DNA of 64,000 nucleotides, taken from NCBI GenBank assembly GCA_032128875.1, contig JAVLKG010000002.1, positions 672,001 through 736,000 of the forward strand, in the 5' to 3' direction. Positions within the stretch are counted from its first letter, which is position 1, and each line of letters begins with the position of its first letter. The notes beneath the pieces were generated by a model, which was given only the letters and a program-made list of their open reading frames with translations, made no database searches and was not told where the DNA came from. Of this stretch, positions 1 through 64,000 are shown piece by piece. Both the position numbers and the translations under genes were made by a program. This stretch comes from Candidatus Melainabacteria bacterium 17Bon1m. Lineage in GTDB: Bacteria; Cyanobacteriota; Vampirovibrionia; Obscuribacterales; Obscuribacteraceae.

Positions 1-1277
1 AGGCGCAGCTCGAAATCATCTGGGCTGAGTTTGATAGCTTCATCAAGACTCTTCAATGCAGCCTCATAGTCGTTGGAGGCAAGAAGTGCTCCAACTGCCG
101 CTTTCTGTGCCTTGATGTAGAGACCCTGGCTTAAACCTTTTACAGCTTGTGGATTATTTGGGCTCATCTGGAGAATGGTTCTAAAACCCTTGATTGCATC
201 ATCTGCCTTCTCGAGTTTCAAACAAATTTCTGCAATGCGTTGGCGCAAATCGATATCGTAGGGAATCTGCGACAAACCCGAACGCAGGTCGGCGAGCGCC
301 AATTCGAGATCGCTTCTGCTTTCGCGAATGTCTGCGATTTTGAGGTAAGGCTGTGCATTTTCCGGCTTGATCAAAATTGAGAGTTGATATTCCTTTATTG
401 CTGCAACCTGATTTCCTTGTTGTGCATAGGCATCACCAAGAGCCATGCGAACCGGCCAACTGTTGGGGAACTGGTAGAGAGAAGTATTCAGTTCTTTAAT
501 GGCATCGTCGACTTGCCCTTGTTTCAAATAAACAGAACCAAGACCGAAGTGGGCGGTTGAATTGCTTGAGCTAATATTGATAGCGCGTTTGAAGTTTTCT
601 GCAGCTTCCGCGAGGCTGCCTTGATCGAGTTTAATTGTTCCGAGCGTCGACAAAGCTTGCGAATGTTGTGGGTCAAGACTTACTGCCGTGCGCAATTCTT
701 GTGCGGCGTCTTCAATGCGCCCTTGTTCTTTATATACTTGCCCGAGCGTGAAGTGTGCTTCTCCGGATGCGGGTGCCAAAGCGGTTGCCCGTCTTGCGTA
801 GTCTTCAGCCTGACGCAAATAAGAATCGCGGTTGTCTCTGATAGTGCCCGATGAAGATTGCAGGCGGTTCAAAATGACGTTGGCTTTTCCCGCGAACGCC
901 AATGCATTATTAGGATCCGACTTCAAAACACGGTCGAGCATGTCGTCCGCGCCGTCCAATTTGAATTGTTTTGCAAGCGCTGTGCCCAAACCAACTGTTG
1001 CCGCAAGATCAGCAGGATTGTTGACGAGCAGTTCTCGGAACATTTCCTCCGCCTCTGCATAACGTCCTTGGGACATTAGTTGTTCGGCGGGAATGATGTC
1101 AGACTTGATCTTGCCGGTGAGGATTTGGTTTTGGTTGGGAGGTGGAGTGGTTGATGTGGCAGGCTGGGTTATCCCAGGCAATTGAGCGCCAGCGGTATGA
1201 GGGTAGAAAACGATCAGCCCGGATACTGCTAGAAGTCCGAAAAGGCTCAAACTTCCTGCTTTTCTGATGGCGGTCAT
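1..1277 (-). CDS. Secreted tetratricopeptide-repeat (TPR) protein, partial (3' end runs off the window)
   Basis: Not in the ORF track. Manual translation from ATG at 1277 (SD AAGGAGG just upstream) gives MTAIRKAGSLSLFGLLAVSGLIVFYPHTAGAQ (signal peptide), then TPR helices such as AHFTLGQVYKEQGRIEDAAQELRTAVSLDP and AHFGLGSVYLKQGQVDDAIKEL. Confidence 0.85.
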   Translation of the reverse strand, partial: MTAIRKAGSLSLFGLLAVSGLIVFYPHTAGAQLPGITQPATSTTPPPNQNQILTGKIKSDIIPAEQLMSQGRYAEAEEMFRELLVNNPADLAATVGLGTALAKQFKLDGADDMLDRVLKSDPNNALAFAGKANVILNRLQSSSGTIRDNRDSYLRQAEDYARRATALAPASGEAHFTLGQVYKEQGRIEDAAQELRTAVSLDPQHSQALSTLGTIKLDQGSLAEAAENFKRAINISSSNSTAHFGLGSVYLKQGQVDDAIKELNTSLYQFPNSWPVRMALGDAYAQQGNQVAAIKEYQLSILIKPENAQPYLKIADIRESRSDLELALADLRSGLSQIPYDIDLRQRIAEICLKLEKADDAIKGFRTILQMSPNNPQAVKGLSQGLYIKAQKAAVGALLASNDYEAALKSLDEAIKLSPDDFELR

Positions 1278-1467
1278 GCAATTCCTCCTTGCAAAGTCAC
1301 CAAATTCCTTATTTCAGAACGCTTCTTCAAGCGACAGGCTCGGCGTTTGCACGCAGAGCACAAGGCGAAGGTAACAGACCTTCGGTCCTGAAGTATTAGA
1401 AGGAGGGGTTTTACTTCGGATTTGAGGATAAGTCGATACAAGATTCTTAATGAAACCTTGCGACCTA

Positions 1468-1497
1468 TTGACAAATCCCGAAATCTTGCCGCACACT
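1468..1497 (+). promoter_or_regulatory. Putative sigma70 promoter for the argC leader
   Basis: TTGACA (1468-1473), 18-nt spacer, CACACT (1492-1497), about 35 nt upstream of the leader ATG. Confidence 0.5.
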
Positions 1498-1531
1498 ACA
1501 TAGGTTGATTCATCAGGTGCTCAAGAGACAG

Positions 1532-1588
1532 ATGCAGCTTATGCAAGCCCAACAAGTTATATCCCGACGCCGCCCAGGTCTCTTTTAA
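1532..1588 (+). CDS. Arg-codon leader peptide MQLMQAQQVISRRRPGLF (argC attenuator)
   Basis: 18-codon ORF (alternative ATG at 1541) with tandem CGA CGC CGC at 1565-1573, between the promoter and the terminator upstream of argC. Confidence 0.8.
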   Translation: MQLMQAQQVISRRRPGLF

Positions 1589-1636
1589 GGCCCGGCGCAG
1601 ATATGGCTTAGCTGATTTAGCACCATTTTCGAGTTT

Positions 1637-1671
1637 AGCCCCGGGTCCAAGGACCAGGGGTTTTTTGTTTT
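1637..1671 (+). terminator. Attenuator terminator upstream of argC
   Basis: AGCCCC-G-GGTC-caag-GACC-A-GGGGTT hairpin followed by a T-rich tract (TTTTTTGTTTT). Confidence 0.85.
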
Positions 1672-1697
1672 AGGGCTTGTTCAAGATGGATACACAG

Positions 1698-2753
1698 ATG
1701 AAGAAGATTGCGGTTGTCGGAGCTACAGGTTACACAGGTCAGGAGTTGATCAGAATTCTGGTTCAGCATCCCAATGTGAAAGTGCACACTGCAGTTTCTT
1801 CCACCAACAGCGGCAAGTCGTATGCGTCGGTTTATCCAGGGCTGTCAAAATTGGCCGATTTCACTTGCAGTGCTGATGACATTGATACGTTGTCTTCGCA
1901 AGTCGATCTGATTTTCCTTGCATTGCCTCATGGACTTGCGGCCAAAATGGTCAGCAAGGATGTGTTAGAGAAATGCGCGATTGTTGATCTCGGAGCTGAT
2001 TTCCGGTTGAAGAATGCCGGAGATTATGATGAATGGTACGAGTTCACTCACCCAAATCCTCAATTGCTCGATTGTTCTGCTTATGGACTGCCAGAGTTGA
2101 ACAGAGAAAAAATCAAATCTGCAAAGTTGATTGCTAATCCTGGTTGCTATGCAACCTGTTCAATTCTCTCATTGGCACCACTACTTAACGCTGGGCTGAT
2201 TGATGAGTCCACAGTCATAGTTGATGCAAAGTCTGGAGTCTCTGGTGCGGGAAGAAGTCTTTCGCTGGGAGTCCACTTCGACGAGTGTAATGAGTCCATC
2301 AAGGCTTACAAACTCGGTAGCCATCGGCACACTCCCGAGATCGAGCAAGCTCTGAATCCTTACGCGAAGAGTTCGCTGGCCATCTCGTTTACGCCACATT
2401 TGGTTCCTATGAACAGAGGAATTCTATGTACTACATATGGATCTTTAAAGAAAAAGATGTCAGATAAAGATCTCTTTGATCTCTATAGTGAATTCTATGA
2501 AGATGAGCAATTCATCAGGATCTTCGATCCGCAATCAGGCGAGTATAAATATCCAGAGACGCGTTGGGTTAAAGGATCTAACTATTGTGATATCGGACTC
2601 AGCGTCGATAAGAGAACCAGCAGAGCGATAGTCGTCGGGGCCCTAGATAATCTCGTGAAAGGCGCAGCAGGACAGGCAGTTCAAAACATGAACATCCACT
2701 TTGGCTGGCAAGAATCTACAGGTTTAACTCACGCTCCAATTTTTCCGGCGTAA
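1698..2753 (+). CDS. argC: N-acetyl-gamma-glutamyl-phosphate reductase
   Basis: IAVVGATGYTG Rossmann motif, IANPGCYAT catalytic Cys, DAKSGVSGAG, DNLVKGAAGQAVQNMN signature; start may be 1686 or 1698. Confidence 0.97.
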   Translation: MKKIAVVGATGYTGQELIRILVQHPNVKVHTAVSSTNSGKSYASVYPGLSKLADFTCSADDIDTLSSQVDLIFLALPHGLAAKMVSKDVLEKCAIVDLGADFRLKNAGDYDEWYEFTHPNPQLLDCSAYGLPELNREKIKSAKLIANPGCYATCSILSLAPLLNAGLIDESTVIVDAKSGVSGAGRSLSLGVHFDECNESIKAYKLGSHRHTPEIEQALNPYAKSSLAISFTPHLVPMNRGILCTTYGSLKKKMSDKDLFDLYSEFYEDEQFIRIFDPQSGEYKYPETRWVKGSNYCDIGLSVDKRTSRAIVVGALDNLVKGAAGQAVQNMNIHFGWQESTGLTHAPIFPA

Positions 2754-2779
2754 CAAATTTTGCAGATATCCCAGAATTA

Positions 2780-2809
2780 TTGACAGAAAAAATCCACAGC
2801 GTGTATATT
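2780..2809 (+). promoter_or_regulatory. Putative internal sigma70 promoter for the argJB leader
   Basis: TTGACA (2780-2785), 18-nt spacer, TATATT (2804-2809). Confidence 0.65.
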
Positions 2810-2832
2810 TGAATCTCAAGGAAATTTTTGAC

Positions 2833-2922
2833 ATGCAATTCAGCAAATCTCTCAGACACAACCGACGATTCCCCCGACGCCGCGCCAACGCGCTTGGGGA
2901 TTGCTCGCATACGTTGATTTAA
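2833..2922 (+). CDS. Arg-codon leader peptide MQFSKSLRHNRRFPRRRANALGDCSHTLI (argJB attenuator)
   Basis: 29-codon ORF with SD-like AAGGA upstream; 6 Arg among codons 8-17 (AGA CAC AAC CGA CGA TTC CCC CGA CGC CGC). Confidence 0.85.
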   Translation: MQFSKSLRHNRRFPRRRANALGDCSHTLI

Positions 2923-2946
2923 TACAACACTGCAAGAGATCTATAT

Positions 2947-2982
2947 TCCCCGAGTGCCCCCATCAAGGACTCGGGGATTTTT
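2947..2982 (+). terminator. Attenuator terminator upstream of argJ
   Basis: Perfect 9-bp stem TCCCCGAGT (2947-2955) / ACTCGGGGA (2969-2977) followed by TTTTT. Confidence 0.85.
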
Positions 2983-3016
2983 CTATGCATCTGTTTTTTG
3001 TTTGAGGAGATCCGAA

Positions 3017-4297
3017 ATGAATTCATTCACCACCATCATCGATGCGCATGCCTTGGCTGTTCAGGGCAAGGTGGTAGAAGCCCCTTTCAGCGGAAGCGTC
3101 ACCAGCGCAAAAGGCTTTAAGGCAGCCGGTGCTCACATCGGTGTAAAACGCAAAAGAAAAGATCTTGCTTTGATCTATAGCGAAGTTCCAGCAACTGTCG
3201 CCTGCATGTTCACTACCAACGTGATGAAAGCTGCGCCGATTCTGTGGAACCAGAGTGTTGTAGCTAAATCTCAAACAGTTCGTGGCATCGTCATCAACAG
3301 CGGCAACGCCAACTCTTGCACTGGCAAAGAAGGCCTGGAAAACGCAGAGATTATGGCTGCCACTTACGCTGATTGCATTGGTGTGAAGCCTGAGGAAATT
3401 CTTGTTTGCTCCACAGGTGTCATCGGCGTTCAACTTCCCATGGAAATCATCACGAAGGGCATCATCAACACGGCGACGTCCCTAGAGCACTCCAAGCTGG
3501 CTGGACAATTAGCAGCCGAAGCGATTATGACCACAGACACTTATACGAAACAGATCTCCGTAGAGTTCGAAGTCGGCGGGAAGAAGGTAGTACTTGGCGC
3601 GATGGCAAAAGGCAGCGGCATGATTCACCCGAACATGGCGACGATGCTTAGCTTTATCACGACCGACCTGGATATTGCCCCGCACATGCTGGAGAAAGCA
3701 CTGAAAGACAGTGGTGCCGATACCTATAACATGATTTCGGTTGACGGTGATACCAGCACGAATGACATGGTGGCAATCATGGCGAACGGACTGGCCGGCA
3801 ATGAAACTATCGTCAGCGAGGATGCCGGCTACTTCACCTTTTGCGAAGTGTTGAAGCAGGTAAACACACATCTGGCGAAAATCATTGTTCAAGACGGCGA
3901 GGGTGCAACCAAATTCTTGGAAGCCCAAGTGACATCTGTCGGATTGAAAGAAGATGCCAGACTGCTTGCACGTTCCATCGTTTCTTCCAGTCTGGTAAAA
4001 ACAGCGTTCTTCGGAGAGGACGCGAATTGGGGCAGAATCATCTGCGCAATGGGATACAGCGGCGCGAAATTTGATCCGGCTCACGTTTCAATTTCTCTGG
4101 AAAGCGCAGGCGGGATATTAGAACTCTTGAAACATGGCGAGCCGGTCTGCGTCAATGAAATTCTTGCGAAGCAAATTCTTGCCGAGAAGAACATCATCAT
4201 TCATGTGAACATGAATACCGGAATCGAGGAAGCTACCGCGTGGGGTTGCGATCTCAGTTATGACTACGTGCGGATTAATGGCTCTTACAGAACTTAG
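3017..4297 (+). CDS. argJ: Bifunctional ornithine acetyltransferase / N-acetylglutamate synthase
   Basis: NSGNAN, AIMTTDT, AKGSGMIHPNMATML (autoproteolytic Thr), DGDTSTND, DGEGATK, YVRINGSYRT; SD GAGGAG before ATG 3017. Confidence 0.97.
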   Translation: MNSFTTIIDAHALAVQGKVVEAPFSGSVTSAKGFKAAGAHIGVKRKRKDLALIYSEVPATVACMFTTNVMKAAPILWNQSVVAKSQTVRGIVINSGNANSCTGKEGLENAEIMAATYADCIGVKPEEILVCSTGVIGVQLPMEIITKGIINTATSLEHSKLAGQLAAEAIMTTDTYTKQISVEFEVGGKKVVLGAMAKGSGMIHPNMATMLSFITTDLDIAPHMLEKALKDSGADTYNMISVDGDTSTNDMVAIMANGLAGNETIVSEDAGYFTFCEVLKQVNTHLAKIIVQDGEGATKFLEAQVTSVGLKEDARLLARSIVSSSLVKTAFFGEDANWGRIICAMGYSGAKFDPAHVSISLESAGGILELLKHGEPVCVNEILAKQILAEKNIIIHVNMNTGIEEATAWGCDLSYDYVRINGSYRT

Positions 4298-5206
4298 GTG
4301 ACCGAAATGACACTGGCAACTTTTAAAGGCACGATATTACAGGAAAACTTTGATGCCCTCCCGAATTCTACTTTCGGGTTGAGTACAGATGGTGATCCGA
4401 TTGTTGTCGTAAAATTTGGCGGCAACGCCATTATGAATCCCAAAGTCCTCGATCAGCTGATTGAGGATACTTGCTCGCTCATCAGCAAAGGTGTACGTGT
4501 TGTTCTCGTACATGGTGGTGGCACCGCTGTCAATGATGCTCTTAAATCCGTTGGGAAGGAAACGCAGAAGATTGGCGGTTTGCGAGTCACAGACGATCAG
4601 ACATTGGAAATCGCTGTTGATGTTTTCACAGGCATCAATGAAAAGCTGACCGATAAGTTTTTGGCAAAAGGAGCGCAAGCACTCAGCTTTTGCTCCAAAA
4701 CTATCAATCCTTTTCTCAGCAAGAAAATGGAATTTCAAGATCCCCAAGGCAATGATGTCGACCTCGGCTGGGTCGGTGAAATTGTCGATGTCGATGCCAC
4801 CAAGCTTGATCGGTGGTTGTGGGCAGGCTGGATGCCTGTGATTTCGCCTTTCGGCAAAGATAAGAATGGGCAGCTCTACAACCTCAACGCAGATCACGCT
4901 GCGTTGGCTGTAGCGACATATCTGAATGCCGACGCCCTGATTTTCCTTACGGACGTTCCGGGAGTTTTGCGCGACGTGCAAGACCCTACTACCAGAATCA
5001 GCCACCTCACCCCAGCGCAGGCGCAAGTCTGTCTGGAAGAAGGGACGATTTCCGGAGGGATGCTTCCAAAAATCAAAAGCTGCTTGAAATGCCTAGACAA
5101 TGGCGTTGAGAAAATCGCCATTTTGAACAGCTTTGCGCCTCACGCATTGCTCAAAGGGTTTTCCGCACCTGAGAAATATGGAACAGTCCTGACACGAGCG
5201 AGTTAA
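4298..5206 (+). CDS. argB: Acetylglutamate kinase
   Basis: VVKFGGNA, VLVHGGG, GLRVTD, YNLNAD, LTDVPGV, ISGGMLPKI. Confidence 0.95.
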   Translation: MTEMTLATFKGTILQENFDALPNSTFGLSTDGDPIVVVKFGGNAIMNPKVLDQLIEDTCSLISKGVRVVLVHGGGTAVNDALKSVGKETQKIGGLRVTDDQTLEIAVDVFTGINEKLTDKFLAKGAQALSFCSKTINPFLSKKMEFQDPQGNDVDLGWVGEIVDVDATKLDRWLWAGWMPVISPFGKDKNGQLYNLNADHAALAVATYLNADALIFLTDVPGVLRDVQDPTTRISHLTPAQAQVCLEEGTISGGMLPKIKSCLKCLDNGVEKIAILNSFAPHALLKGFSAPEKYGTVLTRAS

Positions 5207-5306
5207 ACCTCGTAGCTTAAAATCGAGCAAATAGGGCAACACTGCACAATTCAACAGTGCTTTCAAACGCGCCTAGCCATACCATGACGGCATTGAAGCC
5301 GGGAGT

Positions 5307-7691
5307 ATGGCGATGCCACGATTTGAAAAATCTGAGAACAAAACTGATGGTGCCCTAGGAGCATTTGACAGAGCTTCGGATAAATCTTCAGGCGATGAGA
5401 ATTCGGGCGATAAAACAGCGCGCGGTTTTGATTGGTTCGGCGCGAATTTTGTTAACCCGCTGGTCAACACACTTTGTGTGGAACCTGCCAATGCGATCAC
5501 TCAGACGGTAGAGAGAGCGGCCGGACAGTCGCCTTTTCATCGTGTAGAGCCTCTGCCTGTCCCTGACACTTCTAAACGACCGATCTCAACCGAATTGGTT
5601 AGTCAGAGTGTAGCGTGTGCGATTGGATCTGTCGGACCTTATGCTCTAGCAGGAATGCTTGCCGGCAATGCCATGCGGTGTGCTGGTGCTGCTCTGAAAA
5701 CTGAAGGAGCGATTGCAACCTTTGCGCAAAATGACAAGGTTGCTCAGATCGTAGGAGCTGGCGTTTACGATGGAATGAAGGAAACTCGTCAGGGCGAGAC
5801 TCACTTGCGTAATGGAATAGCTGGCGCTGCCAGCTTTGCGGTATTGGAATACTCGCGTGTAGATCCTCGTGCTAGCTTGATTGGCCGCTCCCTTGATCGA
5901 TTCAGTTCGGGTTTTGTAGGCTCGCTTACTCATGTAGCTATTTCGCGCCCCGATGCTTTTTCCCTGAAGGCTCCTTCTGATATCAATATTTCGTCGAGCC
6001 TTTTGACGGGCGCTTTTATAAATGTTTTGCTCCCTGGCACTCAGCAGGGCTTACGGATGTTGCAAGAGAAAGCATCTTTGAGAATGGGTCGCGGCATTCC
6101 GATCGACAGATATCTGGTGTCGAACAGTTCTCATGTCAATGCAGAAACAATAAACGCTCGCGCCGAATTTACTTCTGCCACCACGAAAGAATTGTTTGAG
6201 CAAAACCGCTGGGCAAGAATTGAACCTGATTCAAAATTTGATTGTTACTTGCCAAAGCGAGATATGGTTTCACTAACGAGTGGTAGCTCTCGTGAAACGC
6301 TTTTGCATGAGCTTCACCACCGCAAAGAAGCTTTGGCTGGAATTGCAGAACCAGGATTTGTTCAAGCTGCCGCCTACTTAAATAAAGACGTGAATCGAGC
6401 CTGGCAAATCTTTGCTCGGGTACGTCGCGCTCAAGAAATTCGAGCTGAAATCGCAGGCCGCCAAGAAGTCAACGCTTCGGGGCTAACGAGTAAGGCAGAA
6501 TTCGTCAATGAACTTAAGAGAACGCTTCCTTCGGCCCGCTTTGCCGGCGGTGACTCATACATACAGCTTTGGCGTCGAGAGTTCCAGGCGTTTTTGCGCT
6601 CTGGCGGAAAGTTTCGACCTGAAGCCGATTACTCAAAGTGTCGTTTTAACAAGGAAATCAGAGATGAGGCCAACAGGCTTTATGTGCGTTTAGCGGGTCG
6701 AGAACCGAATGCCGGCAATGCCATCGATGGTGTGATTGAAAGGCATTCTCTAAATGACGAGCAAGTTCTAAGCGTTTTTAAACACGTAAATGAATTTCTC
6801 AAGCCTAAGTACAGCACTGCCGTTCAGCTTCCGTTGCCCTTTCTTGCGATGCAAACTTTGCGTTTGGTTGCCCGACCGGAAAAGGTCAAGCAGGGATTTC
6901 ATCCGACTTGCGGACCCGCAGCTCTTGAGTATGCAACTTATGTGAAACATCCTGAGAATGCTGCGAGTTTGATTTCGCAAGTAGCGCTAACCGGTAAATA
7001 CAAGTGTGCGGATGGTACTTCAATAACGCTTGACCTATTGAATGTAATACCTGAGAGGACAAAGACTAGAAGTTTTGCGAATCAATTGTTTCAGACTACC
7101 TCTGTGAACGTGCACTGGCAGAGAAAAACTAGTCTCGAACCATGGCTGTACTCAGGTGATGGAATTGACAATAGTATTACGGCTGGTGCCATTCGATATG
7201 AAAGGCAGCCGCACAACTCATCTAGTCCAGACTTGTATCGGCTCATGGACTATAGCAAAAAGCCGGTACGGCCACTTCAGGACAGATTGGCACCGGAGTT
7301 GCGCAATGATATGGCTGATCCTTTGATGGACTGCAACAGTCTGAATGATATCAATGGGCAGATAAATGGTGGCACGCATGGTGACATCGCCTTGCCTTGG
7401 GACCTGCACTCTCAGCAAGTTTTGGAAAGAACACTGAGAGAAAGACACCTGACAGGTCGGCTGCCTGTCTTGACCGTCATAGACTGCAGGCATCCACTTT
7501 TTCGTCATGGAATGGAGGATCCGCTTCCTGATGTTGGTTGGCACATTGTGGCGGTTCGAGGATATGACCCTGCCACAAAAACGGCGTCAATATTCAATCC
7601 GTGGGGGCACATTCTCAATGGTATAAGCACACGCGATTTGTACAAGGCAAACAAAGAATTTAAAATCTCAACTGAGAACAAGAGCCTGTAA
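5307..7691 (+). CDS. Large hypothetical protein with hydrophobic N-terminal region, HExxH motif and C-terminal papain-fold (C39/calpain-like) peptidase domain
   Basis: TLLHELHH motif; QGFHPTCGPAALE (Gln..Cys), WHIVAVRGYD (His), IFNPWG (Asn). Confidence 0.6.
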   Translation: MAMPRFEKSENKTDGALGAFDRASDKSSGDENSGDKTARGFDWFGANFVNPLVNTLCVEPANAITQTVERAAGQSPFHRVEPLPVPDTSKRPISTELVSQSVACAIGSVGPYALAGMLAGNAMRCAGAALKTEGAIATFAQNDKVAQIVGAGVYDGMKETRQGETHLRNGIAGAASFAVLEYSRVDPRASLIGRSLDRFSSGFVGSLTHVAISRPDAFSLKAPSDINISSSLLTGAFINVLLPGTQQGLRMLQEKASLRMGRGIPIDRYLVSNSSHVNAETINARAEFTSATTKELFEQNRWARIEPDSKFDCYLPKRDMVSLTSGSSRETLLHELHHRKEALAGIAEPGFVQAAAYLNKDVNRAWQIFARVRRAQEIRAEIAGRQEVNASGLTSKAEFVNELKRTLPSARFAGGDSYIQLWRREFQAFLRSGGKFRPEADYSKCRFNKEIRDEANRLYVRLAGREPNAGNAIDGVIERHSLNDEQVLSVFKHVNEFLKPKYSTAVQLPLPFLAMQTLRLVARPEKVKQGFHPTCGPAALEYATYVKHPENAASLISQVALTGKYKCADGTSITLDLLNVIPERTKTRSFANQLFQTTSVNVHWQRKTSLEPWLYSGDGIDNSITAGAIRYERQPHNSSSPDLYRLMDYSKKPVRPLQDRLAPELRNDMADPLMDCNSLNDINGQINGGTHGDIALPWDLHSQQVLERTLRERHLTGRLPVLTVIDCRHPLFRHGMEDPLPDVGWHIVAVRGYDPATKTASIFNPWGHILNGISTRDLYKANKEFKISTENKSL

Positions 7692-7759
7692 TATAAATGA
7701 ATCGAGAGAGTCGTCTGCACGTGATTTGACGAACCCACGGATTCTTCAGGAACTTCCCT

Positions 7760-8266
7760 TTGGCTGACATCGAAAATATTGGACGAATAAAGCGTATGAC
7801 GTTGCCCAACGGGTGGACTCCTACGCGGCAGGTGCTAGGACAGTTCGGCAATAGCTATCTGTATCATTATGGACGTTCTGACACGCCGGAGCTTCAACTT
7901 TCGATCTTTTACCGCGGGATGAATGTTTCGTCTCTCTCGGGAAAAACATTCGAGCGGATTTTGAAGAAGGAACCTCATGAACTGAGCTCAGAAGCTATAT
8001 TGAGCATTACTGAGGTTTTGGGAAGCTGCGCGCAGCCGGATCTCTATGATCTAGAACGCGCCAGCAGCAAATCACTTTCTGATTCAAATGTAATTGATGT
8101 AGAAGGACGCTTTCCCGAGGTCGGCCTTGAGAATCGCACCATTTTTATCAATGGTGGCAATGATGGTTGCGTGGTGCTGGAAATTATTTTCTCTGCGCCA
8201 AAGAAGGTTTTTCTCAAACACGCGCCTGAAATTGAGCGCTGCTTGCAGTCTATCGAATGGAAATAG
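7760..8266 (+). CDS. Hypothetical protein, possibly PsbP/DcrB-like fold
   Basis: N-terminal LPNGW and C-terminal ERCLQSIEW pattern typical of the fold; lies directly after the peptidase-domain gene. Confidence 0.5.
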   Translation: MADIENIGRIKRMTLPNGWTPTRQVLGQFGNSYLYHYGRSDTPELQLSIFYRGMNVSSLSGKTFERILKKEPHELSSEAILSITEVLGSCAQPDLYDLERASSKSLSDSNVIDVEGRFPEVGLENRTIFINGGNDGCVVLEIIFSAPKKVFLKHAPEIERCLQSIEWK

Positions 8267-8273
8267 CTACGTC

Positions 8274-8555
8274 CTAAAACTGTCTTGGATGACCGAAGCG
8301 GCTGGTGACGGATTCTGCGGTGCTGTACAAATAGCCGCTAGAATTGGTATCGCTGAGAATAGCAGGAGCCATGTGTGTCGGCTGGGCCGCCTGGTAATGC
8401 TGAACCATTTTCGGTGGCTGCGTATTTTGTTGCGCTTTCACTGCGGACATTGCATTGCCGACGTGTCCGAAGATAAACATAATAGTCATCAAGCCCAAGC
8501 CGCCAGCGGCGACTAGTCCTCCGCAGATGAGCTCTTCGTATTCTTCGAGATTCAC
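8274..8555 (-). CDS. Small membrane protein
   Basis: One hydrophobic helix (GGLVAAGGLGLMTIMFIFG). Confidence 0.5.
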   Translation of the reverse strand: MNLEEYEELICGGLVAAGGLGLMTIMFIFGHVGNAMSAVKAQQNTQPPKMVQHYQAAQPTHMAPAILSDTNSSGYLYSTAESVTSRFGHPRQF

Positions 8556-8833
8556 TTACGCTGTCCCTTCTGTTAGCGAAATAGTGATCGAGATTTCCGG
8601 GTTGCCGACGAGACTCTTGTCTCTGGGCAGGTTGCCTAAACTGCATTGCCTGCCGAATTCACCAATGCCCAACGCGAGCCAGTGACGAAGACCATGATAA
8701 AGCCGATGCCTGCTGGCGTATAGCCTTTGCAACGTTACCTAACTGAAAATTATCATAATGTTGAAGAATGGCTTGGGTTGCGGGAGAAAACCAGATTGAG
8801 CCAAGTGCGGTATGAGGAGCTAAAATAGACTCT

Positions 8834-9667
8834 ATGATTAAACTTCCTGCACGCATTTTAGTTGTTGTTGCCCTTGCTGGGCTGGTCTACGGCGTTTTTA
8901 GTGTGTCTAGAATGAACTCTTCGCCTGCTCAAGATGTGGCTCCGCCGGGATGCAGCGAGGGGGGCGAACCTGGGTCGTCAGAACCAGGAGCGGCCGGTGG
9001 AAGTCCAGGATCGGTGGGCGGCAACCCCGGATCGTCGGGCGGAAGTACTGGTGCGGGCGCAAACTCCGGAGCGATGCCCGGAAACTCTGGCTCGGCGGGT
9101 GCCGGTTCTTCAGACTCAGGTGGTTCGGGAGATCCGGATGGAACTGTTAGCAGTGTGGTAAACCCCAATGAGGGCGCCTTCGAATGGACGCTCGAGCGCA
9201 TGCTTTTAGCGACGCCGATGCCCATGACTGGCGAAGAACGCTCGTTTCTTTTCAAACATCCGCCACTCGAGCAGCTCCTAAGCTGGAAGCAAGCGGATTT
9301 TGACCAATATATTGCTGATCCTCTAGGGCTCAAACACGCAGCCGAAGAGGGGGTGCGCTGGCGCGGACTATCCGCAATGCTGAAGAGACAAGCCACTGCC
9401 GGTGCCAGGTTTTTCGGTGACAAAGACGAAGCACCAATTTTTCATAGCTCGTCAGATTTTCGCGGTGCAGAATTCGAGAATTTCGATTTTGACCAATTTT
9501 CTCTTGGTTTGAAGAAAGACCCGATTGGCGCATTTATCAAAATGCGACAATGGCGTCAGGAAATAAAGATCCGTGCCGCTCTTGTCGAATCCATGCGCAA
9601 GAAAGCCGCCCAACAAGGGAAGACAGAAGAGTTCGAAAAGGCGATCGATGATAGTGGTTCGAACTAG
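8834..9667 (+). CDS. Exported hypothetical protein with Gly/Ser-rich linker
   Basis: N-terminal TM/signal segment, long GS-rich low-complexity tract, helical C-terminal domain. Confidence 0.65.
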   Translation: MIKLPARILVVVALAGLVYGVFSVSRMNSSPAQDVAPPGCSEGGEPGSSEPGAAGGSPGSVGGNPGSSGGSTGAGANSGAMPGNSGSAGAGSSDSGGSGDPDGTVSSVVNPNEGAFEWTLERMLLATPMPMTGEERSFLFKHPPLEQLLSWKQADFDQYIADPLGLKHAAEEGVRWRGLSAMLKRQATAGARFFGDKDEAPIFHSSSDFRGAEFENFDFDQFSLGLKKDPIGAFIKMRQWRQEIKIRAALVESMRKKAAQQGKTEEFEKAIDDSGSN

Positions 9668-10077
9668 CTAACCAGCATGGTCCATTCCATGATGACGATA
9701 ATGGTTACTGCAATTGCGGTAAAAGCAATCCAGCCTGCCATGCGCCCCGGTGATGTTCTCAAAGCGAGGAAAGCCAGACCGGCAATTGCCATGTTGGCGA
9801 GCGCGATTAGTTTGCTCTCTGTTGGATAAAGCGTCATAGCCTGGAACACTTTGTGCATCACATCTGGTGCCAGCTCATATATAGCTGCGACACCAAGCAT
9901 CATGCCTCCGACGATAGTGGCTGGGTTTTGAAAAACGCGACCAAGTTCTTGCATCTCTTCTTCTACAGACATCGCCTGCAGAACTACTTTGTCTTCCTGC
10001 GCCGAAGCAACCGCACTGGTATCACCTTCGAGGTTCCAGTTGATTGTTTGTATATCGCGTTCTTTGATTGCCACCAT
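9664..10077 (-). CDS. Hypothetical membrane protein (about 3 TM)
   Basis: Three hydrophobic segments in the C-terminal two-thirds. Confidence 0.6.
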   Translation of the reverse strand: MVAIKERDIQTINWNLEGDTSAVASAQEDKVVLQAMSVEEEMQELGRVFQNPATIVGGMMLGVAAIYELAPDVMHKVFQAMTLYPTESKLIALANMAIAGLAFLALRTSPGRMAGWIAFTAIAVTIIVIMEWTMLVS

Positions 10078-10477
10078 TTGCCATGCCCTTCAAGAGAAAG
10101 CTGCCAAACAAATTCACATGCTAAGTGCGAACTCTGTCTGGTTTATAGCTAACTATCGCCGCCAAATCTATGCCTGGCAACACCATACTATGAAGTCAAG
10201 AGGAAGCAAAGGGGTTGAGAGCCTATCTGAAAGGAGATTAATCGCTGAGACCCGGATATACAGCTGTTTTTGATTAGAGAAGTGTCATGTTCGCCGAAGC
10301 CTACCCCTGTCTGTACACGCGTTGTTCACTCGCCGCGAGCAAAATACCATTGGCAGAATCTGCGAGGGTAGCGTGAGCCCAATTGCTAAACCCTCGCAGT
10401 GATGCCACTTATCCCTGTATCATGATTGCCTGAAAGCGAGCAGTCCCGCACGCATTGGGACACAGGAGTCAGTCGAA

Positions 10478-11434
10478 GTGGCTTACTATTTGGCACCGAT
10501 ATCTTTGGGTTTGGGCGACCTGATGGTCTCGCTTCCGGCTCTCCAGGCGTTGATCGCCACTGGTGAACCTACTTACCTGGTCAGTCGCTCACCTATGCAA
10601 GAAGGTCTGGAAGGGCGCATCTGCGGTTTGGCCGGCATGATACGCGAGATCGAATTTGATCCATCGGCGCTCTCGCCAGAAGACATTTTCTACAACCTGC
10701 GCGATCATCCACTCCAAACTGACTATATCTGGGGTGCAGGCGAGTTTGAACTGCGTTATCCGGGCTATAAAATCACCGAAGTTTTGAAAGGCATCTGCGC
10801 CGACTTCGGTATTGAGGCAGACTACTCAAAGCTCTTGCAATTACCTTTCAAAAAGCGTGAGGAGGTCGATAACGCCGTTGTTTTCGTGCCTGGTTCTGCA
10901 GGCATCGTGAAGTGCTGGCCTGCTTTTCATTGGTTGGAGTTAGCTGATCGGCTGAAGAAGCGTGGTATCAAATGTGCAGTTGTCGGCGAGCCTGAGCATT
11001 CTCCTGTCGTGCATGAATGTGTGGAGGGTGGACTAGCTCATATTCCAACACCGACTCTTGCCGAGGCTCTCGATGTTCTAAGCTCTGCTCGTTGTGTTGT
11101 TGCCGTTGATACTGGTTTGATGCACTTGGCGTTGCAACAAGGAGTGCCGACAGTTTCTCTCTTCAGATACAACGTTATGTTCCAGCGCGACTACCCTCAT
11201 GTTCGCAGTTTGAGCGCACCTCGCTGTCCGCAAGAATGCACAGATGTTGAGTACAGCGGAACACCGCATAAAATCGTCAGTTACGAGTCATTTGAGCCAG
11301 ACGAAAAGCGCCTTTACTGGGAAACTTGGCAATGTTCAAAGCAAAATTGGAAGGAGAGATGCATGGCATCGATTTTGCCAGAACACGTCCAAGCGGCAAT
11401 TGAGGATGTCGCTTCGCTGGTTCAAGTTAGTTAG
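10478..11434 (+). CDS. Glycosyltransferase family 9 (heptosyltransferase-like)
   Basis: GLGDL, KCWP, VVAVDTGLMHLA motifs. Confidence 0.85.
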   Translation: MAYYLAPISLGLGDLMVSLPALQALIATGEPTYLVSRSPMQEGLEGRICGLAGMIREIEFDPSALSPEDIFYNLRDHPLQTDYIWGAGEFELRYPGYKITEVLKGICADFGIEADYSKLLQLPFKKREEVDNAVVFVPGSAGIVKCWPAFHWLELADRLKKRGIKCAVVGEPEHSPVVHECVEGGLAHIPTPTLAEALDVLSSARCVVAVDTGLMHLALQQGVPTVSLFRYNVMFQRDYPHVRSLSAPRCPQECTDVEYSGTPHKIVSYESFEPDEKRLYWETWQCSKQNWKERCMASILPEHVQAAIEDVASLVQVS

Positions 11435-11451
11435 AGGACAGGGGGAGTACT

Positions 11452-12375
11452 TTGTCTGACAGCAGTTCTATTCATGACTTAGTAGTTGTTGGAGGCGGGC
11501 CCGCCGGTATCAGTTGTGCGCTGGAGTGTCACGAAAATGCACTTGATGTTGTTGTGCTGGAACGTGAAAAACGTGTCGGCGGGCAGCTTCCTCAAATACC
11601 TAGTCCTGTTTATAACTATGCTGCCGGTTTTTTTGAAAACGGCGAACAAATGCGCGACCAGATGGAAAAGGTTGCACAAATGTTTCTCACTGACCGCGTG
11701 AAGACTGGATGCGATGTCTTGAGTGTAAATCTGGCCAAAAAGGAAGTTACAACCAGCCAAGGAACTTACAAGGGAAAGACTATCCTTCTTTCCACCGGAT
11801 ATCGTGTAAGACGCCTTGAGATGCCTATTTCCGATGAGTATGCAGGTGATGTTCTCTACCGAAGTGGTATTCATCGCGAAGAGCTAAAAGGCAAAGAGGT
11901 CGTGATAATTGGCAGTGGAGATAGCGCCGTCTTCACCGCTCTAGATTTGACTGAATACTGCTCTCACATCACAGTGTTGGCTCGCAGCAACATGTTTAAG
12001 GCGCGACCGGATATAGTGGCACGAATGCGCGACAGCAAAATAATTGAAGTGCATACTAATTCGGTTGTTACTTCACTGCGTGGTAATGGAAAACTTGAAT
12101 CGATTATTGTGTCGAGTAAATCGGCTGAAATTGAGGTCAAATGCTCTAAGCTCATTGCGAAACTAGGTTACTTGCCTAATACCGAGCTGTTCAGCGATCA
12201 ATTAGAAAGTTCTCGTGGACACATAATTGTTAACTCGCAATTTGCCACTTCAATTGATGGCGTTTTTGCCGCAGGTGATATTGCCCAGCCCGGCTATGAT
12301 CGTGTTGCTTTTGCCGTAGGAAGCGGTGTTATGGCAGCCCGTTCAATCAGAGCCTTTCTTGGACAGACACCATAG
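11452..12375 (+). CDS. Thioredoxin-reductase-like FAD/NAD(P) oxidoreductase without CxxC
   Basis: VVVGGGPAG, IIGSGDSA, TSIDGVFAAGD motifs. Confidence 0.85.
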   Translation: MSDSSSIHDLVVVGGGPAGISCALECHENALDVVVLEREKRVGGQLPQIPSPVYNYAAGFFENGEQMRDQMEKVAQMFLTDRVKTGCDVLSVNLAKKEVTTSQGTYKGKTILLSTGYRVRRLEMPISDEYAGDVLYRSGIHREELKGKEVVIIGSGDSAVFTALDLTEYCSHITVLARSNMFKARPDIVARMRDSKIIEVHTNSVVTSLRGNGKLESIIVSSKSAEIEVKCSKLIAKLGYLPNTELFSDQLESSRGHIIVNSQFATSIDGVFAAGDIAQPGYDRVAFAVGSGVMAARSIRAFLGQTP

Positions 12376-12463
12376 ATTGCCTCAAGAATTAGATGCTGTT
12401 CACAGATTGGTCACTCGTGACGTTGTATTGTAAAAGAGCAATATCTGCATAACGAGTACGAAC

Positions 12464-13126
12464 ATGGAAGCTACAGTAACAGTTTTGCCTTGCACATTGA
12501 GAAGAAAGCCTGAGGATTCGCCGGCGACAAAATTCGCATCGGCGGTCCCGGAAGACAGTCTTGCGCGCGAAGTTGATCTGGCGAAGATCGAAACAGCTGT
12601 TGAAATGATTCTCGAAGCGATCGGTGAGAATCCAAAACGCGCTGGTCTGATCGACACGCCTCAGCGTGTAGCACGCCTGTATCAAGAGCTGTGCTACTCG
12701 ACTGGTATCGATGCCTCGTCAGAGATTAGCTGCAAATTTCAGGAAGAAACCGAAGGTCTGGTTCTCGTAAAAGACATCGAATTCACAAGCCTGTGTGAAC
12801 ATCATCTGGTTCCATTTACGGGCCGAGCACATGTTGCTTACCTGCCTACAAATGGTGTCATAACGGGTCTGTCCAAACTCGCAAGAGTAGTTGAATTGAC
12901 CGCTCGTCGTCTGCAAGTTCAAGAACGGATGACCGAGGAGATAGCTGACGCCGTCGCTAAAGGGATTGATGCGCAAGCCGTGTGTGTTTGCGTTGAAGCT
13001 GAACACATGTGTATGTCGATTCGCGGTATCAAAAAGCCTGGTGCCAAAACAGTCACTACTGCCTTCCGCGGTCTATTCAAAGAAGACCAGGCAATGCGCA
13101 GCGAAGTGCTTTCCTACTTGAAATAA
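12464..13126 (+). CDS. folE: GTP cyclohydrolase I
   Basis: DTPQRVAR, SLCEHHLVPF, GLSKLAR, RLQVQERMT, HMCMSIRG. Confidence 0.96.
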   Translation: MEATVTVLPCTLRRKPEDSPATKFASAVPEDSLAREVDLAKIETAVEMILEAIGENPKRAGLIDTPQRVARLYQELCYSTGIDASSEISCKFQEETEGLVLVKDIEFTSLCEHHLVPFTGRAHVAYLPTNGVITGLSKLARVVELTARRLQVQERMTEEIADAVAKGIDAQAVCVCVEAEHMCMSIRGIKKPGAKTVTTAFRGLFKEDQAMRSEVLSYLK

Positions 13127-13160
13127 CAGACTTCAATCCGTAACTGGAAATTGTTTTTGT

Positions 13161-14411
13161 TTATGCTTCCACTCCCCATTGAAGCAGGTGTTTTACGCTG
13201 CCGACATCTTGCACGAAGTCAACATAATGAGTAGAGCCGTTTTCAGTAATTTGAATCTTTTCGTTGTCGACTGCAAGCAGCTTGACTCCATGCATGCGTA
13301 GCACGTCACCTTGCGTTCTTGCAAAGTTGAATGCGAATTCTACTTGCTGATCCGGTGGAAGCTTGTCGAAGTATTCAGATAACTGCGCAAAATTGCGTTG
13401 GAAATCTAGCGCTGGATCATGATGGTCGGCGTTGTTCCAGCGAAGATCGTCACCGTCGCGTCCTCCCAGACCGGCAGCTACTTTCGAATTCCAGAAGTTT
13501 GGAACCTGCCCGTCATTCGCTTTTGTACGCATAAATTTGGTAAGGTCGATTTCTTTTGGAATTCCGTAGTGAGCTTTGAACTCTTCTTGGCTTAGCGCAA
13601 CATCAGCGCCTTCAACTCGGAAGTGATCTGCAGGAGCGTTGGGACTAGTGACTACGCGTGATGGTTGCCGAACTTCCTGACGCTGATTTTGAACCTCAGT
13701 TGGTTTTGTCCAACCCATATCATTATTGTTGCTTGCATAATCACTGTTTTGCTGCTGGCGGTCGGCGCGAATCATGCGATCGTTGTCTTTGTTAGCCATG
13801 ACAAAATAGGCCATGTCACTGTAAGAAATCTCTTTGTGGCCATCCATGCGCGAGATTTGCTTGAAGTTGTTCTTGATCAGCATAAGGTCTGCCAACTCTT
13901 GCTGCGGAATAAGATGGCCAACGCGCTCAATATAGTTTTTCAGTTCTTTTTCGCTGATGCGGTCGTTGTGCTTGCCACTATTGATGAAAGGACCATGTTT
14001 ATCGAGAGTCGACATCAACTCTCTCGACGTGCGGAACAAGTCGACATTTTCTTGTTGTCCATATTCCCTGTCTGCGCGATAACCTCGGTCCCGAAAGTTT
14101 TCTCTGCCGCCAAAGTTTTCTCTGCCGCCAAAGTGTCCTCTGCCTCCACGGTCGAAGCGATCGTTTGCAGAGTCGATAGAAAAATCGATAGAGAAATCAT
14201 CCCTTATTTCGGGTTGTCTTCTCCAAAAGTTGCGGTCAACGCCACCGCGTCCAAACGTTTGTTGTATAACATCAGCAAAAACGTTTTCGACAGCCTCGTG
14301 AGGAGCGAATCCCCTGTTCAGTTCCTGAATAGGATCATGTTCGCGTAATGTCGAGTGAATCTCTTCGACGGCGCGTATAGGGTCTGGCCTGAAGTTTGGC
14401 GAAGAAACCAT
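13161..14411 (-). CDS. Hypothetical protein with RG-rich region and EF-hand-like segments
   Basis: 416-aa ORF; GGRENF repeat; NDRISEKEL and DGHKEISYSDM resemble EF-hand loops. Confidence 0.6.
   Translation of the reverse strand: MVSSPNFRPDPIRAVEEIHSTLREHDPIQELNRGFAPHEAVENVFADVIQQTFGRGGVDRNFWRRQPEIRDDFSIDFSIDSANDRFDRGGRGHFGGRENFGGRENFRDRGYRADREYGQQENVDLFRTSRELMSTLDKHGPFINSGKHNDRISEKELKNYIERVGHLIPQQELADLMLIKNNFKQISRMDGHKEISYSDMAYFVMANKDNDRMIRADRQQQNSDYASNNNDMGWTKPTEVQNQRQEVRQPSRVVTSPNAPADHFRVEGADVALSQEEFKAHYGIPKEIDLTKFMRTKANDGQVPNFWNSKVAAGLGGRDGDDLRWNNADHHDPALDFQRNFAQLSEYFDKLPPDQQVEFAFNFARTQGDVLRMHGVKLLAVDNEKIQITENGSTHYVDFVQDVGSVKHLLQWGVEA
14094..14134 (-). repeat. 18-bp in-frame tandem duplication (encodes GGRENF twice)
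   Basis: aaagttttctctgccgcc occurs twice, followed by aaagt. Confidence 0.85.
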
Positions 14412-14666
14412 GAGGTGGGCTCCTTGTATCTAGGGTGTTAGTAAATGTTCGCCTGGGAGGAACTTTTTAGAGCTGCGAAGCTCAATAACCAGCAAACGAG
14501 GAAATTGGTTTGCACACCACAGTTATAAAGGGGGCGAGGCGGCAAGATGTTACCGACTTGTGAACATCCTCGATATGGTAAATTTCTACAGCGAAAGGTT
14601 CGCCTGACGAGGTTTTGCGCTCTTTGAGTCCAAAACCATACTTAGTTCTTTCTGGAGGGACTTGAG

Positions 14667-15248
14667 ATGGTACTTGTGAATTCAACAATGAGAGAACTTG
14701 GGTCTTCTGCTCCGGACTTTTCCCTTCCCAGCGTGACTGACGGTAAAAGCTATAGCTTGAGCTCTTTTGCGGATAAGAAGGCACTCCTTATCATTTTTGC
14801 TTGCCGTCATTGCCCATATGTCGTTCACATTAAGGACGAGCTGGCTAAGTTGGGCAATGATTATGCCAATGAAGATATTGCAATCGTCGCCATCTCATCA
14901 AATGATGCTGAGAATCACAAGGATGACGCGCCGGACAAACTGAAAGAGTTCGCGCAGGAATTAAAACTGACCTATCCTTTCCTGTATGACGAATCTCAGG
15001 CAGTTGCAAAAGACTACACTGCTGCTTGCACGCCTGATTTCTTTCTCTACGATGAAAAGCGCAAACTTGCTTACAGAGGGCAACTAGATGGTTCTCGTCC
15101 AGGCAATAGCATCCCCGTGACTGGTGAAGATTTGCGCGCCGCTATAGATTGCGTATTGAAGGGCAATCCTGTTTCGGCTGACCAGAAGCCGAGTGCCGGT
15201 TGCAATATTAAGTGGAAAGCCGGAAACGCGCCTGCTTACTTCGGTTAG
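14667..15248 (+). CDS. Thioredoxin-family (AhpC/TSA-like) protein
   Basis: APDFSL, CRHCPYV, AACTPDFF, YRGQLD, GCNIKW. Confidence 0.9.
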   Translation: MVLVNSTMRELGSSAPDFSLPSVTDGKSYSLSSFADKKALLIIFACRHCPYVVHIKDELAKLGNDYANEDIAIVAISSNDAENHKDDAPDKLKEFAQELKLTYPFLYDESQAVAKDYTAACTPDFFLYDEKRKLAYRGQLDGSRPGNSIPVTGEDLRAAIDCVLKGNPVSADQKPSAGCNIKWKAGNAPAYFG

Positions 15249-15400
15249 AGACAATTGGCAGCAAATATTCTTTGGCGCCTCTCCTCAAACAAAATAAAAA
15301 TCTTGACATGCGGAAACTATTAGGTCTGTGACACAGTCACCGACTCGTGCGACTATTACCTATGACCGAAGAATGAGTTTTATGGCTCTCGCATCTGGAG

Positions 15401-17701
15401 GTGCGGAAAGCTGCCTTAATGAATTTCGCCCGGATTCCCCAAAAAAATGCGTTGAGCAACTGCACAAAGCCGAAACATTCTTTTGTTTTCATGGCGGCAA
15501 GTGTTCAGACAATGTTGGCGATTCTTCTGACTTACACGATACTTTCAAGTTGTGGATTTCTGCAACACAGAGAAGCCATTAAGGTCGACTACGAAGTCCA
15601 AGTCACTGATCCCAGCGTCAAGCGACTGACCGAGGTAACTTCAAGCATCAGGCTTGTAGCTAGCGGTGAGTTTACTCCTGGCACTTATACGATCGGGAAA
15701 ACTCCCGTTTCTATTCCGCCGAACACAAGCTTTGAATTGAAGTTGGCAATGCCTGTCACCGATCCAAAGGTTATTTCGGCTCACGACGCTACAGGGACAT
15801 TTACTGTCAGCCGCCCCATCAGTGTTATGGCTGTGCCTGTACCGCTGACAATTTCCCTCTACAAAGGCACCGTCAGTGGTGAAGTCGATCTCGTTCGCGG
15901 TCTGGCTGCCTTCTTTATCAACTTACTCCAAGTTGGTGTTATTAGTGGTGATACGCACCAGATGATACACAGCATGAAGATTCATAAGGCTGAAATGGAT
16001 CTTCGTCCTGGAGCCGTTTTGCGCTTTGGTCCGAAGGCGGTAATTGTTGGTCCTGATTCATTTGTCTCGTTGACTGATGTATCTGTGGATCGACTTCTAA
16101 ACTATCAAGCGAAGTGCAAAATCAACGTCAACTTTGCCAAAAATTGTAAATGGATGGGTAAACGAGTTGATACCGAATTTGATGGCGGTAAGGCTTATGT
16201 TGAGGGACGAGCGATAAGACGTGGTAACCAGCTTACTCTGTCAATTGTGCCAGAATCTGAGAAACCGTCTGAGATTGTGATGAGGACTTGCAAGTTTAGC
16301 TTTGGCAAATTCAAGCGATGCCACGCTATCAGTGATGAATGCGTGCTGCACTTGAAAGAATATTCTTTGCGGCACACAACCGGTAGTGAAGAAGACAGCA
16401 TGCACCTTCTTTCCGCTATGGATTTGAAAGGCACGAATCTCAGACTGAAAACCGACATTCATCAAACGGATGCATACTTTCCGGACACAGTTCCTGCCAT
16501 GTTGCAGGTTGATTTGACGCCTGGCAGCGATGCTTCCACCCACTTCTCGACAGAGGGCGATGCCATTGCAGAGTCCGGAACAATTACAATCTCCAAAAAA
16601 TCGACTCACTTAACTCTGTATTTGGGTAATACCAAAATCGGGAAGGTTTCTTACGATAAATTTGGTTCTCTTGCATTCGTTCTCGAAAAGGGAACCTCAA
16701 AGCTGAAGCAGTTGGATTGGCAGGGTAATAAGAGCAAGTTCACACTCACAACCGCTAGCGATTCGACGCTCACTTTGCCGAGCAGCATGCTTTTGGAAAA
16801 AACCGAAAGCACAGAGCCGACAAAATTGAAGTTGCCTCTTGTTGTCGAGTTCGGCGAAGGAGAGTTGCGCACGCCCAAGAGTGTTATTCAACTTGCCGAC
16901 TTGAACGGAAAACTCTTTCTCAATGTCGACAAAGAAGTACAGCTCAATAGCTCCGTAGACTTCACGATTCAGCACTCTAAACTTCTTGGTGCAGAGGAAG
17001 TTGACGTAAAAGTTAGAGGCATTGACCTTTCAATGGTTCAAAACCGCGCTAACTTGCACCTGAATTCTTGCAATTTAGTACTGCCGGAGAAGGCGCTTGC
17101 AGAAGCAATTTCAAAACGAATTCCCGATCACCTCAACTTGGATTTGGATAAAACTATTTCAGAAGATAAGCGTTGGCGTTATCGAAACGCGAAGGCTAAG
17201 GCGGTGAGGATTGACGATCTTGTTATATCTGATATGAAGGCAAAAGGCTCTGGTTCTCTCTCTTTCACCGCCACTGGTAATGCTGTAATAGAAGGCACCG
17301 TTGAAAAAGGAAACATCATTCTCAAAACGGATAATTGGAAAGAATGTCCCTGGACCTTGGAAGCTGAATTGACTGGAGAAGGTTCTGTCAAATATGCGAT
17401 TGTTGGTGACACAGATTCTTCAAGAAGCCGGGTCAAATATGATTTGACCATGGATTTACCTTTGCCGGCGAACATGCGCTTGGACTGGAGCAAAGTTACG
17501 AGCGGTTTGCTTAGAATCGCTGAGCGAAAAATCATCGTTAAGCGGCTGCGAAAAGTCACAGTCCCGGTTTCCCACAAGGGAGAGATTGACTTGTTCGAGG
17601 CAGGCGACTCGCGCTGGAAGAATTTCAAGCTGACGAAAGTGGCGATCAAAACCAAAGGCGACGATATTAACATCGATTTCACTGCGGACGCGGTGTTCTA
17701 G
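15401..17701 (+). CDS. Large beta-rich hypothetical protein, probable lipoprotein
   Basis: Hydrophobic stretch ending in LSSC lipobox; true start is probably downstream of 15401. Confidence 0.65.
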   Translation: MRKAALMNFARIPQKNALSNCTKPKHSFVFMAASVQTMLAILLTYTILSSCGFLQHREAIKVDYEVQVTDPSVKRLTEVTSSIRLVASGEFTPGTYTIGKTPVSIPPNTSFELKLAMPVTDPKVISAHDATGTFTVSRPISVMAVPVPLTISLYKGTVSGEVDLVRGLAAFFINLLQVGVISGDTHQMIHSMKIHKAEMDLRPGAVLRFGPKAVIVGPDSFVSLTDVSVDRLLNYQAKCKINVNFAKNCKWMGKRVDTEFDGGKAYVEGRAIRRGNQLTLSIVPESEKPSEIVMRTCKFSFGKFKRCHAISDECVLHLKEYSLRHTTGSEEDSMHLLSAMDLKGTNLRLKTDIHQTDAYFPDTVPAMLQVDLTPGSDASTHFSTEGDAIAESGTITISKKSTHLTLYLGNTKIGKVSYDKFGSLAFVLEKGTSKLKQLDWQGNKSKFTLTTASDSTLTLPSSMLLEKTESTEPTKLKLPLVVEFGEGELRTPKSVIQLADLNGKLFLNVDKEVQLNSSVDFTIQHSKLLGAEEVDVKVRGIDLSMVQNRANLHLNSCNLVLPEKALAEAISKRIPDHLNLDLDKTISEDKRWRYRNAKAKAVRIDDLVISDMKAKGSGSLSFTATGNAVIEGTVEKGNIILKTDNWKECPWTLEAELTGEGSVKYAIVGDTDSSRSRVKYDLTMDLPLPANMRLDWSKVTSGLLRIAERKIIVKRLRKVTVPVSHKGEIDLFEAGDSRWKNFKLTKVAIKTKGDDINIDFTADAVF

Positions 17702-17754
17702 AGTCAATATTAGACCTGCCGATTAAAGGGCATAAGAGTTAGCATCCTGACTCT

Positions 17755-19281
17755 ATGGACTTAGATATGTACTGGCGCTTCTTTTTTTCCTTGTTTTTCT
17801 GCACATTCTGCGTCTTCGATGTGTTGTCGCCCGCAGTGTGTCCTTCTGTAGCGGCTGCAGATATCAAAGAATCGTCGGATGGTATTGACTCCTCTGTGAC
17901 TAAGCCACTTTTTGACGAAGTGTCAAAGCTTGTCAAAATGTTTTATCCCAATGCAAAAGTTAGTCAGGTCGGAACGAAAATCCATTTCGAGTTTAAGGCG
18001 GCGCCACAGATTTCGACCAGAACTCATCTAACCGTAATTGGTCCCAAGCAAGGCGGTATTCTCGGAGATGTCGAGGTCAAGAAAGGTTCTTCGACCATTC
18101 ATGAACAGATCCAAAACGAGTATTACTATCAGACGATTTTGCTTGCTCCATATTCCGCTCATCACGATTGCCATCTTCAAGTAAAACTCTCTTACCCTCC
18201 TGAGACCAGCCCAGATTTCGTAGATAGGTTTAAGGGGGTGATAAAGGACTTTGACGACTCTTTGCCTGCAGCACCAAAAGTTGCAGGGCAGAAGGAAAAT
18301 AGTTCTACTGATGTTGATGTCTCTGCAAGTAGTGCGATTTCAACAACTGTTTCTGCCAGTGCTGCTCCAATAATTCCGGTTTTACCGCAGGCTTCCCAAG
18401 TTTTTCAAAAACCGAAAGATACGCAACGCAAGTTGTTTTTTTGGAAAGCAAAACGTGGCTCTGATGTTGTCTATCTTCTGGGTACTATTCATGCGGCTCC
18501 CTCTACTTTGTATCCGCTTCCTCGCGAAATCGAATCAGCGTTTGATTCGAGTCGTTGTCTGCTTGTAGAAGTGAATATCGAGAAAGCAAAAATCGATCCG
18601 GAAAAGATTCAACAACTAGTAAATACTTCTGGTAAATACACAGCTCCAGATAAGTTGAGCAAACATCTATCGCCAGGCACCAAGCGTGTCTTCGAAGCCT
18701 ATCTCAGTTGGGCCGGTGAGTCATGGGCTATGTACGAACAGTATAAGCCATGGTACACGCGAGAATTGATTTCTGTTCCGCGGCGTGGCGAGTTGTCTAA
18801 GATGAAGAAAGCTTATGGCATTGACTTGCATTTTCTTCAGAAAGCGGCCGCACAGAAAAAGCCTGTTGAGGATTTTGAAACCGTTGAATTTCAGCTAGCG
18901 CTCGACTCCAAACTCTCAGAGGATGTCCAAGACAAGCTTTTGCAAGTTACACTTCTCGAATTGAAAGACACCGAAAGGACTATGGCCTCAATCTTTGACG
19001 CGTGGAAATCCGGCGATATGGAGAAGATGGAAAAGGTAGCAGTACATGAATCCGTCGACAATCCCGACCTCATACCTTTCACCATGGCACTTCTAAATAA
19101 CCGAAATGTCGCTATGGCGGCAAAAATCGACCCTTTCCTTAAAACCAAGGGCAGCCCGCTCTTTGTGGCAGTAGGATCTGCGCACATGGTCGGAGAATCA
19201 GGGCTGGTTAACCTTCTGAAGAAAAAGGGATTCGAGGTTGAACAAGTCACGGTAGTTCCGGTGGAGCAGAAGGCTCGCTAG
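17755..19281 (+). CDS. TraB/GumN-family protein with extra N-terminal domain
   Basis: YLLGTIH, GIDLHF, FETVEFQ, RNVAM, FVAVGSAHM. Confidence 0.85.
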   Translation: MDLDMYWRFFFSLFFCTFCVFDVLSPAVCPSVAAADIKESSDGIDSSVTKPLFDEVSKLVKMFYPNAKVSQVGTKIHFEFKAAPQISTRTHLTVIGPKQGGILGDVEVKKGSSTIHEQIQNEYYYQTILLAPYSAHHDCHLQVKLSYPPETSPDFVDRFKGVIKDFDDSLPAAPKVAGQKENSSTDVDVSASSAISTTVSASAAPIIPVLPQASQVFQKPKDTQRKLFFWKAKRGSDVVYLLGTIHAAPSTLYPLPREIESAFDSSRCLLVEVNIEKAKIDPEKIQQLVNTSGKYTAPDKLSKHLSPGTKRVFEAYLSWAGESWAMYEQYKPWYTRELISVPRRGELSKMKKAYGIDLHFLQKAAAQKKPVEDFETVEFQLALDSKLSEDVQDKLLQVTLLELKDTERTMASIFDAWKSGDMEKMEKVAVHESVDNPDLIPFTMALLNNRNVAMAAKIDPFLKTKGSPLFVAVGSAHMVGESGLVNLLKKKGFEVEQVTVVPVEQKAR

Positions 19282-19296
19282 CGGAAGATTCGGTAG

Positions 19297-19325
19297 CGCA
19301 AGCCCTTGAGGCACAAGGGTTTGCG
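19297..19325 (+). terminator. Stem-loop between the two paralogous genes
   Basis: CGCAAGCCCTTG-aggca-CAAGGGTTTGCG; lacks a strong U-tract. Confidence 0.45.
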
Positions 19326-19379
19326 GCTCCTGTTTATAAATAATGGGGCAGTGGCACCTTACATATAAGTGCCCTAGTT

Positions 19380-20699
19380 ATGAGTGCAAAAATGCCTAGT
19401 CCCAAACCGACTGGTCGGGTGTTTAGCCTGCGCGAGCAAATCATTGCAGTAATCACGTCGCTTTTGGTTTCGTCACTTGCACCTGCTGCGCTGGCTGAAG
19501 AGAATACTTCTACCAGCGAGCCAGCGAACAAGTCAGCCCCATCGGCTGCTTCTACGAGTGATAGTGATGTTTCTAAAACATTCAATGAAGTCGAAACCCT
19601 GGTCAAAGAGTTTTATCCGAAAGCAAAAATTGTTCGCACTGAAAATAACCTGCATTTTGAATATAAAGCACGTGGGCTGACCGGAACTCAGTCTGGGTTA
19701 AAAGAGTTGTCTCCCGACTCAGGTGGCATTGCTGGCGATGTTGTGGTTAAGCCAGGTAGGTACGCCGGCCACGAACGCAACCCCAGTGAAACCAATCTGA
19801 TACTCCATATGGTTTACTTCACGGCACCATATTCGGAACCAGCCGATCGCCATTTTTTTACTCGATTAAGTTACCCACCAGATGCATCGATTGAATTTCT
19901 AAGCCGCTTCAAAACGATGATTGATGAGCAGAAAAAGGGAGCACAGGAGATTGCGGTTAAGGTTGCACCACCTGCCCCAGCGGTTTCCGAATCAAAAACC
20001 AGTAGCACCTCAGGAGATCTTGCGAGCACGCCACAGGCAAAACCTTCAACAGAGCCAAAAGTGAGTTTTGGTTCGCGCAAACTTTCCAAATACTCATATC
20101 CCGAAGGACGCTTTAAGATCCTGTTGCCGGGAAATCCCAATTGCAGATACGGCAATGTCTTGGGAATGCGTTCCGTCGATTACAACTACCCGGAGAGCCA
20201 AGGTGCATATTTGGTTTCTTACTTAATCGCCCCAGGGGTAATCGACGAGTCCAAAGTAAGCGTTTTGCTTGATGCTGTGTGTACCAGTTTGACGAAGAGC
20301 ACGAGGAGCGCAGAGCTGAGAAGGAATGCCATCACACTTCAAGGCTTTCAAGGCAGGCAGCTAGAGCTTGTTCCAAAAGAAGGGAAAGAGATACTGCAGC
20401 GATTTCGTTTGTATGTCGTTCGCAGGTTTGTCTATATCATTGGTGTCGCCGGTAACAAGCCCTGGGTCGACTCACCTGCTGCTGCGGAATACTTGAATTC
20501 GCTCGAAGTGGTGCCGGAGTTGACAGCCGCTGAGCAGCACGCGGCAAGTGTACGAGCGTTCGAGAGAAAGCAGGAAGATAGCAGAAAGACTTTTGATGAG
20601 CGTTTTGCGAAATCCCGATTGGATTCTCAAGAAGCTGCTTCGCGCGCGCGAAAAGACTTTGAGCGCTCACAGGCTGATTTCAAATATCGTCGGTACTAG
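19380..20699 (+). CDS. Exported protein sharing its N-terminal domain with the upstream TraB/GumN protein, plus a PsbP-like C-terminal domain
   Basis: Signal peptide; FNEVETLVKEFYPKAKI..LHFEYKA aligns with FDEVSKLVKMFYPNAKV..IHFEFKA; GRFKILLPG..GFQGRQ..EYLNSLEV. Confidence 0.7.
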   Translation: MSAKMPSPKPTGRVFSLREQIIAVITSLLVSSLAPAALAEENTSTSEPANKSAPSAASTSDSDVSKTFNEVETLVKEFYPKAKIVRTENNLHFEYKARGLTGTQSGLKELSPDSGGIAGDVVVKPGRYAGHERNPSETNLILHMVYFTAPYSEPADRHFFTRLSYPPDASIEFLSRFKTMIDEQKKGAQEIAVKVAPPAPAVSESKTSSTSGDLASTPQAKPSTEPKVSFGSRKLSKYSYPEGRFKILLPGNPNCRYGNVLGMRSVDYNYPESQGAYLVSYLIAPGVIDESKVSVLLDAVCTSLTKSTRSAELRRNAITLQGFQGRQLELVPKEGKEILQRFRLYVVRRFVYIIGVAGNKPWVDSPAAAEYLNSLEVVPELTAAEQHAASVRAFERKQEDSRKTFDERFAKSRLDSQEAASRARKDFERSQADFKYRRY

Positions 20700-20700
20700 T

Positions 20701-21867
20701 TTAAGCGCGCTTTTGAATTGATTCTGCTGCTTCGATAAGAGGCTCAAGTTTTTCATGCCTGAGCATGTATCCGTAATTGCCTATTGCTGGCGCAAAAATG
20801 GAATCAATACGTTCGTGATGCACTATCAAGTCTTTGTGTTTTTCAACAGCTTCATCGTGATTAAGTGCGTATGGAATGTGATCCTTGCGACCCACATAAA
20901 TCACAAAGTACTTGCGCTCGCCCAACGGTTTTGAAATACCGTGAACCTGCATTTGAGCCCAGGCATCATAGCAATCGAAATCGAAAATGAAATTGAACAT
21001 GTCCAGTGTCAATCCGCCTGGCGGGCGCATGTTCACTTCAAGTGGAACGACTGCATTGTCTTTGAGGAAAAATTCGAAGTGGAAGAATCTTCCCCTCACA
21101 TCGAATGCTTTGAGAATAGCCTTGCCTGCGTTCTCGAGAAACGGTTCTATTTCGCGCACGCAGTAATAGTAGATGTCGGAATTTTCGTTGACTGCATCCA
21201 TGACGCCTTTGTTGTAGCGCAATGAGGACGAGAAAATCAGTTCGCCGTTTTGGTCGACCAACCCGTCATAGCTGACAATTTGACCAGTGACGAATTCTTC
21301 CAGGATGTAGTCTGTATTTGGCTTTCCGCGCAAGAAAACATTAATGCAATCTTCGCCTTCCAGCTTGAATGTTGCCGCCGCACCTACACCGTTGTCTGGT
21401 TTTGCGATGACCGGAAATCCAACTTCTTTGATGAAGTCACGCACTTCCTGCTCTGTCTTGCATACTCTGCCGCGTGCAGGATTGAGATTTGCTTGTTTGA
21501 AAATCCGCTTCATCTCGGACTTCTTTTTGACGTTGTAGATCTGGTCCATATTGATGCCGGGAATGTTGAAGTCGGTGCGTAAGCGCGCTTCTGTTTCCAG
21601 CCAATATTCATTGTGCGAATCAAGATGATGCAATTTGCCGTAGCGATGAGTGAAGTAGCCCATCGCACGTGTCAGCTGATCTTGGTCGTGCATGTCGTCG
21701 ACTTTGTAGTATTCAGTCAGGTTGCATTTCAGATCATGGCTGAGCGACTCGAATGGCACGTCTGAAAGTCCCAATACCGTTGCTCCGGCATTCTTAAGTC
21801 TGGAGGCAAAGTTTTGAAAGTTGGGTGGAAAATGCGGGCTGAGAAATACTGAGTTCATAAGTTCCAA
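20701..21867 (-). CDS. ATP-grasp domain protein (carboxylate-amine ligase family)
   Basis: FLSPHFP, GFPVIAKPDNGVGAA, EEFVTG, FFHFEFF, LEVNMRPPG. Confidence 0.85.
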   Translation of the reverse strand: MELMNSVFLSPHFPPNFQNFASRLKNAGATVLGLSDVPFESLSHDLKCNLTEYYKVDDMHDQDQLTRAMGYFTHRYGKLHHLDSHNEYWLETEARLRTDFNIPGINMDQIYNVKKKSEMKRIFKQANLNPARGRVCKTEQEVRDFIKEVGFPVIAKPDNGVGAAATFKLEGEDCINVFLRGKPNTDYILEEFVTGQIVSYDGLVDQNGELIFSSSLRYNKGVMDAVNENSDIYYYCVREIEPFLENAGKAILKAFDVRGRFFHFEFFLKDNAVVPLEVNMRPPGGLTLDMFNFIFDFDCYDAWAQMQVHGISKPLGERKYFVIYVGRKDHIPYALNHDEAVEKHKDLIVHHERIDSIFAPAIGNYGYMLRHEKLEPLIEAAESIQKRA

Positions 21868-22107
21868 ATTGACCTATTTGTTTCTTCTGTCGCTTAATTG
21901 CATTCGCGTTTTGCGGCACGCAGGTTGTTATGTTGGCCTGTTGGCCGACACGTCGCCCTTTAATCTCAGCCGATTTTATCGCAATGAGACGTCCCAGTAA
22001 GCCCTCTGGGTACACAAATCGCATAGAATAACTGCACTTGGAATCTGCATCGCCCGTGGCCATGCTACAATCCGCCGACGGAAACCTCAAAAAAGGCGAG
22101 GACACAG

Positions 22108-22836
22108 GTGTTGCGAGAATATCACAAATGGCATAGTCCCACGTTGAATCGGGACATGGAACTCCTCCAGTTCGGCCATGCCGGCGCTCGAGTAATTGTA
22201 TTTCCGACATCCTGCGGCAGATTTTTCGACTGGGAAAATCGTGGCATGCTCAATGCAATTTCCCGCCATATTGATGAAGGTTGGGTTCAAGTTTTTTGCG
22301 TTGACGGAGTTGACACTGAAAGTTGGTTCAACACATGGGTCAATCCTACTGACAGAGCCCGACGTCACCTCCAGTATCAAGAGTATGTGATCAACGAAGT
22401 TCTTCCATTTACTAAATCGAAAAACGACAACGATTTCGTCATTGCAATGGGAGCTAGTTTTGGTGCCTATCATTCCTACAGTATTGCTATGAGATATCCG
22501 TGGAGTTTCAATCGCGTTCTTGGAATGAGTGGTGTGTATGACGTACGAGAATGGACCAACAATGAGATGAATGATGTCATCGCCCAAGGCAGTCCTTGTG
22601 AGTATATGCTCCAGTTGCACGATGGCCATCACATAGACCAAATCAGAAAGCTCGATTTGATAATTCCTGTTGGAAGGCAAGATCCGCTATTTGGAAACAA
22701 CAGGTGGTTCTCGCAGATTCTTTGGGATAAAGGAATTTGGCATGCCTTCAGAGAATGGGATGGTTTTGGTCACGACTGGCCATATTGGTACGACATGATC
22801 CAGCACTATATAGGCGGAGCTGAATCGAGAGGCTAG
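22108..22836 (+). CDS. Alpha/beta-hydrolase esterase
   Basis: FGHAG..VFPTS, GASFG nucleophile elbow, GHDWPYW. Confidence 0.88.
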   Translation: MLREYHKWHSPTLNRDMELLQFGHAGARVIVFPTSCGRFFDWENRGMLNAISRHIDEGWVQVFCVDGVDTESWFNTWVNPTDRARRHLQYQEYVINEVLPFTKSKNDNDFVIAMGASFGAYHSYSIAMRYPWSFNRVLGMSGVYDVREWTNNEMNDVIAQGSPCEYMLQLHDGHHIDQIRKLDLIIPVGRQDPLFGNNRWFSQILWDKGIWHAFREWDGFGHDWPYWYDMIQHYIGGAESRG

Positions 22837-22875
22837 GTCGCCCAAAACCTAGACGGTGAGCTAATTTCAAAATTG

Positions 22876-22912
22876 AAAAGAGCAGCAAGGTTTGTGAAAG
22901 CTTGCTGCTTTT
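22876..22912 (+). terminator. Intrinsic terminator after the esterase
   Basis: AGCAGCAAG...CTTGCTGCT stem followed by TTT. Confidence 0.7.
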
Positions 22913-23090
22913 CGCATCTGGGGTGATACCACTTTTGCATTAATTACTAAAGAAAAATGGTAAGCTGTGCAACTTATACAGGTGTCCGTCGTCTCACTCA
23001 CAAATTCAAATTCGAAAACGAAGCTTTCAAAGTATGTGCCGCGTTTTCGGTCTGAGTTCGCTCGATCAAAATATATCTGGAGGATTCACT

Positions 23091-24302
23091 ATGTTCGCCC
23101 TTCCTCTAAAACTGCTTTCGACGGCACTCTCGCTTCTACTTATATGCAGCTCCGTAGCGGTTCCGGCATTCGCTCAAGATGGAAGCAATGTGCCCACCCT
23201 GGAAACAGCTTCCCCCTCTTCTCAAGAAACCACAGCATCCGTCGACTCCAATTTCATAGTCATTCCGGTAAACACAGACTCTGATGCTGCGCCGGAAAAA
23301 GTAATTGTTCTGCCCCGTGATTCGGAATTTCTCACTGGTGAAGTTCAACAATCGCGTATGCTCGCTGTCAAGGAAGTCATTGTTCCTGACAGCGTCCAGA
23401 CGGCTGCTATCACTCTTGTTGAGGATGCTCCGACTGGCATCATGGTTGTCGACAATGACGAAGAAAAGCTCACCGCAGAGGAAAAGCTCGAGTTCAAAGA
23501 AATTGCGGATTCTCCGGACAAGACCTTTATCGATGCCGGTGCTCGCTTCCCCGTATACATGTCGAGCACGCTGACAAGCAAAACCGCAAAAGTCGGTGAT
23601 CCTGTTGAGGGTCGTCTGAAAATCGATCTCAAGATTGGCGGTAAATTGGTGGCGCCGAAAGGGTCACTCGTGATCGGTCACATCACGCGTGTCTTTCCTG
23701 CTCGAAAAATGATCGCTGCGGAGCTCGTTCCAAACAAGCGTTGGATGCGCATGGCGGGCTCTCTTTCGTTTGACTTCGATGAAATTGTCACACCTGCCGG
23801 CGAGCATTTGCCGCTGGTGGCAGCACCGGCAAGACAAGCCCGCATTATCAAGAATATGAATGAAGGAAGAGTGCTTGGCGTCAATCACAACAACGAGATC
23901 GCTTCGCCGCTTTCCACCCAGGTAAAACACCAGGCGCTTCACCTGGCAATTCGTGCTGGTGCAGCGGCTGGCGGTGTTTTCAGTTTTGGTATTGTACCTG
24001 CGGCCTACGGCATCATGGGTGCGATCAATCCGTCGTTTGCTTTCATGCAACCGGTTGGAAAGAATATGCGCCATCGTCGTCTCAAGGGATTTGCACTTGG
24101 AGTCGTCACCGGATTGCCTGGTGGTTTCTTGATTGCAGACAGCATCATTCGTGGTCCTGAGGCAATCGTCAAACCAGGCGATATGTTCTACGCTGAGTTC
24201 CAGCAAAAGTTCACCGGCGAAGCTGCTACATCTGCAGAGCTGCTGCCAGGTGTGAAGACAAAAGTCCACGGCGAACAGATCAAGACTGACAAGAAGAAGT
24301 AG
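23091..24302 (+). CDS. Exported hypothetical protein with TrbI/VirB10-like beta domain
   Basis: Signal peptide; TLTSKTAKVGDPV..PKGSLVIGHIT..GSLSFDFD pattern; Gly-rich hydrophobic segments. Confidence 0.6.
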   Translation: MFALPLKLLSTALSLLLICSSVAVPAFAQDGSNVPTLETASPSSQETTASVDSNFIVIPVNTDSDAAPEKVIVLPRDSEFLTGEVQQSRMLAVKEVIVPDSVQTAAITLVEDAPTGIMVVDNDEEKLTAEEKLEFKEIADSPDKTFIDAGARFPVYMSSTLTSKTAKVGDPVEGRLKIDLKIGGKLVAPKGSLVIGHITRVFPARKMIAAELVPNKRWMRMAGSLSFDFDEIVTPAGEHLPLVAAPARQARIIKNMNEGRVLGVNHNNEIASPLSTQVKHQALHLAIRAGAAAGGVFSFGIVPAAYGIMGAINPSFAFMQPVGKNMRHRRLKGFALGVVTGLPGGFLIADSIIRGPEAIVKPGDMFYAEFQQKFTGEAATSAELLPGVKTKVHGEQIKTDKKK

Positions 24303-24310
24303 CGATCACC

Positions 24311-24363
24311 GTACGGGAGCCGCATGCGGCTCCCTGTCAGGGCTGCGCATGCGCAGCCCGTAC
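24311..24363. repeat. Inverted pair of 26-bp palindromic REP-like elements
   Basis: GTACGGG-AGCCGCATGCGGCT-CCCTG (24311-24336) and an inverted copy GTACGGG-CTGCGCATGCGCAG-CCCTG (24338-24363, minus strand), between convergent genes. Confidence 0.75.
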
Positions 24364-24387
24364 TCTGGTAGAAGAGTCACTTCGCGC

Positions 24388-26154
24388 TTAATAACCGCGG
24401 TAAGCCTGACCTCTGGCAACTGCTTTGACACCAGGAACATTGTCTAGTGAACCATATCTCTTCACGGCATATCTAACGCCGGCGATAACGTTGTCCACCG
24501 GATTCAAGATGTTGTCGTGACCGGCCAACTTGTGCGAATTGAATGTTGGTCCGATGGTTTGCATCAAGCCCTTGGACGGAGTGCCCTTGCGAGCATTCGA
24601 ATCCCAGTTGTTGACGACATCGGCTCTCCAATTCGATTCACGTTGGATGATCAAGTTGATCGCAGCCAAGTTTGCCGGAGTTGGTTCAACACGTTTGCCG
24701 TTGCCTTGTGCGGCGGCTTTGTTGATTTCTTCCAGAGCTTGATTGATGATCTGGGCTCGCTCGCCTGTCGGTACTGTTCCAACCACACGCTCGCCATTCG
24801 AAGACGATGTTTGTTGACGCATAGTCGACACATCGTAGAGTTTTTGACCGGCATCCATGAGTTGTCTGGCTTCCGGTGTCGAAAGATCAGCTTGTGTGAT
24901 CTCGCCAGGAGATTTACCTGACATGAAGGCAGCGGTGATGGCGCCCGGGTTTTCGCCCAGTTGTTGTTTGAAGCCATCCGTTATGGAGGTCGCCATGTGC
25001 TCTTGCAGATCCTTAGGCAAGAGCGACTTCATTTCGTCTTTGCCTGGTGCTTCGCCTTTGTCCATCTTGTCGGCCATGCCTTTCAGCTTGGCTACGGATG
25101 CGGCATTGAAGCCCTTAGGCAATTTTCCTTGCTTGATCAATTCTGCAATTTTCTCGGGATCCGGCGGATCGCCAAGATCGAGTCCAGCCAGCCAATTGTT
25201 GATTTGCCTGCCGGAGAAACCATAGCGGCCTACTCTTGGATTACCATCAGGGTGGCGACGCACGGTTTCGTAAGGTGCCTTTTCATCCGGCTTGAACAAA
25301 CCAGCGATTGCATCCTTGGTTGCCATTGTCTTTTCTGATTCATTCAATTGGCGTGGAACATCACGAGAATTGAATGAGCCGATGCGATCGGTCGACTCGC
25401 GCGGCATGTTTACGCCGTCCGAACCGCCCATGCGGTTGGCCTGTCCAACGGCAGCTCGCGTTTCCGGAGTCATATTTTGCTCGGCCGCAGGCGGTTTGAG
25501 CTTGTTAGCTCGCTCCGTCGATGAGGAAACTGCATCGTCTTTGTCGTTGAGTTCAACGCCATTTTGAGCGGCATCTGGATATTTGTTTCTGATGCGGTCG
25601 GACAAGTAGCGGACCAACTCATCGGCAGCTCTCTTCTGTTGAGCAGTCGGGTTAAGGTCGCCGGGTTCACGCTCAAGGACAACTTGAATTTCTTTGGAGT
25701 TGAACTTTTCCGGGTCGCCGCGCATCTCTACTTCGCCGTTCTTCTTCACTACGAAGTGCGGCTTTTGGCTTTCCGGATTCTGCAAGTCTTGCATGGCCAC
25801 CGAAATCTTCGGCGTTGCCTTGTCAGTTTCCGGACGCGTTTCAAATTGTCTATCACCATCGGGGCTGGTTCTATCCGAAAAACCAACACCCGGTACCTTC
25901 GCCAGTTCCTTCGGAGCTCTCTTTTGGTCAAAACGACGCATGTTCGTTTCGCCGGGCAACGGCGCTATCGCGTCCGGTGCTCCAGTTCCGTCCCATACCT
26001 TTGCCGTTCCACCTGAGAATTGAAAATTATCACCACTACTCAAACCGTGGCGGGTCGCTAGATGGTGGTGCGCAAAATCGCGCAGGGGTGACGAGCCGCC
26101 GTCGTTGCCGGGGCTGGCGTCAAATCGTTCTTGTCTTTCTGGGCGTGGTGCCAT
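24388..26154 (-). CDS. Multidomain cell-wall hydrolase with C-terminal SLT lytic transglycosylase domain
   Basis: IIQRESNW..NNWDSNA..GTPSKGLMQTI..DNVIAGVRY; no signal peptide. Confidence 0.85.
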   Translation of the reverse strand: MAPRPERQERFDASPGNDGGSSPLRDFAHHHLATRHGLSSGDNFQFSGGTAKVWDGTGAPDAIAPLPGETNMRRFDQKRAPKELAKVPGVGFSDRTSPDGDRQFETRPETDKATPKISVAMQDLQNPESQKPHFVVKKNGEVEMRGDPEKFNSKEIQVVLEREPGDLNPTAQQKRAADELVRYLSDRIRNKYPDAAQNGVELNDKDDAVSSSTERANKLKPPAAEQNMTPETRAAVGQANRMGGSDGVNMPRESTDRIGSFNSRDVPRQLNESEKTMATKDAIAGLFKPDEKAPYETVRRHPDGNPRVGRYGFSGRQINNWLAGLDLGDPPDPEKIAELIKQGKLPKGFNAASVAKLKGMADKMDKGEAPGKDEMKSLLPKDLQEHMATSITDGFKQQLGENPGAITAAFMSGKSPGEITQADLSTPEARQLMDAGQKLYDVSTMRQQTSSSNGERVVGTVPTGERAQIINQALEEINKAAAQGNGKRVEPTPANLAAINLIIQRESNWRADVVNNWDSNARKGTPSKGLMQTIGPTFNSHKLAGHDNILNPVDNVIAGVRYAVKRYGSLDNVPGVKAVARGQAYRGY

Positions 26155-26584
26155 ATGTATGACTCGTTTTCAGAAGAGCTGAAATCCTGCCTCTCCTGGT
26201 TCTATGGTAAACAGACCCTGTTTCCATTATGCCAGAGGGCTTGCCCCAGCGGGGCATCTAGGTTTTTCGAAGGCTATCAGCTAAGTGGATACACTGATGA
26301 GGAAGGTAGGTTTATGTTACGGATACTGCCTTTCCAGACAAATGGGGGAATTACGAAGCGGACATTAAATCTAAGTACCTCTCCTCACCCTTAATCCTTA
26401 CCAGTGAAAGGTTTCGGGGTTATTAAATGGGCGAGGATGAAAGGTTTACCCGGCAGACCGCTGGGCTATCCGGAAATTGACCTATATATAGGTAGGCGCT
26501 GAAGCTGCTAAAACCAGAACTGGCTACTGTTTGATTACCTTTGCGTCCTTCATGACGAACTGGACTCTTTCCAGCACTGACACG

Positions 26585-29074
26585 TCAGCTTCCTTTGCCA
26601 TCCGCTCCGGGAGCTTCAGCTGTTTCAGTTTCGGCTAGATTGGCGATGACTTTCAAGGGGTCAAGCGAACCGTCGTCAGGTTTTTTGAAATCAATCTTCG
26701 CCGGTGGCTCGGATTTTTGGTGGCTTGCATTCTCTTCGTTCTTGCTCTTATCCGAAGGCACGCACGTAACCTTGATTTCGTCACCTTCCGCAGTGACTTT
26801 AGCTATGCCGCCATGTTCCAACTTACCGAAGAGAATTTCTTCAGCCAGCGGCTCACGAATTTGTTGTTGAATCAATCTGTTCATCGGGCGAGCGCCAAAC
26901 AGTTTGTCAAAGCCGTGATCGGCGAACCACTTACGAGCAGGCTCATCGAGCTCTATCTCAACATTTTTCTCATACAGTTGAGCACGCACTTCGTTGACGA
27001 ATTTATCGACAACACGCGAAATGTCTGAATAGGTCAACTGATTGAATACAATCCACGCATCCAGTCTGTTTCTAAATTCAGGGCTGAATGTTCTTTCGAC
27101 TGCACTCTTGCCTTTGCCGTGTGAGATAGAGATTTTAGATTGAGAGAACGTCGCTTGCTTCTCTTGCTCGTCGCTGATTTTGCCTTTGAATCCTATGTCT
27201 TCTGCGGTCATCTCACGAGCACCAGCATTTGTGGTCATGATCAAAATCACATTTCGGAAATCTGCTTTCTTACCATTGTTGTCGGTAAGTGAAGCATGAT
27301 CCATCACTTGCAAAAGAATGTTGTAAATATCAGGATGCGCTTTCTCAATCTCATCCAAAACAAGCACTGTATGTGGTGTCTTGTTGATGGCATCGGTGAG
27401 AAGTCCGCCTTGATCAAAACCTACATAGCCGGGAGGTGCGCCAATCAAACGGGAAACGGTGTGTTTTTCCATGTACTCGCTCATATCGAATCGGAGGAAA
27501 TTAACACCCATAACTTTGGCAAGCTGTTTTGCCAGTTCTGTCTTACCAACCCCAGTGGGACCGGAGAATAAGAAAGAACCGATGGGCTTTGTCGGATGAC
27601 TCAACCCTGCGCGTGAAAGCTTAATGGCTTTGACGACTTGTTTTACAGCATGGTCCTGACCGAAAAGGACGCTCTTCAATTCCTTTTCCAAGACTTGAAG
27701 TTTTTCCTTGTCAGAGCCGGAAACCGACTTCGGAGGAATCTTCGCCATCGAAGCTATGACGAGTTCAACATCATGCACGGTAATTACTTTCGATGGTCGT
27801 TCTTTCTCATCCATCAATTTCACTGCAGCGCCGACTTCATCCATAACGTCGATAGCCTTATCCGGCATGAAGCTGTCGTTGACGTGCTTGCCGGCCAGTT
27901 CTGCCGCTTGCTGAATGGCTTCGTCTGTATATGTGACGCCATGATGCTCTTCGTAATATGACTTCAGTCCGGTCAGAATCTTAATTGTGTCCTCGACCGA
28001 AGGTTCTGAGATATCTACTTTCTGGAATCGTCTTGCCAGAGCTTTATCTTTATCGAACGCTTGCTTGAATTCTGGATAAGTGGTGGCACCGATACAGCGA
28101 AGTTCGCCGGATGCTAACGCGGGTTTCAAAATATTGGAAGCATCCATGCTTCCGCCGCTGACAGCGCCAGCACCAACGATGGTGTGAATTTCGTCGATGA
28201 ATAGAATCACGCCAGGAATGTCTTGCAACGCCTTAATAACTGATTTTAGGCGCTGTTCGAATTGCCCACGAAAACGTGTGCCGGCCAAAAGTGCTCCCAT
28301 GTCCAGCGAATAAACCTGGCAATCTTTGAGGGCGTTTGGCACTTCGCCTCTCTGAATCTTGAGCGCGAGACCTTCGGCTATTGCTGTTTTTCCAACACCA
28401 GGATCTCCGACATACACAGGATTGTTTTTACGGCGTCTGCACAAAATTTGGATGGTGCGTTTGACTTCGTTTTCTCTTCCAATTAAAGGGTCGATTTTTG
28501 CCTTAGCTGCCCGCTCGATAAGATTGGTCGTATAGGCTTCCAGTGGATCGCTCACGGCTCTTCCAGAGTCGTCATCATCACCCCCTCAAGTGAAGCCCTC
28601 ACCTTCGGTGGCAGGATCTTTTTCAATTCTTTTGCCGTCCTCTACTTTTGAGATACCGTGCGAAATATAGGAAAGAACATCAAGACGAGTAATTCCTTCC
28701 TTCTCCAGCAAGAAAACTGCATGCGAGCGCTTTTCCTGGAACATTGCAGCCAGTACATTGCCGCTATCGATGGTTGTCTGAGCAGAAGATTCAGCCTGCA
28801 TATAGGCGCGAGTCAGAACACGTTCGAGGGCTGCAGTGTAAGAGGGCATAGCGTCGATGCCGTTGGGAAGCTGTTCCATATTCTCATTGAGAAATTCTTC
28901 CAACTCTTTGCGAATTTCCTTTACGCTGCCACCACAGGCGCGGATGATGTCGCACGCTCCTTTATCCTCCAAAAGAGCAAGGAGCAAATGCTCCAAAGTT
29001 AGATACTCATGCCTCCGCTTCGCTGCTTCCGAGAGCGCTAGGTTGAGAGTGTCTTGTAATTCCTTGGAGATCAT
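26585..29074 (-). CDS. clpA: ATP-dependent Clp protease ATP-binding subunit ClpA, interrupted by an in-frame TGA at 28586-28588 (N-domain ORF 28586-29074; AAA+ ORF 26585-28555)
   Basis: Clp_N motif HEYLTLEHLLLAL; Walker A motifs GDPGVGKT and GPTGVGKT, FIDEIH, RFDMSEY; both ORFs are in the same frame, separated by TGA plus 10 codons. Confidence 0.93.
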
Positions 29075-29078
29075 TTGA

Positions 29079-29405
29079 TTACTCTTCTTCTGTTGTGCAT
29101 AGAAGCGGAAACTCATTTAGTTGGGCTAGTTCAGCAACTTTGCTGCATTTTGCTTCCGCTATTTCAAACGGGTAAACGCCCGCAACTCCGAGACCCTGCT
29201 GGTGTACCGCTAACATTATCTTAACCGCGTCATTTTCATTTTTGTGGAAAACGTCCTTGAGAATAAAAACGACAAATTCCATTGTGGTGAAGTCGTCGTT
29301 ATGTAGCAATACCTTATATAGCTTGGGGCGTTTTGGTTTTGTCTTTTGGTCCTTCTGAACATCAAGATCGTCGTCTAGGTCCTGACCCGGCAACCCCTTT
29401 GCCAT
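29079..29405 (-). CDS. clpS: ClpA adaptor ClpS
   Basis: YKVLLHNDDFTTMEFV..MLAVHQQG..FPL; directly upstream of clpA. Confidence 0.96.
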   Translation of the reverse strand: MAKGLPGQDLDDDLDVQKDQKTKPKRPKLYKVLLHNDDFTTMEFVVFILKDVFHKNENDAVKIMLAVHQQGLGVAGVYPFEIAEAKCSKVAELAQLNEFPLLCTTEEE

Positions 29406-29565
29406 TGCTGTATTCCTGCTCCAAAGATTAAACGCGGCTGTCCACTACATACCCATGATAAACCGCATGAGAACCGTTGGCGCAACCGGCGCCTGTAGGG
29501 TTTTTCGGGGTTTCCTTCACGGCACAGTAACCTTGAAGTGCCTTATGAGCCTGCAGAATACGGCG

Positions 29566-29618
29566 TTGACGCTCCTCTCGATTTGAGGTATCTTGAAATC
29601 AAGATACTTGAAATCAAG
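29566..29618 (+). promoter_or_regulatory. Promoter overlapped by a palindromic MarR (MhqR-like) operator
   Basis: TTGACG-17nt-TATCTT; inverted repeat GTATCTTGA-aa-TCAAGATAC (29588-29607); second CTTGAAATCAAG copy at 29607-29618. Confidence 0.8.
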
Positions 29619-29633
29619 GAATTTAGAATTGCC

Positions 29634-30107
29634 ATGTCCGAGTTTGAAACAGACGGAAAGGGCTCAGAGCCAGATGGAACCAAGGTTTGGATTTCTCTCT
29701 GGAAATCGGGGCGTTCTATCGAATCTTATGCTTTGGCAAGCATCGCCAGTCTGGGCATGAGTCTTACGGATTTTGCCGTACTGGAAGTGCTCCTTCATAA
29801 AGGTCCATTGCCGGTCAACACAATCGGAAAGAAGGTTCTGCTCACAAGCGGATCAATCACTACAGCCGTTGATCGCTTGGAAGAAAAGGGATTAGTCGAA
29901 AGGCTCGATTCACCGTCGGACAGACGGGTACGAATTGTCAGTCTTACAAAAGAAGGAACGCGGCAAATAAAGGTAGCTTTTGCAGAACATCAAAAGCACC
30001 TTGACCTGGCGGTGTCTCCGCTCACAAAAGACGAGCAGCGCCAGCTTGTAGAACTATTGAAAAAACTGGGACAGGGTGCCGATTCTTTGAATATTTCGAA
30101 AGTCTAA
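29634..30107 (+). CDS. MarR-family transcriptional regulator (MhqR-like)
   Basis: LTDFAVLEVLLHKGP..LLTSGSITTAVDRLEEKGLV..DRRVRIVSLT winged helix. Confidence 0.92.
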   Translation: MSEFETDGKGSEPDGTKVWISLWKSGRSIESYALASIASLGMSLTDFAVLEVLLHKGPLPVNTIGKKVLLTSGSITTAVDRLEEKGLVERLDSPSDRRVRIVSLTKEGTRQIKVAFAEHQKHLDLAVSPLTKDEQRQLVELLKKLGQGADSLNISKV

Positions 30108-30199
30108 AAATCAGCGAAGGATTTGAAGATGGGGCCATCAACGCCTCGAACAGCTTAGTAGCAGAGCACTTGTTTGCTACAAGAAACATAGGTGGAATC

Positions 30200-31111
30200 A
30201 TGAAAAGTACAAATAATGTCAAATTGGAAAAAGCACAATCTACTCAATCGCGATCGGTAAAAGGCATCATAACCTCGATTGCAACAAGGGAAGGAGCGGG
30301 CTTTGCCGTTCGAAGGCCTTTTCCCACTCAATCACTCAGCCTTGTTGATCCGTTCCTCCTGCTCGATCATATGGAGCCCGTTACGCTTGCTCCAGGTGCT
30401 GCAAAAGGAGCACCTGATCACCCTCACCGAGGGTTTGAAACGGTAACCTACATGCTTGAAGGTCACTTCGTGCATCGTGACTCAGCCGGTAATTCCGGCG
30501 TGATCGGACCAGGCGACGTCCAGTGGATGACCGCTGGACAGGGCGTCGTGCACTCAGAGATGCCTGACGATGAGTTAGTTGAAAATGGTGGCAGGCTGCA
30601 TGGTTTTCAAATCTGGGTCAACTTGCCTGCAAAGGAGAAGCTTCTTGCTCCTCGCTATCAGGACATTCCATCTGCGCGCATTCCGATTGCGGAAAGCGAA
30701 GACGGAAAGATCTGGGTGAAAGTAATTGCTGGTCAATCGATGGGAAAAGAAGCCGTTATTGACACGCGGACACCTATTACTTTCTTGCATGCAAAGCTGA
30801 AGCCTGGTGCAAAGTTGGTGCAGCCGATTTCGACTCAATACAACACCTTTGCTTATGTCATCGAAGGTAAGGGATTCTTTGGCAACGAACAACTTCCAGC
30901 AGAGGCAGATCAACTAGTATTATTCGCCAATGATGGTGAAACTGTTTCAATCGAAACTGGTGTGCATCAAGAATTGAGCGTTTTGATACTGGGCGGCTTA
31001 CCTTTGAATGAGCCTATCGCAAGATACGGACCGTTTGTGATGAACACTCAATCAGAGATTGTGCAAGCGCTGAAGGACTATCAAGCAGGACGCATGGGTG
31101 TGATCAACTAG
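30200..31111 (+). CDS. Pirin-family protein
   Basis: DPFLLLDH, HPHRGFETVTY, VQWMTAG.GVVHSE, GPFVMNT. Confidence 0.95.
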   Translation: MKSTNNVKLEKAQSTQSRSVKGIITSIATREGAGFAVRRPFPTQSLSLVDPFLLLDHMEPVTLAPGAAKGAPDHPHRGFETVTYMLEGHFVHRDSAGNSGVIGPGDVQWMTAGQGVVHSEMPDDELVENGGRLHGFQIWVNLPAKEKLLAPRYQDIPSARIPIAESEDGKIWVKVIAGQSMGKEAVIDTRTPITFLHAKLKPGAKLVQPISTQYNTFAYVIEGKGFFGNEQLPAEADQLVLFANDGETVSIETGVHQELSVLILGGLPLNEPIARYGPFVMNTQSEIVQALKDYQAGRMGVIN

Positions 31112-31181
31112 GTAACGAGGAACTAGGAACTAGGAACTAGGAACCAGGTAACTAGTAACTATTAACAACTAGAGAACTAGA
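31106..31181. repeat. Degenerate 7-bp tandem repeat (AACTAGG, about 10 copies)
   Basis: aactagg-t-aacgagg-aactagg x3-aaccagg-t-aactagt-aactatt..aactaga-g-aactaga between convergent genes. Confidence 0.85.
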
Positions 31182-31190
31182 GATTCGAAT

Positions 31191-31874
31191 CTAGAAAAGC
31201 CCCGGTACCCAGCGCGATTTGACGCGCGCCATGTAGGCTTTATATCCGGGCAATCCATCAACAAGAATCTTTTCCTCAAGAAAAGATCGATAGGCAAAAT
31301 CGATCATCATCACAACAGTCGGAATAAATCCTAGCCATGATCCAAGCATCAAAGATTGCCCAATAAAGCCGAGGCTAGCGAACGAATATCCGGGGTGCCG
31401 GATCACACGATATGGCCCGGTCGTAATTACTTGTTGATTGCGATCGGGCTGTAATCGAATTGCCGACGAAAAGTAAACGTTGGTTTTCATCGTCCAAAAT
31501 ACACCGGCCCAACCAGCGGCGTTCATCAATGTTCCGACTATTTGAGCCACGAGTGGAACACTATTTGCGCAGTGCCACCGACCTACATCGAGCGCAGGAA
31601 GCACAAGTGAACAAACATAGAGCAGCGTAACGATTAGGCGGCCAAATCGATCTTCATCTTTCCCCTGTGGTTTCATACGTTCATTCAAAAGTGCAGGGTC
31701 CAACGCGTAAATGCTGAACACTGCCACAACAAATTGCGCAGCAAAGGCGATCCAATAAAAGGGAAGCGCGGCTGTTCCTGCAATGGCAAAGGTCCCGGCT
31801 GCCGTTAGCGCGACCATCAGTGCGGATAGTATGACCGCTTTGGGACGATTGAATTTCGAAGAATTGGCTTTCAA
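31191..31874 (-). CDS. Isoprenylcysteine carboxyl methyltransferase-family membrane protein
   Basis: VITTGPYRVIRHPGY, EEKIL..LPGY..Y. Confidence 0.85.
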   Translation of the reverse strand: MKANSSKFNRPKAVILSALMVALTAAGTFAIAGTAALPFYWIAFAAQFVVAVFSIYALDPALLNERMKPQGKDEDRFGRLIVTLLYVCSLVLPALDVGRWHCANSVPLVAQIVGTLMNAAGWAGVFWTMKTNVYFSSAIRLQPDRNQQVITTGPYRVIRHPGYSFASLGFIGQSLMLGSWLGFIPTVVMMIDFAYRSFLEEKILVDGLPGYKAYMARVKSRWVPGLF

Positions 31875-32162
31875 TGTTTGTCGCTCTACGTGATTGTATG
31901 TAGTTCGACGGCTTGTGCCGCGAGGCGTTCCTGGTTTTGCGCCCTAGTAAATGTTTCTTAGTGTACGAAGTCCGTGCAGGCTTCACCGGCTAAACAAGGA
32001 CGTCTCCGCCACTTTAGCAGACAGTACGTGAACTGAATCTGAATACCATACGAGAGGAATAGGACGATCCTTGGCTCGCTAATCGATACGGTATTGAAAA
32101 CCCATTAAATAGATTGAAGTCGCTTCCGGTTGTAGTAAGCTTGGTGCGACGTCAATCTTTTT

Positions 32163-33245
32163 GTGAGTTTTATGAAAAACAAAATTCGCTCCATGGCATC
32201 CTTAAGCTTCGCGCTAGTTGTTTCAGTACTCGGATCATTTTCCGCCAGTTGCGAACCAGCGCGGGCAGGAGATATTCCCGCTCCGTTCATCGTCGGTGGA
32301 CCTTCAAACTCTGATTCTCAGCTGGTTTTGAAAGGCGTAAACGATGCATTTAATTCAAAATCACCAAAGATGGCCGATGCAGGTGAAATAGTTCGTGCAA
32401 AGTCCAAAAATCTTGTCCTTTGGCCTGCAAAAGAGTCTGATATCGAATGTGATACCACACTCTTTGATAAGTCCCCGGAAGGGGGCGAGTCTAAATTTTG
32501 GGTTCAGAAAAAACCATATGAAGGTAAGAGATTTATCGTTCGTCAAAAGCCCTTCAATTGGCAAGGCGACAATTTCAATGTTGTGCTGACCACTACAAGC
32601 GATACACCGGCAGAGATCTACAAGAAGTTCGACTCGGGCGAAATGAATGAACTTCCTAACGGATATTCGAGCGTGACATGTGATACATGGCAGCGTCCAT
32701 GGATTTTTAGAAATCCTGCGTCGGGAAAATTGTTGGATGTCGATACGGCGCATCCTGCCGATTGCTTAGCGGACTGGACTGTCTATGAGTCGACGAAAGA
32801 CGGCAAAAGAAAAGAGCTTTGCAAAATTAGGTTCAGAAAACAATCGGAGAAGATCGCAGAGCTTTTGCCGAAAGGTCCGTTACGTGAATTCAGCACTTTG
32901 CTCGACAATATAATCGGAAAGGCAAAGGAAAATGAAGGGACCATGCAGCAGACCTCTCGCTTGCGTAATGAAGTTGCGAGAATGTGGGGTAATTTGCTTT
33001 TTCGCCCTTGGGCTATGAATCAGCCACAAAATTCCAAGGCTCAAGTTGAAGGACATTTGAAACGTTGGCAAAGAGGTGCGCGTGCCTACAAAACTCAATA
33101 TATTCGTCTGCAAGCGCTATATCCTCAAGCACAAGCTGCTTTGACTCGCTACTACGAGCAAGTATTTAGAATGCCGAATGCGGGTGCTTCGAAGCTGGCG
33201 GCTAAAAATCTGGATATTGCATATCGTAGTCATTTCAGTCTCTAG
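32163..33245 (+). CDS. Exported hypothetical protein
   Basis: N-terminal signal-like segment; 360-aa ORF. Confidence 0.6.
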   Translation: MSFMKNKIRSMASLSFALVVSVLGSFSASCEPARAGDIPAPFIVGGPSNSDSQLVLKGVNDAFNSKSPKMADAGEIVRAKSKNLVLWPAKESDIECDTTLFDKSPEGGESKFWVQKKPYEGKRFIVRQKPFNWQGDNFNVVLTTTSDTPAEIYKKFDSGEMNELPNGYSSVTCDTWQRPWIFRNPASGKLLDVDTAHPADCLADWTVYESTKDGKRKELCKIRFRKQSEKIAELLPKGPLREFSTLLDNIIGKAKENEGTMQQTSRLRNEVARMWGNLLFRPWAMNQPQNSKAQVEGHLKRWQRGARAYKTQYIRLQALYPQAQAALTRYYEQVFRMPNAGASKLAAKNLDIAYRSHFSL

Positions 33246-33355
33246 AAGACTTCTATGATGCTTTCGAATATTGCCATTGGAAAATTCCAGCGGCAAGTGT
33301 ATGCTAGCGCCAAGCCGATTTAACATGCGTCCCCTCATCGGATTAAAGAGTAACT

Positions 33356-33685
33356 ATGAAATTTGCTTTTCTAACAATAATTGCGCTTCTGATTTCCCTT
33401 GTTTCGATTCCTGCCGATGCGAAGGGCAAAGTCTGGACCATCGAGGACAGACAAGCGCAGCTGATGAAAGACATTAATGAAGGACAGAAGGGTCAGCAAC
33501 TGACTAAGAAAGAAGCAGATCGCCTGCGCAGTGATCTTGCCGACGTTGCACGCAAGAAAAAGAAAATGAAGGGCAAATCTGACAACGGCAAGCTCACCGA
33601 TGACAACAAGAAAGTCTTGGAAGGCGATTTGAATAGCATCAGCGATGCGATTCACAAGTACAAACTTGAAAAGCGTGCTAAGTAA
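33356..33685 (+). CDS. Small secreted alpha-helical protein
   Basis: Signal peptide ending PADA; GQLTKKEADRL / GKLTDDNKK internal repeat. Confidence 0.7.
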   Translation: MKFAFLTIIALLISLVSIPADAKGKVWTIEDRQAQLMKDINEGQKGQQLTKKEADRLRSDLADVARKKKKMKGKSDNGKLTDDNKKVLEGDLNSISDAIHKYKLEKRAK

Positions 33686-33717
33686 GCGCTTTTTCTAGTT
33701 CCACCTTTTCTCAACAA

Positions 33718-33767
33718 GAAAACAAAAGAAATGGCGCACCGCAAGGCACGCCATTTTTGTTTGTTTC
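33718..33767. terminator. Bidirectional intrinsic terminator
   Basis: AAACAAAAGAAATGGCG...CGCCATTTTTGTTTGTTT between convergent genes. Confidence 0.75.
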
Positions 33768-33792
33768 GTTACCTGATCTCAGCTTGCCGCGT

Positions 33793-34797
33793 TTATTCGT
33801 GAGCTGTCACACCAGGGCTTTTCGAGCGTGATTCATTCTTCAGCCAGACGAGCAGCATCTGGGAAAGTTGATCCGTAAGTTGATTTTCCTCGAGAAGCAA
33901 GTGCTCTCCATCACCAATCACCATCAGCAACTTATCCTGCGTTGTCAAAGCATTGAAAAGCTCAATAGTGCCTTCTGGCTTCACCAGCTTATCTTTGAAA
34001 CCGGCAATCAGAAGAACTGGCATCTTCTCTATGAGAGCAGCGGCGTCGAAATTGCCTTTCATGAATTCGTCGAATTGCTTGAGTTCTTTCGGGGTCAACT
34101 CCATGCGGTTGCCCCTATCGGCAAGCATTCTCTTTTGCAAATTGCGGTTGGCGGTTGCGCGCTCGACGACGGTTGTGCCTACGTCCATAGGTTTGTTCTT
34201 GTCTTCAATGTAGCGCAGGCCTACATGCATCTTGGTTGTCAGGCTGCCATAACGCTCGCTGGAGGGGACTGAGGAAATCAGACCATTAACCAGATCGGGA
34301 TAGCGAGAGGCGGCGCGCATCGCTATGGCGCCTCCCATTGATTCTCCGACCAGGAAGATCGGTACGCCGGGATAGGCTTTGCGGACGTTCTTTAGAGCGG
34401 CTTCGATGTCATTGAGGCAGGCGTCGAAGTCGACTTTGTTGCCTTCGCGCTTATTAAGCCAGGCGCCAAAACCTCTTACGTCCACGGCATAAACTGCAAA
34501 ACCATGTGAAGCCATTACCCTGCCGAATTCGTCAAACGATTGGCTGTTGAAGCCCAGTCCGTGAACGCAGAGAAGCACTTCTCGTGGTCTATCAATAGGA
34601 ATCCATGAGCGATGCGGAACTTTGATTTTCGCGCTCCACGCCGGTACAACCGTTTTGCGCGCGGGAGGCGCTGCCTCCGCGAAAGTACTGCTTGTAGCCA
34701 ACAAGCTCGGGGCAAGTGTAGCGGCTTGCACAAGAATGGTAAGGGCAATGCCTTTGGTAAAACGTCCCAGCATGATTCGTTTCCTTAAAACAGTCAT
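33793..34797 (-). CDS. Exported lysophospholipase-like alpha/beta hydrolase
   Basis: CVHGLG, DVRGFG, GESMGG, DKLV, GEHLL. Confidence 0.88.
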   Translation of the reverse strand: MTVLRKRIMLGRFTKGIALTILVQAATLAPSLLATSSTFAEAAPPARKTVVPAWSAKIKVPHRSWIPIDRPREVLLCVHGLGFNSQSFDEFGRVMASHGFAVYAVDVRGFGAWLNKREGNKVDFDACLNDIEAALKNVRKAYPGVPIFLVGESMGGAIAMRAASRYPDLVNGLISSVPSSERYGSLTTKMHVGLRYIEDKNKPMDVGTTVVERATANRNLQKRMLADRGNRMELTPKELKQFDEFMKGNFDAAALIEKMPVLLIAGFKDKLVKPEGTIELFNALTTQDKLLMVIGDGEHLLLEENQLTDQLSQMLLVWLKNESRSKSPGVTAHE

Positions 34798-34952
34798 CGA
34801 AATGAGCCCACATTATGTCAGGCGCCCGGCTGTAATTGCATCCCCCGAAGTCGATTCGGCTCTGGAGAAAGTGGGATTTTTGTGTCGCCAAATGACATCA
34901 TCTGTCAGTAGATTGTCCAGGCGGTAGCCGTCCATGCGAGAATAAGCGAATA

Positions 34953-35330
34953 ATGCAGTCCATCAACTGGCAGTTATTCGTTGCAGGTCAGCCCGTGCAG
35001 CCGGGCGTAAATTTGCGCGTCAACGAAAAGTGGCAAAACAACCACGGCGCGTACTTGGTTCTACAGCCTTTTGAAAGTGAAAAGACATCGATATTCTGCG
35101 TTCGGTACAACGTAAATATCGGCGGCAAAGATTATCTACTTTTGGAAAACGCAAATTCACCAGAAGGTGATCTGACCGTCGTGAGATGTTTTGGACCAGA
35201 TAGATTTGGTGCGATGGACCCTGACCGATTTTCGAGCTTGCGAAACGCACTCATTGATTTCCTGAATAGCGAAAGGCCAACTGAGCTGGAAGTGCTGGAC
35301 AAACTGTTGGGCGGTTTAGAGGTGCGCTGA
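34953..35330 (+). CDS. Hypothetical protein
   Basis: 125-aa ORF whose stop overlaps the next start (TGATG). Confidence 0.55.
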   Translation: MQSINWQLFVAGQPVQPGVNLRVNEKWQNNHGAYLVLQPFESEKTSIFCVRYNVNIGGKDYLLLENANSPEGDLTVVRCFGPDRFGAMDPDRFSSLRNALIDFLNSERPTELEVLDKLLGGLEVR

Positions 35331-36184
35331 TGGTGCAGGGTCGCGTGGCACAAAGTGTTTTAAATTGCGCGTTGCTGTTTGCATTTTGCGCGGCCGTTTT
35401 ATCCGTGCAAAACATTTCGGCATTGGCAGAATGCAGCTCGGGTATAGCACCAAAAGTTTCAACTTCTGTGCAAACGGTTTCGCCCGCTGAACAAATGTTC
35501 GAACGGGCAGACTGGGTGTTCAACAATGCTGAGCAAGTTCACTACGGACATCGTAAAGTCAGCGCAACCAATCAGGTTAAGCGTTTTAGCAATGGTCGAT
35601 GCGAAGCTGACACAGATTGTTCTGGTTTTGTCAGTTATCTGCTCTCCGATTTTCCAAAACATTATGACTCGATCCGCAAATTGCAACCGGACAGATCCTA
35701 TCCTCAAGCAAAGACCTATGTTCAGTTTTTTACTGATTTGAAAACAGATGCAGCGACGGACGGTTGGGTGAAAGTCGCCAGCACAGATGATTTGCGTCGT
35801 GGTGATTTAATCGCATGGAAGAAACCTCAACCAGCGGACGGCGTTAAGAGGAAAACAAATACAGGACACATCGCGATTGTGATTGATAGACCAGGTGCGG
35901 TTGAAGAGACGCAAATCAACGGACAAACGTATCGCTATCAAAGCATAAATGTAATTGATAGCTCTTCTGTAAAACATTTTCAACCCGAAATACTGCCACC
36001 ACTTTCTTCAATGCCTCATCGCGACGGCATCGGGAAAGGTGTGGTTCGCATTCTTTTGGATGATACCAATCGACCGATTGGATGCTGGGAAGGAACCTAT
36101 TGGTACGAAGGCAATAAAGATATAAGGAAACCGACTCTCACGAATTCAATTGCGTTTGCGCGCATGGTGGCAGATAGTAACTGA
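35330..36184 (+). CDS. Exported NlpC/P60-superfamily cysteine amidase
   Basis: Signal peptide; DCSGFVS, LRRGDLIAW, TGHIAIV. Confidence 0.75.
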   Translation: MVQGRVAQSVLNCALLFAFCAAVLSVQNISALAECSSGIAPKVSTSVQTVSPAEQMFERADWVFNNAEQVHYGHRKVSATNQVKRFSNGRCEADTDCSGFVSYLLSDFPKHYDSIRKLQPDRSYPQAKTYVQFFTDLKTDAATDGWVKVASTDDLRRGDLIAWKKPQPADGVKRKTNTGHIAIVIDRPGAVEETQINGQTYRYQSINVIDSSSVKHFQPEILPPLSSMPHRDGIGKGVVRILLDDTNRPIGCWEGTYWYEGNKDIRKPTLTNSIAFARMVADSN

Positions 36185-36203
36185 GCAGGGAAGGATAGAG
36201 GTT

Positions 36204-37613
36204 ATGTTCAAAGACATCGTTTCGCAAGCAACGCCATTCATCGATCGCTGGCTGCAGTTTCGTTATGACCGTTTGGAATTGCCTGGGTTTGTTGTCGCGA
36301 TACAGATCGACGGCAAGATTGAATTCCAGAGAGCTTACGGTTTTGCAGATTTGGAAAAGCGCGAACCGATGACGACCGAGCATGTTTTTCGAATTGCATC
36401 GCATAGCAAGACCTTTGCTGCTACTGCAATCATGCAGCTTGCCGAAGAAAAGCTTTTGCATATCGATGAACCAGTTGCGAAGTATGTCCCCTGGATTCGT
36501 GATCATAAAGATCACCGTATGGAGAAGGTGACGATTCGCCAACTGATGTCCCACAGCGCCGGTATGATCAGAGATGGACGGGATGCGAATTTCTGGCAAC
36601 TGACAAATAGTTTTCACGATCTGGCTGCTTTCAAAAAAGCTCTTATGAGCTGCGACCTTGTTTTTGATACCAACAAGCAAATGAAGTATTCAAACTTCGG
36701 GTATGCACTGCTCGGATGTGTCATTGAGGAAGTATATGGCATGCCCTTCGGAAGCTATGTTCAAGCAAAAATCTTGCATCCGCTGGGTTTGTCTAACACT
36801 ACTCCTGAAGTGACTGCAGAAATGCTTTCCAGGCTTGTAGTCGGTTATTCGCGGCGCGGCAGAGAGAAGCAACGCCAACCGCTGGAGAAAAACATCGACA
36901 CAAAGCAAATGGCTGCAGCCACTGGATTTTGTTCTACAGCCGCGGACTTGTGCAAATATTTCGATGCACATTTTGTTGACTCGAAAAAACTCTTGAATGA
37001 CGAATCGAAGAAAGAAATGCAACGCACGCAGTGGCGTCTCAAAAACTCTCACATTGGTGAAGAGTATGGATTAGGCTTTCAAATCGAATCGATCCTAGAT
37101 AGAAAAGTATACGGTCATGGTGGTGCATTTCCTGGGCAGCGTACAAAGACCATCTGCGATCCTAACGAGCGATTGGTCATTACAGTATTGACCAATTGCA
37201 TTGATGGTGAGGCTTCCTTCATCGCTCGCGGGCTTTACACAGTGCTCGATCACTTTTACGGCAGTGCATTACGTGCTGATAGTGACACGATTGAGAAATT
37301 GCGCAAGTTCGAAGGAATTTATACAAGTCTCTGGGGCGATTTGGCCATCGTCGAATCCGGTAGAAACCTCATCGGAGTCGATCCCAATACATGGTTTCCA
37401 TTCGGGCGTGACCAGGATATTCAAGTGCTGGAATTGGCGGGCGACAACAAGCTCAGAATTGCGAACGCGAATGGCTATTACAGCGAAGGCGAACATGCAG
37501 AATTCGACTTCGACTTCAACGGAAACGTTATTTCTATAGACTATGCCGGCTACAACATGCTGCCGGAAGCCGAATATACCAACGAGCTTGTGAAGCCTAA
37601 GGTCGCTACCTGA
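36204..37613 (+). CDS. Serine hydrolase (beta-lactamase/AmpC-like family)
   Basis: FRIASHSK (SxxK), LMSHSAG, YSN, GHGG. Confidence 0.9.
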   Translation: MFKDIVSQATPFIDRWLQFRYDRLELPGFVVAIQIDGKIEFQRAYGFADLEKREPMTTEHVFRIASHSKTFAATAIMQLAEEKLLHIDEPVAKYVPWIRDHKDHRMEKVTIRQLMSHSAGMIRDGRDANFWQLTNSFHDLAAFKKALMSCDLVFDTNKQMKYSNFGYALLGCVIEEVYGMPFGSYVQAKILHPLGLSNTTPEVTAEMLSRLVVGYSRRGREKQRQPLEKNIDTKQMAAATGFCSTAADLCKYFDAHFVDSKKLLNDESKKEMQRTQWRLKNSHIGEEYGLGFQIESILDRKVYGHGGAFPGQRTKTICDPNERLVITVLTNCIDGEASFIARGLYTVLDHFYGSALRADSDTIEKLRKFEGIYTSLWGDLAIVESGRNLIGVDPNTWFPFGRDQDIQVLELAGDNKLRIANANGYYSEGEHAEFDFDFNGNVISIDYAGYNMLPEAEYTNELVKPKVAT

Positions 37614-37722
37614 TGCCAGACTTAATTGAAAACATGGAAAGTGCCAGCTAAAGACAATTACCTGGAGAAGAGACTGATAAGGAGTTATACTTCAGTCTTC
37701 GAAATATATACAGGTTGACATT

Positions 37723-39324
37723 ATGTTGAGAAAAATACTCTCGTTAGCTCTGGTAGCTGCACTTGGATTTTCCGCTGCAGCAAGTCCGGTTTTCGCCGGT
37801 GTCAGCGCGGTTGGTGAGTTGAAGAACACCCCACAGAATCATCCTGGACTCATATTGGACCAGTTTTACCTGGGGTGCCTTTCCCACGCCTCCTATTTGA
37901 TCGGTGATCCGGTCAGCAAGACTGCTGTCGTTGTGGACCCTCAGCGTGACATCAGCCAATATGTCGAAGAGGCAAGCAAGCAAGGCTTGAAAATCACGCA
38001 TGTTTTCCTGACCCATGTGCATGCCGATTTTGTTGCTGGGCATTTGGAGCTGCAACGAAAAGTCGGTGCCAAGATTTGCCTAGGCTCGAAAACGAAGGCT
38101 AGCTTTCCATTCACGAAATTGAAAGATGGCGATGTTGTTGATCTCGGCAGCATTCAGTTGAAGGTTTTAGATACACCGGGTCACACTCCTGAAGCGATTT
38201 CATTGCTCGTTTTCAATTCCAAAGTCGATAAGGTCAAACCGTACGCCGTGTTGACTGGAGATTGTCTCTTCATCGGCGATGTTGGTCGACCGGACTTGCT
38301 AGCTTCGCAGGGTGTCAGCGCTCAAGAACTCGCAGGCTTGCTCTACGATTCGACTCGCGAAAAACTCATGAAATTGCCGGATGAAACTCTCGTATACCCT
38401 GCTCATGGTGCAGGCTCTCTTTGTGGCAAAAACTTGAGCAAAGAAACCGTCTCTTCAATCGGAGAAGAGAAGAAAACCAACTACGCGTTGCAACCGATGA
38501 CGAAGGAAAAGTTCATTTCGCTCATTACTGAGGACCAACCGAAGACACCTCAATATTTTGGTTATGACGCGACGTACAACCTGACCAAGCACAAAACTCT
38601 CGATGAGGTTTTGGAAAAGTCACTAAAACCTTTGACTGTTGATGAAGCGATTCAGCAGCGCAATGGTGGTGCTCATTTGTTGGATGGCCGTGAATCAGAT
38701 GAATTTGCCAAACGGCATGTCGTCGATGCAATCAGCATTCCAATGAAAGGGCATTATGCAACTTGGGCCGGGACATTCCTCGACCACAATAAGCCGGTGG
38801 TTATCATTTCCGACCCAGGTAAAGAGCGTGAGGCTGCTATGCGCTTGGGACGAATTGGTTTTGACAATGTTGTCGGTTATGTGAAGGGCGGAATCGGCGC
38901 ATTCGAAAAACGCGACGATTTGGTGGCATCGAATGTTCGTGTGACACCCGATGCGCTCGCAATGCAAATGAAGTCTGATAAACCACCAATGGTTGTTGAT
39001 GTGCGCAACGATGCCGAATGGAACTCAGCCAGAATTGAAGGCTCTGTGCACATGCCATTGATCGGTTTGCTGGACAAAGTTGACAGCTTGCCTCGCGATC
39101 GCGAACTCATCATTTTGTGCGCGACTGGAAACCGTTCGTCAACGGCAGCGAGTTTATTGAGTCAGAAAGGAGTTACGCACGTAACTGATCTTGCAGGTGG
39201 AATAGAGGCCTGGCAGAAGCAGCAACTGCCGGTTAAACAAGCGGTAAGCTGCACAAAAGCTCCGGAAGCAATTGCCCCAACAGATGAGAACACCTCAAAA
39301 CGAGACGCAAAAACAAGCAACTGA
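37723..39324 (+). CDS. CstB-like persulfide dioxygenase-rhodanese fusion with N-terminal signal peptide
   Basis: THVHADF, TPGHTPE, TGD..GRPDL, HGAGSLCGK, a Cys-less pseudo-rhodanese domain, then active rhodanese CATGNRS. Confidence 0.85.
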   Translation: MLRKILSLALVAALGFSAAASPVFAGVSAVGELKNTPQNHPGLILDQFYLGCLSHASYLIGDPVSKTAVVVDPQRDISQYVEEASKQGLKITHVFLTHVHADFVAGHLELQRKVGAKICLGSKTKASFPFTKLKDGDVVDLGSIQLKVLDTPGHTPEAISLLVFNSKVDKVKPYAVLTGDCLFIGDVGRPDLLASQGVSAQELAGLLYDSTREKLMKLPDETLVYPAHGAGSLCGKNLSKETVSSIGEEKKTNYALQPMTKEKFISLITEDQPKTPQYFGYDATYNLTKHKTLDEVLEKSLKPLTVDEAIQQRNGGAHLLDGRESDEFAKRHVVDAISIPMKGHYATWAGTFLDHNKPVVIISDPGKEREAAMRLGRIGFDNVVGYVKGGIGAFEKRDDLVASNVRVTPDALAMQMKSDKPPMVVDVRNDAEWNSARIEGSVHMPLIGLLDKVDSLPRDRELIILCATGNRSSTAASLLSQKGVTHVTDLAGGIEAWQKQQLPVKQAVSCTKAPEAIAPTDENTSKRDAKTSN

Positions 39325-40555
39325 TCTGCAAGAGGGCAATCACGTAAGCAGGAGAAAATTCTTGCTTCTGGCGGCAACTGTGGCGGCTGGCGGTTTGACG
39401 TCCGCATGTTCTAATCTTGCCGACGAAGATGCTCACAAGGGCGCAATCATCAAAGTGCGAGATGGTTTATCCGTAGCGCGCTTTCCTGAGAAAGAAGAGC
39501 TGATTTTGTTGACGGACCGCCCTCCTCAGCTCGAGACACCGCTTTTCTATTTTCGACAGGACCTCACTCCTAATGAAGCGTTTTTTGTGCGCTGGCACTT
39601 CTCTGGAATACCAACTTCGGTCGATTTGAGAACCTTCAAATTGACTGTTGGTGGCCATGTGCAAAAAACATTGTCATTGTCAGTCGATGACCTGAGAAAG
39701 CAATTCGAGCCTGTCTCTCTAGTAGCTGTAAATCAGTGTTCTGGAAACTCGCGCAGCTTCTTTTCGCCGCAGGTACCAGGTGGACAATGGGGACATGGTG
39801 CCGTTGGTAATGCCAGATGGACTGGTGTTCGCCTCAAAGACCTATTAAATAGGGCTGGCGTAAAACCTCAGGCAATGCAAGTGACATTCGCAGGTTTGGA
39901 TGAACCACCGCTCTATAGTATGCACAAGTTCGTCAAAGCTCTCGAGATTGATCATGCCATTGGTGATGAGGTTTTAGTCGCGTATGAGATGAACGGCGAA
40001 CCATTGCCTATGCTAAATGGTTTTCCCCTGCGCCTGGTGGTGCCAGGTTGGTATGCCACTTATTGGGTTAAGTCATTGGCGAAGATCGAGGTGTTACCGA
40101 GTAAGTTTGACGGCTTTTGGATGGAGAAGGCCTATCGAATTCCAAAGAACGAGAATGCTAACGAAACACCCGAAAATCTCGCGAAGGACACTATTCCTAT
40201 CAATCGCATGAATGTTCGATCTATTCTCGTACGTCCTGATTTCACGGATGTGGTTCGTGTCGGCAAGCAGTTTGAAATTGAAGGAATAGCATTCGATGGT
40301 GGAAGCGGAATTTCGAAAGTCGAAGTTTCGGTCGATGGTGGTGCATCCTGGTCTGTCGCACAACTAGACAATTCCGACAATGGTAAGTTTTCATTCAAAC
40401 GCTGGAGAATGTCATGGACGCCCACTTCTACCGGCAGCTATAAAGTTTTGACACGTGCTACTTCGGGCGATGGAAAAGTTCAGGGCCCGCAATTCTGGAA
40501 TAAGAGCGGCTACATGCGCAACGGCATTGAGCAAAATGAGGTCGCGGTTGTATAG
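39284..40555 (+). CDS. sorA: Sulfite-oxidase-family molybdoenzyme (SorA-like sulfite dehydrogenase), Tat lipoprotein
   Basis: SRRKFL Tat motif, LTSAC lipobox, FFVRWH, QCSGN (Mo-ligand Cys), NGFPLRLVVPGWYATYWVK, WNKSGY. Confidence 0.88.
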   Translation: MRTPQNETQKQATDLQEGNHVSRRKFLLLAATVAAGGLTSACSNLADEDAHKGAIIKVRDGLSVARFPEKEELILLTDRPPQLETPLFYFRQDLTPNEAFFVRWHFSGIPTSVDLRTFKLTVGGHVQKTLSLSVDDLRKQFEPVSLVAVNQCSGNSRSFFSPQVPGGQWGHGAVGNARWTGVRLKDLLNRAGVKPQAMQVTFAGLDEPPLYSMHKFVKALEIDHAIGDEVLVAYEMNGEPLPMLNGFPLRLVVPGWYATYWVKSLAKIEVLPSKFDGFWMEKAYRIPKNENANETPENLAKDTIPINRMNVRSILVRPDFTDVVRVGKQFEIEGIAFDGGSGISKVEVSVDGGASWSVAQLDNSDNGKFSFKRWRMSWTPTSTGSYKVLTRATSGDGKVQGPQFWNKSGYMRNGIEQNEVAVV

Positions 40556-40559
40556 CCTG

Positions 40560-40961
40560 ATGAAAATTATAAGAATGCCTGTTTTCGTGATCTTGATACT
40601 GTCCGCAGTACTTTATATGGTGTCATCTTTTTTTGCGACGCCATCAGTTAAGGCTGATAATGCTGATTCGCAAAGTAAGCCTTCGGCAATCAAAGTCACT
40701 GGCAAAACTATAGAGCTTCCTCACCTGCCGCCAGATTTCCCTCCGGGCAACGGACGCGAACTGTTCATTTCGCGTTGTGGAGTTTGTCATTCACTGCGAT
40801 ACATAACCATGCAGCCTAACTTTCCTGAGAAAACTTGGGCGAAAGAAGTGGACAAAATGATCAAAACCTACGGCGCCCATATCGATAAAAAGGAAGCCAA
40901 GGAAATTATCGAATACCTAAATTCAATCAAAGGAAAGGCGCCTAGCGCAGAAAAGCATTAA
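40560..40961 (+). CDS. sorB: SorB-like monoheme cytochrome c
   Basis: CGVCHS..YITMQP..W..EV.KM..YGA.I. Confidence 0.8.
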   Translation: MKIIRMPVFVILILSAVLYMVSSFFATPSVKADNADSQSKPSAIKVTGKTIELPHLPPDFPPGNGRELFISRCGVCHSLRYITMQPNFPEKTWAKEVDKMIKTYGAHIDKKEAKEIIEYLNSIKGKAPSAEKH

Positions 40962-41503
40962 TGGCAGAAACTCCGGCAGACATCAAATATTCGGACAAGG
41001 GCAGTGGCAATAAAACGCCCGTTGTGCTTGCTGTCATCGTTGCAATTGTCGCTGCTGGTGTTTCTATATGGGGAGTCTCCAGCACTGGACTAATGGCAGG
41101 AGTACCTGAAAGCGCGAATACTCTGCCGGCACCGCCTACGGTTGCGCTGCCATCAGATAAAGGCGAGAAAGAGCGCCTGCTAAGGCTTGGTGCCCAAGTC
41201 CATCAGGAAAGTTGCGCCGGCTGCCACGCTGTGGATACCAAACTTATCGGTCCATCTTATCTGGATGTCTGCAAGTTGTATGGTGAATCCATGGACGTCA
41301 AAGGAACTCCATCTCCTGGCGTTACCGATCAGATTGATGTAGTTGCAATAAGTGGCATAAGCTTTGCTACCTCGCATCCAAAGAATAATTTATGGGATGG
41401 GTATCAAAGCGGGCCGGATATAACTTTGACTGCTGATCAGCGCCGTGCTGTCGCTGTTTGGATTTTCAATCTCTCCAATGAAAAGGAGGGCCGCGATGAC
41501 TGA
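40961..41503 (+). CDS. Membrane-anchored cytochrome c
   Basis: N-terminal TM helix; CAGCHAVDTKLIGPSY (c551/c552-like). Confidence 0.8.
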   Translation: MAETPADIKYSDKGSGNKTPVVLAVIVAIVAAGVSIWGVSSTGLMAGVPESANTLPAPPTVALPSDKGEKERLLRLGAQVHQESCAGCHAVDTKLIGPSYLDVCKLYGESMDVKGTPSPGVTDQIDVVAISGISFATSHPKNNLWDGYQSGPDITLTADQRRAVAVWIFNLSNEKEGRDD

Positions 41504-44183
41504 GTCTTCAGAAAATTCGAAGTCATCGATTGCAGTTGCTGTGCCGAGAATCGAATTCGGACTGGTCAAAGCACACGCGATCGCCGCTATGGTCACTGTT
41601 TTGATCTCTGTTACCTTTGGCGTAATTGTTTCTCTGAAATTGCATACGCCTGATTTTGCCAGCGCCAGCCCTTTTTTGACTTGGGGGCGATTGCGCTATA
41701 ACCACACACAGGGCATCTTCTTTGGATGGCTAGGCAACGCTTTTTTAATGTTCCTCTATTATGCGGTTCCGATGCTATCGATGCGTCCGGTTTTGAGTCG
41801 AAAGCTCGGCTGGATGTTGTTTGCTCTCTGGAATTTCGCAGTTGTCCTACCCGGCTGGCTGCTGGTCATGGCCGGGGTCAGTCAACCGTTGGAATGGGGC
41901 GAATTTCCGCTAATTGTCGACGTCTTCGTCGTGCTTGCATTCATCGCATCTGTCGTGCAATTTGCAATACCACTTTTGAAAACGAAGCTTTCTTCACTAT
42001 ATGTCAGCGGCTGGTACATTCTGGGCGGTCTGATATTTACACTCTTCGCTTATCCGATTGGTAATGTCATTCCTCAGATTGCTCCTGGTGCGCAAGGCGC
42101 TGCTTTTAGCGGGCTCTGGATTCACGATGCGATCGGTTTGTATGTGACTCCTCTAGCTCTAGCAATGGCATTTTTCGTTGTGCCCCTTGTGACGAAAAAG
42201 CCGCTATACAGCCACTTCCTTTCTATGCTCGGCTTCTGGCTGCTTTTCTTTGTTTATCCACTTAACGGAACCCACCATTACGTTTTCTCCGCCATTCCAA
42301 TGGATGCCCAGAAGGGAGCAATTGTCGCTTCGGTTTACTTGGGAATGGATGTGATTCTGGTTGTGACCAACCTTCTTCTTTCGATGCGAGGTTGTTCCAA
42401 ACTTCTGAAAGAAGACCTTTCCTTACGGTTTGTTTGGATGGGCACGATTCTCTATTTGATTGTCAGTCTGCAAGGCTCCATGCAGGCATTGATGCCCTTT
42501 AATCGTTTGATTCACTTCAGCGACTGGGTTATTGGACATTCACATTTGGCTATGCTCGGTTTTGCAACCTTCACCGCTATCGGTGGCATGACGTATGTTT
42601 GGCAGCGGGTTCCGAATGCACGGTTTAACCGTCGTGCGCTCAATCACGCTTATTGGCTATTGCTGATAGGCATGATAATGATGGTGTCGCTTTTGACGAT
42701 CGCCGGTCTGGCCGAAGCAAAGGTCTGGCAGACATCACTTCCTTGGATGGAATCGATTCGAGCGGCAAAACCGCATTGGCTTCATCGCACATTCTCAGCC
42801 ATTTTGGTGATTGGCGGTTTCATTTCCCTTTTCACTTCTTTCTTCACAGGTGCGAGAAACGAAATAACCTCAGCATCTGCATCCGCGAGTTCGCAAGAAA
42901 AGGCGGAAATTGATAGCGCTCCCACTCGCGGCCCGAAACGTTTGGGAATGGCATATGCTGCCGCCGGAATTGGTGGCATAGGATTTTTTCTCCTGTCGTT
43001 TACTGCCCTTGCTGTGATCCCTGGCATGGCTTTACAGAATGAAATTGCGCGAACCAAGCCTTCGACAATGTTGAAGCCCACTGAGCAAGAACAGCGCGGC
43101 CGTATAGTTTATGCACGAGAAGGATGCGCTTACTGTCATACACAGCAGATTCGCACTGTTCCACAAGATGTAGATCGCTTTGGTGCTCCCACTCGCGCCT
43201 GGGAAAATCGGTACGACTACCCGCAATTGTGGGGAACTCGAAGAATTGGCCCCGATTTGTCGCGCGAGACAAATATTCGCTCTGATGACTGGCAATTGAC
43301 TCATTTATACAATCCGCGCTCGATTGTTCCTGATTCGGTAATGCCATCTTTTCCATGGTTATTTGACGGCTCGCCTGCAAAGCCGAAAGCCGAAGCTGAT
43401 GATCTGCTTGCATACATAAAGTCACTAGGCAAAGCTCGCCAGCTGTCGGGAAATGATCCAAAGCAATTCACTCTTGCTCCTAATTGCGAATGTCCTGATG
43501 ACGTCAAAAAAATTGAAACTACTCCTGTGCCACTGAATGCAAGCGGATCTGTACGCACCGTTGGAGTACTACCGTTTGAAGTGACACTGCCCAGCGATGC
43601 TGCAAAACGTGCTGATCTACAGCGGAAGGGTGCAGTTTTGTTTGCTAAGAATTGCCAGGGGTGTCACGGTGAAATGGGTGATGGACAGGGACCGGCTGCT
43701 GAAGGGTTGTTTCCCAAACCCGCTGGTCTAATTGAGGCGAACTACACTACAAAGCACCTGGTTTCTGTGTTGATGAATGGTATTCCTGGAACTTCAATGC
43801 CTGCATGGAGAGATTTGCCTCGCGCTGATATAGAGGCGCTGGTTGCGCATCTTAAGACTTTGCCCGAGCGACCTGTTTATGTGACCTCTGCTGAAGAGAT
43901 GGCGAGCAAGGAAGTTCAGGCAGGCAAGAAGATTTACGAGCAAAAGTGCGTTTCTTGCCATGGTATTGAAGGTGATGGCAAAGGTCCAGCCTCTGCGACA
44001 CTAGATCGACCACCGGCAAACTTCAAAGAAGTACAACCGGAGCCTGATGATTTGCTCAACGTGCTCGAGGTAGGTGTTCCTGGCACCAGTATGCCACCAT
44101 GGAAGGACCAGCTGACCGAGCAGGAAAGGGACTACCTTTCGCGTTATGTTCAAGCCTTTTATGTAGAGGAGACCAAGAAATGA
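41496..44183 (+). CDS. Fused cbb3-type (C-family-like) heme-copper oxidase subunits I and II plus two additional cytochrome c domains
   Basis: RLRYNHT, WIHDAIG, YPLNGTHH, DWVIGHSH; CcoO-like EGCAYCHTQQIR..GTRRIGPDL..PDSVMP; further CQGCH and CVSCH. Confidence 0.88.
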   Translation: MTESSENSKSSIAVAVPRIEFGLVKAHAIAAMVTVLISVTFGVIVSLKLHTPDFASASPFLTWGRLRYNHTQGIFFGWLGNAFLMFLYYAVPMLSMRPVLSRKLGWMLFALWNFAVVLPGWLLVMAGVSQPLEWGEFPLIVDVFVVLAFIASVVQFAIPLLKTKLSSLYVSGWYILGGLIFTLFAYPIGNVIPQIAPGAQGAAFSGLWIHDAIGLYVTPLALAMAFFVVPLVTKKPLYSHFLSMLGFWLLFFVYPLNGTHHYVFSAIPMDAQKGAIVASVYLGMDVILVVTNLLLSMRGCSKLLKEDLSLRFVWMGTILYLIVSLQGSMQALMPFNRLIHFSDWVIGHSHLAMLGFATFTAIGGMTYVWQRVPNARFNRRALNHAYWLLLIGMIMMVSLLTIAGLAEAKVWQTSLPWMESIRAAKPHWLHRTFSAILVIGGFISLFTSFFTGARNEITSASASASSQEKAEIDSAPTRGPKRLGMAYAAAGIGGIGFFLLSFTALAVIPGMALQNEIARTKPSTMLKPTEQEQRGRIVYAREGCAYCHTQQIRTVPQDVDRFGAPTRAWENRYDYPQLWGTRRIGPDLSRETNIRSDDWQLTHLYNPRSIVPDSVMPSFPWLFDGSPAKPKAEADDLLAYIKSLGKARQLSGNDPKQFTLAPNCECPDDVKKIETTPVPLNASGSVRTVGVLPFEVTLPSDAAKRADLQRKGAVLFAKNCQGCHGEMGDGQGPAAEGLFPKPAGLIEANYTTKHLVSVLMNGIPGTSMPAWRDLPRADIEALVAHLKTLPERPVYVTSAEEMASKEVQAGKKIYEQKCVSCHGIEGDGKGPASATLDRPPANFKEVQPEPDDLLNVLEVGVPGTSMPPWKDQLTEQERDYLSRYVQAFYVEETKK

Positions 44184-44347
44184 TTTACGCTCTTCTGATA
44201 CTGATGACGGTGCTAGTTGGCATTTATGTTGTTGCCTGGTTTGTCAGTCCCTCTCTGCGTGATCTTTTGGAGAAACCAAATCAAGGTTTGCTGAACAATA
44301 GTGAAAAGTTTGAACAGAACAAAAATTGCAAAGGCGCGTTGAAATGA
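44180..44347 (+). CDS. Small single-TM protein (possible CcoQ-like subunit)
   Basis: ATGA overlap with the oxidase gene; MIYALLILMTVLVGIYVVAWF. Confidence 0.6.
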   Translation: MIYALLILMTVLVGIYVVAWFVSPSLRDLLEKPNQGLLNNSEKFEQNKNCKGALK

Positions 44348-44736
44348 AATTTGAAGATAAGCTCGAAATTCAAGAACTAACTTCTCGTTATGCCAACGCG
44401 ATGGATGATGCCGATTTGGATTCCTGGATAGCTACCTGGGACGCCAACGGATTGTGGAAAGGCGGACTTGGGGATTTCCAGGGGACAGATAAACTAAAAG
44501 AGCTCTTTGCGGCTCTTGGCGAGCGGATTAAAAACCGTAGGCATGTAATGACGAATTTCGTAATTGTAGGCGACGATGCACAGGCAGAGCAGCGTTGTTA
44601 TATGCTCGTTTTTGATCGCGTTAATGAAGCGCGCTTGATCGCGTCCGGCGTTTACAATGACCGCCTAATTAAGTCAGGTGGTGCGTGGAAGTTTTTAGAG
44701 CGCCGAGTCGCTCTTGACCCAAGTTTTCGTCCGTAA
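44344..44736 (+). CDS. SnoaL-like / NTF2-family protein
   Basis: EIQELTSRYANAMD, RHVMTN, GVYNDRL..GAWKFLER. Confidence 0.85.
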   Translation: MKFEDKLEIQELTSRYANAMDDADLDSWIATWDANGLWKGGLGDFQGTDKLKELFAALGERIKNRRHVMTNFVIVGDDAQAEQRCYMLVFDRVNEARLIASGVYNDRLIKSGGAWKFLERRVALDPSFRP

Positions 44737-44768
44737 TGCCAAAGGTTCGAGCCCCAAAGGAATTCATC

Positions 44769-46013
44769 ATGCTGAAACAGATTTTTATTGCCCTTAGCTC
44801 TGTTGTCATGCTGGCTGGACCCAGCTTTGCTAACGACATCGAAGTTCAGGAAAAAATTCGCATGAAGAGTGGCGAATGGATGGCTGAGATGCGGCAAGTC
44901 GACAAACTTAAGGCTCAGAAGAAGTGGGATGAAGCTGAAGCTGTGATTCGCAACATCATGGCTGAAAGGCAAGAGTTAAAACTCAATCTCAGCGGTGAGA
45001 AAAGATCGCTCGCTGAGTTGTACACCGCCGCAGGCAAACTTTCTGAAGCCGAGAAGATGTACAAGGAGCAAATCTCCGATCGTGAAACACACGATGGCAT
45101 TGATGATTTCATTCTTGTCCCAGTTTTGAATCAGTATGCTGAGTTCTTGCGTGCTCATGGTCGAGCGAAGGAAGCTGTTCCATTAGAGCAACGTGCCAAA
45201 GGCATTGAAGCTGACATTAACAAACCACCTAAAAAGCAAATTGCCGCCATCATGGGTGATACCAAATTGAGCAGCAACGACAAGTACAGCAAACTGTGCG
45301 ATTTGGGCAAAAGATTTCTCGACAGCGATAATGCCACCAAAGCTTCTTTTGCATTCACAGAAGCAATCAAGGTAAATCCGTATAAGCCAAGAGCTTACAA
45401 AATGCGTGCTCAAACTTATTACCAAACAGAAAAGTTGCAGGCAGCTCTCGAGGACTTGAATAACGCGCTAAAAGCTGACGCAAAAGATGCCGAAGCTTTG
45501 TTCGACCGCGGTCGCTTGTACCAGAGTTTGAACAAGCCGTTGAAAGCACTGAAAGACTTTGATGCGTCTATTGCTCTGCGACCCGGCGATGTAGATACAC
45601 TGGGTTATCGTGCGAAACAATTCGCAGCACTCGGACGTATCGACAATGCAATTGCCGACTACTCCTCTGCGATTAAGGCACAACCCCGGACACACTGGGC
45701 TTTTATCCAACGTTCTTTGCTTTACCGCGATTATAAGAAGGACACCGCTCAAGCTCTCAAGGATATCGACAATGCCATTGCCCTTGCGCCGAAGAACATA
45801 GATGACTGGGAATTGAGAGCTGAAACTCTCATGAAAGCCAAGCGCGTGAAAGAAGCAATCGCCGACGCGACCAAAATGATTGAAATCGAGCCAGATAGCA
45901 CTCAGGGCTACTCAATGAGGTCTCGAATCTACAAGGCAATAGAAGGACCGAAGTCCAAGAATGCTGCGGCAGACCTGGCTACCATCGAGAAGATGAGAAA
46001 AACGGCGCCATAG
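44769..46013 (+). CDS. Secreted TPR protein
   Basis: Signal peptide and multiple TPRs (e.g. ALFDRGRLYQSLNKPLKALKDFDASIALRP). Confidence 0.85.
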   Translation: MLKQIFIALSSVVMLAGPSFANDIEVQEKIRMKSGEWMAEMRQVDKLKAQKKWDEAEAVIRNIMAERQELKLNLSGEKRSLAELYTAAGKLSEAEKMYKEQISDRETHDGIDDFILVPVLNQYAEFLRAHGRAKEAVPLEQRAKGIEADINKPPKKQIAAIMGDTKLSSNDKYSKLCDLGKRFLDSDNATKASFAFTEAIKVNPYKPRAYKMRAQTYYQTEKLQAALEDLNNALKADAKDAEALFDRGRLYQSLNKPLKALKDFDASIALRPGDVDTLGYRAKQFAALGRIDNAIADYSSAIKAQPRTHWAFIQRSLLYRDYKKDTAQALKDIDNAIALAPKNIDDWELRAETLMKAKRVKEAIADATKMIEIEPDSTQGYSMRSRIYKAIEGPKSKNAAADLATIEKMRKTAP

Positions 46014-46114
46014 TCCAGGGGAACAGACCCTGTATATATCCGTCTAGATCCCCATTGGTTTGTTCTCCTGTTTTATGAGAAGATGACCTGGGTCTCCTAA
46101 CAGGAAAGGACGAG

Positions 46115-46390
46115 ATGATGAACAGGTTTGCGATTGCTTCGTTGGTGATTTTGATTGCTGCTTTGAGTAACATCCCGGCTGCGGAAGCTGGTGCTGTCAC
46201 TAAAGGCATCAAGAAAGGCTATAACGCCACAGCCAACGGCGTAAAGAAGAGTGTTCGAGTCACGGAAGGTGGTGTTAAGAAGGGCGTTAAGGTGACGGTC
46301 GGCGGCACGAAGAAAGGGCTAAAGACGACCGATCAAGCACTTAAGAAATCTTGGCGCAGCACCACAAAGTTCGTAAAGAAGGTATTTTGA
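46115..46390 (+). CDS. Small secreted basic protein with 11-residue GVKK periodicity
   Basis: Signal peptide; KGIKK/NGVKK/GGVKK/GGTKK/QALKK spaced 11 aa apart. Confidence 0.65.
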   Translation: MMNRFAIASLVILIAALSNIPAAEAGAVTKGIKKGYNATANGVKKSVRVTEGGVKKGVKVTVGGTKKGLKTTDQALKKSWRSTTKFVKKVF

Positions 46391-47487
46391 TCGGAACAAC
46401 TGCTGTTAGTGCTCCAATCTCAAGGACCCAGGCTACCTGGGAACGCCGGCGTCTAGCCGGCTTTTTCTTTGGATGCACTTTAGCAATATTCTGTGCTTTG
46501 TCACTTTCCGGCACATCAGCCTTGGCAAAAGCGAAACAGAGCGCTAAAGCGCCAGATGCAGAATCCATGCCAATGGCTGCGCCACCAATTCAGCGTGGAG
46601 AGGTTTCTACAAGTTCGACCGCGCCTTTTTCTCTAAATGCATCGAAAACGCAAGAGAACACGACTATCCCACGTCCGGCGTTCAATCTCAACGCTACGAA
46701 GTTTACCCAGGGCGCAGAGCAAACAGATACCCAATTAATGCCAGGTGCGCCAAAGTTTGATGTTTCCGCCTTTCAGCAAGCCCCGCTTGCAGGCAATGCA
46801 CAGAAGCAGGCACCGCTTACCGGTGGAGTTCAGGCACTTAAGCTGCTAGCTAATTACGACATCGAGTTGATTGTCGATGAGTCGCTTTCGATGAGGAGGA
46901 TGGATTGCCCCGGTGGCTTGTCGCGATGGAATTGGTGTGGCATGCAAGCTGGCCAATTGGCGAAACAGCTTGCACCTTATGTCCGCAATGGTTTTACTCT
47001 GACTACCTTCGCTGGTGGTTACGAAGTCTATGATCATTCAACACCTGAAAATGTGATGCACCTCTTTCAGAATCCAATGTTCAGCCTTGGCACGAGAATG
47101 TCGCAACCTCTGGCAGACAGGCTCAACAATTTTTTCAGTAAGCGACAGAGCATAGGAAGACCGCTTCTGCTTGCAGTAATTACAGATGGTGTGCCTGCGC
47201 CTAAGCGTGAGCCATTTCTGGTGGCAGATGTTTTGATCAATGCCACTAAAAAGATGCGCGATGCAAAAGATGTGACGGTTGTGTTCTTCCAAATTGGCGG
47301 GGCAGATTTTAAAGGGCAGCGGTTTCTCAATTATTTAGACAATGGTCTGGTGGCAGATGGTGCACGTTTTGATATCGTAAAAAATGTTCCGATGGAGCGT
47401 TTGGCTCAAATCGGTTTGGCACAATCTCTGGTAAATTCGATTCAAGAGTTCGCTGCGCAAAATAAACAAGCTCCGAACCTTCGTTAA
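46387..47487 (+). CDS. Exported vWA-domain protein
   Basis: MIDAS DESLS, VITDG, FFQIG; start codon uncertain. Confidence 0.75.
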   Translation: MIGTTAVSAPISRTQATWERRRLAGFFFGCTLAIFCALSLSGTSALAKAKQSAKAPDAESMPMAAPPIQRGEVSTSSTAPFSLNASKTQENTTIPRPAFNLNATKFTQGAEQTDTQLMPGAPKFDVSAFQQAPLAGNAQKQAPLTGGVQALKLLANYDIELIVDESLSMRRMDCPGGLSRWNWCGMQAGQLAKQLAPYVRNGFTLTTFAGGYEVYDHSTPENVMHLFQNPMFSLGTRMSQPLADRLNNFFSKRQSIGRPLLLAVITDGVPAPKREPFLVADVLINATKKMRDAKDVTVVFFQIGGADFKGQRFLNYLDNGLVADGARFDIVKNVPMERLAQIGLAQSLVNSIQEFAAQNKQAPNLR

Positions 47488-47521
47488 CTGACAGCAAGTT
47501 TAATAGTCAATTGGATGAGAA

Positions 47522-47977
47522 ATGAAGATTTGGGTGGATGCTGATGCTTGTCCGGGTGCGGTGCGGGACATAGTTATTGCTGCATCACACAAGCGGAAGA
47601 TTCCAGCTTCATTCGTCGCTAACAAGCAGCTTTCCTTGCCGATTTCGGATTTGATTGCGTTTGTTCTTGTCGGAAACGCTCCTGACGCGGCGGATGCTTA
47701 CATTGTGGAGCAAGCCCAGAAAGGGGATCTTGTTATTACGCAGGACATCCCGCTTGCGCATCCGCTTGTACATAAGCAAATCGTAGTGATTAGCCCGCGT
47801 GGTTTGGTTTTTGACGAAGACAACATTGGTGAAAGGCTGTCTGTTAGAGACATGCTGCAGGATATGCGCGATGTTGGAATAGTGACGGGCGGACCTAAAC
47901 AATTTGGTGATAAGGAAAAACGGGAATTCGCGTCCAGCTTTGATAGAGAACTAACGAAACTTCTTAAAAAAGTGTAG
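47522..47977 (+). CDS. YaiI/YqxD (UPF0178) family protein
   Basis: IWVDADACP, DAADAYI, GDLVITQDIPLA, TGGP. Confidence 0.92.
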   Translation: MKIWVDADACPGAVRDIVIAASHKRKIPASFVANKQLSLPISDLIAFVLVGNAPDAADAYIVEQAQKGDLVITQDIPLAHPLVHKQIVVISPRGLVFDEDNIGERLSVRDMLQDMRDVGIVTGGPKQFGDKEKREFASSFDRELTKLLKKV

Positions 47978-47989
47978 ATTAGTATTCTC

Positions 47990-49144
47990 ATGAATATTCA
48001 AGAAATTGAGATTTCCGGCTACCGATCTGTTGACGACCTGAAATTAGAGCTGAGCAACGTGACAGTTCTTGTGGGTCCGAACGGTTGTGGAAAGAGCAAT
48101 ATCTATCAGTCTATAAACCTCATCGCGGCAGCTGCGACCGGTCAGTTTGCGCGTCGGATTGCAGAGGAAGGCGGCATGCAGTCCATCCTCTGGGCGGGTG
48201 GCAGAAGCAAGAACGAGAAGCCGAGAACCAGATTGAGCGTGAATTTTGATCAACTGTCATATTCAATTGAGTTCGGCGTAATTCCCGTTAGCGATAGGAT
48301 ATCAGTACCGTTTTTCAAATTAGATCCGGATATCAAGGAAGAATCTGTAGAGATAAAATCTGGTTCTCGTAAGGTAAATCTGCTGAAGCGAAAGCGATTA
48401 ATTATTACGGCGAAGGATATTGATGGCGAAGAACTGGCGTTCTCCGACACTGTGACAGAGAGTGAATCTGTTCTATCAGAACTCAGAGAGCCACAAAGAT
48501 TTCCAGAGTTAGTAAATCTGAGATCTCAATTTCTTCGTTGGCGTTTCTATCACGACTTCAGGACAGATCTGCAGTCTCCAATACGTGATCCTCAAGTCGC
48601 CACACTAACGCCAATTCTTAGCCACGATGGTCGAGATTTGGCTGCTACCCTTGCAACAATTCGGTCAATCGGCAATGTGGAAAAGCTTCGTTATTCCGTA
48701 CAGAAGGCTTTTCCGGGTAGCTCTATTGTCATTGAAGAAGAAGAGGGTGCTCTCCACCTAAGCATGAGCTTTCCAGGTATATCGAGAAATCTTGAGGCGC
48801 GTGAGCTGTCAGATGGAATACTCCAATACCTTTGTTTGCTTGCTGCCCTTTTGACTCCGCGTCCAGCACCATTTATGGTGCTCAATGAACCGGAAACGAG
48901 TATCCATTATGACTTGCTGAAACCGATGGCAGATCTAATTGTCGCGGCATCGGAGAACTCACAAATATTGCTAACAACACATTCTAAAGAACTCGCACGA
49001 TCGCTTCGACTGAAGGGCGCTACCGTTTATGAGCTGGAAAAGATTGACGGTGCGACAACTCTTAAAGGCACGCGAAAAATAAAAACGCATGAGCAAAAAA
49101 TGCGTGGATGGCTTGGAGCAGAAACCGAAATGGAAGATCCTTGA
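47990..49144 (+). CDS. Predicted ABC/SMC-like ATPase, copy 1
   Basis: GPNGCGKSN, WRFYHDFRTD, LSDG, LNEPETS.H, TTHS. Confidence 0.88.
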   Translation: MNIQEIEISGYRSVDDLKLELSNVTVLVGPNGCGKSNIYQSINLIAAAATGQFARRIAEEGGMQSILWAGGRSKNEKPRTRLSVNFDQLSYSIEFGVIPVSDRISVPFFKLDPDIKEESVEIKSGSRKVNLLKRKRLIITAKDIDGEELAFSDTVTESESVLSELREPQRFPELVNLRSQFLRWRFYHDFRTDLQSPIRDPQVATLTPILSHDGRDLAATLATIRSIGNVEKLRYSVQKAFPGSSIVIEEEEGALHLSMSFPGISRNLEARELSDGILQYLCLLAALLTPRPAPFMVLNEPETSIHYDLLKPMADLIVAASENSQILLTTHSKELARSLRLKGATVYELEKIDGATTLKGTRKIKTHEQKMRGWLGAETEMEDP

Positions 49145-49151
49145 GGTAAAA

Positions 49152-50288
49152 GTGAGTCTCGCAGAATTTTCTATTCAGAACTATCGTTCCATTAAGCATG
49201 CATGGCTCAAGCTTGATCGAATGAACGTTATTGTTGGCCCGAACGGTTCTGGGAAGAGCAATCTTTACCGCGCTATATATTTGCTCGCTTCAACAGCCTC
49301 TGGAAGGTTGGCTCGCAACGTTGCAGAAGAAGGCGGAATGTCTTCTGTCCTTTGGTCAGGAGAACGTAGTAGCGATTCGAAAAAGGTGGAGTTGTCTGTC
49401 AAGTTAGACAACCTTCAATACGATCTGACCTTCGCTGCATTATCTGCTGCGCTTGGTGGTGGCAAGGACTCAGTATTCAAGAACGATGTTGAAATTCTAA
49501 AAGAGGAAATCAACATTAGAAGCGGACAAAAGCGAACTTGTATTTTAAAACGCAATAAAGCTGCTATCTATCTTATCGATGCAAAGGGTGTGAAAGTTGA
49601 TTACACCATGCGCGTACCAGCGAACGAATCGATTCTGTTCGGAATAAGAGAACCGCACCGGTTTCCACAGCTATCCGCACTGCGGCAAGAGTTTTTGAGC
49701 TGGCGGTTCTATCACCATTTTCGCACTGATAAAGAATCTCCACTTCGAAGACCTCAACTCGCTGTGATGACTCCCCGAATGGCTCACGATGGCAGCGATT
49801 TCGTTTCAGCAATTGCCACAATTCTTCAGTGGGGTGATAAGAATGGATTGTTGAATAGTTTGGACGATGCCTTCCCTGGTTCTGATCTGGCAATATCCGA
49901 ATCAGCTTCGGGCTTGCGAGTTCTCTTCAAATCAGCCGATTTGCGAAGGGCCTTTCAGACTCACGAACTGTCAGATGGAACATTGCAATACTTGTGTTTG
50001 CTCGCTGCTTTGTATAGCTTAGATCCACCATCTGTGTTGGTGCTCAACGAACCAGAAACGAGTCTTCATCCAGATCTCAGCGAGCCGCTGGCACGACTTT
50101 TAGTAGCTGCTTCTCACCGCTCGCAAGTTTGGATAACGACACATTCTCGTGATCTTGCTGATGCAATTGTTGAACTCAGTGGCTATTCTCCGATTGAGTT
50201 GGAGAAAGTTGAAGGTGAAACTAAGCTGATGGGTGTCAGCATGGGACGTTTTAGAGAATCGTTTCAGCTGTCGGAAGACGATGACTGA
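49152..50288 (+). CDS. Predicted ABC/SMC-like ATPase, copy 2
   Basis: GPNGSGKSN, WRFYHHFRTD, LSDGT, LNEPETSLH, TTHS. Confidence 0.88.
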   Translation: MSLAEFSIQNYRSIKHAWLKLDRMNVIVGPNGSGKSNLYRAIYLLASTASGRLARNVAEEGGMSSVLWSGERSSDSKKVELSVKLDNLQYDLTFAALSAALGGGKDSVFKNDVEILKEEINIRSGQKRTCILKRNKAAIYLIDAKGVKVDYTMRVPANESILFGIREPHRFPQLSALRQEFLSWRFYHHFRTDKESPLRRPQLAVMTPRMAHDGSDFVSAIATILQWGDKNGLLNSLDDAFPGSDLAISESASGLRVLFKSADLRRAFQTHELSDGTLQYLCLLAALYSLDPPSVLVLNEPETSLHPDLSEPLARLLVAASHRSQVWITTHSRDLADAIVELSGYSPIELEKVEGETKLMGVSMGRFRESFQLSEDDD

Positions 50289-50370
50289 TTCCAGGTAAGA
50301 AATTAAGAAGCGATTGAAAAAAATTAGGGCGCGTGCAACGCGCCCCCACGATTATTGCCTGCACAATTTA

Positions 50371-50408
50371 TTGCAACACGTTGCTAGTTATTTGCAACAC
50401 GTTGCTAG
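50371..50408. repeat. 17-bp direct repeat with quasi-palindromic core
   Basis: TTGCAACACGTTGCTAG at 50371-50387 and 50392-50408. Confidence 0.85.
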
Positions 50409-50926
50409 GCCGATTTCGACAAATCGATCTTCTCGTGCTCTGTGCCTTCTTCTTTGTATTCTTCGCCGGTTACCGCGGCTTTGATGAATCCAAACAATTG
50501 CACGATTGAATACGATGGTGCATCCCAGTATTCTGCATATTCAGGAGTGACACGCATCACTGCGATCATTGGATCATCAGGACCTTTTGGAAACCAGGCT
50601 TTCATCAATGGATTCCAGAGTTCATGTACTTTTTTCGTGTCGCGATATGTTTGACCGTATCCGGAAATAGATACATACCGCTGAGATCCAACATCCATGT
50701 AGGCTAGGTTGACTTGCTCTTGTTGACTAACCTCAGCGACTTTTGCGGTGTTTGTATATGTCAAAAACCACAGCGCGTCATCAACATTCACTTCATGCGT
50801 CGCCATCGGACGGCTGCGCAATTGACCATCCGCACTAATGGTTGTGAGCATCGCTACTTTGATGTCTTTGATGAGTTCCTGCAATTTCTTTTTGGAATCT
50901 TCATCATAGTAATTCTGACCTTTCAT
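50405..50926 (-). CDS. General stress protein 26 / pyridoxamine 5'-phosphate oxidase-like protein
   Basis: AMLTT..RSRPM, LWFLT, LWNP..KAWFP.GPDDP, AEYWD. Confidence 0.9.
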   Translation of the reverse strand: MKGQNYYDEDSKKKLQELIKDIKVAMLTTISADGQLRSRPMATHEVNVDDALWFLTYTNTAKVAEVSQQEQVNLAYMDVGSQRYVSISGYGQTYRDTKKVHELWNPLMKAWFPKGPDDPMIAVMRVTPEYAEYWDAPSYSIVQLFGFIKAAVTGEEYKEEGTEHEKIDLSKSA

Positions 50927-51009
50927 TCTGTTACTCCTTTGCTCGCATCGTTGCGCGTTGCTCTGGTTTCAACAGAATGACTGGTGAATTTGATGAGGGT
51001 TCCTGATGA

Positions 51010-52020
51010 TTAAGGTTGAACTACGCTTGGCTCTGTTGGAGGTGGCGGAGTGTATCCGCCCACAGGCTGGCTGATCACAGGCTGTTGTGGCGTGAACGGC
51101 TGCGGCTGTGGTTGTGGTTGAGTTACTGGAGTGCCAGGAAGTGATGAACTGGGAGAGCCGGTTGTCGTTGAGGTTGAATTACCAATGTTGTTGAAATCTG
51201 GAGGCGCAGTCTTGCTCATCATTTGGAAACCAAAGAATGCAAGCGCGATCACAACAACCAGAGCTGCAATCATCATATATCCGGTATTGTTGTTCGCTGG
51301 CAAATCACGATTTTGGAATTGATAATTCGCATTAGGGTCTTGCACAGGCAGACCGGATGCAGACGATGATGTCATTGCCGATTGATAGGTGTTGTAATTC
51401 TTCATCCACTGCGGCTGTTCCCCTGGTGGCTTTGCAGGTGCCGAAGGTGGGCGAGATCCCGGGGTTGGAATAGCGTTGAGGTCGGTCGCGCTGACGCTCG
51501 CGGAATTACCCATTCCTGGTGTAGGAATCGCATTCAACTGATCAGCAAAACTCAAGGAGCCACCGGCCGCGGCCGCTGCAGCCGCTGGAGCAGCGGGAGC
51601 CTCAGGTGCTTTGGCCGCTGCGCCCGGAGTTGGGATTGCATCTAGCTGACTCTTTGTAATTGAGGCCGCGGACTTTTGTCCGGGGGTTGGAATAGCATTT
51701 AGTTGATCAGCAATACTTGATTCTGGTTTCGCCGCTGACGGAGCCGGAACTGGAGCTGGCGCTGCTTTTGCGCCCGGCGTCGGAATAGCGTCCAGCGCGG
51801 ATTTCATATTTTGCTGGCTGCTGGCGGGTTTGGGCGCCGGAACGGAAGGTGGGGCAGGCTTTGCTGCCGCGGCGGCGGGGGAGCCCGGCGCCTTAATGGC
51901 ATCAAGCTGTGCTTTCATACTTGCGCCTGTGTCCGCGTGACCCTTGCAATGTGCTTCTGGGGATGCCGGATCGGCGACTTTGGATTTCCCACAAATGGAA
52001 CAGAGATTTGCGTCAGTCAT
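51010..52020 (-). CDS. Pro/Ala-rich membrane-anchored protein with N-terminal Cys/His knuckle and six L(D/N)AIPTPG-like motifs
   Basis: CSIC..HCKGH; repeated motif; one TM (MIAALVVVIALAFFGF). Confidence 0.75.
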   Translation of the reverse strand: MTDANLCSICGKSKVADPASPEAHCKGHADTGASMKAQLDAIKAPGSPAAAAAKPAPPSVPAPKPASSQQNMKSALDAIPTPGAKAAPAPVPAPSAAKPESSIADQLNAIPTPGQKSAASITKSQLDAIPTPGAAAKAPEAPAAPAAAAAAAGGSLSFADQLNAIPTPGMGNSASVSATDLNAIPTPGSRPPSAPAKPPGEQPQWMKNYNTYQSAMTSSSASGLPVQDPNANYQFQNRDLPANNNTGYMMIAALVVVIALAFFGFQMMSKTAPPDFNNIGNSTSTTTGSPSSSLPGTPVTQPQPQPQPFTPQQPVISQPVGGYTPPPPTEPSVVQP

Positions 52021-52279
52021 AGGTTGAACTCAAAATCGGGGCGATTATTAACTATGTCAAAACATTATATACGGTAGGTTGTACCCGATTTTTTAGCCCA
52101 TTCATCATGCCCAAGATGCTTACAGGCTGAGACTTTCAGGTTTTGTCACGAGGGATACGGATTGCCATATGTGCACTTTTGCCAATTGCACGCGTTTTTC
52201 CAGGCGGAAAACCATCTAAGGCCGATAAAATCGTTGCTTGCAGAATTTTGCAATTCAGGAAAAAAACAAGGACAAGTTC

Positions 52280-53314
52280 ATGACAAGTACGATGCAAACT
52301 AAGAACCGACAGTTTCGCCTTAAATCAAGACCAAGCGGTCGGGTGACAAACGACAATTTTGATTTTGTCGAAGAAACAATTCCTGAATTGGCTAAAGACC
52401 AGATTTTGGTGCGCACCATTTATCTTTCACTCGATCCTACAAATAGAATCTGGATGAGTGACATGGAGCAGTATTTGCCGCCGGTACAGATTGGCGATGT
52501 TATGCGCGGACTTGGGATTGGCAAAGTTGTTCAATCGAAGAATCCTAAATTCAAAGAAGGGTCGTATGTAAGTGGCGTGCTAGGGTGGCAGGAATATGTC
52601 GTGTCAGATGGCAGAGGCGCTTGGCCGCTGACGGTTTTGCCAAAGTTGCCTGGTTTATCTTTGGAAATTATGGCTGGCGCTGCTGGTATGACCGGACTCA
52701 CTGCTTTTTTCGGATTGTTTGAAATCGGCAAGCCTAAAGAAGGGGAGACGCTGGTTGTCTCCGCCGCAGCCGGTGCCGTCGGTAGCATTGTCGGACAGCT
52801 CGGTAAAATTAGCGGACTGAGAGTTGTTGGTATTGCCGGTGGTGAGGAGAAGTGCAGATGGCTCAAGGATGAACTGAAGTTTGATGCCGCTATCGACTAC
52901 AAAAATCCTAATTGGAAGCAACATCTTGAGGAAGCGACTCCTAATGGAGTCGACATCAACTTTGAAAACGTCGGTGGCGAAATAATGGAAGCCGTCTATA
53001 AGCGGATGAACTTGCATAGCCGTTTTGTGTTGTGTGGGCTGATTTCCGGATATAACGATACCGATGACAGTAAGTCTCGACTCAGCATTGCACGCGCGCT
53101 CATGCAACGTATCAAGATCGAAGGATTCATAATTACTGACTATGTCCAACGCTTTCAGGAAGCTGCGACCAAGTTGGTTATGTGGATGGCCGCAGGGAAA
53201 ATCAAGCACAAAGAAACAATTATCGACGGACTAGATAAAGCTCCTGAATCGTTGAATCTCTTGTTTGACGGCGGCAATGTCGGAAAGCTCTTGATCAAAG
53301 TATCGGAGCCTTAA
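52280..53314 (+). CDS. NADP-dependent oxidoreductase (prostaglandin reductase / CurA-like MDR family)
   Basis: YLSLDP, GMTGLTA, VSAAAGAVGS, FENVGG, GGNVGKL. Confidence 0.92.
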   Translation: MTSTMQTKNRQFRLKSRPSGRVTNDNFDFVEETIPELAKDQILVRTIYLSLDPTNRIWMSDMEQYLPPVQIGDVMRGLGIGKVVQSKNPKFKEGSYVSGVLGWQEYVVSDGRGAWPLTVLPKLPGLSLEIMAGAAGMTGLTAFFGLFEIGKPKEGETLVVSAAAGAVGSIVGQLGKISGLRVVGIAGGEEKCRWLKDELKFDAAIDYKNPNWKQHLEEATPNGVDINFENVGGEIMEAVYKRMNLHSRFVLCGLISGYNDTDDSKSRLSIARALMQRIKIEGFIITDYVQRFQEAATKLVMWMAAGKIKHKETIIDGLDKAPESLNLLFDGGNVGKLLIKVSEP

Positions 53315-53426
53315 GTAATGACTGTGAAACGTGGAGCGCAAATCCCTTGAAAGGGGGTGCGCACTTTCGCGGAAAGCATTAATATAGTCACAGTTGTCGT
53401 TGAAGTCGCCTTCTCGGAGAAGCACC

Positions 53427-53531
53427 ATGGGAAAAGAGCAAAAGCAGAAGAAAGAAGTGAAAAAGAAGCCGGCTAAGACTCAGAAAGAGAAAAAGGCCGC
53501 AAAACAAGAGAAGAAGCGGTCCGGCTCGTAG
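53427..53531 (+). CDS. 34-aa Lys-rich small protein MGKEQKQKKEVKKKPAKTQKEKKAAKQEKKRSGS
   Basis: SD GGAG upstream and terminator downstream; too short for the ORF track. Confidence 0.7.
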   Translation: MGKEQKQKKEVKKKPAKTQKEKKAAKQEKKRSGS

Positions 53532-53551
53532 TTCAACCGCATTCAGGTTTC

Positions 53552-53592
53552 AAAGCCATAAGCTAGCGCCAGGGTGCGGCTTATGGCTTTTT
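53552..53592 (+). terminator. Intrinsic terminator
   Basis: AAAGCCATAAGC...GCTTATGGCTTT stem plus T tract. Confidence 0.75.
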
Positions 53593-53698
53593 AGTCGACA
53601 AGAGGAACGCGAAGCTGTTAGACCGTGTTCTCAAAGATCAAATTGCATTAGAATAGCCTGCTGAATCGTTTGGTTACCTTTGGTTTCCTGTATCTCAA

Positions 53699-54547
53699 AT
53701 GCCTGGCGCAGCAATAATGTGGATTCGAGATGGCGTTCTGGTCAACAGAATGCACCTAAATCCCGTCGCGTTTGCCTTTGCTTATTGGTTTTTCACTCCT
53801 CCTGAAAAGCGTTCGCGACTGACGATTGAGCGCTTGATCAATTTCGGTTTTACCAAATCGGGCTTTTCTTGCGCCGATAAAATGTTTCTTTTCAATCAAG
53901 AGAACGATGACGCATTGACCGATGTTGACGCTGCTGCCAGCTTCTACAACGAGCTTGCGACGGTAGCTGCCGAGTCGTGCTCCTATTTCGATGGCGCTAT
54001 TGAATTGCTTGGAGATTTGCAGAAGGCGGGTGTTTACAGCTACATCACATCGGCAGTTGAGCAGGAAGTTCTCGACAAATGGGCCCAAAGTCCCCAAGGT
54101 AAATTGATTAGTCCGAAGTTGATGGAAATCTTGGGAAGACGCCCGAATTTTTTTAAAGGGACCGATCACTTCGAATACGTCAGTGACACGGTAAAACCTG
54201 ATTGTATTTACTACGTGGCGGATGCTGTTTCGGAATTGCTAACGGTGCTTGCTAACAAGGAACGATTCAAGATTGTTTCGATCGGTTTTTCTTATTGCAT
54301 AGATAAACCGCAAGTGATGGAAGCCGTTAGATTGGTGAAGCAGACCTTGAGCAGTTTTTCTCCTGGTGCTATTCCATATCCTGAAGATTTAGAAGTGGAC
54401 GAGACTAAACTGCAAGTTCCGGAAGAATACCAACTTGCGGATTCGCTTAGAGGTGCGGGTGCCGATCACGTTGCGGGGGGCGATGCGAACGAGATCTTTG
54501 CCAACCTCAGGCAGTATTTCGTGGACAGCGGTTTGCTAAAGCAATAA
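53699..54547 (+). CDS. Degenerate HAD-like hypothetical protein
   Basis: WIRDGVLV (motif I-like, first Asp absent), FDGAIELL, YVADAVSE. Confidence 0.5.
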   Translation: MPGAAIMWIRDGVLVNRMHLNPVAFAFAYWFFTPPEKRSRLTIERLINFGFTKSGFSCADKMFLFNQENDDALTDVDAAASFYNELATVAAESCSYFDGAIELLGDLQKAGVYSYITSAVEQEVLDKWAQSPQGKLISPKLMEILGRRPNFFKGTDHFEYVSDTVKPDCIYYVADAVSELLTVLANKERFKIVSIGFSYCIDKPQVMEAVRLVKQTLSSFSPGAIPYPEDLEVDETKLQVPEEYQLADSLRGAGADHVAGGDANEIFANLRQYFVDSGLLKQ

Positions 54548-54812
54548 GCACTGCGACAAAGCATTTTGTGCGTCTTTCTGTCTAGGACAGGCTTTTGCGA
54601 TGTTTTACTAGCGCTCCGGTAGGTGCCGAGGAGCGTTTAATCTTCGTGACCAACTTCTGACCGCAGATTTCCATAGAGTGCAAGCACCCCTCAACTAGCT
54701 GCCGCAGACATCACTCACTGTGATTTCCAGCACATGGCGTTGAGATTCGACTGTCCGGATACGCCTTCCGAAGCGCAGTCTTCAATAAATAATTTACGGA
54801 GAGGAAACCTTA

Positions 54813-55796
54813 ATGACATACGAAAGCCAAGGCCATCGCGGTGGAGAAGTCCCAACACAGCCAGCGCCGCAATTGAATTTGCTCGATCTGAACAGTAATC
54901 GTAATCTCAATCGTAACGACAACGCCAACAGCAATCGTAACGACAACGTCAACAGCAATCGCAACGATAACATCAACAGTAATCGCAATGACAATACGTT
55001 GATAAATGCGCCGCGCCAGGATGTTCGAGTCAACACCGGTCCAAATACATCAGATTCGCGCTCCAATGCCGTATCTGGCTCCAACTCCAGTGCCGATGCT
55101 CGTGGAGGCAATGCTCAAATCAACGACAACCGTTCTGAAAATGTCAAATATTATGGTGGCAGCGCTACCGCGCCGAATGTGTACGCAAGCGGATTTTGCA
55201 GTGAAGGTGGAAGCACCGGTGTATATGTTCTTGGATTTGGAGTAAGTGGTGGCAAAACCACTCTCAACCAAGAGTGCCTGAAGAAAGAGGATTTCCAGCG
55301 CACCATGCAGCAGGTTTGCAAAGCCAGCGACGAACACGCGATGGTTGCCCTTCAAAGTTTTCAATTAGAATTGCAAGCCGGTAATCAACTCGGCACCAAC
55401 CCATACGCACCGGGTGTTGGCGCGGGTGCACGTAGAATTGCCAACGCAAAAGCAGAAGTGTCACTGCAGTTGGATAGCGTATGTTCCACTCTGGCTAACA
55501 GCGCCGATGCCACCATGGACTCGATGAAGAAGCTTGGTCTGGACAAGCCGATTATCATTCCAGGTCAAGCCAGCAACGCTGCTGAACAGCGAATGCTTGA
55601 CGAAGCTGTAGCTCAAAAGCTCGAAGAGTTCAATAACCGAGTCACAAAGGTAGAACAGAGATCCACCGAGGTCAATGTCACTACAATCAATGTGTTGCCT
55701 GAGCCACCAAAACCGGTGCATCGTCCTCAACCAGCCAAGCCAAAACCCGTAGCACCAGCCGCGGAAGATTGCCCTCCTGGTGCAAAAAAGAAGTAA
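54813..55796 (+). CDS. Hypothetical protein with Asn-rich octapeptide repeats
   Basis: SD GAGG upstream; about four NRNDN(A/V/I)NS units (24-bp repeat at 54909-54995); Pro-rich C-terminus. Confidence 0.7.
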   Translation: MTYESQGHRGGEVPTQPAPQLNLLDLNSNRNLNRNDNANSNRNDNVNSNRNDNINSNRNDNTLINAPRQDVRVNTGPNTSDSRSNAVSGSNSSADARGGNAQINDNRSENVKYYGGSATAPNVYASGFCSEGGSTGVYVLGFGVSGGKTTLNQECLKKEDFQRTMQQVCKASDEHAMVALQSFQLELQAGNQLGTNPYAPGVGAGARRIANAKAEVSLQLDSVCSTLANSADATMDSMKKLGLDKPIIIPGQASNAAEQRMLDEAVAQKLEEFNNRVTKVEQRSTEVNVTTINVLPEPPKPVHRPQPAKPKPVAPAAEDCPPGAKKK

Positions 55797-55820
55797 CTGG
55801 CGAAACTTGAGGAATTCCCG

Positions 55821-56585
55821 ATGAGAGCTATGGAGTATTCTGGTGCCGATTTTGATCGGCATCAGTTGGATGAAAGAAACAGCGAACCAAACGGTCTTGG
55901 TATCGAAGCACTTCGCCTGTTGGATCAAAAAGCGGCGCGTAATATAAACACGTCAGATGGTTGGGCGCCGGCATCTGTTCTTGATTCTTCTGGAAAGAAA
56001 GTGTATGCGAGCTGGGCTGCTGAAATTCTCGATGCAAAACAGTACACGGTCAGAGCAGGGGACAGTCTCTATCAGATTGCCAGGCGCTCTCTAGGTGTAA
56101 CTGGAAATCCCGATGCGACCCAATCTGAAATCAAACGCGAGATGCATCGCATCACCGAATTGAATAAGAAAGAGTTTCCGGAACTGCGAAAAGGTCGGGT
56201 TGCCGAAGGGGCTACGCTAGTTTTAGAAGCACCAAAAGTATTGCCTGCGGCGCAAGCAGACACATCTGCAACCCGCACCGATCTACCGTCCGATTCGTTG
56301 CCTCAGGCTCGTAATGGAGATTGCGCTCCGCGAGCCAGAGTCGAGGTGAAAAATGCTGTGGTTCATGCAGAGAAATGCGACAACTTTGAACTCTTCGAAA
56401 ATGGAATTGCAGTCGTAAGACCGGGTGCTGATGTTATAGTCAATTCTGGTGGACGAGCTTTCGTATTCGGCGGCAGAGTATCGGCTCGTGTCGGCTCGAG
56501 TGTCATTGCTGTCGGCGGAGATGTCGATGCACAGCCGGGTTCCAGAGTTAGATATGTGACCGATACGCGAGCGACATTCAGGTAA
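55821..56585 (+). CDS. LysM-domain protein with C-terminal beta-helix-like repeats
   Basis: YTVRAGDSLYQIARR..ITELN; V..GG.V.A..GS repeats. Confidence 0.75.
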   Translation: MRAMEYSGADFDRHQLDERNSEPNGLGIEALRLLDQKAARNINTSDGWAPASVLDSSGKKVYASWAAEILDAKQYTVRAGDSLYQIARRSLGVTGNPDATQSEIKREMHRITELNKKEFPELRKGRVAEGATLVLEAPKVLPAAQADTSATRTDLPSDSLPQARNGDCAPRARVEVKNAVVHAEKCDNFELFENGIAVVRPGADVIVNSGGRAFVFGGRVSARVGSSVIAVGGDVDAQPGSRVRYVTDTRATFR

Positions 56586-56648
56586 GAGGCTCGCAAATTC
56601 CTGAGTTTTTCTCTTTGCATACTAGCGATCTCCTGATACGCTTTTGCC

Positions 56649-58745
56649 ATGCAAGAAACTATTCATGAATTCAAGCCATATATTGCGTCGGAAGAAAACG
56701 TCAAAGAGCTAACACCAAGAGCAATCATTCTTGGATGTATGTTCGGAGTTTTGTTCGGAGCTGCATCTGTTTATCTCGCATTAAAAGCGGGTCTCACTGT
56801 ATCTGCATCGATTCCCGTCGCGGTCCTTGCAATATCGCTTGGGCGCAAGTTGCTCAAGACGACAATTCTTGAAAACAACATCATTCAAACTACCGCTTCT
56901 GCCGGCGAGTCGATAGCATCGGGCGTCGTTTTTACCTTGACTGGGTTTCTCTTCCTGAGTGTTACCGACAAAGGCGAAAGTGTCGGCGCACCATTTTTCG
57001 ATTACTGGACCATCTTCATTCTTGCCGCGCTTGGTGGCATTCTCGGAACGTTGATGATGATTCCTCTCAGGCGGTCTTTGATCGTCAAAGAGCACGGCAA
57101 TCTCCCATATCCCGAAGGCACCGCTTGCGGCTCTGTATTGATAGCGGGCGAAAAGGGTGGCAGCTCTGCTAAGACTGCATATTTGGGACTCGGATTCGCA
57201 ATGTTGTACGCATTCTTTCAACACGTGCTTCACGTAATTGCCGAAACCCCGACTTACGTTACTAAACAAACCAACAAGTTTTTCCCCTCCGCCACCGTCA
57301 ACGGCGAAATCACACCCGAATATATGGGAGTGGGATATATCGTCGGATTTAGAATTGCCGGATGTTTAGTGGCTGGTGGCGTGCTCGCATGGCTTGGTTT
57401 GATACCGCTTCTGGCGAGCATTGTGCCAATGGACACGATTGCGCAGCAGTTGGTAAAGCTCGGCAACTTGCAGAGTCTGTCTGCAGTAGGTGGTCCAGGA
57501 AATTGGGACCCCAACACGCATACGTTTGCAAACACTGCGGAGGCGGTTTATCGCGCATATGTTCGTCAGATTGGTGCTGGTGCGGTTGCTGCCGGTGGTT
57601 TCTTCACTCTTTTGAAAACAATTCCTACCATCATCTCTTCTTTCCGAGACAGTTTGGGCTCCTTCAAATCTGATGGCAGCGCAGGAGCTGTTTCACGTGT
57701 GGACAATGATTTGTCCATCAAAACAGTACTCATCGGCTCGGTGGTTCTTGTTGCTTTGATGGTGGCACTACCTCAAATACCAGGCGATTCAATTGTGCAA
57801 AAACTGCTCATTGGCGTGCTGGTAATTATCTTTGGATTCTTCTTTGTCACGGTATCAAGCAGAATCGTCGGCTTAATCGGATCAAGCTCTAACCCGATTT
57901 CCGGTATGACAATTGCCACACTCATGGCGACTTCGCTTGTCTTCATCGGATTTGGATTGACCGGTCATTTGTATGAACCGATGGTCCTTGTCGTTGGAGG
58001 TATCGTGTGTATTGCAGCAGCCAATGGTGGCGCTACGTCACAGGATTTGAAGACAGGTTACATCGTTGGTGCCACTCCGAGAAATCAGCAGATCTGTTTA
58101 TTTATCGGTGCTGTTGTTGCATCTATTGTGATTGGTTTAACTGTCAAAATGCTCGATCACCCTTCGCCCGATATGGTGGCAAAAGGTATTGTTCACGCAA
58201 TCGGCAGCGACAAGTTTCCCGCACCTCAAGGCACTTTGATGGCGACACTCATCAAAGGAATGTTGTCGTTCAATCTTGATTGGAACTTTGTTTTAGTCGG
58301 TGTGTTTCTTGCCACCACAATGGAGCTTTGTGGTGTCAATGCGTTGAACTTTGCAGTTGGTGCATACCTGCCCTTATCTACAACGCTTCCCATTTTCGTT
58401 GGTGGTGTGATAAAGAAATTTGTTGAGATTTCGGCGAAACGAAAAGGCGTGGAATCTGCTGATGATGAGTTAGGGAGCGGAAGCTTATTCGCGACGGGGC
58501 TGGTCGCCGGTGGTGCACTTGCAGGCGTAATCGTTGCACTACTGTCGATACCAGAGCCAATCTACAAGTTTTTGCAGTCTGTAAGTTGTGAGCACACGCT
58601 GACCAGCATGCTTGGAGATCAAGGCTACCAGCTTGCAGGTGTGATCTTCTTTACGCTTATGGGGCTGACTTTGTATCGCGTAGCGACCAAGGGTGAAGAG
58701 CCGCCCGCAGAGAACAAAACGGACGAAGCTCTAGCTACCAGATGA
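56649..58745 (+). CDS. OPT-family oligopeptide transporter
   Basis: ELTPRAIILG, YLALKAG, LENNIIQT, LPYPEGTA, SSNPISG, QDLKTG, PAPQGTLM. Confidence 0.93.
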   Translation: MQETIHEFKPYIASEENVKELTPRAIILGCMFGVLFGAASVYLALKAGLTVSASIPVAVLAISLGRKLLKTTILENNIIQTTASAGESIASGVVFTLTGFLFLSVTDKGESVGAPFFDYWTIFILAALGGILGTLMMIPLRRSLIVKEHGNLPYPEGTACGSVLIAGEKGGSSAKTAYLGLGFAMLYAFFQHVLHVIAETPTYVTKQTNKFFPSATVNGEITPEYMGVGYIVGFRIAGCLVAGGVLAWLGLIPLLASIVPMDTIAQQLVKLGNLQSLSAVGGPGNWDPNTHTFANTAEAVYRAYVRQIGAGAVAAGGFFTLLKTIPTIISSFRDSLGSFKSDGSAGAVSRVDNDLSIKTVLIGSVVLVALMVALPQIPGDSIVQKLLIGVLVIIFGFFFVTVSSRIVGLIGSSSNPISGMTIATLMATSLVFIGFGLTGHLYEPMVLVVGGIVCIAAANGGATSQDLKTGYIVGATPRNQQICLFIGAVVASIVIGLTVKMLDHPSPDMVAKGIVHAIGSDKFPAPQGTLMATLIKGMLSFNLDWNFVLVGVFLATTMELCGVNALNFAVGAYLPLSTTLPIFVGGVIKKFVEISAKRKGVESADDELGSGSLFATGLVAGGALAGVIVALLSIPEPIYKFLQSVSCEHTLTSMLGDQGYQLAGVIFFTLMGLTLYRVATKGEEPPAENKTDEALATR

Positions 58746-59019
58746 ACTGAGCTTTTTGGTCGCCGCTTACGTATTGAAAGCCGAATTGCTCGACTTCGCT
58801 AGGATCGCAGTTGAAGAATTCAACTACATGCACATCCTTTTTCGATACCGGGAGTGGCGCTCCGACTGCACGGAAGAGTTCGATTGTTCTCTTTGTGTCG
58901 AGAACTACCTGGGTCGAGCGGCGTGAGTCGCCGTAAAAGGTAACGGAAGCCAGCCAGCCTTCGGCTTGGCGCTTGATTTGGACGATTCCACGAGTGCCTA
59001 CTTTGGTTGCCGTGATCAT
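58735..59019 (-). CDS. Hypothetical protein
   Basis: 94-aa ORF with SD GGAG before ATG 59019. Confidence 0.5.
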   Translation of the reverse strand: MITATKVGTRGIVQIKRQAEGWLASVTFYGDSRRSTQVVLDTKRTIELFRAVGAPLPVSKKDVHVVEFFNCDPSEVEQFGFQYVSGDQKAQFIW

Positions 59020-59341
59020 GATTGACTCCAGTCTCAGGATACAGAAGAGATTCCAGAAAAAATTGCCCGCCACGAGCAAAGGCTGGTCCTCTACTACCTG
59101 GCAAAGAGGGGCAATCATAAGCTACAAACCACTGCCCGTATACATTTATGCGCTGTAGGTGCTTGACAAACTTAATATTCTTGCGCCTGACGGGCGCCTA
59201 AGTTTGTGGGACGCGAATGCTTGTAAAGAGCTTGAAAGGCTTTTAGCTCAAACGTTTTGCGGGACCGCGTCCAGTAGCCCGATTGAGACTGACAAGCAGT
59301 ATCTCTTTGCAACCGGGGCGAGGTCTGGTTCTCTCCGGATG

Positions 59342-60394
59342 TTACCTATCTGTCTTGGGAAGCACTTCACTCTTCACGGCTTCGACAAAGGTTGCAATGT
59401 CTTTTTCGTCCCAAGATTCGTAGAACTTCCCGTTTGTCGTTTCCGCAAGACGAGTTAACTGTTCTCTTGCTTGGATACCGTCGGCACTTTTCTTAAGTCC
59501 TATACCGATGCAGAAGAATCTTAGATCTTGGAGGTTCTTCGACACTTGCCTCACGTACGCTACAGGATTTCCGCCGCACGTATCAGCCGAATCAGCAACA
59601 ATCAGAATGTTTTTTCTTCCAGTAAAACGACTTGTATCCAGCTCTACGGCGCGCCGAATTGCATATTCTAGTGGTGAGAGTCCGCCGACACTGAGGCTCC
59701 GCGTAAATATGGCAACGTCTCTTCGATTTTCTTTTGCGGGTGGAATGACCAGTTTTGATTGTTTGCAGTCTGAAAAGGGGTCGGCTAAATATTCGTTTCC
59801 ATAGACCCTCAGACCCAAGTAAGTCGACTTTGGAAACTTAACCGCGAGTTGAAAAAGCACATTCTTGGCTAAATCCATCTTGGAGATTTTTCTTGATGCT
59901 GCCACTTCCACTGCGGTTAGTCCTGGCGGATTGAGTTTTGTCGCCATGCTGGAAGAACAATCAACCATCACAAGCAGGACGTCCGCGTCTATTGGTTGTT
60001 TACTTGCCTCCTGGTACATTACTTCCAGGTCTGAAAGATTCATCTCAGAATTTTTTGCTGACTCTTTAGTGCCGACTTGTAGCATTCTTGAATTGAATTT
60101 CCCGTCGTTCTTCGTCCTTCTCTCTTCGGTTTTTACACTTAAATATTGGACGATGTTCAGCCTGTCGAGCAGTGACATCGAAGAGTCTCTTTTGACTCCG
60201 GGCAAAAATAGAAGCTCAAGTCTCTTCACTCTGGTTTCGGCAGTATCAGCTGCGAAATCTCTTCGAAACACCTTTGTTTCAAGATTCGATAGCTGACTTT
60301 CTAGCTCATCCGCAAATACGCTGGTGAATGAAGTTAGCAAAAACGCTACTAGTACGAAGAGCCACGTGCGTCGGATCTTCGATATGTTCTTCAT
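59342..60394 (-). CDS. Exported vWA-domain protein
   Basis: Signal peptide; MIDAS DCSSS, SKMDLAK, GLRVYG, DTCGGNP. Confidence 0.82.
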   Translation of the reverse strand: MKNISKIRRTWLFVLVAFLLTSFTSVFADELESQLSNLETKVFRRDFAADTAETRVKRLELLFLPGVKRDSSMSLLDRLNIVQYLSVKTEERRTKNDGKFNSRMLQVGTKESAKNSEMNLSDLEVMYQEASKQPIDADVLLVMVDCSSSMATKLNPPGLTAVEVAASRKISKMDLAKNVLFQLAVKFPKSTYLGLRVYGNEYLADPFSDCKQSKLVIPPAKENRRDVAIFTRSLSVGGLSPLEYAIRRAVELDTSRFTGRKNILIVADSADTCGGNPVAYVRQVSKNLQDLRFFCIGIGLKKSADGIQAREQLTRLAETTNGKFYESWDEKDIATFVEAVKSEVLPKTDR

Positions 60395-60395
60395 C

Positions 60396-62030
60396 TTATG
60401 CGTCTGGCATAACTGAGTGGACGCACGTTACGGCGAGCGAGCCGTCACCAACTGCAAAGCCAACTCGTTTTGTAGATCCGGAGCGAATATCTCCAGCTGC
60501 AAGCAAGCGAGGTACTGATGTTTCTAAAGCGCATGGCATACGATCTTTCAGAGGCCACTTGCCTGATTGTCCAGCATCTGAGCCAGTCAGGATAAATCCG
60601 TTTTCGTCACGCGCAACATCGTCCGGCAGCCATGTAGCTCCTGGCTCTGCGCCGATGAAGACGAAGACCGCTTTCACATCGAGCTTGCTTTCCTTGCCGT
60701 CTTTGTCGACTAAATCGACGTTATCGATTAAGTATTCGCCACCATTGACTCTCGAGATTCTGGCGTTCTCGTGGACTTTTATATTTTTTGTTGCGTGAAT
60801 TCGTTGGCAAAGATACTCGGACATGCTCGGTCCGAACTTTCCACGGCAAAGCACATGCACAGTCCTGGAAGGACAGCATTCCGCGAGATACATAGCTGCT
60901 TGTCCTGCTGAGTTGCCAGCGCCGACAACTGCGACATCCTGTGTATCGTGAAGCATCACCTCTACGTTCGTACACGCGTAATAGACGCCCGCACGCTCAT
61001 AATTTGCTGCATTGATTGCGTCAAGTTTTCTCCACGTCACGCCAGTTGCGATGAGCACTGTCTTTGCAGCGATTACTGCGCCGCAATCTAGAATGAGCTC
61101 GTGAGGATCTCTTGCTGTCTTACCTGCTCTGAATTGTTCTACACGGGTTGGCGCGATTAATTGCGCACCAAATTTGACCATTTGCAAAACACCGCGCATA
61201 GCCAATTCTGTTCCCGACAATCCGGACGGGAAGCCGATGAAGTTTTCAATTTTGGAAGAGCCACCGGCTTGCCCGCCTGGTCCGAGCTTATCCAAGACGA
61301 GGGTGTTCAAGCCTTCAGAAGCGGCATAAACAGCTGCTGCAAGACCCGCAGGACCGGCGCCGACAATAGCCAAATCAACACTCTGGCTTGGGCATTCATG
61401 CCAAAGACCGCACTCGTGTGCCATTTCTTGAATGTCGGGGCGAACCAAAATACTGCCGTCTGGCTTTTGAACAATTGGGAATTCACCAAATCGCTGGATG
61501 GCGGCCTTGCCGATATCGGAGTCTTTGTCGTACCAGGTGAAGGGCACAAAATTTTTGTGCATGAATTCCCGCAAGAGCGTGGTATCACTGCAAAGTCCAC
61601 AGCCAATAACCTTAAAGCCGATCTTGCCGGTTTGATTCAACAGCTCTCTGCGCATCTGAAACGCGACTAACAGTTTTTCCGAGAGATGCGGAATTTTGAT
61701 CATCACTTCTTTAAGACGATCACGGTGCACGCGCAACAAGTGAGTTTTTCCGCGGGCAATGCCTGTGACTATAGGGGGACGGCGGATGATCATGTCGATA
61801 TCGCCAGAAAATCCACCAACTTCATGAACCGCGACGACTTTGTGGTCATCGCTGGGATTTTGAATTTCGAGGGCGCCCGACTTAACGACGAAAAGATCAG
61901 CATCGGCTTGTCCAGCTCGGAAAGCTTGTTCGCCATCTTCCAGGTAAGTGCAAACTGCCATTGGTTCTAGCAGGCGCAGTTCTTCTTCGGTTAATTTGGG
62001 AAATGCATGTTCTAGAGTCGCGGTAACCAT
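60396..62030 (-). CDS. Cyclic-nucleotide-binding domain / thioredoxin-reductase-like fusion protein
   Basis: N-terminal cNMP-binding fold; GAGPAGLAAAVY, SSKIENFIGFP, GAGNSAGQ, AAGDIRSGS. Confidence 0.88.
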   Translation of the reverse strand: MVTATLEHAFPKLTEEELRLLEPMAVCTYLEDGEQAFRAGQADADLFVVKSGALEIQNPSDDHKVVAVHEVGGFSGDIDMIIRRPPIVTGIARGKTHLLRVHRDRLKEVMIKIPHLSEKLLVAFQMRRELLNQTGKIGFKVIGCGLCSDTTLLREFMHKNFVPFTWYDKDSDIGKAAIQRFGEFPIVQKPDGSILVRPDIQEMAHECGLWHECPSQSVDLAIVGAGPAGLAAAVYAASEGLNTLVLDKLGPGGQAGGSSKIENFIGFPSGLSGTELAMRGVLQMVKFGAQLIAPTRVEQFRAGKTARDPHELILDCGAVIAAKTVLIATGVTWRKLDAINAANYERAGVYYACTNVEVMLHDTQDVAVVGAGNSAGQAAMYLAECCPSRTVHVLCRGKFGPSMSEYLCQRIHATKNIKVHENARISRVNGGEYLIDNVDLVDKDGKESKLDVKAVFVFIGAEPGATWLPDDVARDENGFILTGSDAGQSGKWPLKDRMPCALETSVPRLLAAGDIRSGSTKRVGFAVGDGSLAVTCVHSVMPDA

Positions 62031-62341
62031 GGTTTCACCCCAAAGGCAGTGGACGCGGCGTGTACATTTGCCGTCAGGAGGCTTTCTAGCCGCGCATCAT
62101 TCAGCATTATGACAGACCTGGCGCCGCACCGTACGGACCTTTAAGTATCCTATTGGTTACTTGAATGCTGCCGCTCACCTGTGCGTTTGCCGAACGTACG
62201 TTGATTATGTGGCTGTTATTGGAATTTCTGGTGCTTTTGTTGCTCAAAAGCTTCTCTTGATAAGTAGATGTCTCACGCATCTCTAGTTATGATATGGAGC
62301 TGTCTTTGTGTATTTTTGAACGTCATATCAGGAGATATCGC

Positions 62342-63994
62342 ATGCTCAGTCCGTTAGCAGGCAAGCCCGCCCCTCGCGAATTGCTCGTCAATGTGCCCCG
62401 CCTCATTACCACTTATTACAGTGAAAAGCCGGATGTTAACGTCGCGAGCGAGAAGGTGGCGTTTGGAACCTCCGGACACCGCGGATCAGCATTCAAACGC
62501 GCATTTAATGAGGAGCATATTTTGGCGATTACGCAGGCTATCTGCGTTTATCGCAAAGAGCAGGGCATTACCGGGCCGCTTTATTTGGGCATCGATACGC
62601 ACGCTTTGTCAGAACCTGCTTTCGCCAGCGCGTTGGAAGTGCTTGCTGCCAACGAAGTCAACGTCATGATCGACAAAGATCTCGGCTATACTCCAACGCC
62701 CGCAATCTCGTTGGCGATTTTAGCCTACAACAAAGGGCGTACAAGCGGTTTGGCTGACGGCATTGTGGTGACTCCTTCACACAATCCTCCGCAAGATGGC
62801 GGATTTAAGTACAATCCGCCCAACGGTGGCCCCGCTGACACGAACATTACCGGCTGGATTGAGAAGAAGGCTAACGAGTATCTTTCAAAAGATCTGGCTG
62901 GTGTAAAACGGGTTGGCTTCCGCCAAGCAATGGCTGCCGCCACGACACACAAGTTTGACTACACAGACCTGTACGTGCGCGAACTTGCTTCTGTTGTCGA
63001 CCTCCAGGCGATTCAAAAGTCTGGTATCAAAGCCGGTGTTGACCCGCTCGGCGGCGCAGGCGTGCACTACTGGGAAAAGCTGATCGAAGTGCATAAACTT
63101 CCGATCGAGGTCGTCAACCATGTTGTTGACCCCACATTCTCATTCATGACTGTCGATTGGGACGGTAAGATTCGCATGGATTGTTCATCACCATATGCGA
63201 TGGCAGGATTGATCCAGCACAGCAAGCGCTTTGACATTGCTTTTGCAAATGATACCGATCACGATCGTCATGGTATCGTCACGCCCAATGGTTTGATGAA
63301 CCCCAACCATTTTCTCTCTGTGGCAATCGATTATCTCTTCCAAAACAGAAAAGAGTGGAGCAAAGACGCTGCCATCGGAAAGACGGTCGTAAGCACAAGC
63401 CTTATCGATCGTATTGCGCAGCGATTGGGAAGAAAACTTGTTGAAGTGCCGGTTGGATTCAAGTGGTTTGTCGATGGCTTAATTGACGGATCGTTCGGGT
63501 TTGGCGGTGAGGAAAGTGCAGGAGCGTGCTTCCTTCGCATGGATGGAAGCGTCTGGACTACGGATAAGGACGGCATCATTCTCGCGCTGCTGGCTGCAGA
63601 GATCACTGCAGTTACGGGCAAAGATCCGGGCAAGCACTACGAAGCTCTGACAAAGGAATTCGGCAATCCTTATTACGCGAGAATCGACGCCCCTGCAACT
63701 CCGGATCAAAAGGCGAAATTGAAAAAGCTTTCACCAGATGATGTTAAAGCCAAAGAGTTCGCAGGAGAGCCTATTGTCGGCAAGTTTACCGCTGCGCCAG
63801 GCAACAATGAAGACATTGGCGGTCTGAAAGTGACTACGGAAAACGGCTGGTTTGCAGCTCGTCCTTCCGGAACTGAAGATGTGTATAAGATTTACGCAGA
63901 GAGCTTTAAGAGTGAAGAACATTTGAAGCAAATTCAGTCTGAAGCTCAAGAACTTGTGACGCAGGTCTTGTCCCCCACAGCACAAAAAGCCTGA
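62342..63994 (+). CDS. pgm: Phosphoglucomutase (alpha-D-glucose phosphate-specific)
   Basis: [15 protein letters not shown] phosphoserine loop, DTDHDR, GEESAG, RPSGTE. Confidence 0.96.
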
Positions 63995-64000
63995 GCGCTT

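Follow-up and report, generated by a model that had tools for sequence, protein, structure and literature searches.

Probable leader-peptide attenuators sensing Arg-tRNA upstream of arginine biosynthesis genes in a member of the Obscuribacteraceae

Candidatus Melainabacteria bacterium 17Bon1m – known as a metagenome-assembled genome only, of 7.55 Mb and 93% complete – carries a group of arginine biosynthesis genes at the start of the stretch of DNA analyzed here (64,000 nucleotides of contig JAVLKG010000002.1, positions 672,001 to 736,000; hereafter the window). The first of these, argC (1686-2753), codes for N-acetyl-gamma-glutamyl-phosphate reductase (TIGR01850, 455.5 bits relative to a cut-off of 233.6), and it is followed by argJ (3017-4297; TIGR00120, 490.9 bits), coding for a bifunctional ornithine acetyltransferase / N-acetylglutamate synthase, and by the adjoining acetylglutamate kinase gene argB (4298-5206; TIGR00761, 200.9 bits). 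These genes and all the features of the window described below are on the forward strand. Textbook control of arg genes is by the protein repressor ArgR, and leader-peptide attenuation is textbook for trp, his, leu, thr, ilv and phe genes. A preliminary description of the window, made from the sequence alone, proposed that argC and argJ-argB are each preceded by an attenuator of the leader-peptide type that senses arginine.

The two leaders do share the layout that was described, with a short upstream open reading frame (uORF), a hairpin that buries its Arg codons, and a GC-rich, U-tailed terminator in both. In leader 1, upstream of argC, the uORF has 18 codons (1532-1588; MQLMQAQQVISRRRPGLF, followed by a stop), and the putative regulatory Arg codons CGA CGC CGC are in frame at 1565-1573. 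A start codon (ATG or GTG) and the RRR run are maintained across the genus, and one relative (L028) has the synonymous variant CGA CGC CGA. In the minimum-energy fold the Arg codons are part of the 5′ side of a helix 1:2 (1554-1609), which would act as an anti-antiterminator, and a predicted antiterminator, helix 2:3 (1590-1647), pairs GGCCCGG (1590-1596) with CCGGGUC (1641-1647). The intrinsic terminator (1638-1671) consists of a hairpin at 1638-1660 followed by UUUUUUGUUUU (U6 GUUUU), with a predicted energy of -16.1 kcal/mol, and is conserved with compensatory changes.

Leader 2, upstream of argJ-argB, has a uORF of 29 codons (2833-2922; MQFSKSLRHNRRFPRRRANALGDCSHTLI, followed by a stop) in which the putative regulatory Arg codons span 2863-2883, as CGA CGA (2863-2868) and CGA CGC CGC (2875-2883); with an additional AGA codon at 2854-2856 the peptide thus has R, RR and RRR. 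The reading frame is maintained in the genus, and in some genomes an in-frame 3-nt deletion changes RRR to RR. Alternative RNA helices are seen in the folds of this leader too, as had been claimed for both: helix 1:2 (2863-2907), a putative anti-antiterminator identified by folding and covariation, and a predicted antiterminator 2:3 (2890-2957) in which GCGCUUGGGGA (2890-2900) pairs with UCCCCGAGUGC (2947-2957). The terminator (2946-2984) is a hairpin at 2946-2977 followed by UUUUUCU (U5), with a predicted energy of -19.1 kcal/mol and double changes at seven of its nine pairs. A simple consensus terminator scan listed neither the leader 1 nor the leader 2 hairpin, because one is bulged and the other long-looped.

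Both leaders had also been credited with a TTGACA promoter. Both hexamers are present (1468-1473 and 2780-2785), but a good -10 element is found only at the second, where TTGACA, an 18-nt spacer and TATATT (2780-2809) match 11 of 12 consensus positions and are conserved in the genus. The -35-like TTGACA of the argC leader was read in the sequence and has CACACT behind it as a weak -10 candidate (read by eye); a promoter consensus scan listed nothing at 1468-1473, and TTGACAAA is conserved at the 12 genus loci that contain the argC upstream region. The uORFs are preceded by weak Shine-Dalgarno sequences, in leader 1 above all.

The preliminary description counted two copies of the arrangement. 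Both are real, but the genome contains three such leaders, the third being located before argF-argG-argH on another contig (G000:C1, about 491751-491895), with the uORF MTFANYTSNNRRTRRVLLNSGPAGLR (followed by a stop) and a terminator hairpin of -19.4 kcal/mol ahead of a U-tract. A covariance model (R1) built from 15 argJ leaders, which covers helix 1:2 and the terminator and leaves out the antiterminator, has three matches in the whole genome, all of them arg leaders. Moreover, leaders 1 and 2 each fold better as a whole than shuffled sequences (z of -3.5 and -3.1, respectively), so that chance is unlikely, as had been argued earlier. The identical 11-mer that had been noted, CCCGACGCCGC, is indeed present in both leaders (1563-1573 and 2873-2883) with CGA-CGC-CGC in frame, but by itself is weak evidence, as there are eight copies in the genome relative to about 3.6 expected under a uniform model. 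A further copy on contig C4, in an S-R-R-R-G frame, was considered as a leader and rejected; it forms the 3′-terminal part of a long ORF, behind which lies a convergent terminator.

Of the 104 family genomes, 52 are matched by model R1; they represent 18 of 37 genera and include all 13 genomes of the genus. The conservation of Arg-codon uORFs in orthologous leaders that an attenuator predicts is seen in the 13 genus genomes and in the 18 family genera with a model match. There are no matches in 120 genomes from ten other families of the same class. Six genomes of the phylum outside the family were matched; the five loci examined are false positives, being AT-rich, terminator-only sites at the 3′ ends of genes that lack both an arg gene and an Arg uORF. 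Among 86 examined matches of at least 90 nt, the downstream gene codes for ArgJ in 34, ArgC in 22, ArgF in 17, ArgB in five and ArgG in three, such that 81 precede arg genes and the remaining five have no assigned gene.

This distribution bears on the simplest alternative, that these are ordinary terminators accompanied by chance short ORFs within GC-rich spacers. Its attractions are that the 11-mer is not rare, that in true cyanobacteria simple terminators, too, score 29-38 bits with model R1, and that a crude search of the genome for codon runs followed by terminators – too noisy for ranking Arg leaders, and losing the argJ leader to its ORF filter – finds RRR in 68 short ORFs upstream of terminator-like hairpins, with similar results for S and L. 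However, chance does not account for the positions of 81 of the 86 family matches or for covariation in all three helices (see below), and the gene upstream of the argC leader terminator is divergent, so that this terminator has no upstream transcript to end. We consider the chance explanation scarcely credible.

The uORFs themselves are conserved in a particular way. In 78 of the 86 matches an arg gene is combined with a uORF that contains RR. Among the distinct peptides, 76 in number, RR is present in 73 and RRR in 46, these RR counts being somewhat inflated because the most Arg-rich frame was taken at each locus. Arginine represents 16.3% of the residues of the 76 distinct peptides, compared with 5.3% in the long ORFs of the 17Bon1m genome. 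The start codons of 74 distinct uORFs in relatives are ATG (63), GTG (6) and TTG (5), the stop falls 8-34 nt past region 2, and the leaders show synonymous exchanges between Arg codons as well as an indel of 3 nt that keeps the frame. The idea that the uORF has one set frame with respect to region 2 fails for part of the leaders, with 49, 23 and five of 77 distinct leaders in one frame, a second and the third, respectively. The 76 peptides are otherwise dissimilar, sharing only the Arg run and, in most cases, a Ser-Gly that region 2 encodes.

Arrest peptides that sense small molecules in the ribosome tunnel – e.g. the fungal arginine attenuator peptide, TnaC and SpeFL – suggest another role for an Arg-rich uORF, in which the nascent peptide would respond to free arginine or some other small molecule, and runs of basic residues alone can slow ribosomes. 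Arrest peptides are sequence-specific, whereas the peptides here are alike only in the features just noted. Moreover, stalling at high arginine would turn the biosynthesis genes up, which is the wrong sign. An arrest peptide is therefore a very improbable explanation, although one we rate above chance.

The helices covary, which the preliminary description had suggested testing, with compensatory changes in the terminator, helix 1:2 and helix 2:3. In an alignment that was fitted to the structure of the model, and whose related genomes are not independent, 89.5% of cells pair in helix 1:2 and the terminator taken together, with double changes at 13 of 19 pairs and none of 500 shuffles as good; the terminator alone has 95.9% of cells paired. 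The antiterminator 2:3, though outside the model, pairs in 92.9% of cells across 77 distinct leaders, and covariation links alignment column 146 to each of its two partners. In one relative this scaffold stands before a DAHP synthase gene and carries five Tyr codons (YYYYY).

Two other readings start from this structure. In one, a factor acting in trans, either an RNA-binding protein or a small RNA, would recognize the leader, for example at CUCGGGG or CGACGCCGC, and control termination in the manner of TRAP or PyrR, with the uORFs being incidental. Consistent with this, the CUCGGGG, CCCCGAG and GYUGAU motifs are conserved as nucleotides in leaders of five different arg genes, and the family genomes without ArgR or a model match (see below) imply further regulators. 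However, the conserved nucleotides are those that build the three competing helices, and the start codon, the Arg run and the position of the stop are retained while the peptide drifts; the Tyr-codon copy before DAHP synthase also suits codon sensing and not an arginine-specific binder. A trans-acting factor is thus improbable, if the least so of the alternatives. In the other, the leader would be an arginine-binding riboswitch or other ligand-sensing RNA with the terminator as its expression platform. The excess of structure over shuffled sequences is in keeping with such an RNA, but there is no conserved aptamer-like core besides the simple alternative helices, the loops and linkers are freely variable, no Rfam family matches, and the features of the uORF are left unaccounted for. 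We regard a riboswitch as highly improbable, more so than an arrest peptide and less so than chance.

We conclude that the leaders are very probably transcription attenuators of the classical ribosome-mediated (leader-peptide) type, with charged Arg-tRNA as the signal. They have the hallmarks of such attenuators, including a uORF with a start codon, a run of codons for the end product, an intrinsic terminator, and mutually exclusive 1:2, 2:3 and 3:4 helices. Each of the in silico tests run from those suggested in the preliminary description favoured attenuation, and we therefore grade this reading as supported.

The predicted switch is seen in constrained folds of nascent RNA. When the RNA is cut before region 4 and carries no ribosome, helix 1:2 forms in the argC, argJ and argF leaders; with a ribosome set on the Arg codons, 2:3 is predicted to replace 1:2 in all three, the Arg codons being positioned so that a stalled ribosome would free region 2. 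With the ribosome set at the stop codon, the thermodynamic model permits 2:3 as well in the argJ and argF leaders, and the state corresponding to plentiful arginine thus depends on the assumed order of folding. Equilibrium folds of the full-length leaders with a ribosome mask keep the terminator every time and show no switch, so that the switch must be kinetic. In four RNA-labelled runs the DNA in question is represented by contigs of 21-48 kb that run right across it, and these runs hence provide no information on transcription or 3′ ends.

From these observations we infer a role for ribosome stalling, its timing and a response to arginine, which would operate as follows. The promoter upstream of each leader would fire and a ribosome would start on the short ORF. 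When Arg-tRNA is ample, the ribosome would pass the Arg codons and reach the stop, and region 1, which holds those codons, would pair with region 2; with 1:2 formed, regions 3 and 4 would form the terminator and the transcript would stop at the U-tract without reaching argC, argJ-argB or argF-argG-argH. Under a shortage of Arg-tRNA, the ribosome would halt on the Arg run and mask region 1, region 2 would pair with region 3 as soon as the latter is made, the terminator would be blocked, and polymerase would enter the biosynthesis genes.

A search for ArgR (TIGR01529) – also suggested earlier – gave no matches at E ≤ 0.01 in the 17Bon1m genome and found the repressor in none of the 13 genus genomes. 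In this genus, three cis elements appear to do the job that ArgR has elsewhere. In the family, ArgR is present in 22 of 104 genomes and seven of these also have the leader, so that ArgR and the leader are not strict alternatives. In 37 of the 104 both ArgR and a model match are missing, and other regulators must therefore exist. On balance we favour, with some reserve, the broader view that across the family, whose members are non-photosynthetic relatives of the cyanobacteria (Melainabacteria of the Obscuribacterales type), one modular scaffold has been copied before most transcription units for arginine biosynthesis (argC, argJ, argB, argF and argG) as a cis-encoded, protein-free substitute for the ArgR regulon, in which the codon run alone would determine which amino acid is sensed (compare the Tyr-codon copy). 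Rfam models gave no matches at gathering scores in the window, including no T-box, with only chance-level matches at 1280-3100 (E of 1 or more), and likewise none at the argF leader locus.

The leaders have counterparts in the enterobacterial trpL, hisL, leuL, thrL, ilvL/ivbL and pheL attenuators, with which they share a uORF containing a run of end-product codons, exclusive 1:2, 2:3 and 3:4 helices, and a terminator before the first structural gene. They differ from these in that arginine is the amino acid that would be sensed, that they resemble none of the Rfam leader families in sequence or by model, that one scaffold stands before three transcription units in a genome and five arg genes in the family, and that the stop codon is mostly after region 2 and not before it. 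ArgR/AhrC governs the same regulon (argC, argJ, argB, argF, argG and argH) with presumably the same logic of being off when arginine is ample, but is a repressor protein with operators in the DNA as its targets, whereas these are RNA leaders. T-box leaders have in common with the leaders here the control of an intrinsic terminator and, as proposed, the sensing of tRNA charging, but they bind uncharged tRNA directly and do not need translation, whereas the leaders here have a uORF. In some Firmicutes, T-boxes are said to govern arginine genes (PMC1262725).

A further counterpart is the Salmonella speF leader, in which orf34 has consecutive Arg codons and ribosome pausing at low arginine refolds the downstream mRNA (PMC6386406). 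A uORF with consecutive Arg codons and a downstream refolding, predicted here, are common to both, but orf34 encodes a conserved peptide of 34 codons, two of them for Arg, its target is ornithine decarboxylase (polyamines) and not arginine synthesis, and its outputs are Rho-dependent termination, opening of a ribosome-binding site and RNase G decay, and not an intrinsic terminator (PMC6386406).

The preliminary description had also raised the question of novelty, on which the absence of Rfam matches and the literature agree: full-text searches found no description of a leader-peptide attenuator of arginine biosynthesis genes, with the supplements of the attenuator surveys PMC2965389, PMC5314783 and PMC5737381, which may list arg-associated candidates, being outside their scope. 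The type of attenuation and all of its components are already known, and it is arginine as the sensed amino acid for biosynthesis genes that would be new; each component being of a known kind, the weight of the finding is below that of a new mechanism. If correct, it would add one to the amino acids known to be sensed via ribosome stalling, would account for possible regulation of the pathway in a lineage without ArgR, and would give annotators a handle on the arg regulons of uncultured bacteria. It would also provide a compact arginine-responsive RNA part, and one that looks re-programmable because the same scaffold occurs with Tyr codons elsewhere.

Several other loci in the genome were inspected. 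No Arg leader is seen upstream of carA or of the best argD match (contig C3). A MARRRRRGC uORF before an argD-like aminotransferase gene (C11) was rejected as a leader; it is unconserved in 11 genus relatives and lies upstream of a conserved promoter. The genome-wide codon-run scan is of use only for His and Ile leaders, and the hisG leader has seven His codons.

The ArgC (1686–2753), ArgJ (3017–4297) and ArgB (4298–5206) genes are all on the + strand and clear the curated NCBIfam cut-offs by a wide margin, and both argC and argJB are preceded by the layout that the preliminary description had reported, with a small upstream open reading frame (uORF) containing Arg codons, a hairpin and a terminator. 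The gene upstream of argC, encoding a TPR protein, is on the opposite strand, so no + strand gene ends ahead of argC. The argC leader includes a TTGACA (1468–1473), an 18-codon uORF (MQLMQAQQVISRRRPGLF, then a stop codon; 1532–1588) with in-frame Arg codons CGA CGC CGC (1565–1573), a long predicted hairpin carrying these codons in its 5′ strand (1554–1609), and a GC-rich hairpin (1638–1660) followed by UUUUUUGUUUU. The argJ leader has a putative promoter (2780–2809), a 29-codon uORF in the argC–argJ spacer (MQFSKSLRHNRRFPRRRANALGDCSHTLI, then a stop codon; 2833–2922), a predicted hairpin with the Arg codons buried inside (2863–2907), and a terminator (2946–2977) followed by U5; all of these features are on the + strand. 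Both leaders fold more stably than dinucleotide shuffles (z -3.5 for argC and -3.1 for argJ). TTGACA promoters had been claimed for both: that of argJ is near-consensus, matching at 11 of 12 positions, whereas the -10 element of argC is weak and a consensus promoter scan listed none there. The identical 11-mer is indeed present and in frame in both leaders, but it occurs in 8 copies genome-wide and is not strong evidence on its own.

The two leaders of the cluster are an incomplete count, because a third is located before argF on contig C1, where argF, argG and argH are grouped. Its uORF (MTFANYTSNNRRTRRVLLNSGPAGLR, then a stop codon) lies some 270 nt ahead of the argF match, with TTGACA before it and a AACUCGGGG segment, then the terminator GCUCCCGAGUUCUUCUAGGACUCGGGAG and a U-tract after it. 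A covariance model, R1, built on an alignment of 15 argJ leaders has exactly three matches in this genome (7.55 Mb in 35 contigs, 93% complete, with the window at G000:C2:672001–736000), corresponding to the argJ (E 9e-33), argF (4e-13) and argC (3e-5) leaders. No comparable Arg leader was seen upstream of carA or the best argD match. A second argD-like gene, on contig C11, encodes a class III aminotransferase (TIGR00707, 375 bits, below the cut-off); the Arg-rich uORF ahead of it was rejected, because relatives do not conserve it and its position is upstream of the gene's conserved promoter. The roughly 200-nt 5′ leader of this gene (G000:C11:112760–112960; L104:120–320) shows strong conservation in 11 of 12 genus relatives, with a small hairpin and following U-run among the conserved parts, and has no Rfam match.

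The nearest public records, in which ArgC is 86–97% identical, are metagenome-assembled genomes. We obtained argC loci from 27 of 41 related genomes. Both the argC and argJ leaders were found in the genus loci covering these regions. Leaders built in the same way precede argC or argJ in six loci outside the genus but within the family, and also in L016, the genus's own most divergent genome; the Arg-run uORFs of all of these differ considerably in sequence. R1 matches 52 of 104 genomes and 18 of 37 genera in the family, including all 13 genomes of the genus; in a class-wide sample the matches are confined to this family, with none among the 120 genomes sampled from ten other families. A phylum-wide sample added six genomes at 29–38 bits, and each of the five loci examined is simply an AT-rich terminator at the end of a gene, with neither an arg gene nor an Arg uORF; matches with such low scores therefore need a check of context. 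These weak matches trace to a terminator hairpin, AUCCCCGACUUCUUCAAGAAGUCGGGGAUUUUU, that recurs almost unchanged at the 3′ ends of genes in AT-rich genomes of cyanobacteria from other families of the phylum (five genomes, L118–L122). We examined 86 family matches of at least 90 nt, from about 88 listed, leaving out a few duplicates of loci already covered; the set combines the loci returned with the matches and 32 further stretches retrieved separately. The downstream gene is ArgJ in 34, ArgC in 22, ArgF in 17, ArgB in five and ArgG in three; the five without an assigned gene comprise two contig ends, one wrong ORF frame, one antisense terminator match and one real exception, considered below.

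An RR-containing uORF occurs together with an arg gene in 78 of these 86 matches. For three argF leaders with low scores, no suitable uORF was recorded (none called in two, one without an Arg run in the third), although by eye they read ...SRRRREFN and a stop codon. RR occurs in 73 of 76 distinct leader peptides and RRR in 46, and Arg makes up 16.3% of their residues versus 5.3% for the genome's long ORFs, figures that are favoured by a uORF picker taking the Arg-richest frame. In a test of all three frames, the longest Arg run lies in a frame that is open on its upstream side and reaches a stop 8–34 nt past region 2 of the RNA structure, and the other frames are often open for hundreds of bases. 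This frame varies relative to region 2 (49, 23 and 5 of 77 leaders in the three frames), and the peptides share little sequence outside the Arg run. Signs of coding within the genus include synonymous Arg codon changes, in-frame ATG to GTG starts, and a 3-nt deletion converting RRR to RR. CGC (45%) and CGA (31%) predominate among the Arg codons of the leaders, and they account for 37% and 12.5% of genomic Arg codons, respectively; six tRNA-Arg genes represent five different anticodons.

The predicted RNA has four regions, with Arg codons in region 1 and alternative pairings 1:2 (anti-antiterminator), 2:3 (antiterminator) and 3:4 (terminator). In an alignment of 82 leaders (77 distinct), fitted to helix 1:2 plus the terminator and thus favouring that structure, 89.5% of cells pair and both sides have changed in 13 of 19 pairs, values reached by none of 500 shuffles, with slid controls at 20–58%. 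The antiterminator – region 2 CUCGGGG with the terminator 5′ arm CCCCGAG – is absent from the model structure, and pairs in 92.9% of cells versus 22–68% when slid. Column 146 in region 3 changes from A to G with its region 4 partner (U to C) in 23 leaders, and also with its region 2 partner, either U to C (12 leaders) or through a G-U wobble; it covaries with both partners, as alternative pairing predicts. Independent alignment and folding of 15 leaders (MAFFT/RNAalifold) recovered the same two helices with six compensatory pairs.

The equilibrium fold of the full-length leader contains the terminator under every mask applied, so the choice between folds must fall while the RNA is being transcribed, as it does in the trp operon. 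We folded nascent RNAs ending just before region 4, representing the ribosome as about 29 masked nt around the A-site Arg codon. With no ribosome, 1:2 is paired and region 3 is free, such that the terminator could form; with a ribosome on an Arg codon, 2:3 is paired in the argC, argJ and argF leaders. The argJ antiterminator spans 11 bp (2890–2900 with 2947–2957) and is longest with the ribosome on earlier Arg codons. A ribosome at the stop codon also permits 2:3 in two leaders, and the outcome when arginine is plentiful therefore requires 1:2 to form before 2:3, behind the ribosome, as we infer it would.

The real exception among the R1 matches is in another genus of the family (L076; G096:C14:113747–115464, minus strand), where the same scaffold (L076:1401–1518) carries five Tyr codons (MTFYYYYYGIVNRGSPG, then a stop codon) before a gene for DAHP (3-deoxy-7-phosphoheptulonate) synthase (NF006421, 396 bits). 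The arrangement resembles a copy of the Arg attenuator that would sense Tyr, and because codon run and pathway change together it argues for codon sensing, and against the alternative that an arginine-specific binder acts on the leader.

The arg leaders share the design of classical leader-peptide attenuators and display all of their defining features that are testable in sequence. Their reading as attenuators with arginine specificity, forming a module repeated across the regulon, is supported by sequence and modelling; every available computational test favours the attenuation first proposed, and the Arg-codon leaders themselves are confirmed and extended to a third copy and to relatives. 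The lineage in which this putative module recurs has no detected ArgR (TIGR01529) in this genome or in 13 genus genomes. Within the family, 22 of 104 genomes encode ArgR (7 with both ArgR and leader, 45 leader only, 15 ArgR only, 37 neither), an inverse relation that is at most weak among non-independent genomes. In one family genome lacking the leader (G015:C206; L018), argC and the gene for ArgR share a contig and are some 4 kb apart, which places ArgR inside the arg cluster of that lineage.

Rfam 15 has no match to the arg leaders, and we found no leader-peptide attenuator of arginine biosynthesis in the open-access texts searched; one may have been described elsewhere. Among published surveys, arginine is unmentioned in the main text of PMC2965389, appears only in connection with decarboxylases in portions of PMC5737381, and has T-boxes named as its known RNA-level control in those of PMC1262725; portions of PMC8632094 describe uORF motifs for Cys and Phe as well as a carA hairpin, and no Arg leader. 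The nearest published relative in logic is the Salmonella speF leader orf34, in which two Arg codons couple mRNA folding to arginine (PMC6386406); its gene serves polyamines, and the outputs differ.

Judging from sequence, leader peptides also serve other amino acids in this lineage. A classical His leader, MPLNTRVIVETAARNHGHHHHHHHS (G000:C12:178588–178797, +), with the terminator CCCGCUCAGAAGGCGGG and U7, precedes hisG (178798–179736; TIGR00070 and TIGR03455). Outside the window, a uORF containing AIIIL (MSFAQMFTQQAISAIIILD) with a terminator (G000:C2:980018, +) lies 51 nt ahead of an ORF of 939 residues, the N-terminus of which resembles isoleucyl-tRNA synthetase, and may be an Ile leader for ileS. 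A TTG-started uORF, MSTTIIITTTIIIASCG, with a terminator (G000:C3:619973, -) places Thr and Ile codons ahead of a 436-residue ORF (C3:618487–619797) that resembles a class II aminoacyl-tRNA synthetase, of Asp/Asn type by eye.

Follow-up and report, generated by a model that had tools for sequence, protein, structure and literature searches.

A candidate arginine-codon attenuator upstream of argC in uncultured Melainabacteria

Introduction

Attenuation of the classical kind is exemplified by the leader peptides of enterobacterial amino-acid operons (trpL, hisL, leuL, thrL, pheL, and ilvL), and Trp, His, Leu, Thr, Phe, and Ile/Val are the amino acids for which it is taught. The arg genes have a textbook regulator of another sort: ArgR/AhrC, a DNA-binding protein that senses free arginine and acts with ARG boxes. 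Control at the RNA level has also been described where arginine is concerned. According to the sections available of the respective papers, consecutive Arg codons in ORF34 of the Salmonella speF leader slow the ribosome at low arginine and thereby alter mRNA folding (PMC6386406); T-boxes are named as the RNA-level control known for arginine, with Arg-specific leaders mentioned (PMC1262725); and a carA leader peptide is mentioned in P. aeruginosa (PMC4997734). The sections available of PMC2965389 and PMC8632094 make no mention of an Arg leader, and the main texts of the open literature that were searched yielded no leader-peptide attenuator for arginine biosynthesis; an older description is possible in subscription journals or supplements. 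The mechanism of attenuation is classical, and its arginine specificity appears to be undescribed.

The subject here is a leader upstream of argC in a 64,000-nt stretch of a Melainabacteria genome (the window; coordinates given without a contig are positions in it). Very probably, it is a ribosome-mediated attenuator that couples transcription of argC to the level of charged arginine tRNA, a reading that draws on the anatomy of the leader, its conservation and covariation, its gene context, and its fold preferences.

Anatomy of the argC leader

The leader and the gene behind it comprise the following elements.

1468 to 1473, plus strand: -35-like hexamer TTGACA of the leader promoter, in the same place in 11 of 11 loci of the genus
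1492 to 1497, plus strand: possible weak -10 element CACACT, 18 nt past the -35; uncertain, read from the sequence only
1532 to 1588, plus strand: leader ORF MQLMQAQQVISRRRPGLF, with frame and RRR run kept in 11 of 11 loci of the genus
1554 to 1572, plus strand: segment 1, forming the 5' strand of predicted helix 1:2 and overlapping the Arg codons (lowest-energy folds)
1565 to 1573, plus strand: putative regulatory Arg codons CGA CGC CGC, leader codons 12 to 14
1586 to 1588, plus strand: TAA stop of the leader ORF (sequence)
1589 to 1609, plus strand: segment 2, partner of segment 1 or segment 3 (folds; 2:3 covariation)
1611 to 1621, plus strand: small hairpin GCUG-AUU-UAGC, within the conserved box, rich in stop codons, that separates segments 2 and 3 (lowest-energy fold)
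1637 to 1647, plus strand: segment 3, both the 5' arm of the terminator and the 3' strand of the antiterminator (folds; covariation)
1652 to 1662, plus strand: segment 4, the 3' arm of the terminator (folds; covariation)
1661 to 1671, plus strand: U tract, T6 G T4 (sequence)
1686 to 2753, plus strand: argC, N-acetyl-gamma-glutamyl-phosphate reductase (TIGR01850, 455.5 bits against a cut-off of 233.6)

The true start of argC may be the ATG at 1698, since its relatives begin at MKK. On the other side of the leader, the gene encoding a TPR protein lies on the opposite strand; the hairpin at 1637-1662 is thus not the terminator of a preceding gene. A simple consensus scan scored no full promoter at the argC leader; at the spacing of the possible -10 element, leaders of other genera have TAACNT. 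The terminator hairpin was likewise not flagged by a simple terminator scan, probably because its stem contains one G.A mismatch (1643 x 1656). As consensus scanning missed this promoter and the terminators of both leaders in the window, folding was used instead. Four RNA-labelled runs of one sample contain the stretch only as contigs of 20-48 kb, which reveal no transcript starts, ends, or levels; the runs may be DNA or may be what this assembly was made from.

The sequence-only reading of this locus had proposed a leader ORF with three alternative helices, and every helix it named was recovered at the coordinates given. The ORF at 1532-1588 was re-extracted with its Arg codons at 1565-1573 and its stop at 1586-1588. 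The outer part of helix 1:2 pairs AAGUUAUAUC (1554-1563) with GAUAUGGCUU (1600-1609) through 10 pairs, two of them G-U. In helix 2:3, GGCCCGG (1589-1595) pairs with CCGGGUC (1641-1647) through seven pairs, one of them G-U, and the inner part, GGCU (1605-1608) with AGCC (1637-1640), is present as well, at the cost of a 9-nt bulge on the 5' side. Terminator 3:4 spans 1637-1662 and runs into the U tract. The same reading held that a ribosome at the Arg codons would leave segment 2 free and that one at the stop would cover it. Segment 2 begins 16 nt past the last Arg codon and 1 nt past the stop, so that, for a ribosome footprint of textbook size, the spacing fits, and the predicted fold agrees.

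Alternative folds

The energies of the three helices as claimed are -15.0 (1:2), -14.6 (2:3), and -17.1 kcal/mol (3:4). The unconstrained lowest-energy fold of 1532-1675, at -48.1 kcal/mol, holds 1:2 together with 3:4. Does 2:3 form when segment 1 is blocked, as the sequence-only reading demanded? When the 5' part is blocked and the transcript ends at 1648-1658, the lowest-energy fold (-19.9 kcal/mol) consists of the claimed 2:3 helix and a few extra pairs; the antiterminator is thus preferred, to the exclusion of the terminator, as long as segment 1 is covered and segment 4 has yet to be made, and the sequence-only reading withstands the refuting condition it had set. Once the full terminator is present, the equilibrium fold reverts to 3:4 even with segment 1 blocked. 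Read-through must therefore be kinetic, as it is in classical attenuators, and the predicted kinetic competition in the argC leader is the weakest computed link.

How unusual is such a leader? Taken as a whole, the fold has z = -2.0, and 4 of 200 shuffles were as stable. The 2:3 duplex, at -16.8 kcal/mol against a shuffle mean of -11.2, was reached by 5 of 300 shuffles. Two contigs of the same genome provided 164 stringent terminator-like sites as controls, of which 3.0% have an upstream complement as strong as that of the argC leader; the median complement at these control sites is -8.9 kcal/mol, and 7.3% lie at -15 or lower. In 36 distinct leaders, by comparison, the median is -16.7 kcal/mol and 89% lie at -15 or lower. 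The argC leader alone is a modest outlier, and it is the comparative data that make the case strong.

These numbers bear on the plainest alternative, that the hairpin is an ordinary terminator or insulator next to a small ORF that arose by chance, with no regulatory role. Scans of the genome for an RRR-containing ORF followed by a terminator were noisy, with 93 ORF entries under loose settings (many of them nested starts) and 47 candidates under stricter ones, from which only the three arg sites were taken further; small ORFs of this kind are thus common before terminator-like hairpins by chance, and the modest z of the argC leader fits that picture. An ordinary terminator would, however, have nothing to terminate here, where the upstream gene lies on the other strand. 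Chance also fares badly with the recurrence of the same design at three arg operons, its retention in 19 genera, and the covariation of two helices that exclude each other (see below); this alternative is extremely unlikely.

Conservation and covariation

In all 11 loci of the genus with sequence upstream of argC, a leader of the form QAQQVISRRRPGL with RRR is present. In 9 of these 11, the leader peptide ends in RPGADMA, or a variant of it, and the stop is at the equivalent of 1609-1611. Compared with these nine, the genome studied here and its nearest relative lack one base at about position 1584, so that the TAA at 1586 falls in frame and the leader has 18 codons instead of about 26. The stop at 1586-1588, on which the sequence-only reading relied, is accordingly real in this genome and peculiar, among the 11 loci, to these two. 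With either stop, the one at 1586 or the equivalent of 1609-1611, a terminating ribosome is over segment 2.

Covariation was assessed in an alignment of 66 rows, 54 of them distinct (A2), which was fitted to the terminator only. Support is quoted below as counts of shuffles, which overstate it among related sequences, and against slid controls, which are free of this flaw. Over the nine pairs of 2:3, 92.6% of cells are paired and 42 have changed on both sides (0 of 500 shuffles; best slid control, 62.9%); over the seven pairs of 3:4, 97.9% are paired and 40 have changed on both sides (0 of 500 shuffles; best slid control, 61.4%). The two helices share segment 3, and column 126 of that segment covaries with its partner in segment 2 (UA 24, CG 16, UG 13) as well as with its partner in segment 4 (GC 28, AU 24), the pattern expected of two mutually exclusive helices. 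Structural support for the small hairpin at 1611-1621 is weak: 83.1% paired, nine changes on both sides, 2 of 500 shuffles, and a slid control of 65.3%. The second pairing claimed for 1:2, CGCCG (1568-1572) with CGGCG (1593-1597), is present in the sequence; its exact register, however, shows no covariation in the family (65.8% paired, two double changes, 60 of 500 shuffles, slid control 52.6% in A2).

When the 54 distinct sequences are folded one at a time, 47 pair segment 2 with the Arg-codon region and 50 form the terminator; once a stalled ribosome is imposed, all 54 form 2:3.

Signs of translation and the conserved box

Is the leader ORF read by ribosomes? In an alignment of the leaders (A1), the first two Arg codons always begin with CG, and for the third the conservation of CG is at least 90%; the third codon positions in between are not invariant. 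CGU, CGC, or CGA account for 303 of the 339 Arg codons in the leaders, as against about 65% in long ORFs; in bacteria, these three codons are read by one tRNA-Arg, with anticodon ICG. Words resembling a Shine-Dalgarno sequence precede 20 of the 45 distinct leader AUGs, compared with 10% of random positions; the one before the AUG at 1532 is weak. The argC leader itself holds only three Arg codons, and CGC is the most frequent Arg codon genome-wide.

Downstream of the Arg codons, the box UAGCUGAUUUAGCACCA (1609-1625) is conserved across genera, more than a ribosome-based model needs. This surplus would suit a TRAP- or PyrR-like RNA-binding protein that responds to arginine, sits on the box, and chooses between 2:3 and 3:4, the ORF being incidental. 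Such a protein is quite unlikely to be the answer: the box varies by leader type, reading GUUGAUUUAAUACAAC in argJ leaders of the genus and UAGCUAAAAAGCAAAAC in another genus; an incidental ORF sits poorly with first and second Arg codons whose CG is invariant while the third positions between them are not (A1); and no candidate protein was identified. The box also contains stop codons in two of the frames, and most leader ORFs end there. Together with the small hairpin, it may be an added module for ribosome release or pausing.

A different alternative keeps the ribosome and changes what it senses. In TnaC and the fungal arginine attenuator peptide, the nascent peptide is the sensor; a leader peptide responding to free arginine could hold the ribosome on segment 2, at the stop or close to it, whenever arginine is high, and thereby favour termination. 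A ribosome held at either of the two stops does cover segment 2, and the motifs RPG and NSG/NPG recur in the leader peptides. The recurrence of NSG/NPG is nevertheless accounted for by the RNA of segment 2, AACUCGGGG or AACCCGGGG; peptide residues outside the Arg run vary freely, and the position of the stop differs within the genus. A nascent-peptide sensor is therefore very unlikely, and sensing of Arg-tRNA through stalling at the Arg codons is the preferred reading.

Further leaders in the same genome

A second leader stands downstream of argC within the window, in front of argJ-argB.

2780 to 2809, plus strand: promoter-like TTGACA-18-TATATT of the second leader, 11 of 12 matches to consensus
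2833 to 2922, plus strand: second Arg leader ORF, MQFSKSLRHNRRFPRRRANALGDCSHTLI, before argJ-argB (match to covariance model R1, 26.8 bits, E 1e-4)
2889 to 2901, plus strand: segment 2 of the second leader (CGCGCUUGGGGAU), forming a duplex of -20.9 kcal/mol with the 5' arm of the terminator
2946 to 2982, plus strand: terminator of the second leader, with arms 2947-2957 and 2967-2977 followed by T5 (folding, sequence)
3017 to 4297, plus strand: argJ (TIGR00120, 490.6 bits against a cut-off of 298), with an ATG start after GAGGAG
4298 to 5206, plus strand: argB (TIGR00761, 200.9 bits against a cut-off of 151.3)

None of 300 shuffles reached the duplex energy of segment 2 in this leader. Because the argJ-argB leader has its own promoter-like site and its own terminator, argC and argJB would form separately attenuated units. 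Past argB, the ORFs at 5307-7691 (794 aa) and 7760-8266 (168 aa) have no NCBIfam match at E <= 0.001.

A third Arg leader, MTFANYTSNNRRTRRVLLNSGPAGLR, with a terminator lies before argF-argG-argH (contig C1, 491751-491886). The covariance model R1 was built from 16 leaders of the argC and argF types, with the argJ leader outside the training set. Searched against the 7.55 Mb genome at E <= 1e-4, it finds only the three arg leaders (108.1, 69.2, and 26.8 bits), and the 26.8-bit match is the argJ leader that it had never been given. Two further matches, at E 0.6-0.9, cover the terminator only. No Arg leader was seen in this genome before carA (present once), either of the two copies of carB, or three argD-like genes.

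A search of this genome, which is 93.2% complete, for ArgR (TIGR01529) gave no match at E <= 0.01. The three paralogous Arg leaders, before argC, argJ-argB, and argF-argG-argH, look like an arginine regulon run by attenuation.

Are other amino acids treated in the same way? A strict scan of the genome that used ATG starts only, and whose silence is not evidence of absence, returned no leaders of the His, Trp, Thr, Phe, or branched-chain style. Its single match was an Asn/Asp leader, MVGAASPAFVDNNNNNDNDNNRFLRLVRRHT, on the minus strand of contig C3 (about 619847-619990), in which eight Asn and three Asp codons fill an 11-codon stretch followed by a terminator. It lies directly before a gene for a non-discriminating aspartate--tRNA(Asn) ligase (NF003483, 552.8 bits) and has the appearance of a tRNA-synthetase attenuator working through Asn/Asp codons. 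An Asn/Asp-codon leader before an aspartyl-tRNA synthetase suggests a broader use of the attenuator design in this lineage.

Distribution in the family and beyond

Within the family, 38 of 61 regions upstream of argC, argJ, or argF hold an ORF with an Arg run and a terminator. R1 has matches in 55 of 101 genomes, representing 19 of the 37 genera, usually at one to three sites per genome. Of 66 R1 matches in 46 loci, 55 lie directly before arg genes (argC 21, argF 18, argJ 14, argG 2); nine of the others have too little downstream sequence and two gave no match, so that the proportion among assessable matches is 55 of 57. All 66 of the R1 matches listed contain an ORF in which two to five consecutive Arg codons stand in frame.

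The geometry is kept as well. From the first Arg codon to the terminator, the distance is about 74-85 nt in leaders of the argC type, 80-101 nt in those of the argJ type, and 61-80 nt in 11 of 12 leaders of the argF type, the remaining one having 125 nt. Counted from the first Arg codon, the start of segment 2 lies 17-28 nt downstream in leaders of the argC and argF types.

Outside the family, R1 gives weak matches, most of them to the terminator only, in 5 of 120 genomes of the class, and weak matches in 6 of 150 genomes of a phylum sample. No Arg leader was found upstream of argF in 12 loci from other families of the class. As R1 is sequence-specific, these weak outside matches remain compatible with non-homologous Arg leaders elsewhere. 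Two full-length matches in the phylum sample were rejected as leaders, both being the ends of coding genes.

One match in the class is full-length (31 bits; G156:C2:411760-411885, minus strand) and belongs to another family. Its leader, MLSRSIIILTVVVLVLIGSTG, is rich in Ile, Val, and Leu codons, has an antiterminator and a terminator of like build, and precedes an uncharacterised ORF of 466 aa. As an Arg leader it was rejected, its codons being of the branched-chain amino-acid type.

A model for attenuation at argC

How might the leader work? Its translation, stalling of the ribosome, kinetic competition between the helices, and the response to arginine are what we infer from the features described above. 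Transcription would start about 27 nt 5' of the leader AUG. When Arg-tRNA is scarce, the ribosome would stall at CGA CGC CGC (1565-1573) and cover segment 1 up to about 1585, leaving segment 2 (1589-1609) free to pair with segment 3 (1637-1647) as the latter emerges; with 2:3 formed, no terminator would arise and RNA polymerase would continue into argC. When Arg-tRNA is plentiful, two routes would lead to the same end: (i) a ribosome that reaches the stop codon would cover segment 2, allowing 3:4 to form; and (ii) if the ribosome has already left, 1:2 would re-form, and 3:4 with it. In both cases, transcription would end at the U tract.

Extended to the whole family, the model states that arginine biosynthesis is under paralogous attenuators descended from one ancestor, which are read almost wholly through CGU, CGC, and CGA codons, and not under ArgR. 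This broader proposal, which counts the argC, argJ-argB, and argF-argG-argH leaders and, in some genera, one before argG, is probable, though held with less assurance than the assignment of the argC leader itself. If it is true, charging of one tRNA-Arg species would set the expression of much of the pathway, and the leaders would constitute an Arg-specific class of the classical attenuator, a class not found in Rfam or in the literature searched. Arginine synthesis, the textbook case of the ArgR repressor, would here be handled by translation-coupled RNA switching, in an uncultured and little-studied lineage, a family of non-photosynthetic relatives of cyanobacteria. For annotation of these MAGs, R1 is a ready covariance model that covers three operons per genome and two covarying alternative helices.

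Comparison with known systems

Does the leader belong to a family that is already described? A search with cmscan against Rfam found no T-box at E <= 10 in positions 1-12000; no family, any speF leader family included, gave a meaningful match there, only three chance-level hits at E <= 10. The best match at the argC leader, rdlD, falls on the terminator hairpin with 18.8 bits, as against a gathering score of 50.

Among systems that respond to arginine, ArgR shares with the Arg leaders both its target, the arginine biosynthetic operons, and the logic of repression by the end product. The difference lies in the signal: ArgR senses free arginine, whereas an Arg leader would sense tRNA charging through translation. 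Arg-specific T-boxes (mentioned in PMC1262725) resemble the proposed Arg attenuators in being RNA-level antitermination systems before arginine-related genes that depend on tRNA charging. A T-box binds uncharged tRNA directly and has no leader ORF, whereas the argC leader has one. In the speF leader, Arg codons of an upstream ORF change the folding of the mRNA, as they would in the argC leader; unlike the argC leader, ORF34 controls an ornithine decarboxylase and not arginine synthesis, and, as far as the sections available describe it, it acts through mRNA stability, access to the ribosome-binding site, and possibly Rho, with no intrinsic 3:4 terminator (PMC6386406).

In its design, the argC leader has most in common with the classical attenuators. 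Both combine a short ORF with tandem codons for the end product, cognate biosynthetic genes downstream, the alternative hairpins 2:3 and 3:4 (with a candidate 1:2 in the argC leader), and an intrinsic terminator. The argC leader differs in that it would sense arginine, bears no sequence or Rfam relationship to its classical counterparts, and is one of three paralogous copies that would control separate arg operons; its hosts are uncultured MAGs of Melainabacteria/Obscuribacterales, in place of enterobacteria.

Follow-up and report, generated by a model that had tools for sequence, protein, structure and literature searches.

The gap between argC and argJ of Candidatus Melainabacteria bacterium 17Bon1m harbors a leader module that is very probably a classical ribosome-mediated (leader-peptide) transcription attenuator, specific for arginine, which precedes argJ-argB and would sense charged tRNA-Arg. 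Judging from its sequence, this element most likely activates arginine synthesis in response to a shortage of charged arginine tRNA. The decisive evidence that the arrangement goes beyond chance is its conservation and covariation in relatives, not the single sequence. The module lies in a window of 64,000 nt, and its features are collected in Table 1 together with those of the neighboring genes.

Table 1. Features of the argC-argJ-argB region, in window coordinates
Feature	Position	Strand	Details
argC leader, promoter-like site	1468..1497	+	TTGACA 1468-1473, 18-nt spacer, CACACT 1492-1497
argC leader, putative leader ORF	1532..1588	+	MQLMQAQQVISRRRPGLF, then stop; three tandem Arg codons 1565-1573
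argC leader, predicted attenuator terminator	1639..1666	+	CCCCGGGUCC 1639-1648, GGACCAGGGG 1651-1660, U6 1661-1666
argC (N-acetyl-gamma-glutamyl-phosphate reductase)	1686..2753	+	TIGR01850, 455.5 bits (cut-off 233.6)
argJ leader, internal promoter-like site	2780..2809	+	TTGACA 2780-2785, 18-nt spacer, TATATT 2804-2809; 11/12 consensus matches
argJ leader, Shine-Dalgarno-like AAGGA	2818..2822	+	10 nt before leader ATG; CAAGGAA kept in most same-genus gaps
argJ leader, putative leader ORF	2833..2922	+	29 codons, MQFSKSLRHNRRFPRRRANALGDCSHTLI, then stop; ATG 2833, TAA 2920-2922
argJ leader, hairpin 1:2	2863..2907	+	18 bp, minimum free energy (MFE) structure; the Arg codons form the 5' arm 2863-2884, and segment 2 lies in the 3' arm 2889-2907
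argJ leader, segment 2	2890..2900	+	GCGCUUGGGGA; alternative partners segment 1 or segment 3 (2947-2957)
argJ leader, conserved block at stop codon	2908..2928	+	invariant UGA 2915-2917, small hairpin 2913-2928; invariant columns in A1 and A2
argJ leader, predicted intrinsic terminator	2947..2982	+	UCCCCGAGU 2947-2955, 13-nt loop, ACUCGGGGA 2969-2977, U5 2978-2982
argJ (bifunctional ornithine acetyltransferase / N-acetylglutamate synthase)	3017..4297	+	TIGR00120, 490.9 bits (cut-off 298)
argB (acetylglutamate kinase)	4307..5206	+	TIGR00761, 200.9 bits (cut-off 151.3)

The translation start of argJ is most likely ATG 3017. This codon lies 8 nt downstream of a GAGGAG sequence (3004-3009), same-genus ArgJ proteins align from residue 1 of this start, and the open frame upstream of it varies among relatives (430 to 495 aa). 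The ORF-track start at 2954, already suspected to be wrong in the initial annotation, falls inside the terminator stem. Since argC ends with TAA at 2751-2753, the argC-argJ gap measures 263 nt, as against the roughly 260 nt estimated before. For argC itself, ATG 1698 is a likelier start than ATG 1686, and G004a and G004b have the second ATG only; argB could start at ATG 4307 or GTG 4298, of which 4307 was picked by comparison with locus L136. Four runs labelled RNA (X1-X4) span the locus as contigs of 21 to 49 kb; their appearance is that of DNA, they reveal neither transcript ends nor transcript levels, and the assembly may have been built from them.

The argJ leader contains a short ORF with a start codon and a ribosome-binding site, whose translation we regard as putative. 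Six of its codons, beginning at 2854, 2863, 2866, 2875, 2878, and 2881, specify arginine and include an RR and an RRR run. The six Arg codons proposed earlier are thus all present in this genome, but codon 8 (AGA) encodes arginine in only 5 of the 12 same-genus argJ leaders compared, our genome included; the conserved regulatory codons are RR (codons 11 and 12) and RR(R) (codons 15 to 17). Tandem codons for the amino acid of the downstream pathway are also found in the argC leader (RRR) and in a third leader, that of argF (RR-x-RR). In consensus scans of single features, the argJ promoter-like site was listed, promoter-like sites were not enriched in 1200-5400 (3 found versus 4.3 ± 2.0 expected from shuffles), and the simple terminator scan picked up neither the argJ nor the argC terminator.

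The 176-nt argJ leader folds with -49.5 kcal/mol (z = -3.1), and only 1 of 200 shuffled sequences was as stable. The core of hairpin 1:2 is formed by CCCCGA (2872-2877) and UUGGGG (2894-2899). In an RNA ending just before segment 4, hairpin 1:2 forms and segment 3 is unpaired. Alternatively, segment 2 can engage in an antiterminator 2:3, in which CUUGGGGA (2893-2900) pairs with UCCCCGAG (2947-2954), and this helix lengthens to 11 bp (2890-2900 with 2947-2957). The 3:4 hairpin is an intrinsic terminator that follows the leader ORF and precedes the first structural gene; its stem is GC-rich and comprises 9 bp, while its run of 5 U is short, which counts against our reading. The promoter, leader ORF, helix 1:2, antiterminator, and terminator that the initial annotation had described were all recovered, at most 1 nt from where it had placed them.

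Leader translation, ribosome stalling, and the regulatory outcome are what we infer from this layout. Transcription would begin a few nucleotides after the -10 hexamer, and a ribosome would load at AAGGA and the leader ATG. With plentiful Arg-tRNA, it would pass the Arg codons and segment 2 and reach the stop codon at 2920; segment 2 would then be covered or re-paired with segment 1, leaving segment 3 free, so that the 3:4 terminator (2947-2977 plus U5) would form and transcription would stop before argJ. With scarce Arg-tRNA, the ribosome would stall at CGA CGA (2863-2868) or CGA CGC CGC (2875-2883), in the 5' arm of 1:2. Segment 2 would thereby be freed to pair with segment 3 before segment 4 exists, the terminator would be blocked, and argJ-argB would be transcribed. 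If the leader were not translated at all, 1:2 and 3:4 would both form, giving termination by default. The copies before argC (1468-1666) and before argF-argG-argH (G000:C1:491751-491891) would operate likewise, and the three units would constitute an arginine attenuator regulon. As there is no terminator between argC and the internal promoter, transcripts reading through argC would also meet the argJ attenuator. The 6 Arg codons of the argJ leader, compared to 3 in the argC leader, may set a different threshold, as supposed in the initial annotation.

Folding in steps is consistent with this scheme. When the RNA 5' of the stalled ribosome's 3' edge was removed and segment 4 was not yet made, the antiterminator 2:3 was the MFE structure in all three leaders (-25.5, -19.9, and -25.3 kcal/mol), the first value being that of argJ-leader RNAs 2879-2968 and 2888-2968. 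A stall at codon 17 of the argJ leader partly covers segment 2 and gave only a weaker alternative fold. At equilibrium, with segment 4 present and a 28-nt ribosome footprint masked, the terminator was favored at five of the six Arg stall positions of the argJ leader (P 0.80-0.97), the sole exception being codon 15 (P 0.13), and at each stall position of the argC and argF leaders (P 0.79-0.99). With the exception of codon 15 in the argJ leader, equilibrium folding alone hence did not yield antitermination. Because the terminator is favored once segment 4 is present, the switch would have to be kinetic.

We then turn to the relatives. The module, scored as an Arg-rich ORF plus CUYGGGG plus CCCCRRG...CYYGGGG-U-run, was found in front of argJ at 18 of the 19 argJ loci of family f1 (Obscuribacteraceae-like, non-photosynthetic Cyanobacteriota; own genome included), which bears out the earlier proposal of a self-contained promoter, leader ORF, and 1:2/2:3/3:4 switch before argJ-argB. 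In alignment A1 (18 sequences), the terminator was paired in 98.1% of cases, with compensatory double-sided changes at 3 of 9 pairs, and hairpin 1:2 was paired in 83.9% of cells; for these two structures together (27 pairs), none of 500 shuffles matched the observed pairing. The antiterminator 2:3 was 93.9% paired across the 18 sequences, compared to at most 56.9% when slid. Similar results were obtained with A3, which holds 47 distinct rows fitted to the model, including two antisense junk rows that were retained: 88.6% of cells were paired versus at most 53.3% when slid, with double-sided changes at 15 of 18 pairs; pairing in the terminator reached 95.8%, and 7 of its 9 pairs showed changes.

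The coding features of the leaders are conserved as well. Each of the 44 leaders has, in one frame, a closed ORF that contains at least 2 consecutive Arg codons and ends before the terminator, starting mostly with ATG and in a few cases with GTG or TTG. Arginine accounts for 3/18, 6/29, and 5/26 codons in the three leaders (17 to 21%), compared to 5.3% of 860,916 codons in long ORFs. The Arg codons vary synonymously, CGA, CGC, and CGT making up 163 of the 172 codons in tandem runs. Between genera, the frame, the start codon, and the tandem Arg codons are kept, whereas conservation of the sequence itself is limited to the paired segments and the stop block. Furthermore, a promoter-like site (TTGACA with at most 1 mismatch and an xAxxxT hexamer 16 to 19 nt downstream) precedes 43 of the 44 leaders; TTGACA is exact in 40 of them, and at all 40 sites the spacer is 17 or 18 nt. 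The internal argJ promoter suggested at the outset is in good agreement with this.

The paralogous copies were recovered with a covariance model, R1, built from argJ leaders only. Searching the own genome (7.55 Mb) with R1 gave 4 matches at E <= 10, of which 3 lie before argJ-argB, argC, and argF-argG-argH. The argC leader was matched at 1557-1667 (36.2 bits, E 4e-5 genome-wide) and the third copy, before argF-argG-argH, with 65.1 bits; the fourth match is antisense (E 9.4) and not a real copy. That a model trained on argJ leaders also scores the two other leaders backs the idea, raised in the initial annotation, that the module was duplicated. In the argC leader, folding indicates an alternative pairing of 1589-1595 with 1641-1647. 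The SRRRPG core of its peptide is kept in same-genus relatives, and the position of the stop varies: it is TAA here, while several relatives have a TAG located 24 nt downstream. The promoter-like site of this leader was not listed by the consensus scan because of its weak -10 hexamer; the same arrangement was found before all 14 argC-type leaders examined. Shine-Dalgarno-like sequences are weak before the argC and argF leaders.

Class-wide (151 genomes), R1 gave 20 matches with E <= 9e-5, all upstream of argJ, argC, argF, or argB; two weak class-level matches (L141 and L143) are plain terminators. Beyond the family, automated flagging picked up small ORFs with RR at many of 80 argJ loci, and among 7 loci with an RR-ORF followed by a T-run, a leader-like peptide was seen only in L045 and L048 (Melainabacteria/Obscuribacteraceae). 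Four sequences were inspected by eye (L048, L050, L052, and L074); at the Gastranaerophilales and 'Vampirovibrio' loci, argC and argJ are adjacent and have no leader.

The same searches bear on whether the locus could be simple punctuation, i.e., an ordinary argC terminator with an ordinary argJ promoter after or before it, with the small ORF and the alternative pairing being incidental. Other Cyanobacteriota do indeed commonly have terminator-like hairpins of the AUCCCCGA..UCGGGGAUUUUU type at the 3' ends of genes, and these are the sole R1 matches there. The phylum-wide matches in 8 genomes of f20 and f22 (E 1.9e-5 to 1.7e-3) were rejected as such plain 3'-end terminators, since the 8 loci inspected, with 3 weaker matches left out, had neither an Arg ORF nor an arg gene. 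Likewise, a loose screen for small Arg-rich ORFs followed by a hairpin and T5 returned 612 candidates in the own genome, 162 of them intergenic, and was replaced by the covariance model as unspecific; the equilibrium preference for the terminator would also fit mere punctuation. However, the promoter lies upstream of the terminator, so that transcripts initiated there must cross it, and the module stands before argJ where argC does not precede (L015 and L048, and L137 with a divergent argC), as well as before argC and argF at the starts of units. Together with the tandem in-frame Arg codons in 44/44 leaders and the conserved 2:3 pairing, this makes unregulated punctuation very unlikely.

An attenuator operated by a protein or a ligand, in which the choice between antiterminator and terminator would fall to an RNA-binding protein, to a riboswitch-like fold, or to a T-box that binds tRNA, with the ORF untranslated or irrelevant, would be in keeping with the block GG-CU..G-YUGAU-YUAG between segments 2 and 3, which surrounds the leader stop codon and is nucleotide-conserved in all three leader types (argJ, argC, and argF), and for the weak Shine-Dalgarno-like sequences in two of the three leaders. 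Arginine genes are under T-box control in some bacteria, according to the sections of PMC1262725 consulted, where T-boxes are the only mechanism named for arginine. Nevertheless, a cmscan of 1200-3100 against Rfam 15 at E <= 10 gave just 6 weak matches, all far under the gathering scores and none of them to a T-box or an amino acid leader family (Trp, His, Leu, Thr, Phe); no Rfam family, riboswitches included, is thus matched. The structure consists of three hairpin alternatives and has no complex aptamer-like domain, and what is kept between genera is the coding pattern described above; we therefore regard this possibility as very unlikely. Least probable of all is an arginine-dependent arrest peptide, similar to the fungal arginine attenuator peptide or TnaC/SpeFL, in which ribosome stalling would be brought about by free arginine acting through the peptide sequence, not by a shortage of Arg-tRNA. 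In its favor, high conservation within the genus extends over the entire peptide (MQFSKSL.HNRRFPRR(R)ANALGD..), and the stop-codon region is conserved too. However, different genera have in common only the Arg pairs and the residues that segment 2 encodes, the stop block lies in different reading frames in different genomes, and the geometry implies that a stall at high arginine would free segment 2 and raise arg expression, the opposite of what a biosynthetic operon would need.

Transcription attenuation is a textbook mechanism, and arginine biosynthesis is a textbook case of control by ArgR/AhrC, a DNA-binding repressor that senses free arginine and governs arginine regulons. The attenuators proposed here resemble ArgR/AhrC in that several arg transcription units would be coordinated by arginine supply. 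By contrast, PF02863, the C-terminal domain of ArgR, was detected in none of the 13 genomes of this genus, including the own genome (93% complete), and PF02863 thus gives no indication of an ArgR gene for ARG-box repression there; as a positive control, the domain was found in 8 of 14 named genomes. Within the family, PF02863 is present in 21 of 91 genomes, sometimes alongside one attenuator, and both occur together in G014, G145, G017, and G098. Among the f1 genomes scored for both PF02863 and R1, ArgR occurred in 3 of the 12 that have a model match and in 3 of the 19 that have none, and a simple mutual exclusion of ArgR and attenuator was accordingly rejected.

Classical leader-peptide attenuators are the enterobacterial trpL, hisL, leuL, thrL, pheL, and ilvL/ivbL, with Trp, His, Leu, and Thr leader families in Rfam. 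The argJ leader shares with them a short, here putatively translated ORF with cognate tandem codons, regulatory codons within segment 1, mutually exclusive 1:2, 2:3, and 3:4 pairings, and an intrinsic terminator placed ahead of the first structural gene. It differs from them in the amino acid (arginine), in the genes (argJB, argC, and argFGH), and in its host, a non-photosynthetic cyanobacterial lineage, and it is related to them neither by sequence nor through Rfam. Moreover, whereas the trpL stop codon lies between segments 1 and 2, the leader ORF spans both segments here and stops about 20 nt past segment 2. Finally, one copy is located inside a gene cluster with its own promoter-like site, and three paralogous copies make up a regulon. 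A second attenuator between the genes of one biosynthetic cluster, so that read-through meets more than one checkpoint, recalls the B. subtilis pyr operon, in which three serial attenuators are operated by the protein PyrR and served by one common promoter; in contrast, each attenuator here would be operated by the ribosome and has its own promoter-like site.

Sensing of arginine supply through ribosome pausing at two consecutive Arg codons of a short upstream ORF, with refolding of the mRNA, is reported for orf34 of the Salmonella speF leader in the portion of PMC6386406 at hand. There, a polyamine gene is controlled through Rho-dependent termination, sequestration of the ribosome-binding site, and decay by RNase G (PMC6386406, same portion), unlike the intrinsic terminator/antiterminator pair that precedes arginine biosynthesis genes here. 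Candidates from comparative genomics, namely the cysS uORFC-8-2 motif (PMC8632094) and the Corynebacterium ilvB uORF (PMC11109978), are, as far as the accessible parts of these papers go, similarly lineage-restricted and were found by conservation, with cognate tandem codons inside a stem followed by a terminator, but they concern Cys and Ile/Leu/Val, respectively, and other phyla. In the accessible part of PMC8632094, the word arginine appears only twice (once for carA, carbamoyl-phosphate synthase) and no arginine leader is described, and the word is absent from the main texts of PMC2965389 and PMC11109978 in the form in which they were available. We found no description of an arginine-specific leader-peptide attenuator in the literature that was searched as full text or in Rfam 15.

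Taking these points together, we lean, by a modest degree, towards a wider reading in which the three paralogous Arg-tRNA attenuators of argC, argJB, and argFGH, each with its own promoter, derive from one module duplicated within the Obscuribacteraceae and stand in for ArgR where its domain is not found, the UGA block serving as a polymerase pause or ribosome-release site that synchronizes both machines. In practical terms, the argJ start is corrected from 2954 to 3017, and the covariance model, which finds only arg-linked sites in the family, is usable by annotators. What is particular to the argJ locus is the intra-cluster copy, its place among three paralogues, and the comparison with ArgR; the locus cleanly illustrates, in a natural setting, both the duplication of a module within a regulon and the placement of an attenuator inside a gene cluster. 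The leaders also illustrate a way in which three arg transcription units may be coordinated in an uncultured, non-photosynthetic lineage of cyanobacteria that has no detectable ArgR. If the wider reading is true, it would represent an arginine-specific class of classical attenuation and a case of attenuation by leader peptides from the cyanobacterial phylum.

We inspected the 263-nt argC-argJ gap (2754-3016) and found every element that the initial annotation had assigned to an argJB attenuator.

Coordinates of the arg cluster, the arginine leaders and neighbouring genes
Feature	Position	Strand	Sequence or support
TPR-repeat protein gene	3-1277	-	many weak TPR-family matches, none over curated cut-off; extends past the window 5' end
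argC-leader promoter-like site	TTGACA 1468-1473 / CACACT 1492-1497	+	sequence inspection
argC leader ORF	1532-1588	+	encodes MQLMQAQQVISRRRPGLF
argC-leader terminator	1639-1660 plus U6	+	fold
argC	1686/1698-2753	+	TIGR01850 455.5 bits, cut-off 233.6
argJ-leader promoter-like site	TTGACA 2780-2785, 18-nt spacer, TATATT 2804-2809	+	11/12 consensus matches
AAGGA	2818-2822	+	sequence inspection
argJ leader ORF	ATG 2833 to TAA 2920-2922	+	encodes MQFSKSLRHNRRFPRRRANALGDCSHTLI
argJ-leader terminator stem	2947-2955 / 2969-2977, then UUUUU 2978-2982	+	UCCCCGAGU / ACUCGGGGA; sequence and fold
argJ	3017-4297	+	TIGR00120 490.9 bits, cut-off 298
argB	4307-5206	+	TIGR00761 200.9 bits, cut-off 151.3
794-aa ORF directly 3' of argB	5307-7691	+	no NCBIfam, Pfam or Atlas match
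Stop block	2908-2928; 1603-1620; about 1545-1565 of argF-leader locus L126		conservation across leader types
argF leader (third copy)	G000:C1:491700-495651 (own genome; loci L126, L129), outside the window		TTGACA-N17-TAACGT, ORF MTFANYTSNNRRTRRVLLNSGPAGLR, terminator

The suspicion that the ORF-track start of argJ at 2954 is wrong is supported: this start sits in the terminator stem, and ATG 3017 has GAGGAG 8 nt upstream. The same-genus ArgJ proteins align from residue 1 of the 3017 start with 83 to 99% identity, and the open frame upstream of argJ in these relatives varies in length from 430 to 495 aa. Across 1300-5300, four runs filed as transcriptomic RNA-Seq (X1-X4) gave near-identical 21- to 49-kb contigs, a DNA-like behaviour; these runs may be the source of the assembly.

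The minimum-energy fold of RNA 2815-2990 (-49.5 kcal/mol, z = -3.10) was equalled by 1 of 200 shuffles. It includes an 18-bp hairpin (2863-2884 with 2889-2907), whose 5' arm consists of codons CGA CGA UUC CCC CGA CGC CGC, and a small hairpin (2913-2928) surrounding the stop codon. Promoter-like sites were not enriched in the region (3 found, 4.3 ± 2.0 expected), a simple terminator scan listed neither the argJ nor the argC terminator, and a loose genome-wide screen for a small ORF containing RR and three or more Arg, followed by a hairpin and T5, returned 162 intergenic candidates. Rfam gave no family for either leader, its six matches at E <= 10 being far under gathering scores and including no leader or T-box. 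Taken alone, the single-sequence evidence for an attenuator is weak, and the case rests on the relatives.

The genome belongs to the non-photosynthetic Cyanobacteriota, and we located argJ in 25 of 41 related genomes. A module composed of an Arg-rich small ORF, CUYGGGG, and CCCCRRG...CYYGGGG with a U-run precedes argJ at 18 of the 19 family loci, our own genome counted, and is kept where argJ has no upstream argC (L015, L048) and where argC is divergent (L137). The sole family argJ locus without an attenuator (L017/L150, G015:C206) has an argC-argJ gap of 128 nt. In an alignment of 18 argJ leaders (A1), pairing reached 98.1% in the terminator (segments 3:4), where 3 of the 9 pairs showed double-sided changes, and 83.9% in the hairpin over the Arg codons (1:2); for both together (27 pairs), the observed pairing was reached by none of 500 shuffles. 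The antiterminator (2:3) was 93.9% paired, compared to at most 56.9% for slid partners. Furthermore, segments 3 (CCCCAGG / CCCCAAG) and 4 (CUUGGGG) change jointly in L008 and L027, and either version of segment 3 can still pair with segment 2 (CUUGGGG). The alignment fitted to the model (A3) includes two antisense junk rows.

We then considered a set of 44 leaders (24 argJ/argB-type, 5 argF-type, 14 argC-type, and 1 other). In all 44, just one kind of frame is prominent, a closed ORF that spans segments 1 and 2 and has two or more consecutive Arg codons. Between genera, the leader peptides have little in common beyond the Arg pairs and what segment 2 encodes. The six Arg codons described for the argJ leader are all present here, but the AGA at codon 8 corresponds to Arg in just 5 of 12 same-genus argJ-leader sequences (own genome counted); the second Arg run is RR or RRR within the genus. 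Arginine accounts for 3 of 18, 6 of 29, and 5 of 26 codons in the three leaders of our genome, compared to 5.3% of 860,916 long-ORF codons. CGA, CGC, or CGT make up 163 of the 172 Arg codons in tandem runs, CGA alone 72, leader counts that are descriptive and not independent because related genomes are included. Genome-wide, CGA represents 13% of Arg codons, and the tRNA-Arg genes have anticodons ACG (2), UCG, CCG, UCU, and CCU. Upstream of 43 of the 44 leaders, TTGACA with at most one mismatch (exact in 40) is followed 16 to 19 nt downstream by an xAxxxT hexamer, suggesting that all the units, even the one within the argC-argJ-argB cluster, have promoters of their own. The view of argJB as a separately promoted and separately attenuated unit is supported, at the sequence level, by its promoter-like site, leader ORF, and terminator. 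The argJ and argC leaders may also act at different thresholds, and argC read-through transcripts might be filtered a second time.

A covariance model trained on 19 argJ-type leaders only (R1) gave four matches at E <= 10 in our 7.55-Mb genome. The argJ leader scored 121.3 bits, a new site at C1:491774-491892, the argF leader, had 65.1 bits, and the argC leader reached 36.2 bits (E 4e-5); the fourth match fell on the argJ terminator in antisense orientation (E 9.4). This argF leader lies directly upstream of argF-argG-argH (argF, TIGR00658, 385.8 bits; argH, TIGR00838, 520.4 bits; the N-terminal part of argG was scored). All three copies were also recovered by R1 in the same-genus genomes G011 and G007. 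The common origin proposed for these modules is upheld by the fact that a model built on argJ leaders matches the other leaders, and by the CAAGGAC loop motif common to the argJ and argC units.

Across 151 class genomes, R1 matched in 15, namely our own, 11 of 30 other family genomes, and 3 weakly elsewhere. The stricter Infernal filters of these large searches may have missed some weak copies, for instance argC-type leaders (~35 bits). All 20 matches with E <= 9e-5 were directly upstream of argJ, argC, argF, or argB. Two of the three weak matches beyond the family are plain terminators, and the third (L142) is an Arg-rich leader in another family. In 150 further phylum genomes, the R1 matches inspected were all ordinary terminators. 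These loci, L152-L159 (families f20 and f22), have terminators of the type AUCCCCGA..UCGGGGAUUUUU, which recur in other Cyanobacteriota at gene 3' ends, scoring 29 to 37 bits and having no leader ORF. L142 (L163:8006-9700; genome G096, family f9, same class) comprises TCGACA-N17-TATAAT, the leader MISFNATSQNNRRRPRRFRVIGRLGLRMKS, and a terminator. The 503-aa ORF that follows it is monocistronic, with just Melainabacteria hypothetical clusters in the Atlas and no Pfam or NCBIfam match.

RNA 2819-2968, all that is made before segment 4, folded into 1:2 and left segment 3 unpaired. Upon removal of the RNA 5' of the leading edge of a ribosome stalled at codons 11 to 15 (2879-2968 or 2888-2968), the minimum-energy structure became an 11-bp antiterminator, 2890-2900 with 2947-2957 (-25.5 kcal/mol). 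Equivalent truncations also gave the antiterminator as minimum-energy structure in the argC leader (GGCCCGG 1589-1595 with 1641-1647, -19.9) and in the argF leader (-25.3). With a stall at codon 17, segment 2 was partly covered and a weaker alternative fold was obtained. When equilibrium folds included segment 4 and a masked 28-nt footprint, most stall positions still favoured the terminator, which means that the switch has to be kinetic: the antiterminator would have to form before segment 4 emerges. This requirement likewise holds for textbook attenuators. When arginine is sufficient, the ribosome could cover segment 2 during synthesis of segments 3 and 4 or, alternatively, 1:2 could re-form behind it, either of which would lead to termination. 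The argJ-leader stop lies ~20 nt after segment 2, and unlike in trpL, where the ribosome at the stop codon masks segment 2, a ribosome at this stop does not mask that segment.

Between segments 2 and 3, all three leader types share a conserved block of about GG-CU-nnG-YUGAU-YUAG, its UGA being invariant. It contains the leader stop codon, in a frame that differs among genomes, and may represent either a double stop or a polymerase pause site located 8 to 16 nt past the 1:2 hairpin.

We also compared the leaders with ArgR. Its C-terminal domain (PF02863) was found in none of 13 genus genomes (our own being 93% complete), in 21 of 91 family genomes and, as a positive control, in 8 of 14 named genomes. 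ArgR was not found in g1, g10, g11, and g31, the genera that have more than one attenuator (two or three), which is a trend across related genomes and not a test. ArgR and the attenuator are not mutually exclusive: ArgR occurs together with one attenuator in G014, G145, G017, and G098, and in those family genomes that both searches covered it is present in 3 of 12 with an R1 match versus 3 of 19 without. G015, whose argJ locus has no attenuator, encodes an ArgR-domain protein on that contig, a few kilobases from argJ.

Our full-text literature search found no account of Arg-codon leader peptides that attenuate arginine-biosynthesis genes, although supplementary tables could hold such cases. 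In the sections available, PMC1262725 describes regulation of arginine genes by T-boxes and no RNA element in Actinobacteria, and the words arginine, argC, argJ, and argG do not occur in the main text of PMC2965389. Upstream ORF attenuators are described for Cys, Phe, and Ile/Leu/Val in the available parts of PMC8632094 and PMC11109978. As far as the available text of PMC6386406 goes, the Salmonella speF leader senses via Arg codons, as would the arg leaders here, but its output is different. Given the outcome of this search, the element probably represents the textbook mechanism, new in specificity and lineage and present in three paralogous copies, one of them inside the cluster.
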